This document shows positions 1 through 64,000 of a stretch of 64,000 nt of DNA, piece after piece (the stretch's first letter is position 1; every line of letters starts with the position of its first letter). The stretch is taken from positions 37,901-101,900 of the forward strand of contig JARGFZ010000005.1 of NCBI GenBank assembly GCA_029210965.1, read 5' to 3'. The position numbers were made by a program, and so were the translations under genes. Below the pieces are notes generated by a model that did not search any database, was not told the origin of the DNA, and saw only the letters and a list, made by a program, of their open reading frames with translations. This DNA comes from a bacterium (GTDB lineage: Bacteria; BMS3Abin14).

Positions 1-1165
1 AGCAGTGCTCGAGGATCGCGATGACCTGACCTGGCCGAGCAATATGTACCTCGAGGGGTCCGACCAGCACCGGGGGTGGTTCCACAGTTCTCTTCTCGCC
101 TCTGTCGGGACCAGGGGGAAAGCTCCCTTCAAAGAGGTCCTGACCCACGGTTACGTTGTGGACGGCAACGGACGGAAAATGTCCAAATCCATGGGCAACG
201 TCATCTCACCCCAGGACATCGCAGACAAAAGCGGCGCGGAGATCATCCGCCTGTGGGTCGCAGCTGAAGATTACAGGGACGATATCAGGATCTCCCAGGA
301 GATCCTTCAGCGCCTGTCAGAGGCTTACAGACGCATTCGTAACACATGCCGGTATTTATTGGGGAACCTGGAAGGCTTCGACCCGGAAAAAGACACGGTC
401 CCCTTCGAAGATATGGAGGAAATGGACCGCTGGGCCATGCTGCGACTCTCCCAGGTTACCAGACGGATCCTGGGAGCCTACGACAAATACCAGTACCACA
501 CGGTATTCCACACACTGCACAACTTCTGCGTTGTGGATCTTTCCAACTTCTACCTCGACGTGCTCAAGGACAGGATGTACGCTTCGGTTCAGGGAGGACA
601 ACTGCGTCGTTCGGCCCAGACAGTGTTTTTCCATCTCACAGAAGGCATCGTGAAGCTCATGGCACCGATCCTCTCCTTTACCGCCGAAGAGGTTTGGGAA
701 TACCTGCCGGGCATTCGTCCTGAAAGTGTCTTCCTTTCGCGGTTCCCCACTCCCCAGGACAAGTGGGAAGACCCCGCTCTGGAGAATCGGTACCTGGAAC
801 TTCTCCGGATCAGGGATGTGGCCACCAAGGCCCTGGAGGAGATGAGACAGACCAAGAAAATAGGCAACTCCCTCGAGGCAGAGGTGACAATTCACTGTGT
901 GAAGCCTGAGACAGTGGATTTTCTCCTCTCCTTTGGACCGGCCCTGGCAGACCTCTTCATTGTTTCCAAAACTGTGGTTAATCTAACGGAGGTTCTCCCC
1001 GAGGGGTCCATCCAGGATGAACGCACCCAGGGCGTAGGGGTCCAGGTGGCGAGAACCTCCTGGGCAAAATGCGAGCGATGCTGGAAGTTCACAGCGGATG
1101 TGGGAGATTCTCAGGATCACCCGACGATCTGCGGGCGATGTACCCAGGTATTGGAGCAGGGATGA
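1..1165 (+). CDS. ileS: isoleucyl-tRNA synthetase, C-terminal portion (5' end outside window)
   Basis: ORF open to the left edge. KMSKS loop (GRKMSKSMGN), IleRS anticodon-binding region, C-terminal zinc knuckle CERCW..CGRC. Stop TGA 1163-1165. Confidence 0.93.
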   Translation, partial: AVLEDRDDLTWPSNMYLEGSDQHRGWFHSSLLASVGTRGKAPFKEVLTHGYVVDGNGRKMSKSMGNVISPQDIADKSGAEIIRLWVAAEDYRDDIRISQEILQRLSEAYRRIRNTCRYLLGNLEGFDPEKDTVPFEDMEEMDRWAMLRLSQVTRRILGAYDKYQYHTVFHTLHNFCVVDLSNFYLDVLKDRMYASVQGGQLRRSAQTVFFHLTEGIVKLMAPILSFTAEEVWEYLPGIRPESVFLSRFPTPQDKWEDPALENRYLELLRIRDVATKALEEMRQTKKIGNSLEAEVTIHCVKPETVDFLLSFGPALADLFIVSKTVVNLTEVLPEGSIQDERTQGVGVQVARTSWAKCERCWKFTADVGDSQDHPTICGRCTQVLEQG

Positions 1166-1665
1166 TCCGGGACACCATCCTTTTCATAACGATTATCACG
1201 GCTGACCGGATAACCAAGGTGATCGTTCCCTATTTCATGGACCTGAACCAATCCATACCGGTGATCCCCAACCTGTTCAACTTTACCTACGTAAAGAACA
1301 CCGGCGGCGCCTTTGGGATACTGGCCTCCTGGGACAGTCCCATGCGAAGAGGCTTTTTCATCATTGCATCTTTAGCTGCCATCGTGCTGTTATGGTTCCT
1401 GTACAGACAGGCCGCTTCAAGCTCTTCCCGGATGCTCAGGATCTCTCTGGTATCCATCGGAGGGGGAGCCTTCGGTAACCTTTATGACAGAGCTGTATCC
1501 GGTGGGGTGGTGGACTTTCTGGACCTTTACGTAGGCAGCTACCACTGGCCAGCCTTCAACATCGCCGACTCTGCCATCAGCCTGGGAGCGGTACTTCTGG
1601 CCTACTGCTATTTCACCGGAGAGGCCCAAATGCTTGACGGCAGACAGGATCCTGATGTTTCCTGA
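1162..1665 (+). CDS. lspA: lipoprotein signal peptidase (signal peptidase II)
   Basis: ATG 1162 overlaps the ileS stop (ATGA). 167 aa membrane protein with LspA motifs NTGGAFG and FNIADSAI. The longer ORF from 1069 is just an open frame inside ileS. Confidence 0.9.
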   Translation: MIRDTILFITIITADRITKVIVPYFMDLNQSIPVIPNLFNFTYVKNTGGAFGILASWDSPMRRGFFIIASLAAIVLLWFLYRQAASSSSRMLRISLVSIGGGAFGNLYDRAVSGGVVDFLDLYVGSYHWPAFNIADSAISLGAVLLAYCYFTGEAQMLDGRQDPDVS

Positions 1666-2446
1666 ACTTCTTTCGATAGGACCGCTGACTATCCACACCT
1701 ATGGACTGATGGTCGCCCTTGGCATCCTGGCAGGCGTCGGGCTCGCCGAATACCTGCATCGCAGTTCCGGAGGCGAACCGGGCCGTGTCGTTGACATGGC
1801 GCTCATCGTCGTCATATGCGGTCTCATCGGCGCCAGGATCCTCTTCATCCTCATAAACTTCGGATATTACGCCTCAAACCCCATGGAAACCATTATGGTG
1901 TGGAAAGGGGGGCTGGTCTTCTACGGCGGCCTGCTGGGCGGAATACTGGCCCTTCTGGGATGTATCAGGTTTTACCGTCTGCCCCTCTGGCCTATGCTGG
2001 ACATCGGTGCCGCCGCCATTGCCCTGGGGCACGCCATGGGCAGATTGGGCTGCTTTACAGCCGGGTGCTGTTATGGACGACTTTCGGACCTTCCATGGGC
2101 AGTGACCTTTACCGATCCAAGGTGCCTGGCGGTGGAGGTTCTGAACCTCCCCGTCCATCCAACCCAGCTCTATTCCTTCTTCTTCCTCATGGGGCTGACC
2201 GTGTTCCTCGTCTGGCTTCATCCCAGGAAAAAGTTCCCCGGTCAGGGCGCTGCTGCGTACCTCATCCTTTACGGTCTTTTCCGTTTCAGTGTGGAGTTTC
2301 TCCGGTCTGACCCCAGGGGAACCTGGTCCTTCATGAACACCACCCTCGCCACGAGCCAGTGGATCAGCCTGGTATCTGTTTTTACCGGCGTGCTTATCTA
2401 CATACTTTTATCTAGCCAGCTAAAACAAAGAAAAGCCTCCGTATAA
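1655..2446 (+). CDS. lgt: prolipoprotein diacylglyceryl transferase
   Basis: N-terminus MFPELLSIGPLTIHTYGLMVALG, motif HAMGRLGCFTAGCCYG, multiple TM segments. ATG 1655 (alternative TTG 1634) overlaps the lspA end. Confidence 0.9.
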   Translation: MFPELLSIGPLTIHTYGLMVALGILAGVGLAEYLHRSSGGEPGRVVDMALIVVICGLIGARILFILINFGYYASNPMETIMVWKGGLVFYGGLLGGILALLGCIRFYRLPLWPMLDIGAAAIALGHAMGRLGCFTAGCCYGRLSDLPWAVTFTDPRCLAVEVLNLPVHPTQLYSFFFLMGLTVFLVWLHPRKKFPGQGAAAYLILYGLFRFSVEFLRSDPRGTWSFMNTTLATSQWISLVSVFTGVLIYILLSSQLKQRKASV

Positions 2447-2462
2447 CCTATTGGAGGCTTTT
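2431..2462 (+). terminator. hairpin at lgt 3' end
   Basis: AAAAGCCTCC, 12-nt loop, GGAGGCTTTT. Perfect 10-bp stem enclosing the lgt stop codon and ending in TTTT. Confidence 0.5.
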
Positions 2463-2463
2463 C

Positions 2464-2494
2464 GTATCGGTGTGTCGGTGTATCGGCGTATCGG
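2464..2494. repeat. tandem array, unit YGTRTCGG x4
   Basis: GTATCGG TGTGTCGG TGTATCGG CGTATCGG read directly. Confidence 0.85.
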
Positions 2495-2591
2495 AGAGTT
2501 GGTTTTCGGCAATATAGTTGAAATCTTCTCGCCAACTTCTTCTGTCCCCGTTCACAGAATCGCCGTTTCCTAATGCTTTTTGCGTTTTTTT

Positions 2592-2625
2592 CTCCGTTAC
2601 CCCGACACCCCCATACTCCAATACC
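2592..2625. repeat. inverted partner of the 2464-2494 array (CCGTTACCCCGACACCCCCATAC type)
   Basis: Reverse-complement flavour of the GTATCGG/GTGTCGG units. The same words recur at 12494-12537, 22927-22959 and 49087-49128. Confidence 0.7.
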
Positions 2626-2707
2626 TGTCGACTTTAAATAGCGGAAGGGGGAGCCGCTTGCGCGACCCCCCCTCCCGTCCCTGAGACGGCCAGGAAACTA
2701 TTGTAAT

Positions 2708-2835
2708 GGTCGCGACAGTCCGTGCGGGACTCTCGCTCTACGGAAACCGAAAAGCGTGGTTTCCGGTTTCCTCACGGATCAATGAGATCCCTTTCAATCA
2801 TTGATCCGGGCGCCTTTCCCGGGCGCGGTGACGAT
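2708..2835 (+). repeat. multi-hairpin dispersed element, diverged copy (C)
   Basis: Aligns module by module with 42722-42872: GTCGCGACAGTCC.., GGAAACCG-loop-CGGTTTCC, GGATCAATGA-loop-TCATTGATCC, GCGCC-loop-GGGCGC. Abuts the glnA stop. Confidence 0.75.
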
Positions 2836-2840
2836 ACCCC

Positions 2841-4259
2841 TTAACTATCGAAGTACAGTGCGAACTCGTGAGGATGGGGCCTCATGTTGATTGCGTCCAC
2901 CTCGTTCTCCCTCTTGTAGCTTATCCACATATCGATGAGATCCGGTGTGAATACGTCGCCCTTGAGGAGGAAATCGTGGTCCTTCTCAAGGTGGTCCAGG
3001 GCCTCAGCCAGGGATCCAGGGGCCAAGGGGATATTTGCCATTTCCTCGGGAGACAGCCCGTAGATGTTCTTGTCCAGAGGCTCACCTGGATCGATCCTGT
3101 TCTCGATGCCGTCCAGGCCAGCCATGAGCTGGGCTGCAAATGCCAGGTAACCGTTACATGTCGGGTCAGGGGTCCGATATTCTACTCTTTTAGCCTTCGG
3201 ACTTGCCGAGTACATGGGGAGCCTTATGGCAGCACTTCTGTTGCGAGAGGAATAAACCAGGTTGATGGGTGCCTCGTAACCGGGAACCAGCCGCTTGTAG
3301 GAGTTGGTCGTGGGGTTTGTCAGGGCACACAGGGCCGGAGCGTGCTTCAGTAATCCGCCCATGTAGTGCATTGCCATCTCGCTGATCCCGCCGTACTTGT
3401 CACCTGCGAAGAGGGGTTTGCCGTCTTTCCAGATGCTCTGATGCGTGTGCATCCCGGAGCCGTTGTCCCCAAAAATGGGCTTGGGCATGAAGGTTGCCGT
3501 TTTCCCGTGCTTCCTGGCAACGTTCTTGACCACATACTTGAACCTCATGAGGTTGTCAGCGCACTGGACGAGGGGAGCGTACTTCATGTCGATCTCCGCT
3601 TGCCCGGCGGTGGCCACCTCGTGGTGCTCTGCCTCGATCTCGATCCCGTAAGTATCCTGGAGGATCTGGACCATTTCCATCCTGATGTCGGTCTGGCTGT
3701 CGTTTGGAGGGGCGGGGAAGTAACCGCCGCCGTGCTTGGCCTTGTAACCCAGGTTGGGGCCTTCCTCACTGCCGGTGTTCCAACAGCCCTCCACCGAATC
3801 GATGTAGTAGTACCCCGAGTGAGCGTTCTGGTCGAAACGGATGCCGTCGAAGATAAAGAACTCGGCCTCGGGACCGAAGAAGGCCGTGTCGCCTATCCCC
3901 GTGGACTTAAGGTACACCTCTGCTTTCTGGGCCACGTGACGAGGATCCCTGGAATAGGGCTCCTTGGTGATGGGATCGAAGATGTTGCAGATCATGGACA
4001 TGGTAGGTACATACGTCAGGAAGGGGTCTATCATTACGGTGGACGCATCCGGGATGACCAGCATATCGCTGGCGTGGATGGGCTGCCACCCACGAATAGA
4101 GGAACCATCGAAACCGAACCCCTCTTCAAAGCTGCTCTCCTCAAGCTGTTGGATGGGCACACTGAAGTGCTGCCATGTACCAGGCAGATCCATGAACTTG
4201 AGATCTACCATTTTGATGCCTTTTTCCTTCGCTAATTCCAGTACCGCTTTGGGTGTCAT
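2841..4259 (-). CDS. glnA: glutamine synthetase type I
   Basis: 472 aa. GS-I signatures FDGSSIRGW and [16 protein letters not shown]; adenylylation-loop Tyr context [18 protein letters not shown] before ATG 4259. Confidence 0.95.
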
Positions 4260-4326
4260 ATCTACCTCCGTCTTTTAATTGTCCCTTATGCTCAGGGCAG
4301 TTCTTGATCAATTCCCGGGATATTAT

Positions 4327-4358
4327 CTTTAACCTGCTGTCTTGCGAGCAGGTTAAAG
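4327..4358 (-). terminator. intercistronic hairpin between glnB and glnA
   Basis: CTTTAACCTGCT, 8-nt loop, AGCAGGTTAAAG. Perfect 12-bp stem starting 2 nt after the glnB stop. No clear U-tract, so it could be an attenuator or processing site rather than a full terminator. Confidence 0.45.
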
Positions 4359-4359
4359 A

Positions 4360-4722
<363 letters not shown>

Positions 4723-4727
4723 TCAGA

Positions 4728-4757
4728 ATATGCAATGGGCTAAAGCCAATTGCATAT
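4728..4757. promoter_or_regulatory. 30-bp near-perfect palindrome in the glnB leader
   Basis: ATATGCAATGGGCT AA AGCCAATTGCATAT. 14-nt arms with one mismatch, 30-60 nt upstream of the glnB start. Confidence 0.35.
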
Positions 4758-5066
4758 GTAGCGAAATCTTCGCTTAAACAGCTAATAGCGCAGAACGAAG
4801 CAGGATGGATTAGACAAAAGTCCATCAACCGCTGGCCTTTAAAGAGCAACAGCCGTACCAAACTTCAGGTTTCAGAATTAATCCACGTAACCTGAAGATA
4901 AATAAAAAAAATAAGGAGCATGGGGCTGATACAGACGTGAAGGGTGCAAAAGATTTTGCACAGAAAAGGAACAGGGGAAATTTTTATGCCTAAAAATCAG
5001 GCGATTGAATGTATTTCAGGAATAAACTCTATATTTCAAATCCGAGAGATAAGAGTTACCAGGATC

Positions 5067-5540
5067 TCACGGATTTGAAATACCAAGTATCTCCAGTTCG
5101 CGCATACCCCGGGGGATCTGCACCTGGACCACGTCTCCCACAGTCTTTCCAATAAGAGCCCTGGCGACGGGAGAGCTTATGCTGATGCGCTGTTCTGCGA
5201 TATCCGCCTCGTCCATGCCCACGATCTGATAGGAGATCTCTTCACCCGAATCCAGGTCCTGAACCGTTACCTGCAGACCGAACACGACCCTTTCTGTGCT
5301 CATGGCAGCGGGGTCCACAACATCGGCATTGGCGATCTTGTTCGCATGATCACGGATCTTCCTCTCAAGAAAAGCCTGATGCTCCTTGGCGGCGTCGTAC
5401 TCGGCGTTCTCTGATATATCCCCGTGCCCCCTGGCTACGGCGATGGCTTCGATCACCTTCGGACGCTCAACCGACTTTAGCCTCTTGAGTTCCTCCTGGA
5501 GTTTCTTTAATCCACCTGGGGTGATGGGGTACTTGGACAT
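5067..5540 (-). CDS. greA: transcription elongation factor GreA
   Basis: 157 aa. MSKYPITPGGLKKLQEELKRLK..AEYDAAKE. GreA/GreB coiled-coil plus C-terminal domain. Confidence 0.93.
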   Translation of the reverse strand: MSKYPITPGGLKKLQEELKRLKSVERPKVIEAIAVARGHGDISENAEYDAAKEHQAFLERKIRDHANKIANADVVDPAAMSTERVVFGLQVTVQDLDSGEEISYQIVGMDEADIAEQRISISSPVARALIGKTVGDVVQVQIPRGMRELEILGISNP

Positions 5541-5666
5541 GAATTTTACTCTCCTGATTTATGATGACTACCCTAATAGGCCAAAAAAAAAGCAACCACC
5601 TGCACACTGCACAGGTGGAAACATAAAATAGTAGATACCCCGAAACTACCGAAATGTCAACTGTTT

Positions 5667-8330
5667 TCAGCTTTTTGGGTTAACAGGGAACAGGAACTGT
5701 TCAATATCTCGTGTCAGATCTTCCAACTGGACCCTGGATACATCCACAGCCCCCACCGAGTTTAAAAAAATCCGCCCATAGGAGCGCCGCACCACACGCC
5801 CGTCGCAGATCACAACATATCCCCTGTCAAAGCGGTGTCGGATCAACCTCCCCACACCCTGCCTGAAACGAATGACCGCCCGAGGAACGGAGTCCTCATA
5901 AAAGGGTTCTCGCCCCTGTTGGATAAGAATCTGGCTCCTGGCCTCATTGATCGGATCGGTAGGAACCGGGAAAGGCAAACGGGCAATAATGACAAGACGC
6001 AATGAAGTTCCCACCACATCGACCCCTTCCCAGAAACTGTCCGTGGCAAAAAGAACCGAGTCGGGATCGGCTCTGAAACGTTCAAGTAAAACGCTCCTCT
6101 GGGCTTCACCCTGCCGCATGACATGTATTCCTGCCTCTTCGAACGGCCCGGAGCAACTTTCGTGAACAGCGGAAAGGGTTTTATAGGAGGTAAACAGGAC
6201 CAGGGTTCCACCACCTGCAGCCAGAACCAGATCCCTGATGGCCCCCGAGAGAGCATCGGTGAACCCATAACTTCCAGGGTCGGGGAGTGAATCCAGCACA
6301 GCAAGGCGCATCTGCTTGCCAAGGTCAAAGGGTGTTGGATATGTCCAGTGCCTGATCTCGCGGTCGGAGAGACAATCAAGGCCCAGTTGACGATCAAAAA
6401 AATTGAAACTCCCCGAGACAGTAAGAGTCGCCGATGTCATTACCACCGCTCCCACCTGGGTAAAGAGAGTCTGCTCCAAAATGGGTGCCACATCAAGGGG
6501 CGTCAGATGAAGACTGACTTGTTGTCTGCCGGAGCGCCCCCTGACCTGGACCCAGAAGACCTCTTCCGGATCTTCCCCTTCAAGTATGCGCTTTAAAAAT
6601 TGTGCCGCAGCATCCATACGGCTGAAAGCGGCGGCAAGGTCACCCCAGACGTGCTCGAAATCGTCATGGCCTTCATCCACCAGTTCCCTGATGCGGCTAT
6701 TGACCTTTCTGAGGGGGGCCACAACGCTGCCGATAAGGGAGACCATCTCCTTCAGAAGACCCTGGATCCCCTGCCATGGCAATTCCTCTCGTCGCTCCAG
6801 AGGAATTCTCCAGCGGTAATCCCCTCCCCCATCCGTGGATGGGGAGCGCGAATATTCTGCCATGGACCCTGACCCTGGATCTTGGACCTTTGATCCTTGC
6901 CTGGTTTTCTTTGAGATCTGAGATCTGAGATCTGAGATTCGTGGTTCTCCAGAGAGCCACGACACCAGATCCTCACCGATATCCTCAAAGAGGGTATCAA
7001 GGCTGCCGCGGGCCCGCCCGACTTCCTCGGTCAATTTCCGCACCAGTTCTGCAAGATCCTCCCTGCCTTTTTTGTTTGAGCCCTTCAGATTCCCGATACG
7101 TTTCCGCAGGAACGGTGCCAGGCCGCGCTCCGGGTTGCGCGTGTTCACCAGGCGCCCCAGGTGGGCCATCAAACCCCGCCTGCTCAGACCTTCCTCGAAA
7201 TAGGATATGGCCACATCCTCCACGTTATGAGCCTCGTCCAGAATGACGGCCTCGTAGCGGGGCATGATAGCGGCGCTTTCGTGTCCCCCTTCCCTGAGGG
7301 AGAGATCTGCGAACAGGATGTGGTGGTTTGCCAATAGAAGCTGGGCCGAAGAGGCTTCCAGGCGGGCTCTGTAGAAGAAACAATCGGAAAAGTTGGAACA
7401 CCTGGCCCGGGTACAGGAATCCGACTCGGCCCTGAAATTGGACCAGTTGGCATCTGCAGGGACAAAGGGCAGATCGGACAAGGTGCCGTCCGCTGTTGTC
7501 CGACTCCAGGCCAGAAGCTGCTGAATTTCCTTGAGATCATCCAGTTCCAGCAGGGTATTGCCGACATCCCCTTCCAGCAGATCCCTCTTTCGGAGACAGC
7601 AGTAGTTTCCCCTGCCCTTGATAAGAACTGCCTTGATGGTAACTCCGAGGGCTTCTTCCAGAATGGGAAGGTCCTGATCCAGTATCTGTTCCTGCAGGTT
7701 GATCGTTCTTGTGGCCACAACAACACGCCGGTTGCTTCGAAGGGCCCAGAGAGCTGCCGGGACCAGATACGCCAGGCTTTTACCAGTTCCAGTCCCGGCC
7801 TCCAGAACCCCCACAGCCCCCGACTCCAGGACACCTGCCACGTCGGAGGCCATCTGGCCCTGCGCCGGGCGCTCCTCGTAGTTGGGGTGCGTCCTGGCCA
7901 GCGTTCCACCAGGCTCGAAAAGGGCTGCCACCTCCATGGGATCAAGAGGGTCCGGGCGTTTGACGGCCATGTGTGGTTCAACCACGGCGTAGACGCGCTC
8001 ACACATGTTGTCGACAATGTAAAACCCGATCCCCTGAGCCCCGAGGCTGGATGCGACTTCAAGGTCCGCTCCTGAAGGGACGAGAAGCCCGTTGGGGTGA
8101 TTATGAATAACAACATCTCCTGCCTGGGCAATGGCAGCGGCAGCCGGGACAGCTCCGGAGTTGCCTCTGGCGAGGACCTCCACCGCCTCCACGATATCCT
8201 CTTCGCCGAGACGGCCGAGGAAAAAGACCTCATTCCCGCCGGCTTTTTCTATCTCCCCGGCAACAGCCTCACGGGACTCATCCGAGATCCTTTCTGCAAC
8301 AGGTGCTCCGGGTCCTTTGGATAATTTCAA
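5667..8330 (-). CDS. XPD/DinG-family Fe-S DNA helicase with N-terminal JAB/MPN (JAMM) domain
   Basis: 887 aa. aa ~30-115 carry E..HNHPNGLLVPSGAD (ExnHxHx7SxxD). Walker A GTGTGKS, DEAH box VILDEAHNVED, Cys cluster CC..C-x4-C-x5-C. C-terminal helicase motifs (ATDSFWEGVD, QGVGRLIR). Start is TTG 8330, no ATG nearby, so the start is uncertain. Confidence 0.85.
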   Translation of the reverse strand: MKLSKGPGAPVAERISDESREAVAGEIEKAGGNEVFFLGRLGEEDIVEAVEVLARGNSGAVPAAAAIAQAGDVVIHNHPNGLLVPSGADLEVASSLGAQGIGFYIVDNMCERVYAVVEPHMAVKRPDPLDPMEVAALFEPGGTLARTHPNYEERPAQGQMASDVAGVLESGAVGVLEAGTGTGKSLAYLVPAALWALRSNRRVVVATRTINLQEQILDQDLPILEEALGVTIKAVLIKGRGNYCCLRKRDLLEGDVGNTLLELDDLKEIQQLLAWSRTTADGTLSDLPFVPADANWSNFRAESDSCTRARCSNFSDCFFYRARLEASSAQLLLANHHILFADLSLREGGHESAAIMPRYEAVILDEAHNVEDVAISYFEEGLSRRGLMAHLGRLVNTRNPERGLAPFLRKRIGNLKGSNKKGREDLAELVRKLTEEVGRARGSLDTLFEDIGEDLVSWLSGEPRISDLRSQISKKTRQGSKVQDPGSGSMAEYSRSPSTDGGGDYRWRIPLERREELPWQGIQGLLKEMVSLIGSVVAPLRKVNSRIRELVDEGHDDFEHVWGDLAAAFSRMDAAAQFLKRILEGEDPEEVFWVQVRGRSGRQQVSLHLTPLDVAPILEQTLFTQVGAVVMTSATLTVSGSFNFFDRQLGLDCLSDREIRHWTYPTPFDLGKQMRLAVLDSLPDPGSYGFTDALSGAIRDLVLAAGGGTLVLFTSYKTLSAVHESCSGPFEEAGIHVMRQGEAQRSVLLERFRADPDSVLFATDSFWEGVDVVGTSLRLVIIARLPFPVPTDPINEARSQILIQQGREPFYEDSVPRAVIRFRQGVGRLIRHRFDRGYVVICDGRVVRRSYGRIFLNSVGAVDVSRVQLEDLTRDIEQFLFPVNPKS
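6865..6940. repeat. heptamer tandem array inside the helicase ORF
   Basis: GAGATCT x3 plus GAGATTC (6913-6940), preceded by degenerate 7-mers GACCCTG ACCCTGG ATCTTGG ACCTTTG ATCCTTG. Encodes the low-complexity stretch RISDLRSQIS..QGSKVQDPGSGS. Confidence 0.85.
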
Positions 8331-8540
8331 TGCAGTGATCCTATTTTAGGGTGCGGCGATGTGAAATGAATTCGAGCCTCACCGTCAGGTTGTGTCTATG
8401 GTCAGCTCGCTTCACCCACTGTTGTTTAAGTTCCTGATAGTAGACCAATGGATGGAAAAGGGCCATGATAAGTGATGTGTTACCTGTATTTTGTAAACGG
8501 CGATCATGGACATAGAACCTCAAATCCCAGGTTATTAGAC

Positions 8541-8570
8541 AAAAAAAGCCCCGCTAAACGCGGGGCTTTC
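8541..8570 (-). terminator. rho-independent terminator of hsp20
   Basis: GCCCCGC, 5-nt loop, GCGGGGC flanked by A7/T3. On the minus strand the stem is followed by a U-run, 20 nt after the hsp20 stop. Confidence 0.8.
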
Positions 8571-8589
8571 TGCGTGGCCAGTCCGTATA

Positions 8590-9051
8590 TTAATCCACAC
8601 TGATCTGGACCAGTTTTTCCTTTTCTTCCTCAGCCTTGGGCAGGATGATCCGAAGCACGCCATCCACGAAAGTTGCCTTGACCTTGTCGGTCTTGACATT
8701 GGAAGGAAGGGTCACGGACCGGGAGAAACTTCCGAAGCTTCTCTCCACATAGTACCGGTTCTCGCCCTTTTCCTCCCTTTCCTCATTCTTCTCGCCCTTG
8801 ATACTGAGAACATCGTCCTTGAGGGTGACCTCCACGTCCTCCTTCTTGACACCCGGGAGCTCCACCTTTACCTGAAGATCCTCCACAGTGTCAACGATAT
8901 CTACGGCCGGGTTGAAAGCAGCTACGGTTTTCTCACCGGTATCATCGTAGAAATCAGAAAAGACCCTGTTCATTTCGTCCTGAAGACCTCTCAGCCCAAA
9001 GAAGGGCCTGTAGTATACAGGACGCCCACCTCTGTATCGCTCGATCTGCAT
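8590..9051 (-). CDS. small heat-shock protein (Hsp20 / alpha-crystallin family)
   Basis: 153 aa. Alpha-crystallin core PAVDIVDTVEDLQVKVELPGVKKEDVEVTLKDDVLSIKGEK. GGAGG RBS. Confidence 0.92.
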   Translation of the reverse strand: MQIERYRGGRPVYYRPFFGLRGLQDEMNRVFSDFYDDTGEKTVAAFNPAVDIVDTVEDLQVKVELPGVKKEDVEVTLKDDVLSIKGEKNEEREEKGENRYYVERSFGSFSRSVTLPSNVKTDKVKATFVDGVLRIILPKAEEEKEKLVQISVD

Positions 9052-9178
9052 AGTTTAGAACCTCCTTTCTATATTCAGGTTTTTTTTACTACAGTTAAAA
9101 TTTAACTCACACTTGGTGCATGTCAAGATACCCTACCCTTGCTACAGGTAAACCTCATGGAGTATTATCCCTCTGGTC

Positions 9179-10096
9179 ATGTTATCTATTCTCGAGAACA
9201 TATCCCCGGTATTCCTGGTTATCCTGCTTGGCTTTGGGTCGCGAAGATTGGGGTTTCTACCGGATATCTTCATCAGTTCCGCCAACAGGCTGGTGTATTT
9301 CGTCGCCATTCCTCTTCTCGTTTACAATGAGATCTCCATGGGTACCTTCTCCGAGAGCTTCGACCTGCGGCAGATCGGCGGCACCTTTCTGGCAGTAGGA
9401 GCTGTGGGAACAGCTGCCTATCTACTGGCCAGAACCCTCAAACTGGCCCCTGACAGAACCGCCACCTTTGTCCAGACTTCCTTTCACGGGAACCTGGGCT
9501 ACGTAGGCCTTGCGGTCGTCTTTTATACTCTGGGGCCGGAAGGCCGGGGGGCGGCCAGTGTTCTGGCTGGCTTCCTCATCCTTTTCCAGAACGTGATGTC
9601 CATCGGAATGTTCACCTTCGTGGCATCGGGTGATCAGAAGATCGATTTCAAGGCGATGGGCAAATTCCTGGGCAACCCCATCATACTGGCCACCCTGCTG
9701 GGACTATTCTCGTCTGCAGCCGGGGTCAGGGTACCTCATTTTCTGGAACGCTCTTTTGGCATTGTGGGAGACATGGCACTGCCCCTGGCTCTCCTTATCA
9801 TTGGGGGATCTCTGAAAACCGCCCCCGGCAAAAGGATTCAACTGGTGACTTTTTCTACCACCTTCAAGCTGCTTTTTCTGCCCTTGATCGGTTTTTTTCT
9901 TTTCAGAGGTATGGGAGTAGGACCGGTCCAGGCCGAGACCGCTGTCATCCTTCTCGCCGCCCCTTCAGCAACAGTGACCTATATTATGGCATCGGAAATG
10001 GGGGGAGAACCCGAACTTGCCGCAGCATCGGTGACTATCAGCACTATTGTTTCCATCGCCACCTTTACAGTGTGGATAGCGGTATTGGGTGTTTAA
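9179..10096 (+). CDS. AEC-family (auxin efflux carrier-like) permease
   Basis: 305 aa polytopic membrane protein. N-terminus MLSILENISPVFLVILLGF..LGFL is typical of AEC transporters. Confidence 0.75.
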   Translation: MLSILENISPVFLVILLGFGSRRLGFLPDIFISSANRLVYFVAIPLLVYNEISMGTFSESFDLRQIGGTFLAVGAVGTAAYLLARTLKLAPDRTATFVQTSFHGNLGYVGLAVVFYTLGPEGRGAASVLAGFLILFQNVMSIGMFTFVASGDQKIDFKAMGKFLGNPIILATLLGLFSSAAGVRVPHFLERSFGIVGDMALPLALLIIGGSLKTAPGKRIQLVTFSTTFKLLFLPLIGFFLFRGMGVGPVQAETAVILLAAPSATVTYIMASEMGGEPELAAASVTISTIVSIATFTVWIAVLGV

Positions 10097-10100
10097 TATA

Positions 10101-10189
10101 ATTCAGGATTGAGGATTAAGAATTGAGGAATCACGGTGTGCGCTCTGGCTCTTAATTTTCAATGCTCAATTCGGAATCCTGAATCACGG
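10101..10189. repeat. inverted pair of heptamer arrays (GATTGAG/GAATTGA type)
   Basis: ATTCAGGATTGAGGATTAAGAATTGAGG ... CTTAATTTTCAATGCTCAATTCGGAATCCTGAAT. Outer 10-bp and inner 8-bp stems are perfect. The right arm runs into the RBS of the next gene. Confidence 0.85.
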
Positions 10190-10197
10190 AGGATCCT

Positions 10198-10731
10198 ATG
10201 CGCATCGAATGGAACGATTATTACAAAGACAAACTCATCGAGGCTGCCAAAGAGATGGCCCTGACTGCGAGGACGGCCCCCAAGGCTCGGGGGCGCGATC
10301 AACTTCACATCCTGATCCTCACAGACGATGACAAGGACGCACTCTCCGACCAGATGAACCGGATCGGAGAGGAGGAGAACATTGAATTTTTCATTCGCGA
10401 CGCCAAAAATCTGAGAAGCGCCCCTGTGATACTGCTTCTGGGAACGGAGGTGAGTCCACTGGAGATCCCCCATTGCGGGTTCTGCGAATTCGCTGACTGC
10501 CAGGAAAACCGTGAGAATGATTCTGTGCCCTGCGCTTTTTCTATTGGTGATCTGGGAATCGCCGTAGGGTCAGCAGCAGCTTATGCTGCGCGGAACCACA
10601 TCGACAACCGGATCATGTTCTCAGCCGGCAAAGCTTCCCTGGAACTGGGCTGCTTTCCTGGACCGGTAAAGGTGGCCTTTGGTATTCCACTTTCCGCAAC
10701 GGGAAAGAATCCGTTTTTTGACAGAAAATAA
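10198..10731 (+). CDS. DUF2148-family protein (ferredoxin-like Cys motif)
   Basis: 177 aa. LTARTAPKARG, CGFCEFADC, GDLGIAVGSA, GIPLSATGKNPFFDRK match my recollection of DUF2148 proteins. Confidence 0.65.
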   Translation: MRIEWNDYYKDKLIEAAKEMALTARTAPKARGRDQLHILILTDDDKDALSDQMNRIGEEENIEFFIRDAKNLRSAPVILLLGTEVSPLEIPHCGFCEFADCQENRENDSVPCAFSIGDLGIAVGSAAAYAARNHIDNRIMFSAGKASLELGCFPGPVKVAFGIPLSATGKNPFFDRK

Positions 10732-10736
10732 AGGGT

Positions 10737-10856
10737 CAGTGAAGTGTGAACCGTGAAAAGTGGACGGTTAACGGAAACCACCGATTGAGGATTCCGAATT
10801 GATAATTGAGGGATTTAAAACGTACGCTTTCGCTCTAATTCTCAATCCTCAATGTG
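10737..10856. repeat. heptamer arrays (GTGAACC type, then GATTGAG type with inverted partner)
   Basis: CAGTGAAGTGTGAACCGTGAAAAGTGG; GATTGAGGATTCCGAATTGATAATTGAGG; inverted CTCTAATTCTCAATCCTCAATG. Confidence 0.8.
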
Positions 10857-10913
10857 AAATACGCAATTAAATCGATTATTTTTTATTCTCCAATTTCCCG
10901 CTATTATACCCCC

Positions 10914-12407
10914 ATGCTGGAACAAGCCACGGAACAATTCTCGGACCCCCCTGCTGGAACTATCGAACATGGAAAGTCCAGGCTGACCGTTATTTTCTGG
11001 TCGGTTTTGGGAATTACCACTCTTATCCGTCTCGCTTATGCCCTGAAGCTGCCTCTCACAGGAGACGAGGCCTATTTCTAGGAGTGGGGACGACACCCCG
11101 CCCTTGGCTATTATGACCACCCGCCGATAGCCGGATGGATCCTCTGGTTTACCAGGCAGATCCTGGGGGACACCATCGTGGCCATCCGTATTCCAGCGGT
11201 ATTCACCGGAACCATGGTGGTGGCCGTCATTCACAGATTCACCCTGGATATCACCAGATCCAAGAGATCAGCGGCGCTAACAGGGCTGCTTGCCATGGGC
11301 ATACCTGTCATCAGTGTCCCGGGCGTCCTCTACAGCACCGACACCCCTGTCCTGGCTGCCGGCACACTGGGCGGATATTTTTTTCACAGGGCCGTCAACC
11401 GGGGTGATAAAAGGGCCTGGCTCTGGACCGGTTTGTGCTTCGCCATCGTTCTTGGAAGCTAGTTTCTGGGCATTCCTCTCCTCGGCGCCGCCGCGCTTTA
11501 CATACTTCTCAACCCCGGAGGCAGGAAGCACCTGAAGACCCCCGGCCCTTATGTGGCAGCGGCACTATCACTTCTTGGAATCATACTGGTTGTCATATGG
11601 AACGCCTCTAATGAATGGGCCACCTATACCTTTAACTTTGCCTCTCGGCACTCTTCGCCGTCCCTGAACCTGATGGGCGTTCTGGATTATCTGGCGGGGC
11701 AGGCCCTTGCATTGAGTCCCCTTGTATTTCTGCTTGCAATACCACTCCTTGCTGCCGCAATTTTGGTATGGAAAGATGATGGAGAGAAGGGGAGAAAGGT
11801 TGCTGCTTTCCTCGCCTTAGCCCCCCTTGCCGCTTTCCTCCCTCTGAGCCTTATCACAAAAATAGGTGCCCACTGGCCGGGTGTGGCGGTGCCGTTTCTC
11901 ACAGTTGCCCTTGGAGCGAAGTTGTCTGCTGGAACGAAAACAACAAAAACCTTCATTGCCACCACTGCGACAGCATGGGTCATCACCTTGATTATTTTCA
12001 TGGTACCCCTTGCTCCCTATTTACTTCCCAGGGACTGGGCCTATCCCCTGGGGCCTGGAATAAATACGGCACAGTTAAGAAAAATAATGAGTTCGCCAAC
12101 AGATTACGGAAAAATGGCAGGAGTGGTTTTGAAGGAGTTGAGCCAGGAGGGAGAGTTTTTTGTTTTCACAAAGTCCTCTGCTCTTTCATCCCTGCTGGCT
12201 TTCTATGTGCCTGATCACCCCCAGGTAACGGTACTTGGAAGGGGCAGCGTTCACGGAAGAAATCATTTACTCTGGTTCAACCCTACGGAACACACCAGCA
12301 CAAATGCCCTTTTCGTCACCTACAAGCCTGCTTCAGCTGAAAAAGGCTTTATTGAAGAGCGGTTCAAAATCTGGGAAGCGGTGATTGAAGCCGATGGGCC
12401 GGATTAA
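10914..12407 (+). pseudogene. GT39 / ArnT-like membrane glycosyltransferase interrupted by two in-frame TAG codons
   Basis: ORFs 10854-11081, 11178-11462 and 11553-12407 share one frame. Read-through gives ..LTGDEAYF*EWGRHPALGYYDHPPIAGW.. and ..AIVLGS*FLGIPLL.. . TAG at 11079-11081 and 11460-11462. No frameshift. Confidence 0.7.
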
Positions 12408-12450
12408 AGCCTGATATCGATCATAAAGTGTTATGGGTATAAGGGAGTTC

Positions 12451-12537
12451 GGTGATCCGTGAACTGTGAACCGTGAACTGTGAAATGAGATTTCTCCCCG
12501 ATACTCCGTTACCCCGACACCCCGATAACCCCATACG
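12451..12537. repeat. heptamer arrays (GTGAACN x5, then CCGATAC/CCGACAC words)
   Basis: GGTGATCCGTGAACTGTGAACCGTGAACTGTGAAATG ... CTCCCCGATACTCCGTTACCCCGACACCCCGATAACCCCATACG. Confidence 0.85.
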
Positions 12538-12540
12538 TAA

Positions 12541-12597
12541 AAGCCCCTGGAGGTTCATCTCCAGGGGCTTTTACAAACGGCCGGGAACCTCCCGGCC
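12541..12597. terminator. two hairpins between convergent genes
   Basis: AAGCCCCTGGAG-GTTCAT-CTCCAGGGGCTT followed by TTT, and GGCCGGGA-ACC-TCCCGGCC. They lie between the GT39 gene (+) and the SEC-C gene (-). Confidence 0.65.
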
Positions 12598-12608
12598 ATT
12601 AATCACCC

Positions 12609-12782
12609 TCACGAACTTGTCCTGCAGGCATCCGCTTTAATACGGTCCCGGGTTCTATCTTTATCGATATGACACCTCTTGTACTTCTTCCCGCTCCCGC
12701 ACCAGCAGTCGTCGTTCCTGGCCAGCTGATGGGCCGGACGCTGGGTACCGTTACTGAACAGTTTCTTTATTGCGCTGATCAC
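12609..12782 (-). CDS. small SEC-C motif (zinc-binding) protein
   Basis: 57 aa from GTG 12782, with AGGAGG 5 nt upstream. C-terminal CWCGSGKKYKRCH SEC-C metal-binding motif. The upstream part of the listed 95-aa ORF runs through repeat DNA. Confidence 0.5.
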   Translation of the reverse strand: MISAIKKLFSNGTQRPAHQLARNDDCWCGSGKKYKRCHIDKDRTRDRIKADACRTSS

Positions 12783-12828
12783 ATGAACCTCCTGAAAAGC
12801 AGTGAAATATGAAGTGTGAACCCTTCGA

Positions 12829-12845
12829 TCACGCCGCCGGCGTGA
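12829..12845. promoter_or_regulatory. TCACGCC-N3-GGCGTGA palindrome
   Basis: GATCACGCC GCC GGCGTGAC, about 50 nt upstream of the SEC-C gene start. Confidence 0.4.
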
Positions 12846-13034
12846 CTCGGGGCAGGCGGGGCAGGCAGTGGGTGGTGACAGGAAAACAAGACCCAATCAC
12901 CATGTTTTTATAATATTCTAAATACAGCACACCTGTCGGAATGTCAAGTGTGGGGCAAATTTCGAAACGGGGAACCGGCGAAGCGGATAATGACCTTACG
13001 ATCTTTCCCCCATACTCCCTCTCTCCCTCTCTCG

Positions 13035-13068
13035 AAAAAGCCTCGGAGAATAATCTCCGAGGCTTTTT
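13035..13068. terminator. bidirectional rho-independent terminator
   Basis: AAAAAGCCTCGGAGA-ATAA-TCTCCGAGGCTTTTT. Perfect 15-bp stem with A/T runs on both sides, 6 nt after the tRNA-Glu 3' end. Confidence 0.85.
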
Positions 13069-13073
13069 AATAT

Positions 13074-13151
13074 TGGCGTCCCCAACGGGATTTGAACCCG
13101 TGTCGCCGACGTGAAAGGCCGGTGTCCTGGGCCGGGCTAGACGATGGGGAC
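13074..13151 (-). tRNA. tRNA-Glu (anticodon UUC), CCA encoded
   Basis: Reverse complement GTCCCCATCGTCTAGCCCGG..CCGGCCTTTCACGTCGG..GGGTTCAAATCCCGTTGGGGACGCCA folds as a cloverleaf with anticodon loop CTTTCAC. Confidence 0.93.
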
Positions 13152-13178
13152 ATAAATTTTTTCTGCGAAAAAATTTAT
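13152..13178. other. perfect AT-rich palindrome abutting the tRNA-Glu 5' end
   Basis: ATAAATTTTTT-CTGCG-AAAAAATTTAT, 11-bp stem. Confidence 0.7.
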
Positions 13179-13205
13179 CTTAATTTCAGAAATCAGTTCT
13201 TCCAG

Positions 13206-13231
13206 ATATTTTTTCCTGCAGGAAAAAATAT
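13206..13231. other. perfect AT-rich palindrome abutting the tRNA-Lys 3' end
   Basis: ATATTTTTTCC-TGCA-GGAAAAAATAT, 11-bp stem. The last base is the first base of the tRNA CCA complement. Confidence 0.7.
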
Positions 13232-13307
13232 GGTGAGCCAGGAAGGATTCGAACCTTCGACCATCTGATTAAAAGTCAGGTGCTCTACCTGGCTGAGCTA
13301 CTGGCTC
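13231..13307 (-). tRNA. tRNA-Lys (anticodon UUU), CCA encoded
   Basis: Reverse complement GAGCCAGTAGCTCAGCCAGGTAGAGCACCTGACTTTTAATCAGATGGTCGAAGGTTCGAATCCTTCCTGGCTCACCA. Anticodon loop CTTTTAA. Confidence 0.92.
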
Positions 13308-13455
13308 GGGAAACGGTAATTCTTATTAAATATATGCTCTATTGTCAAGCTGAACTGCATCAATTCTCAAATTCCAAATTTCAAAGACAATGCTGTGACT
13401 CAGGTCCTGATATCTCTTTCGCCAGGTCGCCTGGTCGTGATTCGTTGGTCTTTCC

Positions 13456-13499
13456 CTCCGCGTCTCCGCGTCTCCGAGTCACCCTGTCACCGCGTCAGG
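13456..13499. repeat. heptamer array (CGCGTCT/CC type)
   Basis: CTCCGCGTCTCCGCGTCTCCGAGTCACCCTGTCACCGCGTCAGG. Confidence 0.8.
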
Positions 13500-13527
13500 C
13501 GGTTTCCCCAGCCCCCATACTGAGTTT

Positions 13528-14877
<1,350 letters not shown>

Positions 14878-14885
14878 TCACACCG

Positions 14886-14904
14886 ATCACGCCGCAGGCG
14901 TGAT
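14886..14904. promoter_or_regulatory. ATCACGCC-N3-GGCGTGAT palindrome
   Basis: ATCACGCC GCA GGCGTGAT, about 70 nt upstream of the purA start. Confidence 0.4.
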
Positions 14905-15013
14905 GACTCCCTTCCGTCGTCGCTAAAGATATGACGGACAGGCAACGGCCGAGGACGCCAGGAAGTACGATTCCGAATTGATAATTCAGGTCTGGTTTCT
15001 TGTTTATAAAAAG

Positions 15014-16246
15014 CTACAAATCCCTAATCTTACAAGGTATTTTCACGTTGTTCGCAGTATCGAAGATAGAAAGTCCATCTTCATCAAGGAGGAGCACCTG
15101 CCCAATATGATGGGCTTCAATATACGCGCCAAGCTCCTCATCAGGGATATCCCTTATCAAGCATAGAGTATTCCTGTTCCGACCGCGAAGCTCTACCGAA
15201 AGTTTCAGACCCTTCTCCCGGTCCGTGGTCCTGTTGACCAGGAGGTAATCCACGGCAGTTACTACTGTACCATGCCCGGATAGGATTTCCACCACCTCGA
15301 GAAGGTCGATGGCAAAACCGGTGGCTGGTGCCTGTCTTCCGTATTTCCCTGCCAGGTTGTCGTACCGGCCCCCTCTGAGTACAGCCCGACCAGCACCGGA
15401 AACGAAACCGGTAAAGACGACCCCTGTGTGGTAACGGAAGGCCGCCAGTTCACCAAGATCCACAGACAGATGATCGACCTTAACACCATAGGAACCAGCA
15501 AGAGAAAAAATCTCCCTGATGTTTTCAATGGCTGAGCGGCAAGTGTCGTTGGGTGCCACGGCCCAGGCCCGATCAAGGACATCCACAGTCCCGGTAAGCT
15601 CCGTGAGGACCAGGATGCCCTCCCGGACCCCGGCAGAAGTGTCGGTCTGCTCGAGGATCCTTTCCATTTCGCTGCGATCTTTTCGGCACGCCGCCTCAAC
15701 GATGAGGTCTTCAACAGATTTACCAAATGCGGTCTCTTCGAAAAGACCTCTTGCGTACTGGACTTGCCCGACGCTCATGCGGACACCGGACAACCCCATT
15801 TTCCTGAGAGCTTCCATCCCTACCGCAAGTACTTCGGCGTCGGCCTGTGGATCATCGATCCCCATCAGCTCAACCCCGGCCTGGATCATTTCGCGCCTTG
15901 GATGACTGGGATCTTCCGGATGCCTGAAGACATCAGCCAGGTAGGATAGCCTGAGAGGTAATGGGGTCCGTAAGAGGGCCAGAGAAGCCATCCTGGCGAC
16001 CTGGGGCGTTACATCCGACCGGAGCAGCATCATCTTACCGGTGCCCCGGTCTACAAGTTTAAAAGCCATGTCAAGTTCATCACTGTCAAGCCCGCGGGAC
16101 ATGGCATCCACGAACTCAAGGGAAGGGGTCCTGACCTCCTGGTATCCCCACAGCTGAAATACCCCCAGAACGACCTCCTCAACTTTACGAACGAAAGCCG
16201 CTCTTGACGGTGTCATCTCGAAAACACCGGCAGGAAGAAATAACAT
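15014..16246 (-). CDS. hisZ: ATP phosphoribosyltransferase regulatory subunit (HisRS paralogue)
   Basis: HisRS-like core (LPAGVFEM.., GGRYDNLAGKYGRQAPATGFAIDL), but motif 2 is degenerate (FRHPEDPSHPRREMIQAGVE). Lies next to purA. Start uncertain (ATG 16246, or upstream up to 16312). Stop is TAG. Confidence 0.7.
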   Translation of the reverse strand: MLFLPAGVFEMTPSRAAFVRKVEEVVLGVFQLWGYQEVRTPSLEFVDAMSRGLDSDELDMAFKLVDRGTGKMMLLRSDVTPQVARMASLALLRTPLPLRLSYLADVFRHPEDPSHPRREMIQAGVELMGIDDPQADAEVLAVGMEALRKMGLSGVRMSVGQVQYARGLFEETAFGKSVEDLIVEAACRKDRSEMERILEQTDTSAGVREGILVLTELTGTVDVLDRAWAVAPNDTCRSAIENIREIFSLAGSYGVKVDHLSVDLGELAAFRYHTGVVFTGFVSGAGRAVLRGGRYDNLAGKYGRQAPATGFAIDLLEVVEILSGHGTVVTAVDYLLVNRTTDREKGLKLSVELRGRNRNTLCLIRDIPDEELGAYIEAHHIGQVLLLDEDGLSIFDTANNVKIPCKIRDL

Positions 16247-16338
16247 ATTATCGATACTCTGCTTACTCAATTTCTCCACCTGTAAACACAGATAGGCGCA
16301 GGCCTGCACCATTAAACAGACCTGCGCCCGGTATGCGT

Positions 16339-17925
16339 CTAGAACTTGACCTTGGTCACCGTCTTGATGTGAGGCAGTTGGGAAAGTTCCTCCAGCACCT
16401 TTTCACCTGGTTCATCATCGATCTGCAGGAAGGAAAGGGCCTCACCGCCCGGTTTGTCCCTGCCGATCTGCATGCTGCCGATGTTTATACCATGGGCACC
16501 CAGAGTACTCCCCAGGTTGCCGATAACACCGGGTCGGTCCTCGTTGGAGAGGACCAGAACGTTGCCAACAGGGATCGCCTCCATGGAAAACGGCCCGATA
16601 CGGATGATCCTGGGCTCACGTCCCTCAAAGATAAAGCCTGCCGCTGATATCTCCTGACCCTTTGCGGTAAGGGTCACCTCAATCAGGTTACTGTAGTCCT
16701 CTTTATCGGAACTCTTCACCTCATTGAACTTAAGTCCCCGATCCTCGGCCAGAACCGATGCGTTGACGAAGTTGACAGCCCCGACTCCCAGTACCGGTTC
16801 CATAACCCCTTTCAGAACACTGATGGTGATGGGTTCGGTCGGCAAGTCCCTTACTGACCCGGCATATCTGATCTGGACCATCTCAGGCGCGAAATCGCCC
16901 AGCTGGGATGTCAGAGAGCCCAGTTTTTCACCAAGTTCCAAATAGGGCTGGACCTTGGGGAGTATTTCCCCGCTCACCGAGGGAACGTTTACGGCGTTGG
17001 TGATGGTTCCGGTCACGAGGTAATCTGCTATCTGATTTGCCACCGCGATGGCCACGTTCTCCTGTGCTTCTCCCGTGGACGCGCCAAGATGGGGCGTCAG
17101 TATGACGTTATCCAGGCCAAGGAGGGGGTTGTCAGCTTCCATGGGTTCTTTGGAGAACACGTCAAAGGCCGCACCTGCCACCAGCCCCTTCTTGAGAGCC
17201 TCAGCCATGTCGGCTTCATTAACGATCCCTCCACGAGCGCAGTTGATGATCCTGACGCCCGATTTCATTTTCTTGAACGCCTCCATGTTCAGCAGGTTCT
17301 GGGTCTCATCGGTCCTGGGTACATGAATACTGATAAAATCCGATCGTTTGTAAAATTCGTCGAGATCCACTAGTTCAATACCCAGGTTGACCGCGGCTTT
17401 TTCGCTCATGTAGGGATCGTAGGCGATAACCTGCATTTTGAGCCCCTGAGCGCGATCGGCCACAATGGAACCGATGTTGCCCACACCCACGATACCGAGG
17501 GTCTTGTTCATCAGTTCGACACCCATGAAAAGTTTCTTTTCCCACTTCCCCTGTTTCATGGTGGCATCGGCCTGGGGGATATACCTGGCCAGGGCGCACA
17601 TCATGGAGATGGCATGCTCAGCCGTAGTCACGGTGTTGCCGCCGGGGGTGTTCATTACAACGATTCCCCTTTTTGTGGCAGCAGGGATGTCCACGTTATC
17701 CACTCCGATACCGGCCCTTCCAACCACCTTGAGTCTGGAGGCCGCTTCGATGATCTCAGCCGTAACCTTGGTGGCGCTCCTGATCACCAGGCCATCGTAT
17801 TGGCCGATGATCTTCGCAAGTTCCTCAGGAGCCAGACCTGTATTGACGTCGACAGAGAGCCCTGGTGCCCTCTCGAGGATCTCCACACCAGCTACAGACA
17901 GTTTGTCGCTTACTAGTACCTTCAT
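16339..17925 (-). CDS. serA: D-3-phosphoglycerate dehydrogenase with C-terminal ACT domain
   Basis: 528 aa. NAD-binding GIVGVGNIGS. 2-hydroxyacid dehydrogenase catalytic region, long C-terminal ASB/ACT part. Stop is TAG. Confidence 0.92.
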   Translation of the reverse strand: MKVLVSDKLSVAGVEILERAPGLSVDVNTGLAPEELAKIIGQYDGLVIRSATKVTAEIIEAASRLKVVGRAGIGVDNVDIPAATKRGIVVMNTPGGNTVTTAEHAISMMCALARYIPQADATMKQGKWEKKLFMGVELMNKTLGIVGVGNIGSIVADRAQGLKMQVIAYDPYMSEKAAVNLGIELVDLDEFYKRSDFISIHVPRTDETQNLLNMEAFKKMKSGVRIINCARGGIVNEADMAEALKKGLVAGAAFDVFSKEPMEADNPLLGLDNVILTPHLGASTGEAQENVAIAVANQIADYLVTGTITNAVNVPSVSGEILPKVQPYLELGEKLGSLTSQLGDFAPEMVQIRYAGSVRDLPTEPITISVLKGVMEPVLGVGAVNFVNASVLAEDRGLKFNEVKSSDKEDYSNLIEVTLTAKGQEISAAGFIFEGREPRIIRIGPFSMEAIPVGNVLVLSNEDRPGVIGNLGSTLGAHGINIGSMQIGRDKPGGEALSFLQIDDEPGEKVLEELSQLPHIKTVTKVKF

Positions 17926-18075
17926 TCATTCCCTCCTGGCACGAAACGTTTGAACAAAAAGGCACTACGTTTCGTGTCTTGTAATACCGGGCAAAAGGAA
18001 TATTTCAAACTTGACCCTTGCCGTTGTTCCCCCTCAGGCTATTCGTTCTCTTTTACGCTGTGATCACTATTATTC

Positions 18076-18109
18076 ATAACAAAGGACCTCAATGAGGTCC
18101 TTTGTTATG
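18076..18109 (-). terminator. hairpin overlapping the aminotransferase stop codon
   Basis: CATAACAAAGGACCTC-AAT-GAGGTCCTTTGTTATG, perfect 16-bp stem. Confidence 0.7.
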
Positions 18110-19244
18110 ATACCAGTATCTCCTGGGCGGCTTTGACACCGGTTCCCAGTTTTACCGGCTGTCCGAGCTCTTTCAAGGTCATCTCGATGGCCGCCACTAC
18201 AGTGATCATGTCCAGTGCGTCCAGGTAACCCATGTGGGAAACACGAAAGATCTTGCCTTTGGCATCGTCCTGACCGCCAGCGATGGTGATCCCGTACCTG
18301 GTCGCCAGATGCTTGACGATAAGGCCGGCATCCATCCCATCCGGTCCCATGACCGCACTGACGGAATCCGACGGTGAATCAGGTGCGAAAAGCCTGAGTC
18401 CCAGTGCCTTCATACCCGCGCGGAAAGCATCAGCGTAGGAAGCGGACCTGGCAAAAAGCGCCTCAAGGCCTTCCTCACGGATCTCGGAAAGGACCTGCCT
18501 GAGACCAACGATGAGGGAAACGGCCGGTGTATAGGCTGTTGTGTTCTTGCCCAGGGCCTTTCTCTCCTTGTTCCAATCAAAATAGTACCTCGGCTGGGTG
18601 CACTTTTCCACAAAGCCCCATGCCTTTTCACTCACCGACGCGAAGGCAAGGCCCGGCGGCAGGCGCCACGCCTTCTGTGAGCCTCCTACAACGATATCCA
18701 GCCCCCACTCGTCCACCGGGAGGTTCATGACCCCGACACCGGTGATACCGTCTACTACGATGATGGTGTCATCGTATTTCTTGACGATATCGGCCACCTC
18801 TTTGACAGGACCCGCAACCCCGGTGGAGGTTTCGCTGGCCTGCATGTAGACCGCCCGTATGGAGGGATCGGCTTTAAGCTTTTCGGCGATAATAGAAGGA
18901 TCCACAGCCTGTCCCCACGGGACGTCGATGTCTATGGGCTGACCGCCGAACTTTGCCACCAGTTGAGACCAGCGCTCGCCGAACTTGCCGCCCCGCACGC
19001 AGATGGCCTTGTCACCGGGGTTCAGGATATTGCAGACAGCCCCCTCCATCGCGCCAGTCCCGGACGAGGCGAATATAAGCACCTCGCCTTTTGTCTGAAA
19101 TACGTACCTGAGACCCTCCACCACCTCCGCGACGATGGCCTCAAACTCTTTCGTCCTGTGGTGCAGGATGGGCCGAGCCATTTCGAGAGAAGTGTAGGGA
19201 GAAACATCTACCGGGCCGGGTGAATAGATCCTTTTCTTGATCAT
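18105..19244 (-). CDS. class-V (AGXT/SerC-type) aminotransferase, likely phosphoserine or serine-glyoxylate aminotransferase
   Basis: 379 aa from MIKKRIYSPGPVDVS. PLP-lysine context GGSQKAW. Lies immediately upstream of serA on the same strand. Confidence 0.8.
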   Translation of the reverse strand: MIKKRIYSPGPVDVSPYTSLEMARPILHHRTKEFEAIVAEVVEGLRYVFQTKGEVLIFASSGTGAMEGAVCNILNPGDKAICVRGGKFGERWSQLVAKFGGQPIDIDVPWGQAVDPSIIAEKLKADPSIRAVYMQASETSTGVAGPVKEVADIVKKYDDTIIVVDGITGVGVMNLPVDEWGLDIVVGGSQKAWRLPPGLAFASVSEKAWGFVEKCTQPRYYFDWNKERKALGKNTTAYTPAVSLIVGLRQVLSEIREEGLEALFARSASYADAFRAGMKALGLRLFAPDSPSDSVSAVMGPDGMDAGLIVKHLATRYGITIAGGQDDAKGKIFRVSHMGYLDALDMITVVAAIEMTLKELGQPVKLGTGVKAAQEILVS

Positions 19245-19315
19245 CGCCACTCTCCTGTCAGGGTGGTTAAAAGTGAAAAAGGCGGCCACTTCGTCCGCGG
19301 CGGCCCCTGAGGTTA

Positions 19316-20071
19316 TCAGAAAATGAAATTCAGTTTGCCCATAACTGCAGAATCTGCTGAAAAATCATTGAGCCCGAACCCGACCGCCACGCCGAAGTTC
19401 AGGGAGGAACCCAAATCAAAAGTGGCGCCAGCGGCAAAAATATCATTGACCAGGGACTGGTCCATGATCTCCAGGGTGAACTCCGTGGTGTCCGAATAGG
19501 GGATCCCCACACCCACTACATAGATCATCTGGTTATCTGCATCCCCCCCCGGCATGAGATATTCCACGTTGAGGATGCCCCGGACACCCTTCATATCCAG
19601 TTCCGCGGCGCCGAAAATAGCGACGTCCGACTCCTCCGAGCTGAGGGGATAATCAGCCATGGGCAGTTTGATGCGAAGGCCCACAGCGGTGCCGGGATAA
19701 TCCGCGTCCTCTTCCAGAAGCGCGTATTTCGCGGCCAGATAGAGGTCACCTGTGCCGGTGTCGTCGACGCCTCCGCCGTAGTCGACGCTCTTGTAGACTT
19801 CAAAGGCTGCTGCGATCTCAACTTTCGAACTGGCGCCGAAGGTGACAGTCACCGGTACGCTGGTTATGTCACGGTTGTCATCACTGAGAATAAGTGCGGA
19901 ACCTCCCACAGCCAGAGCACCCGCCGGGATAACCGTTCCGCCTGTGGCCATGAACAGGCCGTCGAGCCCGTACAGGTTGGTCTTCAGCGGAGCTGCCATA
20001 GCCGATCCGGCGCCCACGGCAAGAACCGCTGCCATTACCGAAATGCACAAATAAACCCTCACCTTGCCCAT
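19316..20071 (-). CDS. outer-membrane beta-barrel protein (unassigned family)
   Basis: Signal peptide MGKVRVYLCISVMAAVLAVGAGSAMA. Alternating beta-strand pattern. C-terminal ..GKLNFIF (terminal Phe). GGAGG RBS. Confidence 0.7.
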   Translation of the reverse strand: MGKVRVYLCISVMAAVLAVGAGSAMAAPLKTNLYGLDGLFMATGGTVIPAGALAVGGSALILSDDNRDITSVPVTVTFGASSKVEIAAAFEVYKSVDYGGGVDDTGTGDLYLAAKYALLEEDADYPGTAVGLRIKLPMADYPLSSEESDVAIFGAAELDMKGVRGILNVEYLMPGGDADNQMIYVVGVGIPYSDTTEFTLEIMDQSLVNDIFAAGATFDLGSSLNFGVAVGFGLNDFSADSAVMGKLNFIF

Positions 20072-20594
20072 ATGTTCCTCCTTTTTATAATGTCACTCCA
20101 TAATTGATGACAGAATACAGCAGTTTGAAATTATGGGAAAGGGAGTTCTGATGTCAAACTCGAAATTCACTCACCTAAAAAACGCCGGCGAATTTCGAGT
20201 CTATAACAAAACCTTTAGAATCTGGTTAGTGTTGGATTATTCAGATCCAGGGTATTTCAGTTTACAGATTTTAAAATAACCACCCGTAGCTTCAACAATG
20301 GGACGGCTATTTTAAAATAAAAAGTCCCGATCGCCGGCAGGGTTAAGGAGGGGAGAAAGGGTTTGCCGCTGCCGGCGACCGGGGATGAGAAAGGAGCCTT
20401 CACTTCCCTTATTAGCAACCACCGTGCCAACTCAGAAAACAACGCATAAGTGTTTGATTTTATAATTGAATTTAATAAAACTACTGATTTATATCCCAGG
20501 CATAACCGTGCAGATAATGCACGTAATCTGTCTCGTTTCAAACGGCTGCGCATATTTTACGCTGCGTAACCCTGCGATGGTTACTTGTGATTTT

Positions 20595-20692
20595 CTCTGC
20601 GGCCCTCTGCGTTAAAGCTTTAGATGATTTATATGTAAATCGGGATTTACCCGGGATAGCTTCGCATGGTATCGGCTCGCGATGACAAACAT
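20595..20692. repeat. dispersed composite repeat (CTCTGCGGCCCTCTGCGTTAAAGCTTT ... CGCGATGACAAACA)
   Basis: Left module recurs at 28406-28470 and 61161-61187 (reverse complement at 61021-61045). Right module (CCGGGATAGCTTCGCATGG..GGCTCGCGATGACAA) recurs at 25478-25526. Confidence 0.75.
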
Positions 20693-20941
20693 GACTGAAT
20701 TCCAAGCGTATCTATTCACCTGGACACGTAGATACTTAGACACTTGGATACCGCACTTTCCTCTGCGTTCCTTGGCGTACTCTGCGGTTAAAAAGACGTC
20801 GCCCTTTATAGTAATCGTGCTTGCCCCAGGTTTCGGGAATTTACCCTGCGATGCGGCCTTCAGGTGGCCGAGCTGCCTACCCAGCGGTTAAGCTTCCATC
20901 GGTTTTAATGCTGGATTTTAGGTCCTTGCTTGGGACCAAAA

Positions 20942-20969
20942 AAAAGGGCCTCCCGAAGGAGGCCCTTTT
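20942..20969 (-). terminator. rho-independent terminator of the porin gene
   Basis: AAAAGGGCCTCC-CGAA-GGAGGCCCTTTT with an A-run on the low-coordinate side, giving a U-run on the minus strand. Lies 35 nt after the stop at 21004. Confidence 0.85.
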
Positions 20970-21003
20970 GCGATCTTTACTGCTTGTTCAGCTCTAAAGG
21001 ATC

Positions 21004-22092
21004 CTAGAACTTGAACTCAATGCGGTGCCACATTTCGGTCCAATCACCTATGGGAGCGTCGCCTTCGGTGTAGCTGCCGTATTTGGCCGCATAGCTGACG
21101 TTGTCGGCGAGCTTGTACTTCAGCCCTACGTCAAACTCTGTACCAAGGTCGTCGCCGACATCGTTCTCGGTCATCAGGAGCGCAGCGGCGTTGAGGCTCA
21201 GCTTGTCGTTTACGCTGTAGCCAAAGGTCAGCCAGAGGGCGGTGGCGTCTGCCAATACGCTGTTGATGTTGTCACCGTAGATGGCCACTGGCGACCAGTC
21301 GCTGCCGTCGTAGGCGGCACTATAATCATCACTGGAGGCAAAGTAGTTGACGCCAAGCTCAAAACCTACCAAGTCATCGAGAGCAAGCTCGAGGAGCATA
21401 AAGTTACCATCGAGGTCGCCGCCGTTAGCGCCGTACTCAAAGGCCACGCCCACGGGCCCGACGGGAACGGCAAGATCAAGACCGGTGTAGCTGTTTTCGG
21501 GAACGGTGACATCGTTCATCTCGGAGTAGCTGACCACATCCAGCTTGGTGAATGGTCCGGCCTCCTTGGCGCTGAGTTTAAGATACAGCGTGTCATCCTC
21601 GTCCTCGCCACCATCAACGGCCTTCATAAGGGCACCGCTTATGGAAACGGCGTCCATGCTGTAGGTCACCTGGATTTGTCTCTCGCCTGCACTGTCGGTA
21701 CCGATAGCGCGGCCAAAGGCAAGACCGTACTCACCGATCTTGACCTTGAGATTATCCATAGCGGACCACTCAACGTAGTAGTTGTCAACAATGTTGCTGA
21801 CGTTAGCATTAACGTGGCTGTTGCCCGCAAAGTCAGGCGTGTCGGCGATCTCCAGGCCAACAAAACCCTTAACGCCGCCCTGTATCATGGTAATGGAGAC
21901 ATCAAGGTCATCATCGAAAAAGTCGTTCTTGACATCGTTATAATCCCTTGACTCGCCGTCGAACTGATACCTACCGGTGAAGCCGATGGATCCCTCGGGG
22001 GAGTCATCATCACCGATGTGGATGGCCATGGCCGGAACGGTGAAAACAAGAGCAAGGGCCAGAGCCAGCAGAATGATTGAAAGTTTCTTCAT
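21004..22092 (-). CDS. outer-membrane porin-like beta-barrel protein
   Basis: Signal peptide MKKLSIILLALALALVFTVPAMA. Asp/Gly-rich amphipathic strands. C-terminal WHRIEFKF. GGAGGG RBS. Stop is TAG. Confidence 0.75.
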   Translation of the reverse strand: MKKLSIILLALALALVFTVPAMAIHIGDDDSPEGSIGFTGRYQFDGESRDYNDVKNDFFDDDLDVSITMIQGGVKGFVGLEIADTPDFAGNSHVNANVSNIVDNYYVEWSAMDNLKVKIGEYGLAFGRAIGTDSAGERQIQVTYSMDAVSISGALMKAVDGGEDEDDTLYLKLSAKEAGPFTKLDVVSYSEMNDVTVPENSYTGLDLAVPVGPVGVAFEYGANGGDLDGNFMLLELALDDLVGFELGVNYFASSDDYSAAYDGSDWSPVAIYGDNINSVLADATALWLTFGYSVNDKLSLNAAALLMTENDVGDDLGTEFDVGLKYKLADNVSYAAKYGSYTEGDAPIGDWTEMWHRIEFKF

Positions 22093-22680
22093 TTTTCCCT
22101 CCTTAAATTTCTTAAGGGTTTGTTGTTAAAGTTTGTTAAAAAGTCAATTCGATTGCAACCAAAATTATTCCGGGTAATACCTGGTACCTAGGGTATGATT
22201 CTGCGGATATCCCCTCCTTTCTTTTGGTTTCCTTTCTCTATAACTGAAACCGGGCGTCCACACCAAAAGGCGGATCCCGCGTGGGAACCTGGACTTTTCC
22301 CTACCCGGTGGACACTTATCGCATCTTGATTTCGTGAGAAGTTAGCACTACACCTCATCCCTTGTCAAGCCGATTTTGTCGGTTTTTCCGTTATTCCCCA
22401 AGGGTTAAGGGGCGAGCGGGGGTCCCTCGGGGAGGTCGTATCTGCCATGCAGTATACAACCAGACCCTACTGTTTGCAAGAGGTTTGCGTGGGTAGAATG
22501 CTATTTTATTATCAGGTTCTACCCCTCGGCCAGAACTGTCTGACAACCACAATAACTGTTTTAAATCAAGTGGTTAAGGTTGTCAGACCAGAACTAACCT
22601 TATTTAAAAATGTGGGTGGCGGGGTTTGGGGATCCAACCGCCCAGTTTAAAGTGGCACTTGCCGGTGTTCGGTAGAAATT

Positions 22681-22740
22681 GTTTGAGGTTTGAGGTTTGA
22701 GGAAAATAGTCCTACGCCCTACGTCCAATGTCCAATGCCT
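22681..22740. repeat. heptamer arrays (TTTGAGG x3; CCTACGC/GTCCAAT words)
   Basis: GTTTGAGGTTTGAGGTTTGAGG ... CCTACGCCCTACGTCCAATGTCCAATGCCT. Confidence 0.85.
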
Positions 22741-22880
22741 GCCCCTGGCTTGAACAGGGGTCCAATGTCCTACCGTATCATCATTCTCTCTCCGATTCTT
22801 CCCTTCCCCGTTTTGTCCCGCAGGCACATCCCTCGCCCTGTCCCCGTGCTTGCCACGCCGTAGCTTCAGCAAAGGCGGGT

Positions 22881-22959
22881 CCCCGCGTCTCCGTGTCTCC
22901 CTGTCCAGCGACTTTCCCAACTTCTTCCCCGACACCCCGTTACCCCGACACCCCGTTAC
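22881..22959. repeat. heptamer array (CGTCTCC type) and 14-mer x2 (CCCCGACACCCCGTTA)
   Basis: CCCCGCGTCTCCGTGTCTCCCTGTCC ... CCCCGACACCCCGTTACCCCGACACCCCGTTAC, just downstream of the ligase gene stop. Confidence 0.85.
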
Positions 22960-22984
22960 AGATGCCTGCCCATTGAGGCCGCGT

Positions 22985-24307
22985 TCAGTCCGCTGCCCCA
23001 TAGCGCCCGCTGCCCCGACGGTAGTCGAGGATCCTGTAGGAGGTCCCCTCCCCCATAGCGAGAGTGCCGGGAGGCATGATCTCCACGATGGGTGTAACGG
23101 TGAGGTAGGATCGGATGGTGCTGGTAAGACGGTGAGCGAGTTCAGATGAAGGTGTGCGGACCCCGTCTTTGACCTCCACCTTGATGAGCAGCCGGTCCAG
23201 CCCCCGGAGGGAGTCCAGGAGGACATGGAAGGGCCCCAGTTCGGGCATCTGATGGATCACGTCCTGGATCCTGGAAGGATAGATAATAAAGCCGCCGATG
23301 GAAAGGGCGCCGTCCGACCTTCCAAAAATGCGGCGGACTCTCGGGTGGGTGCGTCCGCACATGCAGCGGTCCCAGGTGACACGGGACATGTCGTGACTCC
23401 TGAAGCGGATGACCGCGGTGGCCTCGGCCGACAGCCAGGTCCACACAAGCTCCCCCTGGTTCCCCTCGGCAACAGGTTCCCCCGTTTCCTGGTCCACACA
23501 CTCCAACAGAAAATCGTCGGCCCAGGAGTGCATGCCCCTCTCCACCCGGCACTGGCAGGCCATGCCCGGACCCAGGAACTCGTTCATGCCGTACTCGCCA
23601 AAGGCGTTGAGTCCAAGCAGCTCTCCGAGGCGTTCCTTCATCTGGGTGCCTGTGGGTTCGGCACCGAAAAGACCCACCCGCAGCTGGGACTCCTTGGCCA
23701 GATCGATCCCCCGTTCGTGGGCCCTCATCCCGAGGTAGAAAGCGTAGGAGGGCATCATGGTGAGTCCGGTGACCCCGAGATCCAGGATGAGGTCGATCTG
23801 CCGATCAGTACTGCCTATGCTGGCCGGGATACTGGTCATTCCGGCGGTCATGGCCCCGTAGTGGAACCCGAAGCCTCCGGTGGACATGCCGAACCGGAAG
23901 GCGTTCTGCACAATATCCCCGGACCTCAATCCCGCCATCCAGAGGATCCGGGCGCACCGCTCCCCCCACCTCTCGATATCCTTTTCAGTAGCGAATATTG
24001 GGAATATGTGGCGCGTAAGAGTGGTGGAGGCGTGGAACTCACGGACCATGGAATAAGGGGCCATGAGGTGCCCATGGGGGTAGGCTTCCTGCAGAACGCG
24101 CTTGTCCACGAAGGGCAGGTGCCTCACATCGGCCAGGGTCTGGATGTCTCCGGGGCTGACCCCCGCTTTACGGTACAGATCCCGGTAGAAGGGGCAGTTG
24201 TGGTAAGCGCGGTCCACCAGGTCCCGCAGCAGGCGGGCCTGGATCTCCTCGAGCCTCTCACGGGGCATGGTTTCTATTTCCTGGTTCCAGTAGGTACCGT
24301 CGGGCAT
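22985..24307 (-). CDS. phenylacetate-CoA ligase family enzyme (PaaK / F390-synthetase-like), copy 1
   Basis: 440 aa. N-terminus YWNQEIETMPRERLEEIQARLLRDLVDRAY..FYRDLY..PGDI..L.D...LPF is typical of PaaK-type adenylating ligases. Confidence 0.85.
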   Translation of the reverse strand: MPDGTYWNQEIETMPRERLEEIQARLLRDLVDRAYHNCPFYRDLYRKAGVSPGDIQTLADVRHLPFVDKRVLQEAYPHGHLMAPYSMVREFHASTTLTRHIFPIFATEKDIERWGERCARILWMAGLRSGDIVQNAFRFGMSTGGFGFHYGAMTAGMTSIPASIGSTDRQIDLILDLGVTGLTMMPSYAFYLGMRAHERGIDLAKESQLRVGLFGAEPTGTQMKERLGELLGLNAFGEYGMNEFLGPGMACQCRVERGMHSWADDFLLECVDQETGEPVAEGNQGELVWTWLSAEATAVIRFRSHDMSRVTWDRCMCGRTHPRVRRIFGRSDGALSIGGFIIYPSRIQDVIHQMPELGPFHVLLDSLRGLDRLLIKVEVKDGVRTPSSELAHRLTSTIRSYLTVTPIVEIMPPGTLAMGEGTSYRILDYRRGSGRYGAAD

Positions 24308-24494
24308 AAGGAAGTTTCCAGTTTATAAATTATAGTTTACAGGTGACGGTTAAGGATCAGGGCTATCCAACTGCCTGATACAGGAAGCCAGTCTCTTGGC
24401 CAGAAACAGCTTCACGGGAGTTGATTATACAGTATCAGGTATACCGGTGGAACGGGATATCGGTGAAGGTGTGAAAAAAACCGCTCGACACTAA

Positions 24495-24545
24495 GACGCG
24501 GGGACGCGGGGGAGAGCGGACGCGGGGACGCGGTGACACGGAGAT
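24495..24545. repeat. heptamer/octamer array (GACGCGG type)
   Basis: GACGCGGGGACGCGGGGGAGAGCGGACGCGGGGACGCGGTGACACGGAGAT. Confidence 0.85.
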
Positions 24546-24805
24546 AGATCTGCCAGGTGCGAGGAACTTCTTGGTGCCAGGTCGTTACACGTTCCAGGTT
24601 CTCACCTCGATACGTTGATACATAGATACGTAGACACAGCCTTACCCGGAATGACCCGTCTTCGTCCTTGGGCGTCGCCTATAGCTGTGCCCTCACAAGT
24701 CGGACTTCGCCGTGGCAGGCGGAGTACCTACTCCTTATCCCAGTTATCCCCTTCATCCCTTTTAAAAAGGGCAGTGCAAAGTGTAATGTGCAGCGTGTAG
24801 AGTAA

Positions 24806-24840
24806 GGACCTTGGACCTTGGACTTTGGACGTTGGACTCA
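24806..24840. repeat. heptamer array GGACNTT x5
   Basis: GGACCTT GGACCTT GGACTTT GGACGTT GGACTCA, ending 6 nt before the epimerase stop codon. Confidence 0.9.
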
Positions 24841-24845
24841 TAGAA

Positions 24846-25247
24846 TTAGCCCTTCTGGGCTAATTCTATGAGCACCCCTCCTGTGCTCTTCGGATGCAGG
24901 AACGCAACCAGCGTCCCGTGGGCACCGTGCCTCGGTACCTTATCCACCAGCTCAACTCCAGCCGCCTCGAGCCTTTTGAGCTCCGCCCGGATGTCGTAGA
25001 CCTCGAAGCACAGGTGGTGGATCCCCCCTCCCTTTTTCTCCAGGAATTTGGCCATGGCGCTGTCCTCTTTGACCGGCTGGACCAGCTCCACGCTGCCGGT
25101 TTCCATGGGCAGGAAGCCCACCTTCACCCCGAAACCGGGAACGTCGTCAACGCTCTCGACCTCAAAACCGAGGTTCCGATAGACCTCGATGGAGGCTTCA
25201 AGGTCTTCTACCGCTATGCCGATGTGGTCTAATTTGGGCTTTTTCAT
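24846..25247 (-). CDS. mce: methylmalonyl-CoA epimerase (VOC/glyoxalase fold)
   Basis: 133 aa from MKKPKLDHIGIAVEDLEASIEVY.. with GGGIHHLCFEV. Sits in the methylmalonyl-CoA pathway neighbourhood. Confidence 0.88.
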   Translation of the reverse strand: MKKPKLDHIGIAVEDLEASIEVYRNLGFEVESVDDVPGFGVKVGFLPMETGSVELVQPVKEDSAMAKFLEKKGGGIHHLCFEVYDIRAELKRLEAAGVELVDKVPRHGAHGTLVAFLHPKSTGGVLIELAQKG

Positions 25248-25274
25248 AAACACCTCGCACATGACACGGGGACA

Positions 25275-25291
25275 TCACGCCTCTGGCGTGA
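25275..25291. promoter_or_regulatory. TCACGCC-N3-GGCGTGA palindrome
   Basis: CATCACGCC TCT GGCGTGAC, about 30 nt upstream of the epimerase start. Confidence 0.4.
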
Positions 25292-25443
25292 CAGGCTTCA
25301 GGCCCGGGGATACGGAGAAAAATTTTTTCAGCGTCGCTCCGTTCCCCTTGACTAAGGTTTTCTCAATGCCCTCACTGACCTCTGTGGTAAAAAAGCATCG
25401 CCTAACCGTGCCTTCGTTCAGATTGAGACCTCCCTCCGCCAGT

Positions 25444-25526
25444 CTCCGTGCCTCCGTGGTAAAAATAACCGCTTACATGGAAACCGGGATCGCTTCACAT
25501 GGGTTATGGTTCGCGATGACAAGCAC
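25444..25526. repeat. copy of the composite dispersed repeat seen at 20595-20692
   Basis: CTCCGTGCCTCCGTGGTAAAAATAACC..ACCGGGATCGCTTCACATGGGTTATGGTTCGCGATGACAAGCAC. Confidence 0.7.
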
Positions 25527-25694
25527 TGTTGGATTCCGGATCCTCGTTTTCCGTCGTCGTCCTTCGATTCAACTCAGGACTATGCCGCGACAAGCTACTC
25601 GGCCCGGAAGGACGGAGGAGTGTTTGGGGTTTTCCTTATCCCCTTTACTCCCTTCATCCCTGTTAAACTCGCCTTTATGTTTTGCTTTTGAATG

Positions 25695-25750
25695 TTGATA
25701 GAGTCGCAAAAAATCCAATCCGGGACTTTTTGCGAAGTCATCAATGTTGA
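25695..25750 (+). repeat. short version of the multi-hairpin element (terminal hairpins only)
   Basis: TTGATAGAGTCGCAAAAAATCC-AATCC-GGGACTTTTTGCGAAGTCATCAATGTTG. Confidence 0.7.
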
Positions 25751-25898
25751 ACGCTTGCCACTACCGCACCTCAGGTTCCAAGTTCCATGTTACAGGTTTC
25801 GGGTTTCAGATATTACCTCGACACCTAGATACGTAGATACCTAGTTACAGCCTTATCTCTCCTTTTCCCCTTGTCCCCTCTTCTCCTTTTCCTGTGAT

Positions 25899-27557
25899 TC
25901 ACTGCGGCCGATGGATTCCAAAAACACGCCGCAATGAATCAGAAACCTCCCCCAGGGTCGCATAGGCACTCACTGATTCCCGGATAAGGGGCATCAGGTT
26001 GGAATGACCTTTGGCCCCGTCTTCCAGGGCTTTTAACCTGGCATCCACCTCCGCCTGGTTCCGGCGGCTCCGCACAGCCCGGACCCTCTCCACCTGGGAT
26101 TTTTCCAGCTCCGGGTCCACCTTGAGAAGCTCACCGGCGAACCCCTCTTCCTTCACAGTAAAGGCGTTGACTCCTACCACGATCTGGTCCCCTGATTCTA
26201 TCTCCATCTGGTACCGGTAGGCCGCCTCCTCGATCTCCCTGGCCTGGAAACCGGCATCAATAGCCTTCACCGCGCCGCCCAACTGGTCGATGCGTTCAAT
26301 GTACTGTCCGGCCTGAGCCTCGATGGAGCCGGTCAAGGCTTCAATGGCGTAGGAACCTGCAAGGGGGTCGATGGTGCTGGCGACACCGCTTTCACTGGCG
26401 ATGATCTGCTGTGTCCTGAGGGCGATTCGCACCGAGTCCTCGGTGGGGAGTGCCAGGGCCTCGTCCCTGGAGTTGGTGTGCAGGGATTGGGTCCCGCCCA
26501 GGACAGCGGCCAGGGCCTGGATGGCCACCCGGACCACGTTGTTCTCCGGCTGCTGGGCGGTGAGGGAACAGCCTGCCGTCTGGGTGTGAAACCGGAGCAT
26601 CCACGAATTGGGGTTCTTCGCGGCAAACCGGTCCCGCATGATGCCGGCCCACAGGCGCCGGGCCGCCCGAAACTTGGCCACCTCCTCCAGAAAATCGTTG
26701 TGCACGTTGAAGAAAAAGGACAGCCGTGAGGCAAAAAGATCAACATCAAGACCGCTTTCAATGGCTGCCTGGACGTAGGCGATGCCGTCGGCAAGGGTAA
26801 AAGCAACCTCCTGGGCTGCCGTGCTGCCCGCCTCCCTCATATGATAACCGCTTATACTGATCGTATTGAACTGGGGCATCTGGTCTATGCAGTAGGCGAA
26901 GATATCGGTGATGATCCTCATGGATGGGGCGGGAGGAAAGATGTAGGTACCCCGGGCGATGTATTCCTTGAGGACGTCGTTCTGGATGGTTCCCCTGAGC
27001 TTTGCCGACGCCACCCCCTGCTTCGCCCCAACCTCCGCATAAAAGGATAGAAGGGTCGAAGCCGTTGAATTGATCGTCATGGAGGTACTGACTTTGTCGA
27101 GGGGGATCTGGTCAAAGAGGGTCTCAACATCGTCAAGGGAATCGATGGCCACACCCACCCGGCCCACCTCTCCCTCCGCCATAGGGTGGTCCGAGTCGTA
27201 CCCCATCTGGGTAGGAAGATCAAAAGCCACGGAAAGCCCCGTCTGGCCCTGGTCAAGGAGGTATCTGTAACGCAGGTTCGACTCCTGGGCCGTCCCGAAA
27301 CCGGCGTACTGGCGCATGGTCCAGAACTGACCCCGGTACATGCTTGGACGCACACCCCTTGTGAAAGGAAATTCCCCCGGGAACCCGAGATCTGTCGTGT
27401 AATCGAGGTCCTGAACGTCCGCCGGAGTGTAGAGGGGTTTGACCTCCTGCCCGGAGATCGTGGTGAAGATATCTTTCCGCTCGGGCCTTTTTTCGACGGC
27501 GGGACGGTAGGTTTCTGATTCCCAGAGTTCCAACTGCTTTTTCATGTCTTTACTCAT
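25899..27557 (-). CDS. methylmalonyl-CoA mutase, large catalytic subunit (no B12-binding domain)
   Basis: 552 aa from [13 protein letters not shown]. Acyl-CoA mutase TIM-barrel. Substrate-specificity residues Tyr ([16 protein letters not shown]) and Arg ([11 protein letters not shown]) are of the MCM type. Confidence 0.9.
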
Positions 27558-27584
27558 AATTAAGAACCTCAAATATTATATATT

Positions 27585-27608
27585 CTCCCCTCCCTTGAGG
27601 GGAGGGGA
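27585..27608. repeat. G/C palindrome CTCCCCTCCC-TTGA-GGGGAGGGG
   Basis: Read directly. Lies between the mutase start and the DUF559 remnant. Related palindrome at 28137-28159. Confidence 0.75.
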
Positions 27609-27957
27609 TCAAGGGGAGGGTGAGTCGGCATTTCGCATGATATCCTCAATCACATCTTCGGTTTCATTTAATGCCTGATTGTTCCAGTACCTTAAGACGA
27701 TGCAACCCTCTTCCTTGAGCCATGAATCTCGCACTCTATCATTTTCATCGCCCAGATGCTGCCCACCATCCAATTCAATGATGAGTTTCTTATCCAGACA
27801 TACTAAAGTCCACAATATATTTTCCAATAGGATGTTGTCTTCGGAACTTCAGACCCAACATCTGACGTGATCGTATGCGTGACCAAAGACATTGTTCGGC
27901 ATCGGTCAAGTTTTTGCGAAGGGTTCTTGATCTTGGTGTTTTGTGGGTTGTTATAGT
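27609..27957 (-). pseudogene. DUF559 (Vsr/endonuclease-fold) gene remnant, frameshifted and lacking a start codon
   Basis: C-terminal frame reads VCLDKKLIIELDGGQHLGDENDRVRDSWLKEEGCIVLRYWNNQ. N-terminal part (RKNLTDAEQCLWSRIRSRQMLGLKFRRQHPIGKYIVDF) is in another frame, with a 1-nt slip near 27804-27808. No ATG/GTG start upstream. Confidence 0.65.
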
Positions 27958-28136
27958 TCACCCCCACCTCAATCCTCCTCCCTCAAGCCGTCTTCGCATC
28001 AAGCTACGCCGTGCCAGGCAGGGGGAGGAAGAATACTGAAAGTGTTTTATTTTATGCCCCACCTCGGCTTGTCCCGCCATAGCTTTAGCGACGGCGGATC
28101 TTCCCCCCTCGGTAAACACTTTCCCCCTCACCCCTG

Positions 28137-28159
28137 CCCTCTCCCCCCAGGGGAGAGGG
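28137..28159. repeat. G/C palindrome CCCTCTCCCC-CCA-GGGGAGAGGG
   Basis: Read directly. Lies on the far side of the DUF559 remnant. Confidence 0.75.
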
Positions 28160-28405
28160 AGAGTAAGGAAATGGACTACTGGGAGGGGAAGAAGAATTGG
28201 GAACATGTCTGATTTATTTCCCCTTCGACAAACTCAGGGTCCTCGCAATGACCGGTCTTCGCTTTCAGCCTCCCTTTTCGCCTTTGGCTTCACCGCGACA
28301 AGTCGCCGTGGCAGGTAAGTGCGACTGGATTCCGGCTCACGGCGTCCGGCCGTGTCCGGAATGACGGAAGTATTGTTAACCGCTTTTTCCCCGGACTAAA
28401 GGTTA

Positions 28406-28543
28406 CTTTGCGGCCCTTTGCGGTGCGGCCTTTTGGTGGCCGCTCTGCGGAACTCTGCGTTAAAGCTTTTATCGTATGTCGAGGATTGCCGAGGGGCGAT
28501 AATCCCGCCATCAGCGGGACAGATGATGTGCTATTGGCAGCCG
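28406..28543. repeat. two juxtaposed dispersed repeat modules
   Basis: CTTTGCGGCCCTTTGCGG..CTCTGCGGAACTCTGCGTTAAAGCTTTT (as at 20595 and 61161), then ATGTCGAGGATTGCCGAGGGGCGATAATCCCGCCATCAGCGGGACAG.. (as at 33064-33151). Confidence 0.75.
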
Positions 28544-28551
28544 TTTTCACG

Positions 28552-29052
28552 CTACTCCACCACCACCAGGAGCGCTCCCGATTCAACCGTCGCCCCTTCT
28601 TCAACTCCGATCTTTTTAATCAAACCCGCCTTTGGCGATTTGATCTCGTTCTCCATCTTCATGGCCTCGACCACGATAAGACCTTGCCCTTGCTCGACCT
28701 CGTCCCCCTCTCCCACCAGGATCTTGACGATCTTGCCGGGCATGGAGGATTTGATCTCCTGGACCCCTTCAACGCCCATAGCTGCACTCTTTTTAAGGAG
28801 CGCTTTCCGTTCATCGAAAAGTTCAAAATCAAAGTGTTCCCCTTCGATGAGCACCTTGTGGACATCTTTGTCGCTATGGATGTCTACCTGGTAGGAACGG
28901 CCATCTATCAGGATGGACAACAGATCACTCTGGGTCCACCGGAGGTCCACCACGTGCTCCCTGTCGCCGATAGTGACTGTGGTGCTGCCCTCTTTGTCTT
29001 TACCTATGCTGACCGGGCTCTGCTCTCCCTCAATAATCGCTATGTAAGCCAT
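28552..29052 (-). CDS. biotin carboxyl carrier protein (biotinyl domain)
   Basis: 166 aa from MAYIAIIEG, with AGGAGG RBS. C-terminal biotinyl domain with the EAMKMENEI motif. Start overlaps the biotin carboxylase stop. Confidence 0.88.
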
Positions 29053-30539
29053 CTGGACCTCCTGCCGGCCATCTTCCAAAGATCCGTTGCGCCGCCCCCC
29101 TGCCCCTCGGGAGCTGCCGTTTCCCTTTTTCGCCTGGCGGTCTGCAGTGCAGCCGCGACGATGGCCACATCCCTTAGTTCTTTATTCTCCGCATCGGCCT
29201 CCAGTACAAAGGCATCCCCGATGAAACCGGTGGTGATGTTCCCGTCGAGAAACGCCTTATTTTCCATTACCTTCAGATGGAACGGAATGGTGGTCTTGAT
29301 CCCTTTTACAATATATTCAGCCAGAGCCCGTTTCATGCGGTTCACAGCCTCCGTCCGATCCCTCCCCCAGGTGCACAGCTTGGAGATCATGGGGTCGTAA
29401 AAGAGCGGGACCTCGTACCCGGCATAGACTCCCGAGTCGTCCCTGACTCCGGGGCCGCTGGGAACTCTCAGGGCGAGGATCTTCCCGGGGGAGGGCAGGA
29501 AGTTGTTATAGGGATCCTCCGCGTAGATCCTGCACTCGAGGGCCCAGCCGTTCATCTTCACCTCATCCTGGGTGATCGAAAGCTTCTCACCGGAGGCGAT
29601 CCGGAACATCTCCTTGGCAATATCCACACCGGTGATCATCTCTGTTACCGGGTGTTCCACCTGCAGGCGTGTATTCATCTCGAGGAAGAAAAAGTTCTTG
29701 TGCCGGTCCACAAGGAACTCCACCGTTCCCGCGCTCCAGTAACCGGCTGCTCTGGCCGCATCCACCGCCGCCTTGCCCATGCGTTCCCTGAGCTCTTGGT
29801 CAAGAGCCATGGAAGGGGCCTCCTCGATGACCTTCTGATGGCGACGCTGGATGGAGCACTCACGTTCAAAGAGGTGGACCACGTTGCCGTGACGATCAGC
29901 GAGGACCTGAAACTCAATATGCCGGGGATCCTCGACATACTTCTCGATATACACGGCATCGTCACCAAAGGAGGATCGGGCCTCAGAGCGAGCCGCCCGG
30001 ATGGATCCCTCGATCTCCTTCTCTTCGTTTACGACCCGCATGCCTTTACCACCGCCGCCCGCTGCCGCCTTGATCATCACCGGCAGCCCGATCTCAAGAG
30101 CTCTCCTGGCCAGCTCAGCGTCATCCTCGATGAGCTCGGTGCCGGGCACTACAGGTACCCCGGCCTCCATCATCGTCTTGCGGGCTATCGTTTTGTGCCC
30201 CATCATCTCGATGGCGGCCGGCGAAGGACCGATAAAGATGATCCCGTTGGCGTTGCACATCTTGGCAAAGGCCGGATTCTCCGCCAGAAAACCGTATCCC
30301 GGGTGTATTGCGTCCACCCCGGCGACTTTCGCCACATCGATGATGCGATCCATCACCAGGTAGCTTTCGGCCGAAGGGGGCGGGCCGACACAGTAGGCCT
30401 CGTCGGCGCACCTGACATGAAGGGCATCGCGGTCGGCCTCCGAGTAAATGGCAACGGAGGGGATCCCCAACTCCTTGCAGGCCCGGATGAGCCTTACAGC
30501 GATCTCACCGCGATTTGCTATGAGTACTTTCTTAAACAT
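29040..30539 (-). CDS. accC: biotin carboxylase subunit of an acyl-CoA (propionyl/acetyl-CoA) carboxylase
   Basis: 499 aa. [29 protein letters not shown]-grasp [13 protein letters not shown]-terminal domain. Confidence 0.92.
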
Positions 30540-30609
30540 CGTTTTTTCCCTCGTCTGATCTCGTTGAAAAAACTTTCTTTAGAAATCTGGATGTTTCCCT
30601 GCCAGATTT

Positions 30610-32160
30610 CTAAAGCGGAATATTCCCATGTTTACGGGGCGGATTCTCATCCCTCTTCGACAGGCACATCTCCAGAACCTTGATGAGCCGGGGTCTTGTC
30701 TTCTGGGGCAAGATCACCTCGTCGATGTACCCCAGCTCCGCCGCCTTGTAGGGGTTGGCGAAGGTTTCTTTGAAGTGGTCCACAAGTTCCGTCTTTCGGG
30801 CCACCGGATCGGCTGATTCTTTGAGCTCGTTCCTGAAGATGATATTCACCGCGCCATCCGGTCCCATGACGGCGATCTCCGCGGTGGGATAAGCGAAGTT
30901 AAAATCGGCCCTGATGTGCTTGGAGTTCATGACGCAATAGGCGCCACCGTAAGCCTTCCGGGTAATGACGGTGAGCTTGGGAACGGTGGCCTCGCAAAAG
31001 GCATAAAGAAGCTTGGCGCCATGGGTGATGATCCCTCCGTATTCCTGGTCCACCCCCGGGAGGAACCCGGGGACGTCCTCGAAAACCACAAGGGGGATGT
31101 TGAACGCGTCGCAGAATCTGACGAACCTGGCCGCCTTGATGGAGGCGTTGATATCCAGAACCCCCGCGAGGTTCGCCGGCTGATTGGCCACAACTCCCAC
31201 CGAATGCCCGTTCAGACGTATAAAGCCGATGACAATGTTCCCGGCATAGTGTTCCTGGATCTCGAAGAAGTAGTTGTCGTCGGCCACTGTGGTGATGATC
31301 TCTTTGATGTCGTAAGGTTTGTTGGAGTTGTCAGGGACGATGTCATTCAGGGACTCATCCTCCCTCAGGGGATCATCCTCCGTGGGAACGAAGGGCGGAT
31401 CCTCGGCGTTGTTCTGGGGAGCGAAGGACAGGAGCTCCCGAACCATTCCGAGGGCTTCCTTCTCATCTTCTGCGGCCAGGTGGCACACACCGCTCTTCGA
31501 GGCGTGGGTCTCGGCGCCGCCCAATTCCTCCTTGGTAACCTCCTCGTGGGTCACCGCCTTGATCACCTCCGGTCCGGTAATGAACATGTAGCTCGTGTTC
31601 TTCACCATGATGATGAAGTCTGTGATGGCCGGGCTGTAAACCGCCCCTCCCGCGCATGGTCCCATAATGAGGGAGATCTGCGGAACCACCCCGGAGGCGA
31701 GGGTGTTGCGAAGGAAGATATCTGCGTAACCCCCAAGGCTGACGACCCCTTCCTGGATCCTCGCCCCGCCCGAATCGTTGAAACCGATCACAGGGCAGCC
31801 GTACTTCATGGCCAGGTCCATGATCTTGACCACTTTCTCCGCGTAGGCGCCGGAGAGGGACCCGCCGAAAACGGTAAAGTCCTGGGCGAAGACGAACACC
31901 TTGCGGCCGTTGACCTTCCCGTACCCCGTAATGACACCGTCACCCGGGATCTTCTGCTTCTCCATCCCGAAATCGTTGCAGCGGTGAGTCACGAACTTGT
32001 CCATCTCCACGAAGCTGCCCTCATCGAGAAAAAGGTTGACCCTCTCCCTGGCGGTAAGTTTACCGGCTTCGTGCTGCTTGGCTATGCGGGTTTCACCACC
32101 GCCAAGCTCGGCCTGGGCATCCTTCTCTTTAAGCAGTTCGAACTTCTTTTCAAGGGACAT
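30610..32160 (-). CDS. pccB: propionyl-CoA carboxylase beta chain / methylmalonyl-CoA carboxyltransferase (12S type)
   Basis: 516 aa. Carboxyltransferase N and C domains (GGARIQEGV, ..AYGGAYCVM..). Ends KHGNIPL. Confidence 0.92.
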
Positions 32161-32343
32161 GACCTATCCTCCGGTTAATATCTTTTATTGTCCTGGAACT
32201 GGGATTGAGCGAAAAACACAGTATACAAATTAAACCTCCGCTGGACAATAACCAGCGAAAATTTAATCACGTATCAGGTATGAAGCTTCAAGAGGTGGAA
32301 CTCATAAAGAGATCTGGTTCAAGCTCCAGGTTCCCGGTCCTGG

Positions 32344-32912
32344 CTACATGATGAAGTGGTAATTGTACATGACGCTCAGCACAGTGGTCGTAGCGTCACC
32401 CACATTCAGGTATTTAACTCCGCCCGACTCCACATCGATGTCCCAGGCATGAACACGCAGCCCGAAATCCACACTGTGCCCCGGGGTGATATAGTAATCA
32501 AACCCTCCGCCTAAAAAAGAGAGGTGCCGGTAAAGGAGTCTGTGAAAAGGTCATAGTCCATGGTGTGACTGCCCAGACCCACAACCAGGTAGGGTGACAG
32601 TCCACTCCCTGTGCCAAAGGCGAACTCGGCGCCTATGTCAAAACGGGAATATAAGAAGTCGTCACCGAAGGGGTCCTCATGACCGCTGAAGCCGAGGACA
32701 AAATCCAGGGCAAAGGTCGGCTGAAAATAGTACCCGAAGTTGAAGGTCAGCCCCTGACCCGATTCAATGTCGCTGAAATCCTTGCCCAGATCAACCGTAT
32801 TAATCCCGCCACCCACATACCATTGTCCTGCCTGGGCCGGTACTGCGGCAAGCAGAGTAAAAGCCAGGAGCAGAACGGCCAACAGGATCGTTCCAACTTT
32901 CAGCGCTTTCAT
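32344..32912 (-). pseudogene. OmpA/OmpW-like small outer-membrane beta-barrel gene, frameshifted in a homopolymer
   Basis: Signal peptide MKALKVGTILLAVLLLAFTLLAAVPAQA. The ORF stops at 32511. The beta-barrel continues in another frame (GGGFDYYITPGHSVDFGLRVHAWDIDVESGGVKYLN..YNYHFIM*, stop 32344-32346). The shift is at the A6 run 32513-32518; one extra base would restore a ~188-aa protein. Confidence 0.6.
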
Positions 32913-33063
32913 TTTATCCCCCTTTGAAATAGGCCAAAAATTCTTGTCTGCGAATTATAGCAGAAGAAGGCAGGAAAAATCAGTGCCAAGTTCCAGGTTC
33001 CTGGTTTTTGGTTCCTGGATTGTTCCAGGCACCTGAACCAGGTACCAGGCACCGGTTTTCGAT

Positions 33064-33151
33064 GACATACATCGCGGATTTCCAAGGGGCGATAATCCCG
33101 TGATCTGCGGGGCAGGTTGTCGCACTTGATGGACAATGCTTATCGGCTGCC
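33064..33151. repeat. dispersed repeat (GGGGCGATAATCCCG-hairpin module)
   Basis: GACATACATCGCGGATTTCCAAGGGGCGATAATCCCGTGATCTGCGGGGCAGGTTGTCGCACTTGATGGACAATGCTTATCGGCTGCC. Its tail is re-duplicated at 33215-33250, and a partial head copy lies at 33361-33405. Confidence 0.75.
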
Positions 33152-33179
33152 AAGAGTGCGCCGGATACGAGCATACGTC

Positions 33180-33214
33180 GGTGAAGGTGGAATGTGGAAG
33201 GTGGAAGGTGGAAG
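33180..33214. repeat. heptamer array GGTGGAA x5
   Basis: GGTGAAG GTGGAAT GTGGAAG GTGGAAG GTGGAAG. Confidence 0.9.
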
Positions 33215-33444
33215 ATTGTCGCACCTGGATGGACCGCGCTTATCGGCCCAGGAGAATGGGTGAGCCCATTCGACAAGTCTCAGGGTCTTGTGAATGCAAG
33301 GCCCGAGGGAGGGTGGGACCAGCTTGTCACGCCATAGCTCGAAGAGCGACGGCGGAAGGCGTATATGGGACATACGGTGAGGATTTCCGAAGGACGATAA
33401 CGCAGTAGATGACCCCTTATTGGAAGCCTCCCCCAAAAAAGGTT

Positions 33445-34038
33445 TCAGTTGTAATCCCTACCGGAGATAAATTCATACCCCTTCCAGAAGCCTTCTACGT
33501 TTATATCCGCCCCCTTCCCGATCGTCTCCCGGATGGTCCTGACTGCAGACTCCGTATCAACGATATTGGAAACAGCTACCAGAGCCCCCAGCATGACCAT
33601 GTTCAGGGCCTGTATATGCCCGACTTCCCGCGCGATCGTATCGGCAGGTATGAAGACAGGCTCCACTCCCCCCTCCCTGAACAGTTCAGTGAGGGTATCG
33701 ATGGTGGGGTACTTTTCCGGCGCAATGGTGGAATGATAAGGCATCCTGGTTGCCTGGCTGACAAGGACCTTGCCGTCCCTCTTCAGATAGGGCACGGTGT
33801 GGAGGATCTCACCAAGCTCCAGAGAAAGGATAACATCGGCACAGCCGTGGGTTATTTTGGGACAGATACGGTCTCCGGCACGGATGTGGCTGCTCACAGA
33901 TCCCCCCAGTTGAGCCAGCCCGGAGTGGACATAGAAGCTGGGGTTAAGACCTTCTGCCAGCATGGATTTGGCAAGGATCTCCGAAAAAAGTACGATCCCC
34001 TGTCCACCGATCCCGGCGGCAACAACGTTAAATTCCAA
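33445..34038 (-). CDS. iorB: indolepyruvate:ferredoxin oxidoreductase, beta subunit
   Basis: 197 aa. (M)EFNVVAAGIGGQGIVLFSEILA. TTG start with AGGAGGAAGAGG RBS, overlapping the iorA end. Confidence 0.85.
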   Translation of the reverse strand: MEFNVVAAGIGGQGIVLFSEILAKSMLAEGLNPSFYVHSGLAQLGGSVSSHIRAGDRICPKITHGCADVILSLELGEILHTVPYLKRDGKVLVSQATRMPYHSTIAPEKYPTIDTLTELFREGGVEPVFIPADTIAREVGHIQALNMVMLGALVAVSNIVDTESAVRTIRETIGKGADINVEGFWKGYEFISGRDYN

Positions 34039-35911
34039 ACCTCTTCCTCCTGATCTTCAGGGGATTACTGCTGATCGCGGAGCTGGGACAAAAGTTGACA
34101 CACAGGCCGCAGCTCTGGCAGTCCTCCTGGTTGATCCTGACATCGTCACCATCCCGGATTATGGCCGGACAGGCCAACGCTTCGATACAGGTACGTTCAC
34201 ACCCTTCAAATCCAGGGCACTTTTTAGGATTGATGCGCATTGCAAGATCCCAGGTTCGGGGCTGACGGGCTACACAGGGTCCCCGGAGTATCAGTACGTT
34301 CACTCCACGGCCGGTTAACATCTTTTTATATGCGCGAATAGACTTTTTCAGCCTGTAGGGGTTGACCACCTTCACAGAGTTCACGCCGAGTCCCCGGGAG
34401 ATCTTTTCGATGGGGATACGGATCTCATCGCCGCCCACGGTGCCGATATTGCTCTGGTAACCGGTCATAGCCGCCCAGTTGTTATCCAGGACGACAACAG
34501 GCAGATCCTGCCCCGTAGCCACCGCGTTGATCAAAGGGGAAACACCTGAGTGATAGAAGGTCCCATCGCCGATGGTGGCGACAACCGGTTTTTTCATGCC
34601 GGCCCCAATAAAACCTTCCGCAAGACCTATGCTGTTGCCCATGGAAACTTCCGTCCAGCAGATAGAGAACGGTTCGTTGATGCCAAGAACAGTGCAGCCG
34701 ATGTCTCCGGTGACCACGATCTCGGAAGGATCCATCCCCAGTTCCTTCATGGCCTTGATCATGGCGTAGTATGAGTTGCGGTGGGGGCAGCCGGCACAAA
34801 AGGTAAGCAGACGATGGACCTTAAGGGACTCGGCCTTTTCATCAATATCCAGACCGTGGCAGGCCTCTATTTTCTCGCCGAGAACCTCTGAAAGTGCTTC
34901 ACGGACCTGGTCGGGTGAGAGGTCCCCCACCCTGGAGACCAGGCCGTCTTCCTTGCCGAACACCCGAGGGGGGTTCTCCATCATGCTTGCCTGGACCCTG
35001 ACCCTTCTCTCAATGATGGGTTCCAGTTCTTCCAATACCAGGATCCGTTCAGTACTCTGCAGAGCCTTAATTATCTTGCCCAGGGGAGCCGGATGGGCCG
35101 TTGAAACCTTGAGACGTGTCAGATCAAGGTCATGTTTTTCCAGGGTCTCCATCAGGTAGTCCCAGGCAAGAGAGGACGCAATAACACCTACCCTGGTCCC
35201 TTTTTCAGTGAGGATATTGAGATGGTCCGCGACAGCGGCAGTTTTCTCCACCCGGTCCAGAGCTTCCTGATGCTGTTTCCGGCACCTGATGGATCCCGCT
35301 TTGGTGTATTTATCAATATTGAATTCGAAGTGGGCCTTCTGGCGCATGCGGCGGACCTCGCCCAGGGTCACCTTGCTGTAGGTGTTGGACAAAACCGTCG
35401 TACTGCGAAGGAAAACCGGGCCGCCTATCTCTTCCGAAAGCTCAAAAGCATACCTGGTAAAATCCAGCAGTTCCTGTGGATTAGCTGGAACCAGCATGGG
35501 AGCTGAAGACAGAAGAGCGTAGTATCTGGAGTCCTGCTCAACCATCCCGTAATAGACATTGGGATCATCACCAACGTAGATGACCAACCCCCCGACTGTA
35601 CCGGAAGCAGCCACCGAAAGGATTGAGTCGGAGGCTACGTTCAGCCCTGACATCTTCATGGTAACGAGAGATCTGAGGCCCGCCCAGGAATTGCCTGTTG
35701 CAATATCAAAGGCAACCTTTTCGTTTATGGCCCACCTGGCCCGGATCGGGGAATCGGCAGACTTGAGGATCTCGATGACCGGGGTGGTGGGAGTACCGGG
35801 ATACCCGGTGACGAGAGAAACACCTGCCTCGATACAACCACGTGCAATGGATTCATTCCCGGAGAAAAGAACGTCGGTACCTGGACTGTCAATGGTGATG
35901 AAGGATTTCAT
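34028..35911 (-). CDS. iorA: indolepyruvate:ferredoxin oxidoreductase, alpha subunit
   Basis: 627 aa. N-terminus GNESIARGCIEAGVSLVTGYPGTP. TPP-binding GDGTFYHSG. C-terminal 2x[4Fe-4S] motifs (CxxCxxCxxxCP). Confidence 0.9.
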   Translation of the reverse strand: MKSFITIDSPGTDVLFSGNESIARGCIEAGVSLVTGYPGTPTTPVIEILKSADSPIRARWAINEKVAFDIATGNSWAGLRSLVTMKMSGLNVASDSILSVAASGTVGGLVIYVGDDPNVYYGMVEQDSRYYALLSSAPMLVPANPQELLDFTRYAFELSEEIGGPVFLRSTTVLSNTYSKVTLGEVRRMRQKAHFEFNIDKYTKAGSIRCRKQHQEALDRVEKTAAVADHLNILTEKGTRVGVIASSLAWDYLMETLEKHDLDLTRLKVSTAHPAPLGKIIKALQSTERILVLEELEPIIERRVRVQASMMENPPRVFGKEDGLVSRVGDLSPDQVREALSEVLGEKIEACHGLDIDEKAESLKVHRLLTFCAGCPHRNSYYAMIKAMKELGMDPSEIVVTGDIGCTVLGINEPFSICWTEVSMGNSIGLAEGFIGAGMKKPVVATIGDGTFYHSGVSPLINAVATGQDLPVVVLDNNWAAMTGYQSNIGTVGGDEIRIPIEKISRGLGVNSVKVVNPYRLKKSIRAYKKMLTGRGVNVLILRGPCVARQPRTWDLAMRINPKKCPGFEGCERTCIEALACPAIIRDGDDVRINQEDCQSCGLCVNFCPSSAISSNPLKIRRKRFGI

Positions 35912-35920
35912 ATAAGAGGG

Positions 35921-36475
35921 TTACTTGAGAAGAGAGGAAATTTCCTTGAACTCTGCTGTTCCTGCCTTTTCAAGGATCTGAAAAGCGACGGTCTCAGAGG
36001 ATGTTACAATGGCGCCCGCCCGCTCCATGAACCTCATCGCAGCGTCACGGTTTCCATCAATGCGGGAGCAGACAGCATCCCATGGTAGATGAACGGTGTA
36101 GCCCATATCCAGCAAGTCGGTGGCGGTCTGAAGCACACAGATATGAGCCTCCATGCCGGTGAGGATAACCTTGCGCCGGCCAAGTGCATCGAGAGCGCGG
36201 GTGAACGGTTCTTCGCCGCAACAGGAGAAATGGATCTTTTCCACCGGATCAACACCCGCAAGCTCTGATGCAAGAGCTTCTACCGTAGGGCCAAGACCTT
36301 TCGTGTACTGCTGGGTCAGGATAATGGGAATATCGTGCAGCTTTGCAGCGCGGATAAGAACACCGATAGCGGCCTCAACCTGCTGACGCCTATCCATTAC
36401 CCTGGCCAGCCTCTCCTGGACATCGACTACTACCAGAACGGCTTCGGACGCTTTGAACCTCATTTTATCGATCAT
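35921..36475 (-). CDS. isochorismatase-family cysteine hydrolase
   Basis: 184 aa. VLVVVDVQE.., catalytic Cys context GMEAHICVLQT. Lies 9 nt upstream of iorA. Confidence 0.8.
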   Translation of the reverse strand: MIDKMRFKASEAVLVVVDVQERLARVMDRRQQVEAAIGVLIRAAKLHDIPIILTQQYTKGLGPTVEALASELAGVDPVEKIHFSCCGEEPFTRALDALGRRKVILTGMEAHICVLQTATDLLDMGYTVHLPWDAVCSRIDGNRDAAMRFMERAGAIVTSSETVAFQILEKAGTAEFKEISSLLK

Positions 36476-36486
36476 TGTTAAACCCC

Positions 36487-36516
36487 GTGATTTGTGATTC
36501 GTAATTCGTGATTCGG
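36487..36516. repeat. heptamer array (GTGATTC type x4)
   Basis: GTGATTT GTGATTC GTAATTC GTGATTC GG. Confidence 0.85.
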
Positions 36517-36595
36517 AAATGACCTCAAATCCCAGATCATTGCTTTAGCGTTTTAAAATCTAGACACCAGACCCTAGATCCTAAACACCTATTTT

Positions 36596-37402
36596 TTACT
36601 CGCTTTTCGCTTCAAGTGAATCGTAGCCAAGGCGGTTGGAGATCTCCTCGCACGCCCTCTTGATCAAGGGGACGTAATCTTTCCTTATCTTTTCCATACT
36701 CATGCGGACCGAGGGACCTGATATGGAAATGCCTCCCACAGCCTTGCGTGTATAGTCGAAAATGGGAGCACCGACACACCTTACACCCTCATCCCACTCC
36801 TCGTCGTCCAACGCGTACCCGAGTTCCTTGACGAGGACCAGGTGTTCCAGGATTTTTTTCCGATCGGCGATCGTGTTGGGCGTGAACTTTTTCAGCTCTT
36901 TTTTGCCCAGAACCTCATTGATCGTTTCCGATGTCTCGTAAGCTAACTGCGCTTTTCCTATAGCGGCGCAGTAGGTGGGCACACGGCACCCGACGCGGGA
37001 GAGAACACGCACAGTGTGGTTGGATTCGACCACGTCAAGGTAGAAAGCGTACCGGTCCTTCAATATCCCGATATACACATTCTCGTTAACCTTATTGTTG
37101 AGTTCCTCCATTACAGATCGAGCTACCCGCAGCAGGCCCGTATGGCGGATATAGGTCTGCCCCAACTCCAAAGTTCCGAGGCCCAGACGATAGTTGTCCG
37201 TTGCCATGTTTTGATCGATATATCCCCTGCTCTCAAGGGTCGCAAGAATACGAAAAATGTTGTTTTTGTGAAGTTTTAGTCTTCGTGACAGTTCAGTTAT
37301 GCCCAGTTCATCCGCTTCCGAGTGGAACGCTTCCAGGACATCCAGAGCATGATCCACCGACTGGATAATGTAATCGGTTTTTTTCCTTTTGGTCTGGGTC
37401 AT
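36596..37402 (-). CDS. IclR-family transcriptional regulator (1)
   Basis: 268 aa from MTQTKRKKTDYIIQSVDHALDVLEAF, with GGAGG RBS. wHTH plus IclR effector domain. The longer listed ORF runs upstream through repeat DNA. Confidence 0.88.
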   Translation of the reverse strand: MTQTKRKKTDYIIQSVDHALDVLEAFHSEADELGITELSRRLKLHKNNIFRILATLESRGYIDQNMATDNYRLGLGTLELGQTYIRHTGLLRVARSVMEELNNKVNENVYIGILKDRYAFYLDVVESNHTVRVLSRVGCRVPTYCAAIGKAQLAYETSETINEVLGKKELKKFTPNTIADRKKILEHLVLVKELGYALDDEEWDEGVRCVGAPIFDYTRKAVGGISISGPSVRMSMEKIRKDYVPLIKRACEEISNRLGYDSLEAKSE

Positions 37403-37539
37403 ATCTGCCTCCGTACAGGACCAAAATCCATAACCTCGCAAGAAGTCTCTTCGAAACTTTTGAAGGGCGGTCACGCCTAAGGTGTGATCCCCTGCCAGTC
37501 CCGCCGATGGCGGGATCAATGGAGCGAAGTGAATCCGTC

Positions 37540-37556
37540 CCACGCCGCAGGCGTGG
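37540..37556. promoter_or_regulatory. CCACGCC-N3-GGCGTGG palindrome
   Basis: CCACGCC GCA GGCGTGG, about 140 nt upstream of the IclR-1 start. Confidence 0.35.
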
Positions 37557-37853
37557 CCCCCACCCCGGTCCCGCCGACGGCAGGACTGCTTGATGGACTT
37601 TTTTTAAATCCATCAACTTTGGATCAAATCATAATTTGACAATCAGGAATTGTATTGGTGGCAGGAAGATAAGTCAAGAACGCGAAATCCATCGTGAAAA
37701 ACTGTTCAATAAATATGTGCACACTGAATTTCGCGTATGAAGGTAGCTTAGAACCATGAGATGCGGATGGGAGACACCTCAGGAAAGGAAAACAGTACTT
37801 TGACCATTAATTTCCCAGATAAATAAATCCCGGGGCTCTACCACGGGATTTAT

Positions 37854-38651
37854 TTATTCTTGCCCCTTACCTGTGAGATACCCCATTTTCCTTGAAACCT
37901 TTTTGGAATGATCAAGAACTGCAGGGACAATCTCTTCAACAATTTTCTCTTCAGGAAGCCTGTCAGCCGGCCCGCTGACAGATATGGTACCCTGTATCTT
38001 TCCATAATAATCCAGTATGGGAGCCGCGACACACTTCAGCCCCATTGTCCACTCCTCATTGTCTACCGCGTACCCACTCTCCCCTACCTTGATGATCTCG
38101 GTCTTCAGCTTACGTTCGTCAGTAATCGTGTGTGGTGTCATTTTGTCGAGGATCATGGTCTCAAACAGTTCATCCACCATGGGTTTTCCCAGGAAGGCGA
38201 GAAACACCTTGCCGGTGGCCGTACAATGGGGGGACACTCTGGTTCCAAGGCGTGAGACTACCTGGATCGTCTGGTCAGCAATAACCTCATCCAGATAAAA
38301 AACGTAACCACCGCGTAAAACCGCCAGATAGCTGTTCTCTCTTAGTTCAGATGAGAGAGCCTCCATCTGCGGATGGGTTACAGACACCAGACTGGTGTGC
38401 CTCAGGTAGGCCTGCCCGGCCTCGAAAGCCTTGAGACCCAGCCGATAGTTTCCGGTACGAGGGTTCTGCTCAACGTAGTCACGGCTCTCCAGGGTAGCCA
38501 GAATACGGAAAACGTTATTTTTATGCAGTTTAAGCAGCTTGGCCAGTTGCGTCACCCCAAGTTCAGGTTCATCAGCCCTGAACGCCTCCAAAACATCAAA
38601 CGCATGATCCACGGAGTGGATGATATAATCACTTTTTTTCCTCTTGATCAT
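37854..38651 (-). CDS. IclR-family transcriptional regulator (2), paralogue of the neighbour
   Basis: 265 aa. MIKRKKSDYIIHSVDHAFDVLEAF..LKLHKNNVFRILATLESRDY is nearly collinear with regulator 1. Confidence 0.88.
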   Translation of the reverse strand: MIKRKKSDYIIHSVDHAFDVLEAFRADEPELGVTQLAKLLKLHKNNVFRILATLESRDYVEQNPRTGNYRLGLKAFEAGQAYLRHTSLVSVTHPQMEALSSELRENSYLAVLRGGYVFYLDEVIADQTIQVVSRLGTRVSPHCTATGKVFLAFLGKPMVDELFETMILDKMTPHTITDERKLKTEIIKVGESGYAVDNEEWTMGLKCVAAPILDYYGKIQGTISVSGPADRLPEEKIVEEIVPAVLDHSKKVSRKMGYLTGKGQE

Positions 38652-38780
38652 CCTAACCTCAAAATCATGGCGTTCGATACTTTTCTGTTATAAAAAACGG
38701 GGATGCCCCTCCAGGAGGGGGGGCAAACCAGAGGAGCATCCCCTTTCCCATCGCTGGGAACCTTAAGATTATCAGTCAGT

Positions 38781-39359
38781 TCACTCACCAAGCTTCTCGT
38801 CACGGGGCGCCTCACCGATTCCTGATTTGCGACCCATTCCCAATCGGTCGATCCTTTCCTGAACTGCGTGAAGATAACGCCCTGTTCCGTCCCACAGTTC
38901 TTTGAAGCGCTTGTACGTTTTGAGGGCGTCATCAGTCCGATCCATCTGCTCGTAAACGAGGCCAAGATGCATATAGGCTTCTGCCATCTCCGGCTTCAGG
39001 TGGATCACCTGTTCGTAGGCCATGGCAGCATCCTGAAGCCTCGGTTTTTTTGTCAGCACCTCCAACCCCTTAACCGGCTGCTCATCGAAAAGGAAGGCAG
39101 AACCGAGGTTGAGAAGCGCTTCCACGAAATCAGGTTTGATGAGAACCGCCTTCTTAAAGCAATCCTGGGCGTTGCTGTAGTCTTTCATGTCGAAGTAGGC
39201 AATACCCATATTGCTGTAAGCTTCCGCGAAATTAGAATCCGCCCTGACGGCGTTTTTGAAATATTCAATGGCCGGCAATATTTTGCCCTGGTCGAAAAGT
39301 TCGTTCCCCTTGACCCAGTAGTCGTGCGCTGCGGGGTTCCTCGTAAATCGATCTTTCAT
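38781..39359 (-). CDS. TPR-repeat protein
   Basis: 192 aa. Several 34-aa TPR units (AIEYFKNAVRADSNFAEAYSNMGIAYFDMKDYSNAQDCFKKAV..). Confidence 0.8.
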   Translation of the reverse strand: MKDRFTRNPAAHDYWVKGNELFDQGKILPAIEYFKNAVRADSNFAEAYSNMGIAYFDMKDYSNAQDCFKKAVLIKPDFVEALLNLGSAFLFDEQPVKGLEVLTKKPRLQDAAMAYEQVIHLKPEMAEAYMHLGLVYEQMDRTDDALKTYKRFKELWDGTGRYLHAVQERIDRLGMGRKSGIGEAPRDEKLGE

Positions 39360-39380
39360 ATGCTGTACCCCCCCGGGTAT

Positions 39381-39468
39381 TAATCTAATCTCAGATCCAA
39401 GATCTCAAATCTCAAAAAAGCTTCTGCACAGCATCTCTGAGATTTGCGATTTGCGATTTGAGGTTGAG
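39381..39468. repeat. inverted heptamer arrays (AGATCTC/AAATCTC versus GCGATTT)
   Basis: TAATCTAATCTCAGATCCAAGATCTCAAATCTCAAA ... CTCTGAGATTTGCGATTTGCGATTTGAGGTTGAG. Confidence 0.8.
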
Positions 39469-39480
39469 TTTATAGTTGGT

Positions 39481-39627
39481 GGACTCGTAAAAAGTCCATC
39501 ACCGCGCCCCCGTTTGGGGCGCCCGAATCAATGGCGTGGTATATGAGTCATTGATTCGTGAGGAAAGGGGAAACGACGCTTTTCACTTTCCGACGAGCAA
39601 AAAGCCGATAACGGACTTTTTGCGACC
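39481..39627 (-). repeat. multi-hairpin dispersed element, full copy (B), reverse orientation
   Basis: Its reverse complement aligns end to end with 42722-42872: GGGTCGCAAAAAGTCC..GGCTTTTTGCTCGTCGGAAAGTGAAAAGCGTCGTTTCCCCTTTCCTCACGAATCAATGAC..CCATTGATTCGGGCGCCCCAAACGGGGGCGCGGTGATGGACTTTTTACGAGTCC. Confidence 0.85.
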
Positions 39628-39636
39628 CTGTCATAG

Positions 39637-39936
39637 TTAGCTGTACTCAATATACTCCGTAAAAATTTTGCATCCCAGAACCTGGGCAAGACTGCAAAGG
39701 TAGTCTTCCACATCGCCCAGGTCGCAGTCCTTGGTCACCACCTCAAGTGTTTTCCCGTCTATGGCAAAATACACCGTTGGAAAGCCCCAGCTATCCGGGC
39801 TGAACCTGGCTCCCCGCTCGCCCAAAAGGGTGTAAGTACCAGGTTTATCACTCCATGCTTCCAGTTTGGTTTTGATCTCGTCCAATTTCTGCTCTTTTTC
39901 AAATTCACATATTTTGTAACTAAAGTCATCGTACAT
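39637..39936 (-). CDS. hypothetical protein (99 aa, no recognised family)
   Basis: ATG 39936 with a purine-rich upstream tract. Acidic, no signal peptide or TM segment. The stop abuts the repeat element. Confidence 0.5.
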   Translation of the reverse strand: MYDDFSYKICEFEKEQKLDEIKTKLEAWSDKPGTYTLLGERGARFSPDSWGFPTVYFAIDGKTLEVVTKDCDLGDVEDYLCSLAQVLGCKIFTEYIEYS

Positions 39937-40107
39937 GGCTGTGGTGCCCCCTCATTCAGTAAACTGTTCTGTGTCAGCATTCCACCGACGCTTCTTTGGT
40001 GAAAGGATGCTTTTCTTCAATGATCCGCAAAAAATACCCAGGGCACAATGAGCGGAGGATAAGGAAACGGGAGGGGACGGTATGTCCCCTCCCGCCGGTA
40101 AAGCAAT

Positions 40108-41037
40108 TTATTTCTCTGCAGCCAGATCTCTCTTGGTCTTACGGCCAAGGTAGATCCTGTTCGGATCGCAAACCATCCGCGCGATCTTGATCTCCTCGTG
40201 AGAGGGAGCCGCGAAAGGCTTGAAGTCCTTTGCTTTTTTGAGCTGCCAGCTTACGTTCTCCGTAACGAGGGACTCGTCGATGCCGGGGTAGATCTCCGAC
40301 ATCTCGAGTTCGCCGGTCTCAGGGCTGGAGCGGAAGATGCACAGGTCGGACACGATGGTGGTCCCGCTTCCGCGGAAAAGACCCATGTGCCAGCGGTCCT
40401 CGGCGGTGCCCAGGGGGCCCCTGCTTCCGGTAACTGAGGTGACGTACTCGTTCACCTCGGGGAAGCGCCTCTTCTCCTGAACCATCATGGCGAGACCCAT
40501 GTCGGCGTAGGAGGCGATGTTGTTGGCGCCACCGGAACCGGCAAAGCGCACTGCGGGACCGGTCTTGCCATCGTCACGGGCGCTCTTGGAGTAGTAGCCG
40601 CCCATGGCGGTGGAGTTCAGGTTCCCGTACTTGTCGCACTCCGCCCCGCCCAGCATTCCGAAAGTGCAGAAACCGCGCTGGGCGAAGGTGCCGAAGGTAT
40701 CGGCCATGTTGGAGAGGGTGGAACACATGTAGCCACCCCTGGCCTCGGAAACGGAGATGGGGACTTCGATAAGCTTGGGATCGAGGATCCCGGCCTCCAT
40801 GATGATGAGGGCGTTGGGGGCGTAGGTGTGCTGGGCCATCATGCATCCGATCATGGGAAGACCGGTGCCGGCAAAGATGAACGAAAAGTCATAGGTCTGC
40901 CGGGCAGCCGCGATGCAAAGCAGCTCCATTGTCGTATACTTCTCTGGATCGATCCCCTTTTCCTTGCAATACGCCTCATACTCAGTGTCATCCACATGAG
41001 TCCAGGCCTTGGGATCGGATTGTCTAATAACGGACAT
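40108..41037 (-). CDS. CoA-transferase subunit B (glutaconate CoA-transferase-like)
   Basis: 309 aa. ELLCIAAARQTY..IFAGTGLPMIG.., family I CoA-transferase beta-subunit pattern. GAGGAGG RBS. Confidence 0.8.
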   Translation of the reverse strand: MSVIRQSDPKAWTHVDDTEYEAYCKEKGIDPEKYTTMELLCIAAARQTYDFSFIFAGTGLPMIGCMMAQHTYAPNALIIMEAGILDPKLIEVPISVSEARGGYMCSTLSNMADTFGTFAQRGFCTFGMLGGAECDKYGNLNSTAMGGYYSKSARDDGKTGPAVRFAGSGGANNIASYADMGLAMMVQEKRRFPEVNEYVTSVTGSRGPLGTAEDRWHMGLFRGSGTTIVSDLCIFRSSPETGELEMSEIYPGIDESLVTENVSWQLKKAKDFKPFAAPSHEEIKIARMVCDPNRIYLGRKTKRDLAAEK

Positions 41038-41077
41038 ATCTTACCTCCTCATTGGGCAAGAAGATTCAGCCAAAGCC

Positions 41078-42232
41078 TTACAGAGGCCTGGCCAGACCAG
41101 GCTTGTAGCCATACGTAGAATCGGCACGAAGTTCGAAGAGCCTCTGGAGACCTTTTGTCCCGGTGATCGTGGGGTAGCCGTCACCCGGGCGCGTGGACAG
41201 GAAGGTCCACTCGTCTTCCATGACCCAGTCTTTAATGTATTTGTTGACCTCGGCCTTTTCCTTCCGGTTGACCTGAGTGTAGGCTCTCCAGAAATCCCAG
41301 TCGTAGTCGTAGTAATACGGGACCTGGCCGGGGAAACCGCCGTAGGGCACTTCGACGATGGCGTCGATATACTGCATGGCGATGGTGTTGGAATACGGCT
41401 GAGCGCGGAGCTCTTCTTCCGTAACAACCTTCTCAGTCTGAACAACGCAGTACTTGGCTGAAATAGCCTGCTCGGCGTCAGGTCCCAGGATACCTTCGAT
41501 CCGGGTAGTACCTTTCTCGCCGACCCTCTGGGCGAGGATGATGGTCACCTCGGGAAGGATGGGCGGAACCAGGATAACCTTGACACCCTTGTTGCCGGTG
41601 TAGGCGGTTGACTCGCGGATCAGATCGAGAGCGTTGGTCTTGTTGGAAGTACCGTCGCCGTCTTCAAAGGCATGGGGGCGCAGGCCCCACCCGTCGAATG
41701 GATCTTCGATGACTGCCATTCGATGGGGAGCGACGGATGGATGGATCCAGGACCCATCGGCCTTCTTGCCGCGGAGGCCCATTTTCTTGAAGGTGTCATT
41801 ATCCATCATGCTGGTCCCGAACTCCGACATACAGGGAGCGAAGGGCCAGCCGTAGCGTCCCGCCACCGTCCGGAGACCGTAGCCGTAGTTGGAGTAATCC
41901 TCTACGTCGATGGTGCCGTCCTGAATGGAGCGGCGGACACTGTATGCCACCGGCTGGATGCCTTCCAGTCCGATATACGTCGTGTCCAGAAGTTTAACCA
42001 GTCCGGCTGCGGCCCAGAACTCACAAATGGAGGCACCGCCGTTCATGGTAACGAAAAGGTCCTTGATATCCTGACGGATCACCTCACGTGCCAGCGCCAT
42101 TGGCTTCTTGGTATAGCTGAAGCCGCCGGGGCAGATGCAGGTTCCCTTCTTGACGAAGGTCTTGACCGCATCAGAGAGGGACATGATCTTGTCTTTTCCC
42201 CTCATAAAAGTGGGGATAGTCGCCTCTGCCAT
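41078..42232 (-). CDS. CoA-transferase subunit A (glutaconate CoA-transferase-like)
   Basis: 384 aa. KIMSLSDAVKTFVKKGTCICPGGF..PMALAREVIRQDIKDL. Paired with subunit B. Confidence 0.8.
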   Translation of the reverse strand: MAEATIPTFMRGKDKIMSLSDAVKTFVKKGTCICPGGFSYTKKPMALAREVIRQDIKDLFVTMNGGASICEFWAAAGLVKLLDTTYIGLEGIQPVAYSVRRSIQDGTIDVEDYSNYGYGLRTVAGRYGWPFAPCMSEFGTSMMDNDTFKKMGLRGKKADGSWIHPSVAPHRMAVIEDPFDGWGLRPHAFEDGDGTSNKTNALDLIRESTAYTGNKGVKVILVPPILPEVTIILAQRVGEKGTTRIEGILGPDAEQAISAKYCVVQTEKVVTEEELRAQPYSNTIAMQYIDAIVEVPYGGFPGQVPYYYDYDWDFWRAYTQVNRKEKAEVNKYIKDWVMEDEWTFLSTRPGDGYPTITGTKGLQRLFELRADSTYGYKPGLARPL

Positions 42233-42274
42233 AACCTATTCTCCTTTCATCCTGATCTTGGCTGATAAAGCCGT

Positions 42275-42643
42275 TTAACTCTTGAGCTCCAACCTGCGAT
42301 TCCAGGTCGCACGAAGGATCCGGTCCATCCGGTCTCTGCTGTTCCTGGAGTGTTCCAGGATGTCGGAGAAATGACGAATACCGGTCTTGATCTCTTCTTC
42401 AATAACGTCCAGCGTCATCTTGTCACTGATCTTGTTGATCTCCGTCTCCAGCGTCTCGAGAGTCTCGGGCACCCTCCTGAGAGGGATGCGCATGTCGTTG
42501 TAGGCCACGGCGACAATAGTCATGTCCCATGCCGCGGAGATAACCTTCTGCCAGGTCTCCAACGATTCCTTGGGCTCAACACTCGGAGAAAGTTTAAATT
42601 CCTCTTCCGATATCTGGGCCCGCATGCGTTTGCGTTGCTCCAT
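42275..42643 (-). CDS. hypothetical protein (122 aa, helical, no recognised family)
   Basis: Strong RBS GGAAGGAGG before ATG 42643. Co-directional and tightly spaced with the CoA-transferase genes. Confidence 0.6.
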   Translation of the reverse strand: MEQRKRMRAQISEEEFKLSPSVEPKESLETWQKVISAAWDMTIVAVAYNDMRIPLRRVPETLETLETEINKISDKMTLDVIEEEIKTGIRHFSDILEHSRNSRDRMDRILRATWNRRLELKS

Positions 42644-42721
42644 ATTTACACCTCCTTCCGTTATAGGACTTTTTGTTTTTCATTCAGTGTGCTGATTCGA
42701 GCATCAATCTATTTGTTAATA

Positions 42722-42872
42722 GAGTCGCAAAAAGTCCATTCGCGGCTTTTTGCTCCACGGAAAACGAAAAGTGTCATTTCCGTTTTCCCTACAAATCAAT
42801 GACTGACATTGCTGGTCATTGATTTGGGCGCCCCACTGGAGCGCGTTGATGACTTTTTACGAAGTCATCAAC
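42722..42872 (+). repeat. multi-hairpin dispersed element, reference full copy (A)
   Basis: Five consecutive hairpins: GCAAAAAGTCC/GGCTTTTTGC; GGAAAACG/CGTTTTCC; AAATCAATGAC/GTCATTGATTT; GCGCCCC/GGAGCGC; TTGATGACTT/AAGTCATCAA. Lies in the spacer between the ligase gene and the 122-aa ORF. Confidence 0.88.
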
Positions 42873-42881
42873 GCTCTGATA

Positions 42882-44255
42882 TTACTTCTTGCGCCTGTCA
42901 TCAACACGGGCGCTGGCAGTCTTTCCCTCTCCGGATGTGGCACGGGGCAGCTCGTCGGGACCGATCAGATCCACGACCTTGGGGTTCACATCGGTGACAC
43001 CCTTGACAGCGTTCTTCATCTCGACCTTCAAGCGGTCCACAAGGGCGCTGTCGCTGAGGAACGCTTTGTCCTTGAGCTCGATCCTCAGGGTGAAAAAGTC
43101 CATGCCCCTTTTGTCGGTCTCGACGACGATACGGAAGTTGGCCCCCATCTCGGGGAAGGGCGACAGAGCCTCTTCAACCTGGCTCGGGAAAACAATGAGG
43201 CCGGAGATGGACACGGCGTCATCGGAGCGCCCCTTGATGGCCGCCATCCTGGGATGGGTCCTGCCACAGGCACAGACTTTCCAGGTCAGGGATGCAAGGT
43301 CCCGGCTCCTGTAGCGGATGAGAGGGGTCCCCGTGTTAACCAGGTTGGTCCACACCATTTCCCCATCCTCGCCGTCGCCCACAGGCTCCCCGGTATCAGG
43401 GTTGATGCACTCAGCCAGGAGGTGATCGGCCCAGGCGTGCATCTTCTGTGGCATATCCTCCGTACGTGCTTCACACTCACAGGTCATGCCGGGCCCGAGA
43501 AACTCGGTCATACCGAATTCATCAAAGGCCTTGACGCCAAACAGTTCTTCGATCTTGACGCGGGTGGCCCAGGGCCAAGGCTCGGCACCGTGAAGGCTGA
43601 CCTTGCATGTGGAGTCCTTGGCCAGATCAAAACCCTTCTCCTGAGCCTTCTGTCCAACGTAAAGGGCGAAGGACGGTGTGGCGCAGAATGAATGAACCGG
43701 CAGGTCCACCAGGATGTCTACCATTCGGTCCGACTGGCCGCCGGACAGCGGTATGGGTGCGGCGCCCATTCTCTGCGCGCCGTAATGGAATCCGAAACCG
43801 CCTGTGGGAAGCCCGTACCCGAAGGAGTTCAGGAAGATGTCTCCCGGGCGGGCACCAACCATCCAGAGCTCCCGGGCGTTCCGGTCGGCCCACAGGTCGA
43901 TATCGTGCTCGTTGGCAAAGATGAGAACCGGCTTACCTGTGGTTCCGGATGTACTGTGCATCTCCCTCATCTCAGACATGTCGCCTGTGACGATCTTTGT
44001 GGGATAACCGTCCCGGATGGTCCCCTTCTCCATGAAAGGCACCTTGCTGATGTCGTCAAGGGTCTTCAGGTCGCTCGGGTTAAAACCGGCGTCATCGTAG
44101 ACCTTCTTGAAATAAGGGTTCGTGTTATAAATGTAGCTTACCTGTTTTTTAAGGAGATCAAGCTGAAGCTTCTTGAGCTTCTCGACCGGCATGGTCTCGA
44201 TCTCTGGCTGAAAGTATGGGCTCTTAGGATCCTGAGTTCTCGTTTTGACCTGCAT
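42882..44255 (-). CDS. phenylacetate-CoA ligase family enzyme (PaaK-like), copy 2
   Basis: 457 aa from MQVKTRTQDPKSPYFQPEIETMPVEKLKKLQLDLLKKQV..FYKKVY, with GGAGGAG RBS. Same architecture as copy 1. Confidence 0.85.
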   Translation of the reverse strand: MQVKTRTQDPKSPYFQPEIETMPVEKLKKLQLDLLKKQVSYIYNTNPYFKKVYDDAGFNPSDLKTLDDISKVPFMEKGTIRDGYPTKIVTGDMSEMREMHSTSGTTGKPVLIFANEHDIDLWADRNARELWMVGARPGDIFLNSFGYGLPTGGFGFHYGAQRMGAAPIPLSGGQSDRMVDILVDLPVHSFCATPSFALYVGQKAQEKGFDLAKDSTCKVSLHGAEPWPWATRVKIEELFGVKAFDEFGMTEFLGPGMTCECEARTEDMPQKMHAWADHLLAECINPDTGEPVGDGEDGEMVWTNLVNTGTPLIRYRSRDLASLTWKVCACGRTHPRMAAIKGRSDDAVSISGLIVFPSQVEEALSPFPEMGANFRIVVETDKRGMDFFTLRIELKDKAFLSDSALVDRLKVEMKNAVKGVTDVNPKVVDLIGPDELPRATSGEGKTASARVDDRRKK

Positions 44256-44694
44256 AGCTCCTGTTTCTCCTCCCTGGTAATCAAAGCGGACCAACTGCCC
44301 CCAGAACCCACGGGTTAAAGGAACCGTTGTCACGCCCGGGCATGAAGCCCCATTATTTCAGATATCTGCCCCCCCGTTCGGGCGACTTTGAGCAGATTGG
44401 CGAACTGTTTGGTTATTAAGAACAAACTGACGTTCTTTTCAGGTGTACTTTTCTAGAAAAAGAAGCGGGTGAACTTCTTCGCCACCCCCTCAATCAGCCT
44501 ATTCAATGATTTAATATGCTGTTTTACTGTGCGATATAACGGAGTTTTATAACACCGTTTTAAGTGTGTCAAGAAAAAAGGGGAAAAAAGAACATTCCAG
44601 CAGTTTCAATAACGTTATTGGGGGTTCAGTCAACAAGGATAATAACCTAAAAAATAGATATTATGGGGTTTCCAAGAGGCTTTTGGAGCGACAT

Positions 44695-44728
44695 TAGAGT
44701 GCATTATTTTGCAGAGTGCATTATTTTG
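44695..44728. promoter_or_regulatory. perfect 17-bp tandem direct repeat
   Basis: AGAGTGCATTATTTTGC x2, with a partial third occurrence (AAAATGCAGAGTGG) about 40 nt downstream. Lies 440-470 nt upstream of the copy-2 ligase start. Confidence 0.4.
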
Positions 44729-44883
44729 CACGCACAAGCGGTTTGCAGACCAAAACGGCCAAAATGCAGAGTGGGGAGATTTCAGCCGAACATTTTGATA
44801 ACCGATGTTTTATTTTAGGGGACTATTCAGATCCGTTTATTGCAGTAAAACGGAATTTGGGCCAGATCCCGGAGGGACTGGGG

Positions 44884-44992
44884 AAGAATGAAGAATGTAG
44901 AACGTAGAATAATAAACCAGCTTCAGCCTTTAGTTGTGATTTTCAGCTTTTGATCTTCATCTGAGTTCTACATTCTGAGTTCTACATTCTAG
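44884..44992. repeat. inverted arrays (GAATGTAGAAC words; 14-mer CTGAGTTCTACATT x2)
   Basis: GAAGAATGAAGAATGTAGAACGTAGAAT ... CTGAGTTCTACATTCTGAGTTCTACATTCTAG. The right arm runs into the peptidase stop codon. Confidence 0.85.
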
Positions 44993-46203
44993 ACCTTTAT
45001 TATTTCCCTCTCCGTCACGGTAAGCCTCTCCAGCCCATCGTCGGTTACCAGATAAGTGTCTTCAATTCCTGTTATCCCTTTACCCGGGTGAAAGACCTTG
45101 GGTTCCAAAGCAAAAACCATCCCGACTGCGAGGGGGCAGTCCAGTCTGGGAGCCAGGAAAGGGTATTCGTCCACTTCAAGTCCAACGCCGTGGCCCACGA
45201 AGCGAACCTGCTCTCCCGGAGGACCCATAAAGCGATCCGCGATCCCCATTTCCCCGGCAGCTGAAACAGCGGTATCGTACAGGCTGCTCCAGGCAGCCCC
45301 TGGCCGGGCTTCCAGGACCACCCGGCCCTGAATATCACGAGCCTGGTTGAACCCCTCTTCCAGCCCTTCATCCAGATCACCTATGACCATCAACCTCGTC
45401 TGGTCGATGAGGTAACCACCAACGTTGCCTACGAAGTCCACACTCACCGGCTCGTTACGCTTTATGGTCCTGAACCCGGCGCCCTGGGCGATGGAGGGGT
45501 TGACCCCTTTGCCGCCGGAGGGTGCGTCGATGTGGGACATAAGAGCCGAATGTTCCCCTGTGATGATGTGACCGTAGAAAAGCTCCTGGTTAAAACCCCG
45601 CATTCGGAGGATCCCCTGGTGGCCTAACTCCCGGGCCCGCTTTTCCAGGATCGAGGCGAACTCCACCTCTCTCATCCCTTCCGTCAGGGTCTCCCTTGCC
45701 GTGTCGATGACCTTTCCCACCTGGACACCCGCCGCTCTTATCCTCTCTATTTCATAGGCAGATTTGATGGCCCGGACCTCCCGGACAAGAGGGCCCAGGT
45801 CGACCCAGTCCGCTCCCTCCACCATAGAGGAAAAGCGCTGGTACAGGGCAGCCGGGATCACGTCCAGCTCGAGACCAAGCCTGGTAGCGTGCAGGGCATC
45901 GAGGTCCTCAAGTGAAAGAGGTATCTCCTTGAAACTCTTGAACGGGATCAACTGAAGGGGGGTCTCTGCCTTTGCCCTTTCCAACGATCTGCGGCACAGG
46001 TAGCGGGGATCTCCCTCGGCAGGGATTATAAGCACGCCGTCCTGGATCGTGCCGGAGAAATAGAACCGGTCGATAAGCTGCACGATGAGAGCAGCCTTGA
46101 TCTCCTGGCGCTGGAGGAGGGACTGGAATCTTGAAATCCTTGAACGGATCTCTTCCTCAGGGACAGTATTATACGTTAGGGCTATTGAATCATAATCGGG
46201 CAT
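44989..46203 (-). CDS. M24-family metallopeptidase (Xaa-Pro aminopeptidase / creatinase-like)
   Basis: 404 aa from MPDYDSIALTY. Pita-bread fold motifs HGVGLEVDEYP, FALEPKVF, GIEDTYLVT. The listed upstream extension is repeat DNA. Confidence 0.85.
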   Translation of the reverse strand: MPDYDSIALTYNTVPEEEIRSRISRFQSLLQRQEIKAALIVQLIDRFYFSGTIQDGVLIIPAEGDPRYLCRRSLERAKAETPLQLIPFKSFKEIPLSLEDLDALHATRLGLELDVIPAALYQRFSSMVEGADWVDLGPLVREVRAIKSAYEIERIRAAGVQVGKVIDTARETLTEGMREVEFASILEKRARELGHQGILRMRGFNQELFYGHIITGEHSALMSHIDAPSGGKGVNPSIAQGAGFRTIKRNEPVSVDFVGNVGGYLIDQTRLMVIGDLDEGLEEGFNQARDIQGRVVLEARPGAAWSSLYDTAVSAAGEMGIADRFMGPPGEQVRFVGHGVGLEVDEYPFLAPRLDCPLAVGMVFALEPKVFHPGKGITGIEDTYLVTDDGLERLTVTEREIIKV

Positions 46204-46301
46204 GGTAATTCTCCGTTCACAGATTTCAAGATTCGTACGCGCGTGTATGCGTGGAGCGTGAATCCGTAAGTTCCCGGTCGACCTATGGACCTGCCGACCT
46301 T

Positions 46302-46335
46302 CGCACACACGCACGTACACACTTACGCACACACG
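46302..46335. repeat. array of GCACACA/CGTACAC words
   Basis: CGCACACACGCACGTACACACTTACGCACACACG. Inverse words (GTGTGTGCGT, TACGCAAT, CGTACGTGCG) occur at 48020-48290, on the other side of the beta-helix gene. Confidence 0.75.
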
Positions 46336-46339
46336 TCTT

Positions 46340-48121
46340 TTACGGTACCTCTATCGCCCCTATATCCCCCATGGCACCCGCCGGGCGGGTATTACCCAGC
46401 TGATCAGTGTTGATTAGGCTTACAGAGCTGGTTCTTCTCCTTATAACTGTCGGTCCGTTACCGCTCTCGTAGAACTGTTCCCAGAAGTCGTCGGCGAGTT
46501 TCTCGGTACCCAAAGGTCCCGGGCTGGCGGCGATGGCGGCATCCAGATCCCTCCAGAACGTGATCCATGGCTGGTTTTCAGGGTGGTCATCGGGGTCCGG
46601 CCAGGTGACAACCGGGCCATAGAAAGTCACCCCTGACAGCGCCGTGGTATCGAACAAGGCACTGTAATTCTGATCATATCGAGAATCGATCTCATTAAGA
46701 ACATCCAAGAGGAAACCGTCACCCTCGCCAAAGGGTATCTGGGTGGAAAAGCCCGCCTCTATATATGTCACCATGTATCCGGCGTCCGGTATGGCGTCCA
46801 GAGCATCCCCCGCAGGGGGATACCAAAGGACCGTGTCTTGCCCGGGGCTCACTCCCACCGACTGGATGGTCGGATGGTACTGGATGGTTCCCAGAAAAAG
46901 AACGTCCGAGACCTGCACACCGTCCTGATCCCCCTCCTTGGGATAGTGTTTCCGGCTGAGATAATAACTCCACCATGGGACCGGCACGTGGATGTAATCG
47001 AAATTCAGATTCCCGATGAGGTTGTAGCCCCAGCTGTAAAAATAGATGAGTGATCCGGTAAACAGATCGCTGGCCTCGCCATCCACTGTGTTGCCGGCGA
47101 TGATGGACTGCTGGATCTGCATGTCTTCAACGACGTGGGCATCGCCAACCGTGGCCCCCACGCCGCCCCCGCTCATGTTGGGCTCCCCGTGGAAGGTGGC
47201 CGCATAACCGGTCACTTCATTCTCAGCGATGGTACATCCGTCGATCCTGAGGTAACCATTGGACATATATACGCCACCGCCTCTGTAGTAACGCTCCTTC
47301 GGGTCTGTATCTCCGAAGCCCGGGATATCCGGATTGTGCATGACCTTGTTGCGGGCGATGGTGCTGCTGGTAATGGTGATGGGTTCCGTATTGGTGCGGC
47401 CCCCTCCATCGGTATATATTCCCCCACCGTAGGTGTGCTGGCCGGCGACCCTGTTGCCGGTGACGGCGCACCTCGTGATGCTTAAGTCCAACGTTGAATC
47501 CCAGCCCCCGGTGGAAGACACGCCACCGCCGGCCGCACCGTACCCCTTGCCAGAGTTGCCGCTGATGACGCAATCCTCGAGAATGAGGACGTCACCGTAG
47601 ATACCGCCGCCGAAGGCGCCCTGATCCCGCCAGTGAAGAGGTTCACCCTTGAGCATATTGCCGCTGATCTCGCAGTTGGTCAGGCGCGCCACGCCCCAGG
47701 TTGCAACACCGCCGCCCCGGGCGAGAGTGAAAGCCTGATCGAAACACATCCCGAGGGGATAGCAGGCGGTAAGGAATACAGCGCTGGCGACACCGGAGGA
47801 GATGTTAACGTTCGCCATGGTCAGATCGCCGTACACGGCCAGTACGCGGGCCGGGTCAACCTCGCCACCCGTCCAGTTGAGGGTAATACCGCCAGGAAGG
47901 TCTGAGGCGTCTATGGTCAGGTCTTTGCGGGCGTACAGTGCCGATACGCCATAATCTCTATCCTGGTAACCAAGAAATCCGGGATCGAACACCTCACCTT
48001 GAAAAATTTCGTGGGTGCGCTCCCGCAAACAGCCGCCGTGCGTCCGTAATTGCGTAAAGCGTACGTGCGAAAGGCAAATCATCATTCTATCTACTTTTAA
48101 CATAAATACGTATTTGGCCAT
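46340..48121 (-). CDS. right-handed parallel beta-helix repeat protein (Pmp / choice-of-anchor-Q-like), no export signal visible
   Basis: 593 aa. Repeated GGG(I/V)Y ... C.I..N turns (FGGGIYGDVLILEDCVISGNSG, YGGGIYTDGGG, RGGGVYMSNGYLRIDGCTIAENEV). C-terminal ..DIGAIEVP. The N-terminal 40 aa are encoded by repeat-type DNA, with no RBS and no signal peptide. Confidence 0.65.
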   Translation of the reverse strand: MAKYVFMLKVDRMMICLSHVRFTQLRTHGGCLRERTHEIFQGEVFDPGFLGYQDRDYGVSALYARKDLTIDASDLPGGITLNWTGGEVDPARVLAVYGDLTMANVNISSGVASAVFLTACYPLGMCFDQAFTLARGGGVATWGVARLTNCEISGNMLKGEPLHWRDQGAFGGGIYGDVLILEDCVISGNSGKGYGAAGGGVSSTGGWDSTLDLSITRCAVTGNRVAGQHTYGGGIYTDGGGRTNTEPITITSSTIARNKVMHNPDIPGFGDTDPKERYYRGGGVYMSNGYLRIDGCTIAENEVTGYAATFHGEPNMSGGGVGATVGDAHVVEDMQIQQSIIAGNTVDGEASDLFTGSLIYFYSWGYNLIGNLNFDYIHVPVPWWSYYLSRKHYPKEGDQDGVQVSDVLFLGTIQYHPTIQSVGVSPGQDTVLWYPPAGDALDAIPDAGYMVTYIEAGFSTQIPFGEGDGFLLDVLNEIDSRYDQNYSALFDTTALSGVTFYGPVVTWPDPDDHPENQPWITFWRDLDAAIAASPGPLGTEKLADDFWEQFYESGNGPTVIRRRTSSVSLINTDQLGNTRPAGAMGDIGAIEVP

Positions 48122-48363
48122 TTTAACATTAACTCATGAATGCAACAACGGCAGATTGGATTAGATCCCTCGTGTGTGCGTCGGGCGTAACTGCATACAT
48201 GCGAAAGGAAATGAAAAAGCAAGATTTATTCGTACCCGCACAATTTCGCACCTACGCAATTACTCACGCACGCTCTCACTGTGGATCGGATTTGAATTGC
48301 TATTTTCACCCCGTGTCTCCGTGTCTCCCCTTCTCCGTGTCCAGTGGTTGGTTTCGAGAGGTT

Positions 48364-48930
48364 TCATTCGAAACCAACCCATTGAACTCTCCCTTCTTTC
48401 CTCGGAGGTGTCGGCGGTTCCTTGCCCAGGTAACCGATGGGCACAAAAGCGATCAGATCCATACCCTCCACACCCAGGATTTCGTTGACCTCATCCTTGA
48501 GATGCACCGGGTTGGTCATCCAGCAGGTTCCCAGGCCTTCGTGGGTGGCTGCAAGCAGGGCGTTCTGGACCGCAGCGGACACCGACTGCGTGTCCACGAA
48601 CTGCCCCTCTTCGGTAGGGGCGGAGTAAAAAACCAGTAGTACCGGCGCCCCCCCGAGGGTTTTGAAGAAGTTCCGGGTGAAATTCACGATCTTCTCGTCG
48701 TACATTTCCTGCAGACTCTTTTCGATGAGGGGAAAGGACCTGTCTGCGATGGCAACAAGTTCCTCTTTCTTTTCTCCCGCCACAACGAAGACCCTGAAAT
48801 TCTGCCGGTTCTTCCCGGAGGGAGCCCAGGTGGCAGCCTCGGTGATGCGCTCGAGCTTATCCCGCTCCACCGGCTGATCGCTGAACACCCGGCAACTGCG
48901 GCGGGATTTTATGACATCGTAAAAGTCCAC
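48364..48930 (-). CDS. nitroreductase-family protein
   Basis: 188 aa. (M)DFYDVIKSRRSCRVFSDQPV..L..I..AA.WAPSGKN. GTG start with GGAGG RBS. Confidence 0.85.
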   Translation of the reverse strand: MDFYDVIKSRRSCRVFSDQPVERDKLERITEAATWAPSGKNRQNFRVFVVAGEKKEELVAIADRSFPLIEKSLQEMYDEKIVNFTRNFFKTLGGAPVLLVFYSAPTEEGQFVDTQSVSAAVQNALLAATHEGLGTCWMTNPVHLKDEVNEILGVEGMDLIAFVPIGYLGKEPPTPPRKEGRVQWVGFE

Positions 48931-48953
48931 GATATCCTCCTTTGATGTAATTT

Positions 48954-49128
48954 GTATCGGCGTATCGGGGAAGGGACAGTATGGGAATATGGGAGAATGG
49001 GAGTGCCGGGTGTCATGTTTGTATTACTCATTACCCATCACTCCGTTACCCATAACCTGAGCCTGAAGTCAGAGGCTATTGAACTTCTCCGTTACGCCGA
49101 CACCCCCATACCCCGTTACCCCGATACG
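48954..49128. repeat. inverted arrays (GTATCGG / GTATGGG words versus CCGTTACCC / CCGATAC words)
   Basis: GTATCGGCGTATCGGGGAAGGGACAGTATGGGAATATGGGAGAATGGGAG ... CTCATTACCCATCACTCCGTTACCCATAACC ... CTCCGTTACGCCGACACCCCCATACCCCGTTACCCCGATACG. Confidence 0.85.
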
Positions 49129-49135
49129 CTCGAAT

Positions 49136-50098
49136 TCAATCCTGGTTGAATTCGAGCTTCGCGAGCCATCGGCGAGCTACGGACATCGGGTCCTCCTCCT
49201 TCCGGCTGACTCTCTCGACGTCCATCTCGAACTTGGAACAGCTCTCGTCGAGGAGCTGGGCTAAAGACTCCTCGATACCCCCCCGGATCGCCTCGGTAAC
49301 GCTGGATTGGGCAACCGACTTTCGCCACGTTTCCAGGCCCCCTGAGGTCTCCAGATGCCTGAAGTGCCGGTCCAATTCAGCCAGGACCTCAGCCACACCT
49401 GCTCCCTCCGTTGCCACGCTTGTGAGCACCGGAGGAACCCAGGCGTTCTTAACCTCTGACATTGAGAGCATGGTCTGAAGGTCCTTGACGGTGGAATCGA
49501 CCATGGGCTGGTCCGCCTTGTTGACGAGATAAATGTGAGCGATCTCCAGGACCCCCGCTTTCATGGCCTGGATCCCGTCACCGAGACCGGGAACCGTAAC
49601 GAAAACTACTGTCTGGGCAAGGTCCTTGATCTCGACCTCCTCCTGACCGACACCTACCGTTTCCAGAATAATGAGATCAAAACCGGCCGCATCCAGAAGC
49701 CTTACGAGCTGCTGGACCGATCTGCTGAGCCCTCCCATATGGCCCCGTGTTGCGAGGCTCCGGATATACACACCGGGATCGGTGGCATGCTCCTGCATAC
49801 GCACCCGGTCACCCAGAACCGCTCCCCCTGAGTAGGGGCTTGTGGGATCGACTGCGAGGACGGCTATGGTCCGACCCCGTTTCCTGCCCTCCCGGACCAG
49901 ATTGCTGATAAAGGTGCTTTTGCCTGCGCCAGGGGGGCCGGTTATGCCCACAACCCGGGAATGTCCTCCCATGGCATGGAGCTGAGTCAGGGTTTCATTT
50001 TTCCCTGGAAGACCGTCATCGATCATGCGGGCCAGCCTTCCAAGAGACCAGGGGTCCTTCTGAAGGATGCCCCTTATAAGATCATCATGCTCTGACAC
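49136..50098 (-). CDS. meaB: methylmalonyl-CoA mutase-associated G-protein chaperone (MeaB/ArgK)
   Basis: 320 aa. P-loop GITGPPGAGKSTF, ..ETVGVGQ.., ..NKAD. GTG start with AGGAGAG RBS. Confidence 0.9.
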   Translation of the reverse strand: MSEHDDLIRGILQKDPWSLGRLARMIDDGLPGKNETLTQLHAMGGHSRVVGITGPPGAGKSTFISNLVREGRKRGRTIAVLAVDPTSPYSGGAVLGDRVRMQEHATDPGVYIRSLATRGHMGGLSRSVQQLVRLLDAAGFDLIILETVGVGQEEVEIKDLAQTVVFVTVPGLGDGIQAMKAGVLEIAHIYLVNKADQPMVDSTVKDLQTMLSMSEVKNAWVPPVLTSVATEGAGVAEVLAELDRHFRHLETSGGLETWRKSVAQSSVTEAIRGGIEESLAQLLDESCSKFEMDVERVSRKEEDPMSVARRWLAKLEFNQD

Positions 50099-50113
50099 AT
50101 ACTCTCCTAATCA

Positions 50114-50157
50114 GGGTCGCAAAAAGTCCGTTCGTGACTTTTTGCCAAATCATCACC
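50114..50157 (+). repeat. short version of the multi-hairpin element
   Basis: GGGTCGCAAAAAGTCC-GTTCGT-GACTTTTTGCCAAATCATCACC. Intercistronic, between meaB and the hydratase gene. Confidence 0.7.
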
Positions 50158-50175
50158 ACTCATCCTTTCATCGCC

Positions 50176-50832
50176 TCAGCCATCTATGAAAGATCTGAAT
50201 CCCTGCTTTATATCCCTGACCCACTCCGGTGACAAAGCGGCAAATTTACGAATCCGCTCCTTCAGGGTATCCCGAAATTCACCCTCGGAATATACCTCCT
50301 GAAGAAGGCCCGCAGCGTAGGCATCCCAGGCGCCAATCCTTTCGGAGGTGTATAAAATTTTGACTGCTCTTTTGGCGCCAATGAGCCTTGGAAGGCGTTG
50401 AGTCCCCCCAAAACCTGTGATAAGGCCCAGGTCTGCTCCCGGGTGGCCAAAAACAGACCGGGAAGTGGCAAGACGCCAGTCCGCAGCGAGAGCGAGGTCA
50501 AGGCCGCCTCCCAGGCAGAAACCGTCGATCCCCGCCACGATCATCGTATCCGCATTTTCCAGAAGTCGAAATATTGAGTTTCCAAGATCGGAGAACTTGC
50601 GGGCAGCGGCTGGAGTCAGTCCGGCGATCTCTCTCAAATCAGCTCCCACTGCAAAAGAGTCCCCAACGCCTGTGATGCCCAGGCACCGGCACCCGTTGGA
50701 CAGATTTGTCCTGATCTCAGCCAGGAGTGGGACGAGGGTGTCTGTTCCGAGTTTGTTAAGACCCGCAGAAGAGGACAATTCGATGAGTGCCCAACCGTCT
50801 CCTTTTTGAGCCGTCACGCTGGTCAAGGGCAA
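50176..50832 (-). CDS. enoyl-CoA hydratase/isomerase (crotonase) family protein, short form
   Basis: 218 aa. Crotonase core FAVGADL..AGIDGFCLGGGLDLALAAD..G.PGADLGLITGFGGTQRLPRLIG. Non-ATG start (TTG 50832 or GTG 50817). Confidence 0.8.
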   Translation of the reverse strand: MPLTSVTAQKGDGWALIELSSSAGLNKLGTDTLVPLLAEIRTNLSNGCRCLGITGVGDSFAVGADLREIAGLTPAAARKFSDLGNSIFRLLENADTMIVAGIDGFCLGGGLDLALAADWRLATSRSVFGHPGADLGLITGFGGTQRLPRLIGAKRAVKILYTSERIGAWDAYAAGLLQEVYSEGEFRDTLKERIRKFAALSPEWVRDIKQGFRSFIDG

Positions 50833-50835
50833 GCT

Positions 50836-51231
50836 CTATACCTTTTCCACCGCCTGAATGAGGGCATCGGCGATCTGGGATGTGGAAGAACCCGGTGTAA
50901 AGACCTCCATGACGCCGGCATCCTTAAGGGGCTTAATGTCCTCGGCAGGGATGATCCCGCCCACGAAAACCAGGATCCGGTCACCCCCTGCCTTCCTGAG
51001 CTGTTCAACGACCCTCGGTACCAGAGTACCGTGGGATCCGGAGAGGATGGACAAGCCTACCGCATCCACCCCCTCCTGGACGGCGGCTATGGCGATCTGT
51101 TCCGGGGTCTGGTGAAGCCCGGTGTAAATAACCTCGAAACCACGGTCCCTGAGAGCGCGGGCCACAACTTTGGCCCCACGATCGTGACCGTCCAATCCTG
51201 GCTTCGCAATTAAAACTCGGATCTTTTTCAT
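50836..51231 (-). CDS. methylmalonyl-CoA mutase small subunit (cobalamin-binding domain)
   Basis: 131 aa. [24 protein letters not shown] (DxHxxG B12 motif), ..GLSILSG... Stop is TAG. Confidence 0.92.
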
Positions 51232-51346
51232 TGATTACTCCTCGTCCCGCTCAGCCAAACTGGAAAAGGGGAAAAGGAGAAGAGGAGCATTGCATAAAGT
51301 TCGGTTTCGACCCCTCTTCCCCTTTTTCCCTCTTCTCCTCTTCCAT

Positions 51347-51880
51347 TCATTTTTCTATACCTTCCCTCGCTGGCACTCCCTGTTTGAAGTAGTGCTTGAT
51401 CTCTCTCATTTCGGTTACAAGGTCAGCCTTTTCGATCACTTTTTCCGGCGCTCCCCGACCCGTAAGGACAAGTTCCATACCATCGGGCTTTTGATCCATC
51501 AATTGGAGCACACGCTCCTCCGGCACAACTCCGAGGGAACAGGCCGTGTTTAACTCATCCAGGATCAGCACGTTCCATCGGCCGCTTGTCATTTCGCCGA
51601 TAGCCTCATCAAGGGCCGCTTCAGCCTGAACACGATCCCTTTCCATAATTAACCCAGGATGCAGCAGCCCATTTCTACCCAGGGGCCTTATTTCCAAACC
51701 TGGTGAAAGGTTCAGGGCAGCCTGGCGTTCACCGGTCATCTCAGACCCCTTCAGGAACTGAATGACCAGCACCTTCAGACCATTGCCCACAGCTCTCAGG
51801 GCCAGCCCCAGGGAGGCTGTGGTCTTACCCTTGCCGTCTCCGGTATAGACATGGATGTAGCCGAGTCCGATGCTGCTCAC
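51347..51880 (-). CDS. cobO: cob(I)yrinic acid a,c-diamide / cob(I)alamin adenosyltransferase (CobO/BtuR type)
   Basis: 177 aa from GTG 51880, with GGGAGG 8 nt upstream. GYIHVYTGDGKGKTTASLGLALRA.G.G..V..IQFLKG. The listed 271-aa ORF extends upstream into the neighbouring gene and repeat DNA. Confidence 0.8.
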   Translation of the reverse strand: MSSIGLGYIHVYTGDGKGKTTASLGLALRAVGNGLKVLVIQFLKGSEMTGERQAALNLSPGLEIRPLGRNGLLHPGLIMERDRVQAEAALDEAIGEMTSGRWNVLILDELNTACSLGVVPEERVLQLMDQKPDGMELVLTGRGAPEKVIEKADLVTEMREIKHYFKQGVPAREGIEK

Positions 51881-51894
51881 TTCGTTCGCCTCCC

Positions 51895-51958
51895 GAGACA
51901 CGGAGATGGGGAGACTCGGGGACACGGGGAAAATGCTTTCTCGCCGCGTCGCCGCGTC
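51895..51958. repeat. heptamer arrays (GAGACAC/GGGGACA words; CGCCGCGT x2)
   Basis: GAGACACGGAGATGGGGAGACTCGGGGACACGGGG ... CTCGCCGCGTCGCCGCGTC. Confidence 0.8.
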
Positions 51959-51968
51959 ATATTTGTTT

Positions 51969-52751
51969 TCATTCGAAAACAGGTTTCCGTTTTTCGAGAA
52001 ATGCGTTAATCCCTTCTTTCGCATCCGGAAGGGCGAAACAGTAGGCGAAGGATTCCCTTTCCAGGGCCAGGCCTGATTCCAGACTGGCATCCATACCCCT
52101 GTTGATGGTGGATTTGGCAAGGGCGAGGGCCGTGGGGGACTTCGAAGCCAGGAACCGCGCAAACTCCATAACCTTTATTTCGAACTCCTGGGTCGCATAA
52201 ACGGCTTCAACAAGTCCTATATTTTTAGCTTCATCGGCTTTAACCATCCTGCCCGAATAGACCATCTCTTTTGCCCGGCCAAACCCTACCCTTCGGGGCA
52301 GCCGGATGGTTCCCCCCAGCCCCGGGATCACTCCCAGGTTGGTCTCCGGCAGTCCCAGTACAGCGTCAGATGACGCCAGGATCAGATCACAAGCAAGCGC
52401 CAGTTCAAGACCGCCTCCAAGGGCATGGCCCTCGACAGCGGCTACAACCGGAATGGGCAGGGCCTCAAGGCGGGTAAAGGTGCTCTGGGCCCTGATAAGG
52501 AAATCTCTCACCTGGACCACGTCCATTGCTACGAGTTCAGCAAGATCGTCCCCGGCGCAAAAGGTATTCCCTTCGCCTTTGATAACAAGGACCCGCAGAC
52601 CCTCTTCCTCGGCAGCTTTATCCACCGCTGAACTGAGATCGTCGAACATCTTCTGGGTCAGGGAGTTGCGCTTCCCCGGCCTGGCGAGGGTAATGGTAGC
52701 GATCTGGCCACTTACCTCATATCTGACTTCGCCCATATTCGGTTTACTCAT
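51969..52751 (-). CDS. enoyl-CoA hydratase (crotonase family)
   Basis: 260 aa. ITLARPGKRNSL.., FCAGDDL, AAVEGHALGGGLELALACD. Confidence 0.88.
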   Translation of the reverse strand: MSKPNMGEVRYEVSGQIATITLARPGKRNSLTQKMFDDLSSAVDKAAEEEGLRVLVIKGEGNTFCAGDDLAELVAMDVVQVRDFLIRAQSTFTRLEALPIPVVAAVEGHALGGGLELALACDLILASSDAVLGLPETNLGVIPGLGGTIRLPRRVGFGRAKEMVYSGRMVKADEAKNIGLVEAVYATQEFEIKVMEFARFLASKSPTALALAKSTINRGMDASLESGLALERESFAYCFALPDAKEGINAFLEKRKPVFE

Positions 52752-52874
52752 ATGTTCGCTTCCTCATAATATGCGACGGGGTATCGAAGTAATGGTGTAT
52801 CGGGGTGAAATCTTGAACATCGACATTTAAGCGCAGAACCAAGTCGTCTAAAATTGGCGGCATCCGGCTGGTTA

Positions 52875-52906
52875 TTCTGCGTTCTGCATTCTGCATTCTG
52901 CATTTC
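52875..52906. repeat. heptamer array CTGCATT x4
   Basis: TTCTGCGTTCTGCATTCTGCATTCTGCATTTC. Confidence 0.9.
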
Positions 52907-53112
52907 GATTATTACCAACTCACCATCAGCCGTGTCAACGTATCGACCACGATGGAGTTACGAACAGATAGCGGATACGGGAAAACTTGATTTATTTTTA
53001 CGGCTTATTTCTTGACAGAAAACCGACAAATAGAGTAACTGTATAGGTCTTTTTTGTCCAATAAAATCAAACGACGTTTTAACTCTTCCCGGATACAAGG
53101 GAGACCACACTT

Positions 53113-53883
53113 TTGACCATTCTGGAACTCAAGGACATTTACCTTCACTTCGGTGGGATCATGGCCCTGAACGGCGTCAGCCTGGATGTCCGGGAAGGTG
53201 AGATCTTCGCCATTATCGGGCCTAACGGCGCCGGTAAAACAAGTATATTCAACTGCATCTCCGGCCTCTACTCACCAGACAAAGGTGAGATCCTGTTCAA
53301 AGGGAAGGAGATCAGCAGGCTTTCTCCCTCCAAACGGGCACAGTTAGGACTCGCAAGAAGTTTCCAGAACATTGAGCTTTTCCGGGGAATGACTGTCATC
53401 GATAACCTCATGCTTGGTCGTCATCTACATATGAGGACCAACCTCTTCACGGGCGGCTTCTGGCTCGGTAAGGCCAGGGGCGAGGAGATCAAGCACCGGG
53501 AGGTTGTAGAGGAGATCATCGATTTTCTTGAGATCCAGGAAATCAGAAAAAAACCGGTTGGCACCCTGTCCTACGGCTTTCAGAAACGGGTAGAGCTCGG
53601 ACGCGCCCTGGCACTGGATCCGAAGGTCCTGCTCCTGGACGAACCCATGGCCGGGATGAACGCCGAGGAAAAAGAGGACATGGCCCGTTTCATCCTGGAT
53701 ATCAACGAGGAGAGAGATATCACCGTCATCCTCATCGAGCACGACATGGGTGTTGTCATGGACATATCCGACCGTATCTGCACACTGGATTTCGGCGAAC
53801 GTATCTCCATGGGCAAACCTGAGGAGATCCAGGCCGACCCGAAAGTTATTGCCGCCTATCTTGGAGAGGATGAGGAGATCTGA
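53113..53883 (+). CDS. livG: ABC transporter ATP-binding protein (LivG-like)
   Basis: 256 aa. Walker A GPNGAGKTS, signature LSYGFQKRVELG, Walker B LLLDEP. TTG start. Confidence 0.88.
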   Translation: MTILELKDIYLHFGGIMALNGVSLDVREGEIFAIIGPNGAGKTSIFNCISGLYSPDKGEILFKGKEISRLSPSKRAQLGLARSFQNIELFRGMTVIDNLMLGRHLHMRTNLFTGGFWLGKARGEEIKHREVVEEIIDFLEIQEIRKKPVGTLSYGFQKRVELGRALALDPKVLLLDEPMAGMNAEEKEDMARFILDINEERDITVILIEHDMGVVMDISDRICTLDFGERISMGKPEEIQADPKVIAAYLGEDEEI

Positions 53884-53887
53884 ATTC

Positions 53888-53921
53888 GGAAGGATGAATG
53901 AAGAAGGATGAAGGATGAATT
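53888..53921. repeat. heptamer array GATGAAN
   Basis: GGAAGGATGAATGAAGAAGGATGAAGGATGAATT, directly after the livG stop. Confidence 0.88.
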
Positions 53922-53986
53922 AGGCACCAGACTTTTTTATTCCTCCTCCCTCCTTCCCCCTTCACTATTCCCGGAAATCAACAGTT

Positions 53987-55954
53987 ATGCTTTCTAAAAA
54001 GGATAAAAACATAGAAATTCCCCTCCCCGCGATAGTGGATTCCGACACTCTCCCCAAGCTGCTCGTGCGTAACGCTCAAAGGTTCACCCACAACAAAGTA
54101 GCCCTGCGGGAAAAAGAGTTCGGACTCTGGCAATCGTTTTCCTGGCAGGACTATATCGACCACGTTCGCTATTTCTGCCTTGGCCTCGTCAGCCTGGGAC
54201 TTGAAAAGGGCGACAAGGTCGCCATCGTGGGAGATAACCGGCCGGAATGGGTCTTCGCGGAGCTGGCGGCCCAGAGCTGCGGGGCAGTCCCCCTGGGGAT
54301 CTACCAGGACTCCACCTCCAAAGAGGTGGGTTTCATCATTGACCACTCCGATGCGAAGTTTGTAGTGGCGGAAGACCAGGAGCAGGTAGACAAGGTCCTG
54401 GAGCTCAAGGAGAGCATCCCCAAGGTCTTGAAAATCATCTATACAGACCCGAAAGGGATGAGAAACTACGACGATGAGATGCTCCTCGAATTTACGGATG
54501 TCGAAGCCATGGGCAGAGACCTGGACAGCCGGCAGCCAGAGCTTTTCAAGGAGATGGTGGAACGGACTACCGGAGCGGACCTTGCCCTCATCGCCTACAC
54601 CTCAGGGACAACCGGTTTCCCCAAGGGTTCCATGCTCTCACATAACAACATGCTCCGGATGGCCCACAACCTGATCCAGGTGGACCCGAAATTCGAGGAC
54701 GACGAGTTCGTTTCCTTCCTTCCCTTGCCCTGGATCGGTGAACAAATGATGGGTGTGGCTTCTGCCCTCCTCGTTGGCTTCACGGTCAACTTTCCCGAGG
54801 AACCGGAAACCGTAACGGAAAACCGGAGAGAGATCGCACCCAACGTCATGTTCTCCCCGCCCATGATATGGGAAAACATGGCAGCCTCTATTCAGGTAAG
54901 GGTAATGGACGCCTCCTGGCTCAAGCGCAAGGCCTTCGACACGGCGCTGCCCATCGGCTACCTCATGGCAGACTGCAAATTCGAGAAGCGGACTCCCTCA
55001 TTCTGGCTCAAGCTGCAGTACCTGTGGGCCTACATCTTTGTATTCCGTGCTCTGAAGGACCGGCTGGGCTTTACCAACCTGCGGTCTGCCTCCACCGGAG
55101 GCGCGGCTTTGGGTCCAGATACCTTCAGGTTTTTCCATGGGTTGGGTGTCAACCTCAAGCAGATCTACGGCCAGACGGAGATTTCCGGGATATCCTGTAT
55201 CCACTACGACGGGGACATCAATTTCGACTCGGTAGGTAAACCGATCCCGGAAACTCAGATCATCATCTCCGATGAAGGGGAGATCCTCTCCAAGAGCCCC
55301 TGCGTCTTTCTCGGATACTACAAGAACCAGGAGGCCACCACACAGACCCTTAAGGACGGATGGCTCTACTCCGGGGATGCCGGTCACTTTACCGACGACG
55401 GTCACCTGGTAGTCATCGACAGGGTAAAGGACGTCATGAAAATGGCCGATGGCACCATGTTCTCCCCTCAGTTCATCGAGAACAAACTGAAATTTTCCCC
55501 TTACATCAAGGAAGCGGTCTGCCTCGGGAACAACCTCCCCTACATTACCGCCATCATTAACATCGACATGGCCATCGTTGGTAAATGGGCCGAAAAGAAC
55601 CGTATCAACTACACGACCTACACCGATATCTCCGCCAAACCGGAGGTTTACGATTTCATTGAGGCCGAGGTGCTGAAGGTCAATAAGGACCTGATGCGCA
55701 TTAACGAAGCGTCTATCATCAGGAAGTTTGTTCTCCTGTACAAGGAACTGGATGCGGACGACGACGAGTTGACGCGGACCAAGAAGGTCCGGCGGGGTTT
55801 CATCAGCGAGAGGTACAAAGAGGTTATCGACGCCATGTACACCGATGCCGGTGATATCCCCATCGACACAACCATCAAATACCAGGACGGGCGCACAGCC
55901 TGCATCAAGACAACAGTGATCATTCGTCAACTGGACAACGGGAAAGGCGACTAA
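53987..55954 (+). CDS. long-chain acyl-CoA ligase (AMP-forming) embedded in the ABC transporter operon
   Basis: 655 aa. AMP-binding motif IAYTSGTTGFPKGSMLSHNN, ..YGQTE.., ..GD.G..D.DG.L...DR.KD. Confidence 0.88.
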   Translation: MLSKKDKNIEIPLPAIVDSDTLPKLLVRNAQRFTHNKVALREKEFGLWQSFSWQDYIDHVRYFCLGLVSLGLEKGDKVAIVGDNRPEWVFAELAAQSCGAVPLGIYQDSTSKEVGFIIDHSDAKFVVAEDQEQVDKVLELKESIPKVLKIIYTDPKGMRNYDDEMLLEFTDVEAMGRDLDSRQPELFKEMVERTTGADLALIAYTSGTTGFPKGSMLSHNNMLRMAHNLIQVDPKFEDDEFVSFLPLPWIGEQMMGVASALLVGFTVNFPEEPETVTENRREIAPNVMFSPPMIWENMAASIQVRVMDASWLKRKAFDTALPIGYLMADCKFEKRTPSFWLKLQYLWAYIFVFRALKDRLGFTNLRSASTGGAALGPDTFRFFHGLGVNLKQIYGQTEISGISCIHYDGDINFDSVGKPIPETQIIISDEGEILSKSPCVFLGYYKNQEATTQTLKDGWLYSGDAGHFTDDGHLVVIDRVKDVMKMADGTMFSPQFIENKLKFSPYIKEAVCLGNNLPYITAIINIDMAIVGKWAEKNRINYTTYTDISAKPEVYDFIEAEVLKVNKDLMRINEASIIRKFVLLYKELDADDDELTRTKKVRRGFISERYKEVIDAMYTDAGDIPIDTTIKYQDGRTACIKTTVIIRQLDNGKGD

Positions 55955-56848
55955 ATGCAGGAGATATGGTTCTTTCTACAGCTGGTTATTCAGGGGCTCG
56001 CCGTCGGCAGCGTTTACGCCCTGGTGGCCCTCGGTTTCGTTCTCATCTACAAGGCCTCCTCCGTCATCAACTTCGCCCAGGGTGAGCTGCTCATGGTGGG
56101 CGCCTACATCTGTCTGGTGCTTCTGACCACCTTCCAGGTGCCGTTCTGGGCCGCCTTCTTCCTGACCATGGCCTTCTCAGTGATTTTAGCCCTGGTCATT
56201 GAACGCCTGGTGCTTCGGCCCATGATCGGAGAACCGGCTATCTCCATCATCATGATCACCATCGGCCTTTCCCTGGTACTCAAGTCCAGCATCGCGGCTA
56301 TCTGGGGTACTCAGATCAAGGTGTTTCCTCCTATCTTCCCTCAGACACCTATTAAGTTGGGCGAGATCATGGTCTCACAGGTGTATATCTACACCTTTCT
56401 GGCATCCATGGTCTTTCTCCTCCTCTTTGCCCTTTTCTTCAAGTACTCCCGCATGGGTATCGCCATGCGGGCCACGGCCAACAGCAACCAGGTGGCTTTG
56501 TCCATGGGAATAAGCGTCAAAAAGGTCTTCGCCATCTCCTGGTGCGTGGCCGCAGTGGTCTCGGCGGTGGGGGGCATCCTCATCGGTAACATAAACGGTG
56601 TGAACAGCACTCTGGGCAGTGTCGGCCTGAAGGTGTTCCCCGCCGTGATCCTGGGGGGACTGGATTCCATCCCGGGCGCGGTGATCGGAGGACTCATCAT
56701 CGGCATCCTGGAGAACCTGTCGGGTGGTTACCTGGACCATTTCTTCGGTGGGGGCGTCAAGGAAGTTGCCCCCTTCGTGATCCTGGTGGTCATCCTCATG
56801 ATCAAGCCTTACGGCCTTTTTGGAACTGAAGAAATCGAGAGGGTCTAG
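55955..56848 (+). CDS. livH: branched-chain amino acid-type ABC permease (LivH-like)
   Basis: 297 aa polytopic protein. ATG directly follows the ligase stop. Stop is TAG. Confidence 0.88.
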   Translation: MQEIWFFLQLVIQGLAVGSVYALVALGFVLIYKASSVINFAQGELLMVGAYICLVLLTTFQVPFWAAFFLTMAFSVILALVIERLVLRPMIGEPAISIIMITIGLSLVLKSSIAAIWGTQIKVFPPIFPQTPIKLGEIMVSQVYIYTFLASMVFLLLFALFFKYSRMGIAMRATANSNQVALSMGISVKKVFAISWCVAAVVSAVGGILIGNINGVNSTLGSVGLKVFPAVILGGLDSIPGAVIGGLIIGILENLSGGYLDHFFGGGVKEVAPFVILVVILMIKPYGLFGTEEIERV

Positions 56849-56851
56849 GGC

Positions 56852-57919
56852 ATGCAGCCAAGCGGAATATTCCACGAGACATACAAGGAAGACATGGCCA
56901 TCTTCCAGACTCCCTTCCTCAAGTTCTGGATGGTAGCGTTCTTTATCTTCCTGGCTGTGTTCCCGTGGATCAACAAACCCTTCAACATCATACTCAACAC
57001 CAACACCCTCTACCTGATGAACCTCATCGGGATCTACATTATCGGGGCCCACGGGCTCAACATCCTCACCGGGTTCACCGGGCAGATATCCCTGGGGCAC
57101 GGCGCTTTCATGGGGGTGGGGGCCTACGCATCAGCAATACTGACCATTAAGGCCGGCATCCCCTTCTGGATCGCCCTGCCCCTGGCCGGTCTGATAACGG
57201 CCTTGGTGGGCATGGTGTTCGGCATCCCCTCCCTGAGGCTCAAAGGGCTGTATCTGGCCATCGCCACACTGGCGGCACAATTCATTATCGGCTATGCCAT
57301 GAGAAACTGGAGCGCCCTGACGGGTGGGAGCACCGGCCTCGTGGTAAGTTCGCCGAATTTTTTCGGTATCGAACTGGACACTGACCGCTCCTACTACTAT
57401 CTCGTCTACACCCTTGTCATCGCCACAACCCTGTACACCAAGAACTTGACCCGCACTCGTCCGGGACGCGCTTTCGTGGCCATCCGGGACAGGTATCTCG
57501 CCGCCGAGGTCATCGGCGTCAACGTCTGGTTGTACCGGATCCTCTCCTTCGGTATATCCTCATTCCTGGTGGGCATCGCGGGAAGCCTCTGGGCACACTA
57601 CGTTCTGGTGGTCAACGATGAGGCATTCGGCATCTGGCTTTCGGTCCAGTACCTGGCCATGATCATCATCGGGGGGATGGGCTCCGTATTAGGGGCCATT
57701 TACGGTGCCATTTTCATGACCATGCTGCCGATCCTTCTCCGCATCCCGGAACACGCCCTGACCCAGATATACCCGAGCGTTTTCACCATCTTCCAAAGCC
57801 TGACGGAGGGGGTTTTCGGCCTGATCATCATCCTGTTCCTCATCTTCGAACCTGACGGGCTGGCGGCTCGCTGGCACACGATCAAAAACTACTGGAAGCT
57901 TTGGCCCTTCTCGTATTAA
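56852..57919 (+). CDS. livM: branched-chain amino acid-type ABC permease (LivM-like)
   Basis: 355 aa polytopic protein. GQISLGHGAFMGVGAY motif. Confidence 0.88.
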   Translation: MQPSGIFHETYKEDMAIFQTPFLKFWMVAFFIFLAVFPWINKPFNIILNTNTLYLMNLIGIYIIGAHGLNILTGFTGQISLGHGAFMGVGAYASAILTIKAGIPFWIALPLAGLITALVGMVFGIPSLRLKGLYLAIATLAAQFIIGYAMRNWSALTGGSTGLVVSSPNFFGIELDTDRSYYYLVYTLVIATTLYTKNLTRTRPGRAFVAIRDRYLAAEVIGVNVWLYRILSFGISSFLVGIAGSLWAHYVLVVNDEAFGIWLSVQYLAMIIIGGMGSVLGAIYGAIFMTMLPILLRIPEHALTQIYPSVFTIFQSLTEGVFGLIIILFLIFEPDGLAARWHTIKNYWKLWPFSY

Positions 57920-58026
57920 GATTAGGGTTCACTCTCGGCACCCTCACCTGGCGGGTGGAAACGGGATGGAAACAACAAATAACAAAAACCAGGGGGGAAC
58001 GTGAAAGTTCGCTTAAGGAGGAAAAA

Positions 58027-59238
58027 ATGAGAAGAAGTATTTTCAGGTCGAAATGGGTCGTTCTGGCCGCGGTGGCGATGCTGGTTGTCGCCCTGGGCGC
58101 GCTGGGATGTGCCAAGAAGGAAGAGGCTCCAGATGTCTCCAAAGAGCCCATCGTTATCGGCGGGATCTTCGACACCACCGGCCCCACATCCGACGTGGGT
58201 CAGGACTACGCTGTTGGTGTCGTGGACGCGGCGGACTACATCAACGCCAACGGCGGCATCAACGGCCGGCCTGTTGAGGTTATCGCCAACGACTACGCCT
58301 ACAAGCCTGACAAAGCGGTCGAGCTCTACAAGACCTACAAGGACAAGGGGATCTTCCTTATCATGGGCTGGGGCACCGGCGACACCAACGCGCTGAAGGC
58401 CCTCGTTTCCAAGGACGAGATCGTCTATATATCCGCATCCTACGACTCGCTGATCAACGATCCGGCCAAAACCCCTTACAACTTCTACGCCAGCGCCTCC
58501 TACGGGGAAGCCATCAGGGGCGCCATGCAGTTCGTCAAGGAGTCCGGAAAGACTAAAGTGGTCTTCATCTACCCCGACCACCCCTACGGAAAGAACCCCA
58601 TCCCGGCAGGAAAGGCCATGGCCGCCGAGCTGGGCCTTGATGTGGGCCCCGACCAGTTCGTAGCCCTCAACGCTACGGACGCCATAAGCCAGCTCACCAA
58701 CATGAAGAAGTTCAACCCGGACTGGGCCTGGATCGGCGGGACTGTTGCAAGCACAGCGGTCATCATCAAGGACGCCGCCAAGCTGGGTCTCGACACCAAG
58801 TTCCTCATCAACGTGTGGGGCTTTGACGAGAACCTGCAGAAACTGGCCGGCGACGCCGTCAAGGAAAGAGCCTACGGCATGGGTCCCTTTGCCATGTGGG
58901 GAGCCGATGTGCCCGGCATGAAGGCGCCCATGGAGATGCACAAATCCAAGCACCCGGATGACACCCACACCGTCCACTATATCCAGGGATGGAGCTCCAT
59001 GATGGTCATGTGGGAGGGCATGAAAAAGGCCAAATCTCTTGATGGCCCCAGCGTGAAGGCCGCTATTGAGACCATTAAGGATTTCGACACAGGCGGACTG
59101 ACGGCACCTGTCACCTACACACCGACAGACCACCGCCCCAACACGACACTCAACATCAACAAGATGGACGCCGAAGGCAAGATCGTTACGGTCAAGTCCG
59201 TGACGCTTGAGCGCCGGCCTGAGTGGCTCGGCCAGTAA
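58027..59238 (+). CDS. ABC transporter substrate-binding lipoprotein (type I PBP, LivK-like)
   Basis: 403 aa from MRRSIFRSKWVVLAAVAMLVVALGALGC (lipobox-like). AAGGAGG RBS before ATG 58027. PBP1 pattern IVIGGIFDTTGP. Confidence 0.85.
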   Translation: MRRSIFRSKWVVLAAVAMLVVALGALGCAKKEEAPDVSKEPIVIGGIFDTTGPTSDVGQDYAVGVVDAADYINANGGINGRPVEVIANDYAYKPDKAVELYKTYKDKGIFLIMGWGTGDTNALKALVSKDEIVYISASYDSLINDPAKTPYNFYASASYGEAIRGAMQFVKESGKTKVVFIYPDHPYGKNPIPAGKAMAAELGLDVGPDQFVALNATDAISQLTNMKKFNPDWAWIGGTVASTAVIIKDAAKLGLDTKFLINVWGFDENLQKLAGDAVKERAYGMGPFAMWGADVPGMKAPMEMHKSKHPDDTHTVHYIQGWSSMMVMWEGMKKAKSLDGPSVKAAIETIKDFDTGGLTAPVTYTPTDHRPNTTLNINKMDAEGKIVTVKSVTLERRPEWLGQ

Positions 59239-59391
59239 ACTCAACAAGTGCGGGAGAGGATCCGCTCTCCCGCGCTTTTCCTTGTATAGGCATATGGGGG
59301 TATCGGGGTAACGGTGGAAGGGCCCAAGCTGTGATCGATCTTTCCCGACACTCCGACACACCGATACATCATTGTAGAATAGAGCAAACCC

Positions 59392-60225
59392 ATGACCGAG
59401 CCCGCAGCTGAAAAAAACAAAGCCCAGCCCATCCTCGCCCTCAACAATGTCGAGGTCATCTACGATGACGTGATCCTCGTGCTCAAGGGCATGTCTATGG
59501 AGGTCCACGCAGGTCAGATCGTGGCTCTGCTGGGGGCCAACGGCGCCGGGAAATCCACCACATTAAAAGCCATCTCAGGACTGCTCAAGGGCGAAGAGGG
59601 AGAGGTTACCGACGGCTCCATCTCGTATATGGGCCAACCCATCGACGGCGTGGACCCGGAAAATCGTGTCAGCATGGGGATTTTTCAGGTGATGGAGGGC
59701 CGCAGGGTCTTCGACGACCTGAACGTGGACGAGAACCTCATTGCAGGCGCCCATACAAGAAAACACCGCGCCGATGTCAAAAAAGACATGCAGATGGTTT
59801 TCGATTATTTCCCTCGACTCATCGAACGGCGGCACTCCCTGGCCGGCTACCTGTCCGGCGGCGAGCAGCAGATGCTGGCTATCGGCCGCGCTCTCATGGC
59901 CCGTCCAAAGTTGATGCTTCTGGACGAGCCGTCCCTGGGGCTCGCTCCCCTGCTGGTCAAGGAGATCTTCGGGATCATCAACCGCATTAACAAGGAGGAA
60001 GGCACCACCATCCTACTGGTTGAGCAGAACGCGCGCATCGCCCTTTCCATTGCCGACTACGGCTACATCATGGAGAATGGCAAGATCGTCATGGACGATC
60101 CCGTGGACAAGCTCAAGGAGAACGAGGACGTGAAGGAGTTCTACCTGGGGCTGAGCAAGGTGGGCGGCCAAAAAAGCTACAGGGACGTGAAGCATTATCG
60201 CAGAAGGAAGAGATGGATAAGCTGA
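59392..60225 (+). CDS. livF: ABC transporter ATP-binding protein (LivF-like)
   Basis: 277 aa. Walker A GANGAGKST, signature LSGGEQQML, Walker B LMLLDEPS. Confidence 0.88.
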   Translation: MTEPAAEKNKAQPILALNNVEVIYDDVILVLKGMSMEVHAGQIVALLGANGAGKSTTLKAISGLLKGEEGEVTDGSISYMGQPIDGVDPENRVSMGIFQVMEGRRVFDDLNVDENLIAGAHTRKHRADVKKDMQMVFDYFPRLIERRHSLAGYLSGGEQQMLAIGRALMARPKLMLLDEPSLGLAPLLVKEIFGIINRINKEEGTTILLVEQNARIALSIADYGYIMENGKIVMDDPVDKLKENEDVKEFYLGLSKVGGQKSYRDVKHYRRRKRWIS

Positions 60226-60508
60226 ACCGGACACAGCAATAAGGGTCCGGTTCATGTGCATCAGTGCACTGGTGCAAGAGTGCATTTAATTCTTTCCCCG
60301 ACACTCCGATACCTTCGGAGTTCTTTTCCCCCCTCCTTGTGTCGGATGGTTGTCACAAGAGCACCCCGCGTCGCCGCGTTCCCCCTTCCCCGCGTCAATC
60401 GATTTTGCCTTCCCGGTCCATTCCATTCTTGACCAATATCAAGAAATTCCATTTTCCCGAAGCACTCTACTGTTATCGACCACCCAATTAGGGTAACCTT
60501 GTCACGTT

Positions 60509-61006
60509 ATGTTAATCAGGAAACTGAGAAAAACCCAAAGGAAGTTGCTGGCAGCCGCAGTGCTTATGGCGTGCCTGAACCCACTCTCGCCCATTACCGT
60601 CAGCGGTGCTGCCAGGGAAGCTCAACCGTGGCCGGAGGGCCTACGAGAATCTGTGAACTCCTATTTTCAGACTCTCCAGGTCACCGAATACCGCACCCGC
60701 GACTCAACCCTTGCCGAGCCTCCGGGAGTACAACCCATGACAGAGTTTGATAGAGCCGGGCACAAATGCCACGAAGTGCCGGGGCAGGTTTACCGAATTT
60801 ATAAGATACCCAACTATTTCACCGAAGACACGGATGGATCGTTCCTGGTCCGTTCAAGGTTCGATCTATTCTTCAGGCAGGCCGAGAGTATCACCCAGAT
60901 CTTTTCCGAACCTTGGGAACAGGGCAGCGGAGGAGCCTTCCAGGTTCGTTTCGAGAAGGTGGATGGGAAATGGGAGTCCGTGGAGAAAAGAGAACTGCTG
61001 GAGTAG
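60509..61006 (+). CDS. hypothetical exported protein (165 aa)
   Basis: Basic N-terminus plus hydrophobic core (KLLAAAVLMACLNPL). No recognised family. Confidence 0.5.
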   Translation: MLIRKLRKTQRKLLAAAVLMACLNPLSPITVSGAAREAQPWPEGLRESVNSYFQTLQVTEYRTRDSTLAEPPGVQPMTEFDRAGHKCHEVPGQVYRIYKIPNYFTEDTDGSFLVRSRFDLFFRQAESITQIFSEPWEQGSGGAFQVRFEKVDGKWESVEKRELLE

Positions 61007-61160
61007 GGATTATAGGGATGAAAGCCTTAACGCAGGGTTTCGCAGAGCAGCCATTTATAGGCTGCACCGCGGGGTTACGCAGTTGAACCTGAATCCGGGA
61101 TAAGGAGCAGTTATCATCGGAGCGATTTTTCAACATAATGTAAAAATGTATTTAGGGTTT

Positions 61161-61187
61161 AACTGCGGCCCTCTGCGTTAAAGCTTT
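61161..61187. repeat. copy of the CTGCGGCCCTCTGCGTTAAAGCTTT module
   Basis: AACTGCGGCCCTCTGCGTTAAAGCTTT is identical over 23 nt to 20599-20621. A reverse-complement relative lies at 61021-61045. Confidence 0.8.
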
Positions 61188-61217
61188 ATCAATCAAAAGC
61201 ATTCAGGGATATTCGTT

Positions 61218-61958
61218 ATGGGTTCAAAGGTGTGTCAATTCCTTACAAAGTATTCCAGACCTTCCATTCGATGGGTCCCGATCCTGTTGTTCCTGGTAAT
61301 GTTACCTATCCAGCCCCAGAAGGCACATGGGAACGTCTCCTGTCACTGTTTCAAGGAACGGAGCTTCAAACCTGCCCAGCCCGCGTCGGCTGACCCCTAT
61401 ATCCTTGCCACGACACGAAACAGCCTCCTGGCGGCAGCAGCGGGAATCGACAAGGGGACAGTTGTCAGACAGAGAATGACAGGAGCTACCGAAACGGACC
61501 TCTGGCTCTCAAATTATCTGTCCACCCGTGTGGACAATCGATCAGCCGATGAGCTTCTTGATGCGCGGGATAAAGGCTCTTCCTGGGCAGCTGCCTTTGA
61601 TGCTGTCGGTCTGGACTCCGGGAAACTGGGAACCGCTTTTCAGACAGCCAGGAAAACAGATGATGCCGACGGTATGGCCCGATCGTTGGCCGACCCTGTC
61701 CTTGGAGAGGCCTTTACTGTTCCGGAACCAACCCTCGCCCAAATGCGGGATGCCGGGGCAAATATCGCTGAAACAGCCCTGAGCCTCTATCTCGCTGGAC
61801 AGTTGAACCAGACCCCGGAAAGCATTTTTAGGAAGGTCAAGGAAGGGAAGAAAACGTGGGGTGTACTTCTTAACTCCCTGGGTATAAAGATCGATACGGT
61901 TGGCGATCTGATCGCCGAGGCGGTGAGAAAGGCCGTGAACGTGAACAGTGAAAGGTGA
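61218..61958 (+). CDS. hypothetical exported protein (246 aa)
   Basis: Signal-like N-terminus (WVPILLFLVMLPIQPQKAHG). Ala/Asp-rich helical body. The last 7 codons (VNVNSER*) are encoded by a GTGAAC heptamer array. Confidence 0.5.
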   Translation: MGSKVCQFLTKYSRPSIRWVPILLFLVMLPIQPQKAHGNVSCHCFKERSFKPAQPASADPYILATTRNSLLAAAAGIDKGTVVRQRMTGATETDLWLSNYLSTRVDNRSADELLDARDKGSSWAAAFDAVGLDSGKLGTAFQTARKTDDADGMARSLADPVLGEAFTVPEPTLAQMRDAGANIAETALSLYLAGQLNQTPESIFRKVKEGKKTWGVLLNSLGIKIDTVGDLIAEAVRKAVNVNSER

Positions 61959-62015
61959 AGGGCAAACGGTGAACTGCCTTGCTTAGCTGTTCACGTTTCA
62001 CGATTCACGGTTCAC
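61935..62015. repeat. inverted heptamer arrays GTGAACN / NGTTCAC
   Basis: GTGAACGTGAACAGTGAAAGGTGAAGGGCAAACGGTGAAC ... GTTCACGTTTCACGATTCACGGTTCAC. Spans the stop codon of the preceding gene. Confidence 0.88.
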
Positions 62016-62083
62016 TTACGGATTCATTTCTTTTCCAAACCTCAACTCGTAATCTTCAATTTATTCTGTGGTAACATTGACCG

Positions 62084-62575
62084 ATGATGCGCCCTTCACT
62101 ATTACTATTACTAATACTATTACTATTCCTCTCCCTGGGTTCCAGCAGTTCCACCTTCGTGGGTTGCGGTTCAGGGGATGTCAACGGTTTTGCGGCCTTC
62201 GGATGTTCTGGCGGAAATAAGGATGATCCCTGCGACTACATCGTCACAGTCCAGGTGACAGTCCTTCTGGACGCCGACAGCAGCCCGGTACCCGGTGCCA
62301 CGGTATATATCGACACCGGTGCCTCTAACTCCATCAACACCCGTGTAACAAACTCTGCAGGTCAGGCTTTCTGGAACGACACCTCCTTTCTCACCGGCTT
62401 TTCTGCCGACTGTGGAGGGCAGGACGTGGGCACCGTGGAGCCCTACGACCAGAACACCTCCTTTTCCTCAGACCTCCTCGTTTCCGCCCCCGGGCTGGCC
62501 CCGTTTAATACGGTGCTCACCATCAACCGGGAATCACGAAATATCGCTCTAGTGGTGGAGCTTTTGCCCCTTTAA
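62084..62575 (+). CDS. hypothetical lipoprotein / exported protein (163 aa)
   Basis: MMRPSLLLLLILLLFLSLGSSSSTFVGC (lipobox-like). The segment PVPGATVYIDTG..NTRVTNSAGQAFW resembles carboxypeptidase-regulatory-like beta-sandwich domains. Confidence 0.5.
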   Translation: MMRPSLLLLLILLLFLSLGSSSSTFVGCGSGDVNGFAAFGCSGGNKDDPCDYIVTVQVTVLLDADSSPVPGATVYIDTGASNSINTRVTNSAGQAFWNDTSFLTGFSADCGGQDVGTVEPYDQNTSFSSDLLVSAPGLAPFNTVLTINRESRNIALVVELLPL

Positions 62576-62690
62576 AAACCCGCCCCTTGATAGTTTCCTT
62601 TTTATCCACTTGGTGTATCCTTTTGTGTGCAGTTCATGAATAACTGAACAACCCTGCATTGGCCGGAGCTGAAAGAGAGATAACTGCCCT

Positions 62691-63059
62691 ATGAAAAAAA
62701 TCCTGGTCGTTGAGGATTCGGTCCTCGTTCAAAGAATCATCCAGGACGCTTTGGAAATCAATTTTCCCTGTATCATCATGGGAGTGGAGAATGGCGCCAG
62801 GGCCTATGAAGAGTTGAAGGTCAACACTTATGATCTGGTGGTCACAGACATCGTGATGCCGATCATGGGCGGCCTGATCCTGGCGGAGAAGATCCGGGTT
62901 GATTTGGCATCCGACGTTCCCATCATCATGCTCACTTCACTGGGTGTTAAAAATGTCCGGGACTTTTCGCTCCACGGAAAGGGAAAAGCATCGTTTTCCC
63001 TTTCCTTACAAATTGATGATTTTTTGCAAAGTCATCAACAGTTAACGGTTAACTTATAG
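62691..63059 (+). CDS. CheY-like receiver domain protein, 3' end replaced by a repeat element (probably truncated)
   Basis: MKKILVVEDS.., phospho-acceptor context LVVTDIVMP, ..IIMLTS. From about codon 89 the ORF is encoded by element copy D. The conserved Lys (KP) region and helix 5 are missing. Confidence 0.65.
   Translation: MKKILVVEDSVLVQRIIQDALEINFPCIIMGVENGARAYEELKVNTYDLVVTDIVMPIMGGLILAEKIRVDLASDVPIIMLTSLGVKNVRDFSLHGKGKASFSLSLQIDDFLQSHQQLTVNL
62957..63040 (+). repeat. multi-hairpin dispersed element, copy D (lacks the two central hairpins)
   Basis: TCCGGGACTTTTCGCTCCACGGAAAGGGAAAAGCATCGTTTTCCCTTTCCTTACAAATTGATGATTTTTTGCAAAGTCATCAAC. Confidence 0.8.
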
Positions 63060-63129
63060 GCATGACGATAATAAGGACATAGGGGCCATATAGGAACAAA
63101 ATCTATTAACCGATAATAGGGAGATCAAC

Positions 63130-63333
63130 ATGGCACGTAAATCCATTGCCATAGGGTGTGTTTTCTTCGGAGCTATTCTGCTCTACCTCGGATACGGGAA
63201 AACACAGTCCGTCATGGGAGGGCTGTCCAAGGTGTTCTCGGGCGGATATTCCACCGAGACCATGACTTACCTCATCGGTGGGGCAGTTCTGCTAATGACG
63301 GGGCTGGTGATACTGTTTGGGAAGAAAGGGTGA
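63130..63333 (+). CDS. DUF3185-like small membrane protein
   Basis: 67 aa, two TM helices flanking GG.SKVFSGGYS. GGGAG RBS. Confidence 0.6.
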   Translation: MARKSIAIGCVFFGAILLYLGYGKTQSVMGGLSKVFSGGYSTETMTYLIGGAVLLMTGLVILFGKKG

Positions 63334-63462
63334 TGAAGCGTGAACAGGAAACCTTGATCGCTACTCCATGTCAAATCAAAACAGAGCTACCTCGTAAAAA
63401 GTTGTCAAAAAAGAATCTGGAGCATCCAAGTTAATGTTGGAGTTTTGGTTGGGGAGTTCAAA

Positions 63463-63487
63463 TTCTGTGTTCTGTGTTCTGCGTTCC
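63463..63487. repeat. heptamer array CTGTGTT x3
   Basis: TTCTGTGTTCTGTGTTCTGCGTTCC, followed by TACTGGC-type 7-mers to about 63530. Confidence 0.85.
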
Positions 63488-63534
63488 ATCCAAGGCTCTA
63501 CTGGCTACTGACTCCCGGGTACTGGCTCCTGCCT

Positions 63535-63876
63535 TTAATACGCCGACCTTATCCTGCAGGTTCGCTTATCCACTATGAGAAGATCGATCACTTTTTCTTC
63601 CTCGTCCTTGATCTCAATTTCGAAGTAGGTCTCCTGATCCCGGATCTCGCCTGTGGTCAGAGCCGTATCACCTAAAAATTCTGCCACAAGCTCCTTTACC
63701 TCCTCCACCGTCTTCACCTGGCGGCCCGCACCGTACCAGCCCCACCTTGGTCCCTTGCAGTACCCGCCGTAGGGACCCATGTGGCGGCCCTGGCCATGCA
63801 TCATGGCAAGAACGTCATCCGGTACAGCAAATGACGCCAAAGCAAGAAACGCTGTGATCAATAAAATTTTCTTCAT
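63535..63876 (-). CDS. small exported protein, PepSY-like C-terminus (tentative)
   Basis: 113 aa from MKKILLITAFLALASFAVP (alternative ATG 63882). Gly/Trp-rich linker, then TVEEVKELVAEFLG..YFEIEIKDEEEKVIDLLIVDKRT.RIRSAY. Confidence 0.55.
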   Translation of the reverse strand: MKKILLITAFLALASFAVPDDVLAMMHGQGRHMGPYGGYCKGPRWGWYGAGRQVKTVEEVKELVAEFLGDTALTTGEIRDQETYFEIEIKDEEEKVIDLLIVDKRTCRIRSAY

Positions 63877-63889
63877 GATCATCTCCTGA

Positions 63890-63915
63890 GGCCCGCGGGA
63901 CGGATCCCGCGGGCC
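63890..63915 (-). terminator. GC-rich hairpin after a partial upstream ORF
   Basis: GGCCCGCGGGA-CGGA-TCCCGCGGGCC, 11-bp stem. It lies 14 nt after the TGA (63929-63931) of a minus-strand ORF entering from beyond the window end (..RGRGNADCSGGCN*). No U-tract. Confidence 0.4.
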
Positions 63916-64000
63916 CCGGAAGTGTGGATCAGTTACAGCCTCCGCTGCAATCGGCATTACCTCTTCCTCTATCGCATCTTGAGCCACGGCGACCCTGGCC

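Follow-up and report, generated by a model that had tools for sequence, protein, structure and literature searches.

The 64,000-nucleotide stretch of DNA analysed here (the window) carries a repeat of about 150 bp that is folded into five hairpins, and it raises the question of what kind of element this is, what moves it and at which level its hairpins act. A preliminary description of the same DNA had proposed a dispersed, MITE-like family. Our analysis confirms this proposal: the five-hairpin element is very probably a MITE, that is, a non-coding, non-autonomous DNA transposon of ~153 bp with the ends of an IS1182/IS5-like insertion sequence.

Copies of the five-hairpin element in the window

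All seven copies initially reported exist (Table 1): four are long, two are minimal and the last is a solo end. In the window, nhmmer recovers the four long copies at E values between 1e-36 and 6e-21. The covariance-model scores given in Table 1 were obtained without filters, and the matches to the short versions, at 25695 and 50108, are weak. The core of the element ends, TCGYAAAAAGTC, is found 10 times in the window with at most one mismatch, compared to 0.5 expected.

Table 1 Positions of the five-hairpin copies in the window, of the parts of the 42.7-kb copy and of the flanking duplications
Feature	Position	Strand	Evidence
Full-length five-hairpin copy (42.7 kb)	42718-42869	+	163-bit covariance-model match, fold, sequence
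Left inverted repeat (42.7 kb)	42718-42736		
Hairpin 1 (42.7 kb)	42727-42753		
Hairpin 2 (42.7 kb)	42759-42788		
Hairpin 3 (42.7 kb)	42792-42826		
Hairpin 4 (42.7 kb)	42828-42844		
Hairpin 5 (42.7 kb)	42846-42871		
Right inverted repeat (42.7 kb)	42851-42869		
Full-length copy (39.5 kb)	39478-39632	-	136-bit covariance-model match, sequence
Exact 6-bp duplication AACTAT (39.5 kb)	39633-39638 and 39472-39477		
Degenerate copy with hairpins 1-4, right end decayed (2.7 kb)	2702-2842	+	85-bit covariance-model match, sequence
Putative duplication AACTAT (2.7 kb)	2696-2701 and 2843-2848		
Copy without hairpins 3 and 4, left end decayed (62.9 kb)	62936-63038	+	57-bit covariance-model match, sequence
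Minimal copy, 46 bp: left inverted repeat, short loop, right inverted repeat	25697-25742	+	sequence; inverted-repeat cores on both strands; 16.7-bit covariance-model match
Exact 6-bp duplication AATGTT (minimal copy)	25691-25696 and 25743-25748		
Minimal copy, outer ends decayed, without intact duplication	50110-50154	+	sequence; inverted-repeat cores; 15.5-bit covariance-model match
Solo hairpin 5, a right-end remnant (TTGATGGACTTTTTTTAAATCCATCAA)	37590-37616	+	sequence; weak covariance-model matches

The genes that flank the 42.7-kb copy are on the minus strand, and the copy is antisense to both sides. The 39.5-kb copy is in the sense orientation with two minus-strand genes around it, and the 2.7-kb copy sits between the convergent genes lgt and glnA (neighbours assigned by Pfam), with the second repeat of its putative duplication overlapping the glnA stop codon.

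The 62.9-kb copy had been placed inside a gene. The insertion is not harmless, for it truncates a response-regulator receiver ORF (62691-63059) whose last ~35 codons and stop codon come from the element. The Pfam Response_reg match on this ORF covers only profile positions 1-82 of 111. The same deletion form, reduced to hairpins 1, 2 and 5, is also found in the loci L029 and L037.

Terminal inverted repeats and target-site duplications

The true element runs from GAT to ATC over ~153 bp, full copies measuring 153-159 bp and minimal copies 46 bp. It has no coding capacity and its length is filled by the five hairpins. The imperfect terminal inverted repeat noted at first is present, although its extent had to be revised: it is 19 bp long (consensus GATRNNNTCGYAAAAAGTC) and the element is slightly longer than described. 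The left end GATRGGGTCGYAAAAAGTC matches the reverse complement of the right end, GATGACTTCGYAAAAAGTC, with an identity of 15-17/19 in the copies shown and, in the window, of 15/19 (42.7 kb) and 13/19 (39.5 kb). The outer TT and AA of the 'TTGAT...ATCAA' formerly read as the ends belong to the target-site duplication and not to the element.

Target-site duplications, for which a search had been suggested, were found on both sides of the element. Their boundaries were set by a scan of boundary offsets, which gives 6-7 bp with the consensus AANNTT and supersedes a first estimate of 2 bp, on which an IS30-like element had been considered. An exact duplication borders 18 of 51 five-hairpin copies (1.4 ± 1.1 expected), and 28 of the 51 have a duplication with at most one mismatch (7.2 expected). 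The 42.7-kb copy has no intact duplication (TTTGTT vs AACGCT).

The same ends are shared by at least 23 other MITE interiors (at least 24 in all), which are likewise built of hairpin pairs. In a separate set of 83 of these other MITEs, 44 are bordered by an exact duplication compared to 1.4 expected.

A partner insertion sequence with the same ends

A 1.88-kb insertion sequence coding for a 536-aa DDE transposase has the 19-bp repeats and the AANNTT duplications as well. It occupies positions 49-1930 of locus L210 (duplication AAACTT) and is found with duplications AAGTTT and AACTTT in L245 and L253, respectively; L122, L148 and L241-L244 hold more copies, and all end in GATRNNNTCGYAAAAAGTC.

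The transposase matches the Pfam domains DUF772, DDE_Tnp_1_6 and DDE_Tnp_1 (E = 8e-10, 1.5e-16 and 5.5e-07, respectively), all above gathering scores. Its best NCBIfam model is IS1182 (NF033551), aligned over model positions 40-485 of 488 with 155.6 bits against an equivalog cut-off of 270, and its identity to named IS1182 and IS5 elements (ISNpu1, ISAcma45) is ~26%. Because the NCBIfam score falls below the cut-off and the identity to named elements is this low, we place the enzyme no more closely than as IS1182/IS5-like. This transposase family is large: metagenomes contain more than 5,200 protein clusters at E ≤ 1e-10, many of them on ~2-kb contigs from Deltaproteobacteria, Gammaproteobacteria and Desulfosarcina MAGs. 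Among the clusters of NCBI transposase matches, none could be traced to a MAG with the five-hairpin element.

A tblastn search with the partner transposase finds nothing in the 120 genome loci L001-L120 and nothing in the window, in agreement with the earlier statement that the window has no transposase. Several other leads to a transposase were rejected. Between the distant end pairs of L025 and L059 lie only housekeeping genes (pyrF, pyrD, gap, pgk) that separate different copies, no transposase follows the lone left end in L063, and a 536-aa ORF at the end of L251 is a fragment of pyruvate:ferredoxin oxidoreductase.

The MITE and the insertion sequence have only their ends in common. Hairpins 2-4 form a three-hairpin cassette that is absent from the parent insertion sequence, and the MITE is not a deleted remnant of it.

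These ends also bear on another possible origin. With several hairpins including one at each end, a bulged T in hairpin 1 and a mosaic of modules with deletion variants that resembles BIMEs, the element could be taken for one of the REP/BIME type or for a derivative of IS200/IS605 (PATE), mobilised in single-stranded form by a Y1 transposase (RAYT or TnpA). We considered an IS200/IS605 origin because TTGAT is the target of ISDra2 and TCAA the right cleavage site of IS608, and dropped it since the flanking repeats are 6-7-bp duplications on both sides. REP elements and BIMEs are ~35-bp imperfect palindromes with a linked Y1 transposase and without terminal inverted repeats or target duplications, and neither REP elements nor IS200/IS605 are known to insert with inverted repeats and a two-sided duplication of 6-7 bp. 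IS200/IS605-derived PATEs have subterminal hairpins but no inverted repeats, make no duplication and insert 3' of a fixed tetra- or pentanucleotide, which lies on one side only. The five-hairpin element, however, has true 19-bp inverted repeats that are mutual inverted copies, its flanking direct repeats stand on both sides and vary in sequence, and the insertion sequence bounded by the same ends encodes a DDE enzyme. None of the loci examined contains a GTAG-type REP head or a Y1 transposase. The cognate RAYT or IS200/IS605 TnpA once envisaged is contradicted by the repeats, the duplications and the DDE partner, and we regard an origin of this kind as extremely improbable.

Copies are numerous and polymorphic between relatives

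The proposed covariance-model search for further copies identified at least 126 in 662 kb of DNA from MAGs and a few cultured Mariprofundus. Density can be high, with at least 5 copies in one 13-kb relative locus and 7 in the 64 kb of the window.

We compared three spacers of the window with L107, L053, L248/249, L250/251 and L252. An orthologous copy of the 42.7-kb element is found at 87% identity in the PFL40 locus L107, and the same spacer is empty in the BMS3Abin14 loci L248 and L249. In L248, L250 and L251 the 39.5-kb spacer lacks the element; in L252 it contains part of a copy, turned the other way round. Among the five syntenic relatives, the spacers at 42.7, 39.5 and 38.67 kb are filled, empty, occupied by a remnant or occupied in the opposite orientation.

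The element is therefore short and non-coding, has terminal inverted repeats and a target-site duplication, shares its ends with a transposase-encoding element and is present or absent at orthologous sites, as is the case for MITEs. Since its ends are those of a widespread unnamed insertion sequence, by whose transposase it is evidently moved, we describe it as a new family of a well-known kind and not as a new kind of system.

BLAST of the element in distant mode gave no match in PLSDB plasmids or INPHARED phages. At gathering thresholds, Rfam 15 reports only two tRNAs in the window, and with E ≤ 10 the best match to positions 42650-42950 reaches 16 bits compared to a threshold of 44 bits. 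No Rfam family thus matches the element, and the literature searched contained no description of the five-hairpin MITE or of its partner insertion sequence.

The five hairpins covary

The five hairpins correspond to the minimum-free-energy fold on both strands, as DNA and as RNA (z between -6.3 and -8.2). Hairpins 1 and 5 each arise where an end repeat pairs with a partial inverted copy of itself close by. RNAalifold favours end-to-end pairing over these local hairpins; as the ends are inverted repeats, either pairing can form.

In an alignment of 126 copies fitted to the covariance model, 91.9% of the cells are paired, compared to only 39-64% in slid controls. Changes on both sides are seen in 43 of 49 pairs, and there are 695 double-change cells compared to 156 ± 14 in shuffles. 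Covariation in the same direction is obtained when 52 copies are aligned independently with MAFFT. We also used the NN positions of hairpin 2, which are free in the search pattern and provide a test without alignment bias: the two dinucleotides complement each other completely in 78 of 128 matches (~8 expected), and 11 different dinucleotide pairs occur. Covariation is present in all five hairpins. The covarying stems, the conserved order of the modules and the internally deleted variants, all proposed from the window, hold well beyond it.

The palindromes may be a feature of DNA

Relative to flanking genes, 24 copies are co-directional in sense orientation, 18 are antisense, 14 lie between convergent and 18 between divergent genes, according to gene calls made with a crude ORF picker. 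Both orientations are thus used, as described for the window, and the 24 sense and 18 antisense copies reveal no orientation bias. No promoter or terminator consensus was found inside the copies. The stems are near-perfect Watson-Crick and the fold is equally strong on either strand.

Raw mismatch counts (A:C 245 vs G:T 94) hinted at selection on the reverse strand, a signal that vanished once related copies were clustered. After de-replication G:T and A:C stand at 52 vs 67 and at 26 vs 24, and wobble pairs are no better tolerated. Because the copies show no orientation bias and G:T is not favoured over A:C, the palindromes seem to belong to the DNA level and not to a strand-specific RNA. With promoters and terminators also lacking, the selection on RNA or single-stranded DNA structure that the preliminary description had deduced does not follow from covariation. 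We see an even chance that the maintained palindromy acts at the DNA level, as an aid to end synapsis or through palindrome-templated repair.

Hairpin 3 contains an additional signal. Of 126 copies, 56 have the IHF consensus WATCAANNNNTTR in this hairpin (0.45 expected), a consensus match among related sequences that points to a possible IHF-type site.

Hairpin 2, variant ends and the origin of the covariation

The sequence of hairpin 2 (CGGAAANNGAAAAG..TTTNCNNTTTCC) is kept in Desulfobacterota, Zetaproteobacteria, Gammaproteobacteria, Nitrospirae-labelled, Spirochaetales-labelled and other MAGs, a universality that is partly by construction because the genome scan was seeded with hairpin 2. 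Five hairpins in this layout, with hairpin 2 again almost unchanged, are also found with IS5-type ends and 4-bp duplications (TTAA or TTAT), so that these copies involve a different transposase specificity. Their class C end GGAAGCTCTGAACAAGTCC equals the E. coli IS5 end GGAAGGTGCGAACAAGTCC at 16/19 positions. A model built from class A copies only, the class present in the window, matches the IS5-type-ended variants over their full length with 55-84 bits. Hairpin 2 is absent from the other MITEs with the same class A ends, and a hairpin-2-like unit occurs within a different multi-hairpin repeat in a Paceibacterota MAG.

One explanation of the compensatory changes is purely mutational: the arms of a quasi-palindrome would be copied by intrastrand template switching or repair, and the structure would have no function. 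Quasi-palindrome correction is an established mutational mechanism, and it would account for stems that are near-perfect Watson-Crick, for the lack of preference for G:T over A:C or other mismatches, for the symmetry between strands and for the hairpin pairs in the other MITE interiors with the same ends. It leaves unexplained, however, why module order, stem lengths and hairpin 2 are fixed across phyla while loops drift, and why hairpin 3 keeps ATCAA....TT around four varying bases. We find this explanation somewhat unlikely.

Hairpins 2-4, and mainly hairpin 2, may instead be a functional structured module riding on MITEs, either an RNA motif or a protein-binding site, which would add to the identity of the element as a MITE. 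Selection for this function would then preserve the pairing of the stems and the invariance of hairpin 2. This idea draws on the conservation of hairpin 2 across several phylum-level labels, the covariation of its two free positions, the reuse of the layout with IS5-type ends and 4-bp duplications, the full-length matches of the class A model, the lack of hairpin 2 in the other class A-ended MITEs and the Paceibacterota unit. Nonetheless, the copies have no orientation bias relative to transcription, no preferred wobble pairs, no Rfam match and no promoter or terminator; they decay and shed the cassette freely, and the seeding of the scan builds in part of the conservation. Such a module is in our opinion unlikely. 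A function of the cargo can be considered at all because covariation across phyla and a near-invariant hairpin 2 exceed the needs of a parasitic MITE interior. More specifically, the cassette could be an ancient module (a protein-binding palindrome or structured nucleic acid) in which hairpin 2 would be the invariant core, carried across phyla by at least two backbones, one IS1182-like with 6-7-bp duplications and one IS5-like with 4-bp TTAA. We judge this scenario improbable as well; if true, MITEs would be vehicles of conserved cargo and not mere deletion derivatives.

A model for the mobility of the element

For the element as a MITE, we propose that the transposase, supplied in trans, would bind both ends and insert the element at AT-rich, roughly palindromic AANNTT sites, and that insertion would duplicate 6-7 bp. 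Mobilisation in trans by the partner transposase is inferred from the shared ends and duplications. Copies are preserved for the most part in intergenic spacers, where many abut stop codons, and they degenerate through internal deletions; the 46-bp minimal and the hairpin 1-2-5 forms fit deletion between short direct repeats within the element. The palindromy would help ends ~150 bp apart to meet, by bending or cruciform formation and with the possible IHF-type site in hairpin 3. Alternatively, palindrome-templated repair may maintain the hairpins.

Together, these ends expose a large unnamed superfamily of insertion sequences and MITEs, with the transposase clusters and MITE interiors counted above. 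In uncultured sediment and hydrothermal lineages, so dense a repeat causes assemblies to break. Its copies truncate genes, for example the response regulator in the window, and are liable to be mis-called as ORFs or candidate non-coding RNAs. A defined inverted repeat, target-site duplication and transposase now make the repeat annotatable. The family also raises the question of why a parasitic element of 150 bp keeps five hairpins, one of them invariant, across phyla and two types of end repeat. This question is directly testable because cultured Mariprofundus strains carry copies.

Comparison with known systems

Correia elements (CREE/NEMIS) of Neisseria are MITEs of ~100-155 bp with inverted repeats, located in intergenic regions and at gene ends, with full-length and internally deleted forms and an interior IHF site. 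They duplicate TA and are known only from Neisseria. Compared by description, the five-hairpin family is similar in size, inverted repeats, location and deleted forms, with IHF represented by a motif match in hairpin 3. It differs in its 6-7-bp duplication (AANNTT), in its occurrence in several phyla and in having a candidate partner insertion sequence.

The fixed order of hairpin modules and the variants without internal modules are shared with BOX elements and BIMEs. Neither is known to have terminal inverted repeats or target-site duplications, and RAYT is associated with REP units. The five-hairpin element, in contrast, has both and a DDE partner.

E. coli IS5 resembles the class C ends, which come with 4-bp TTAA duplications; our analysis connected no IS5-type transposase with the class B or C copies. 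The copies in the window have class A ends and 6-7-bp duplications and not IS5 ends, and their end GGGTCGYAAAAAGTCC resembles a diverged form of the IS5 end repeat.

Finally, MITEs of the IS5/IS1182 group of DDE insertion sequences are, like the five-hairpin element, short, non-coding and multi-copy, share ends and duplication with an autonomous element and are polymorphic in their insertions between related genomes. Here, the partner transposase has only ~26% identity to the named IS1182 and IS5 elements and scores below the NCBIfam IS1182 cut-off, and the interior is an unrelated three-hairpin cassette instead of a remnant of the insertion sequence.

Copies in the window and their fold

On inspection of the window DNA, the copy coordinates and sequences of the preliminary description proved correct. 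When the four long copies were combined into a profile, it matched exactly those four in the window (E values from 1e-36 to 6e-21), and the minimum-free-energy structure of the 42.7-kb copy consists of the five hairpins described for it, whether folded as DNA or RNA and on either strand (z between -6.3 and -8.2 relative to dinucleotide shuffles). Comparison with Rfam 15, which the same description had proposed, gave no family matching the element at gathering thresholds, nor at E <= 10 with the element alone as query.

A response-regulator receiver ORF (62691-63059, plus strand) is cut after 'PIIMLTSLG' and matches only positions 1-82 of 111 in Pfam. Its final ~35 codons and stop codon are supplied by the MITE, and no continuation of the gene is visible downstream; the gene was probably truncated by MITE insertion. 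Elsewhere, the AT-rich spacer (GC 0.29) between two minus-strand tRNA genes (13077-13151 and 13234-13307) gives a weak model match of 14 bits, probably spurious.

Distribution and covariation

Based on a scan of one genome per species with the hairpin 2 pattern CGGAAANNGAAAAGNNTNNTTTNCNNTTTCC, leaving its two variable positions free, at least 120 stretches matched. Because hairpin 2 itself seeded the scan, its wide occurrence is in part built in. Nearly all the matches listed have the five modules in unchanged order. The hosts among them are MAGs labelled Desulfobacteraceae, Desulfatiglandaceae, Zetaproteobacteria, Gammaproteobacteria, Pseudomonadota, Nitrospirae and Spirochaetales, and the cultured Mariprofundus erugo P3 and Mariprofundus sp. 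KV. 'Bacterium PFL40' agrees with the window at 87% identity along 3.3 kb and has the same copy in the same place. The window's host appears to share a lineage with 'bacterium BMS3Abin14', PFL40 and SZUA-204, which are hydrothermal and sediment MAGs. Two Candidatus Paceibacterota MAG loci (L047 640-820, L081 5840-6000) have a hairpin-2-like unit, CGGAAATGGAAAAG...CTTTTCCATTTCC followed by CTCAC/CTCGC, within a different multi-hairpin repeat that lacks the window-type (class A) ends.

Reaching beyond the window, R1, a covariance model built from 52 canonical class A copies, found at least 126 forward copies in 662 kb. Antisense matches score far lower, so the element has a definite polarity.

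The preliminary claim that the stems co-vary holds. In a MAFFT alignment of the 52 copies, 90.7% of cells are paired (35-55% in slid controls), 20 of the 49 pairs show two-sided change, and double-change cells number 131 vs 43.5 +/- 5 in shuffles. The corresponding values for the 126 copies are 91.9%, 39-64%, 43 of 49 and 695 vs 156 +/- 14, in an alignment made by the model and thus biased towards its structure. Independently of any alignment, full complementarity of the free NN/NN positions of hairpin 2 was seen in 78 of 128 matches, compared to about 8 expected, with 11 different complementary dinucleotide pairs.

Ends and target-site duplications

The left end of the element reads TTGATAGGGTCGYAAAAAGTC and the right end, as reverse complement, TTGATGACTTCGYAAAAAGTC. 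A 2-bp flanking repeat, our first estimate (22 of 53 copies vs 5.2 expected), was dropped when a boundary-offset scan revealed a longer one that takes in the TT of TTGAT and the AA of ATCAA. With bounds accordingly set as GAT...ATC, target-site duplications, another check proposed in the preliminary description, were found as exact 6- or 7-bp direct repeats in 18 of 51 copies (1.4 +/- 1.1 expected), and with at most one mismatch in 28 (7.2 expected). Their consensus is AANNTT (for example ATATCA, AGTAAA, ATCATT, AACTTT and AATGGTT), and tandem copies are separated by one 6-bp unit of the duplication type. Inverted repeats together with target-site duplications define a DDE-type transposon rather than a REP or IS200/IS605 derivative.

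Features of the five-hairpin element, its relatives and its spacers (L001-L120, genome loci; L121-L240, metagenome loci; L241 onwards, contigs and syntenic loci fetched later)
Feature	Location	Description
2.7-kb copy	2.7 kb	flanking AACTAT probable
Minimal copy, 46 bp	25697-25742	flanked by AATGTT
39.5-kb copy	39.5 kb	flanked by AACTAT
42.7-kb copy	42.7 kb	without intact flanking repeat
Spacer TPR gene / IclR gene	38.67 kb	window and L248 empty; L252 full copy, exact duplication AATATT; L053 full copy, other orientation
Spacer 99-aa gene / TPR gene	39.5 kb	window full copy, sense; L248, L250, L251 empty; L252 partial, opposite orientation; L053 decayed remnant
Spacer AMP-ligase / 121-aa gene	42.7 kb	window and PFL40 (L107) full copy; L250 two tandem partial copies; L252 left-end remnant; BMS3Abin14 (L248, L249) no copy, spacer 66 bp
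Autonomous insertion sequence	L210 49-1930	1,882 bp; ends GATGATCTCGTAAAAAGTC and GATGGATTCGTAAAAAGTC
Class B	L005, L012, L017, L022, L065, L080, L086, L114	ends GGNAACCTCTAAAAATGCC
Class C	L023, L042, L068, L074, L094	ends GGAAGCTCTGAACAAGTCC
Class D	L055, L088	ends GGCTCTGGATCAACCC

A candidate partner insertion sequence and sister MITEs

Stretches bounded by distant end pairs in the genome loci contained no transposase, and we therefore searched metagenomes by end sequence, masking against every known five-hairpin context. This yielded an autonomous insertion sequence with a single ORF of 536 aa, flanked by the duplication AAACTT. It shares only its ends with the five-hairpin element. Related copies lie in L122 and L148 (62-65% amino-acid identity), and the same ends occur on the contigs of four protein matches (P0028, P0115, P0027, P0053), with the duplications AAGTTT in L245 and AACTTT in L253. 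The transposase has DUF772, DDE_Tnp_1_6 and DDE_Tnp_1 domains. Its best NCBIfam model, IS1182, aligns end to end at 155.6 bits, below the curated cut-off of 270, and its nearest annotated plasmid relatives are the IS1182-like ISNpu1 and the IS5-like ISAcma45 (~26% identity). More than 5,200 protein clusters match it at E <= 1e-10, most of them from ~2-kb contigs; the few named clusters, called only 'transposase', come from Deltaproteobacteria, Gammaproteobacteria, Pseudomonadota and Desulfosarcina MAGs. In the features compared, the five-hairpin element behaves as a MITE of a DDE insertion sequence of the IS5/IS1182 group; the RAYT or IS200/IS605-type TnpA partner considered earlier does not agree with the inverted repeats, the duplications and a DDE insertion sequence with the same ends.

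The end-sequence scan also yielded a further 83 short elements, 60-370 bp in length, whose 19-bp ends, GATGNNNTCGTAAAAAGTC, are the same; they form a large MITE superfamily. They fall into 23 unrelated interior types, mostly built of hairpins (for example the paired hairpin GTCATTCCGGCGAAAGCCGGAATCCAG; loci include L131 210-341, L133, L144, L147, L163 and L164), and exact duplications of 6-7 bp flank 44 of the 83, compared to 1.4 expected. Hairpin 2 occurs in this set only as two canonical copies in L202.

Some of the hairpin 2 matches have the same five-hairpin layout with different ends (classes B, C and D), hairpins 1 and 5 being re-formed out of each class's own ends. Duplications in classes B and C are 4 bp long (TTAA, TTAT, TTTA or GTAT), and the class C end is alike in 16 of 19 positions to the E. 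coli IS5 end GGAAGGTGCGAACAAGTCC. R1, made from class A copies only, recovers these variants at full length with 55-84 bits. Two histories would account for this: an old lineage of MITEs that followed IS5/IS1182 transposases as they diverged, or transfer of the cassette from one backbone to another.

Insertion and decay in syntenic spacers

Using homologues of the CoA-transferase gene (41078-42232), we obtained syntenic loci and compared three spacers. Their differing states can only have arisen if copies inserted independently, and decayed, more than once.

Relatives carry the element very densely: at least five copies or remnants lie in L252, a 13-kb 'Deltaproteobacteria bacterium' locus in synteny with window 35-48 kb, and L250 carries two tandem partial copies in a single spacer (5299-5584). 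Directly 3' of the TPR gene, window 38691-38763 read on the minus strand contains a long GC-rich hairpin (GGGGATGC..CCTCC / GGAGGGGCATCCCC) followed by a T run. It is also present in L248, L250, L252 and L053, conserved far better than the rest of the spacer, and Rfam gave nothing for it; it resembles an intrinsic terminator or else a conserved small RNA. The spacer of the 39.5-kb copy (39385-39462) contains about three tandem units of GATTTGC (39441-39462) and GAGATYT-type repeats, and the orthologous L248 spacer has different short tandem repeats, CCTGGTGCCTAGTGC...

What keeps the hairpins

Hairpin 1 pairs the left end with an inverted copy of its own core lying just after it, and hairpin 5 pairs the outer bases of the right end with an inverted copy lying inward. 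Since these two hairpins are built from the ends themselves, the 3' arm of hairpin 1 (GGCTTTTTRC) repeats part of the right end (GACTTTTTRC) in direct orientation. Judging from the sequence, the minimal copies (25.7 and 50.1 kb) may stem from deletion between these repeats. The hairpin 1-2-5 form at 62.9 kb, also found in L029 and L037, may likewise have arisen by a deletion with ATCAATGA of hairpin 3 and TTGATGA of hairpin 5 as its two repeats.

The preliminary description had considered selection on RNA or single-stranded DNA structure. With a crude ORF picker, 24 copies are co-directional sense, 18 antisense, 14 convergent and 18 divergent, and no promoter-like or terminator-like sites were found within the window copies. 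Raw paired cells show A:C in excess of G:T (245 vs 94), an excess that is gone after clustering (67 vs 52 at 85% identity, 24 vs 26 at 80%), so that wobble pairs are not specifically tolerated on either strand. Context without strand bias, lack of such sites and lack of wobble tolerance speak against a strand-specific RNA, and the pattern fits DNA palindromes better. Such palindromes could be kept without selection, by palindrome-templated repair. We prefer, with about even confidence, a reading in which bent or cruciform-prone DNA would help ends ~150 bp apart to synapse. Hairpin 3 has the constant form A-ATCAA-NNNN-TT-R, its four middle bases covarying, and by motif match contains the IHF consensus WATCAANNNNTTR in 56 of 126 copies, compared to 0.45 in shuffles.

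Relation to known elements

We found no published or curated description of the element or its partner in the literature searched or in Rfam 15. The family is new but its kind is known, and two features stand out: a five-hairpin layout conserved across phyla, and a single cassette that recurs with two types of end repeat. It belongs to none of the Correia, BOX or BIME families. Its size, its internally deleted forms and its possible IHF site recall Correia elements, and it has modular hairpins in common with BOX elements and BIMEs.
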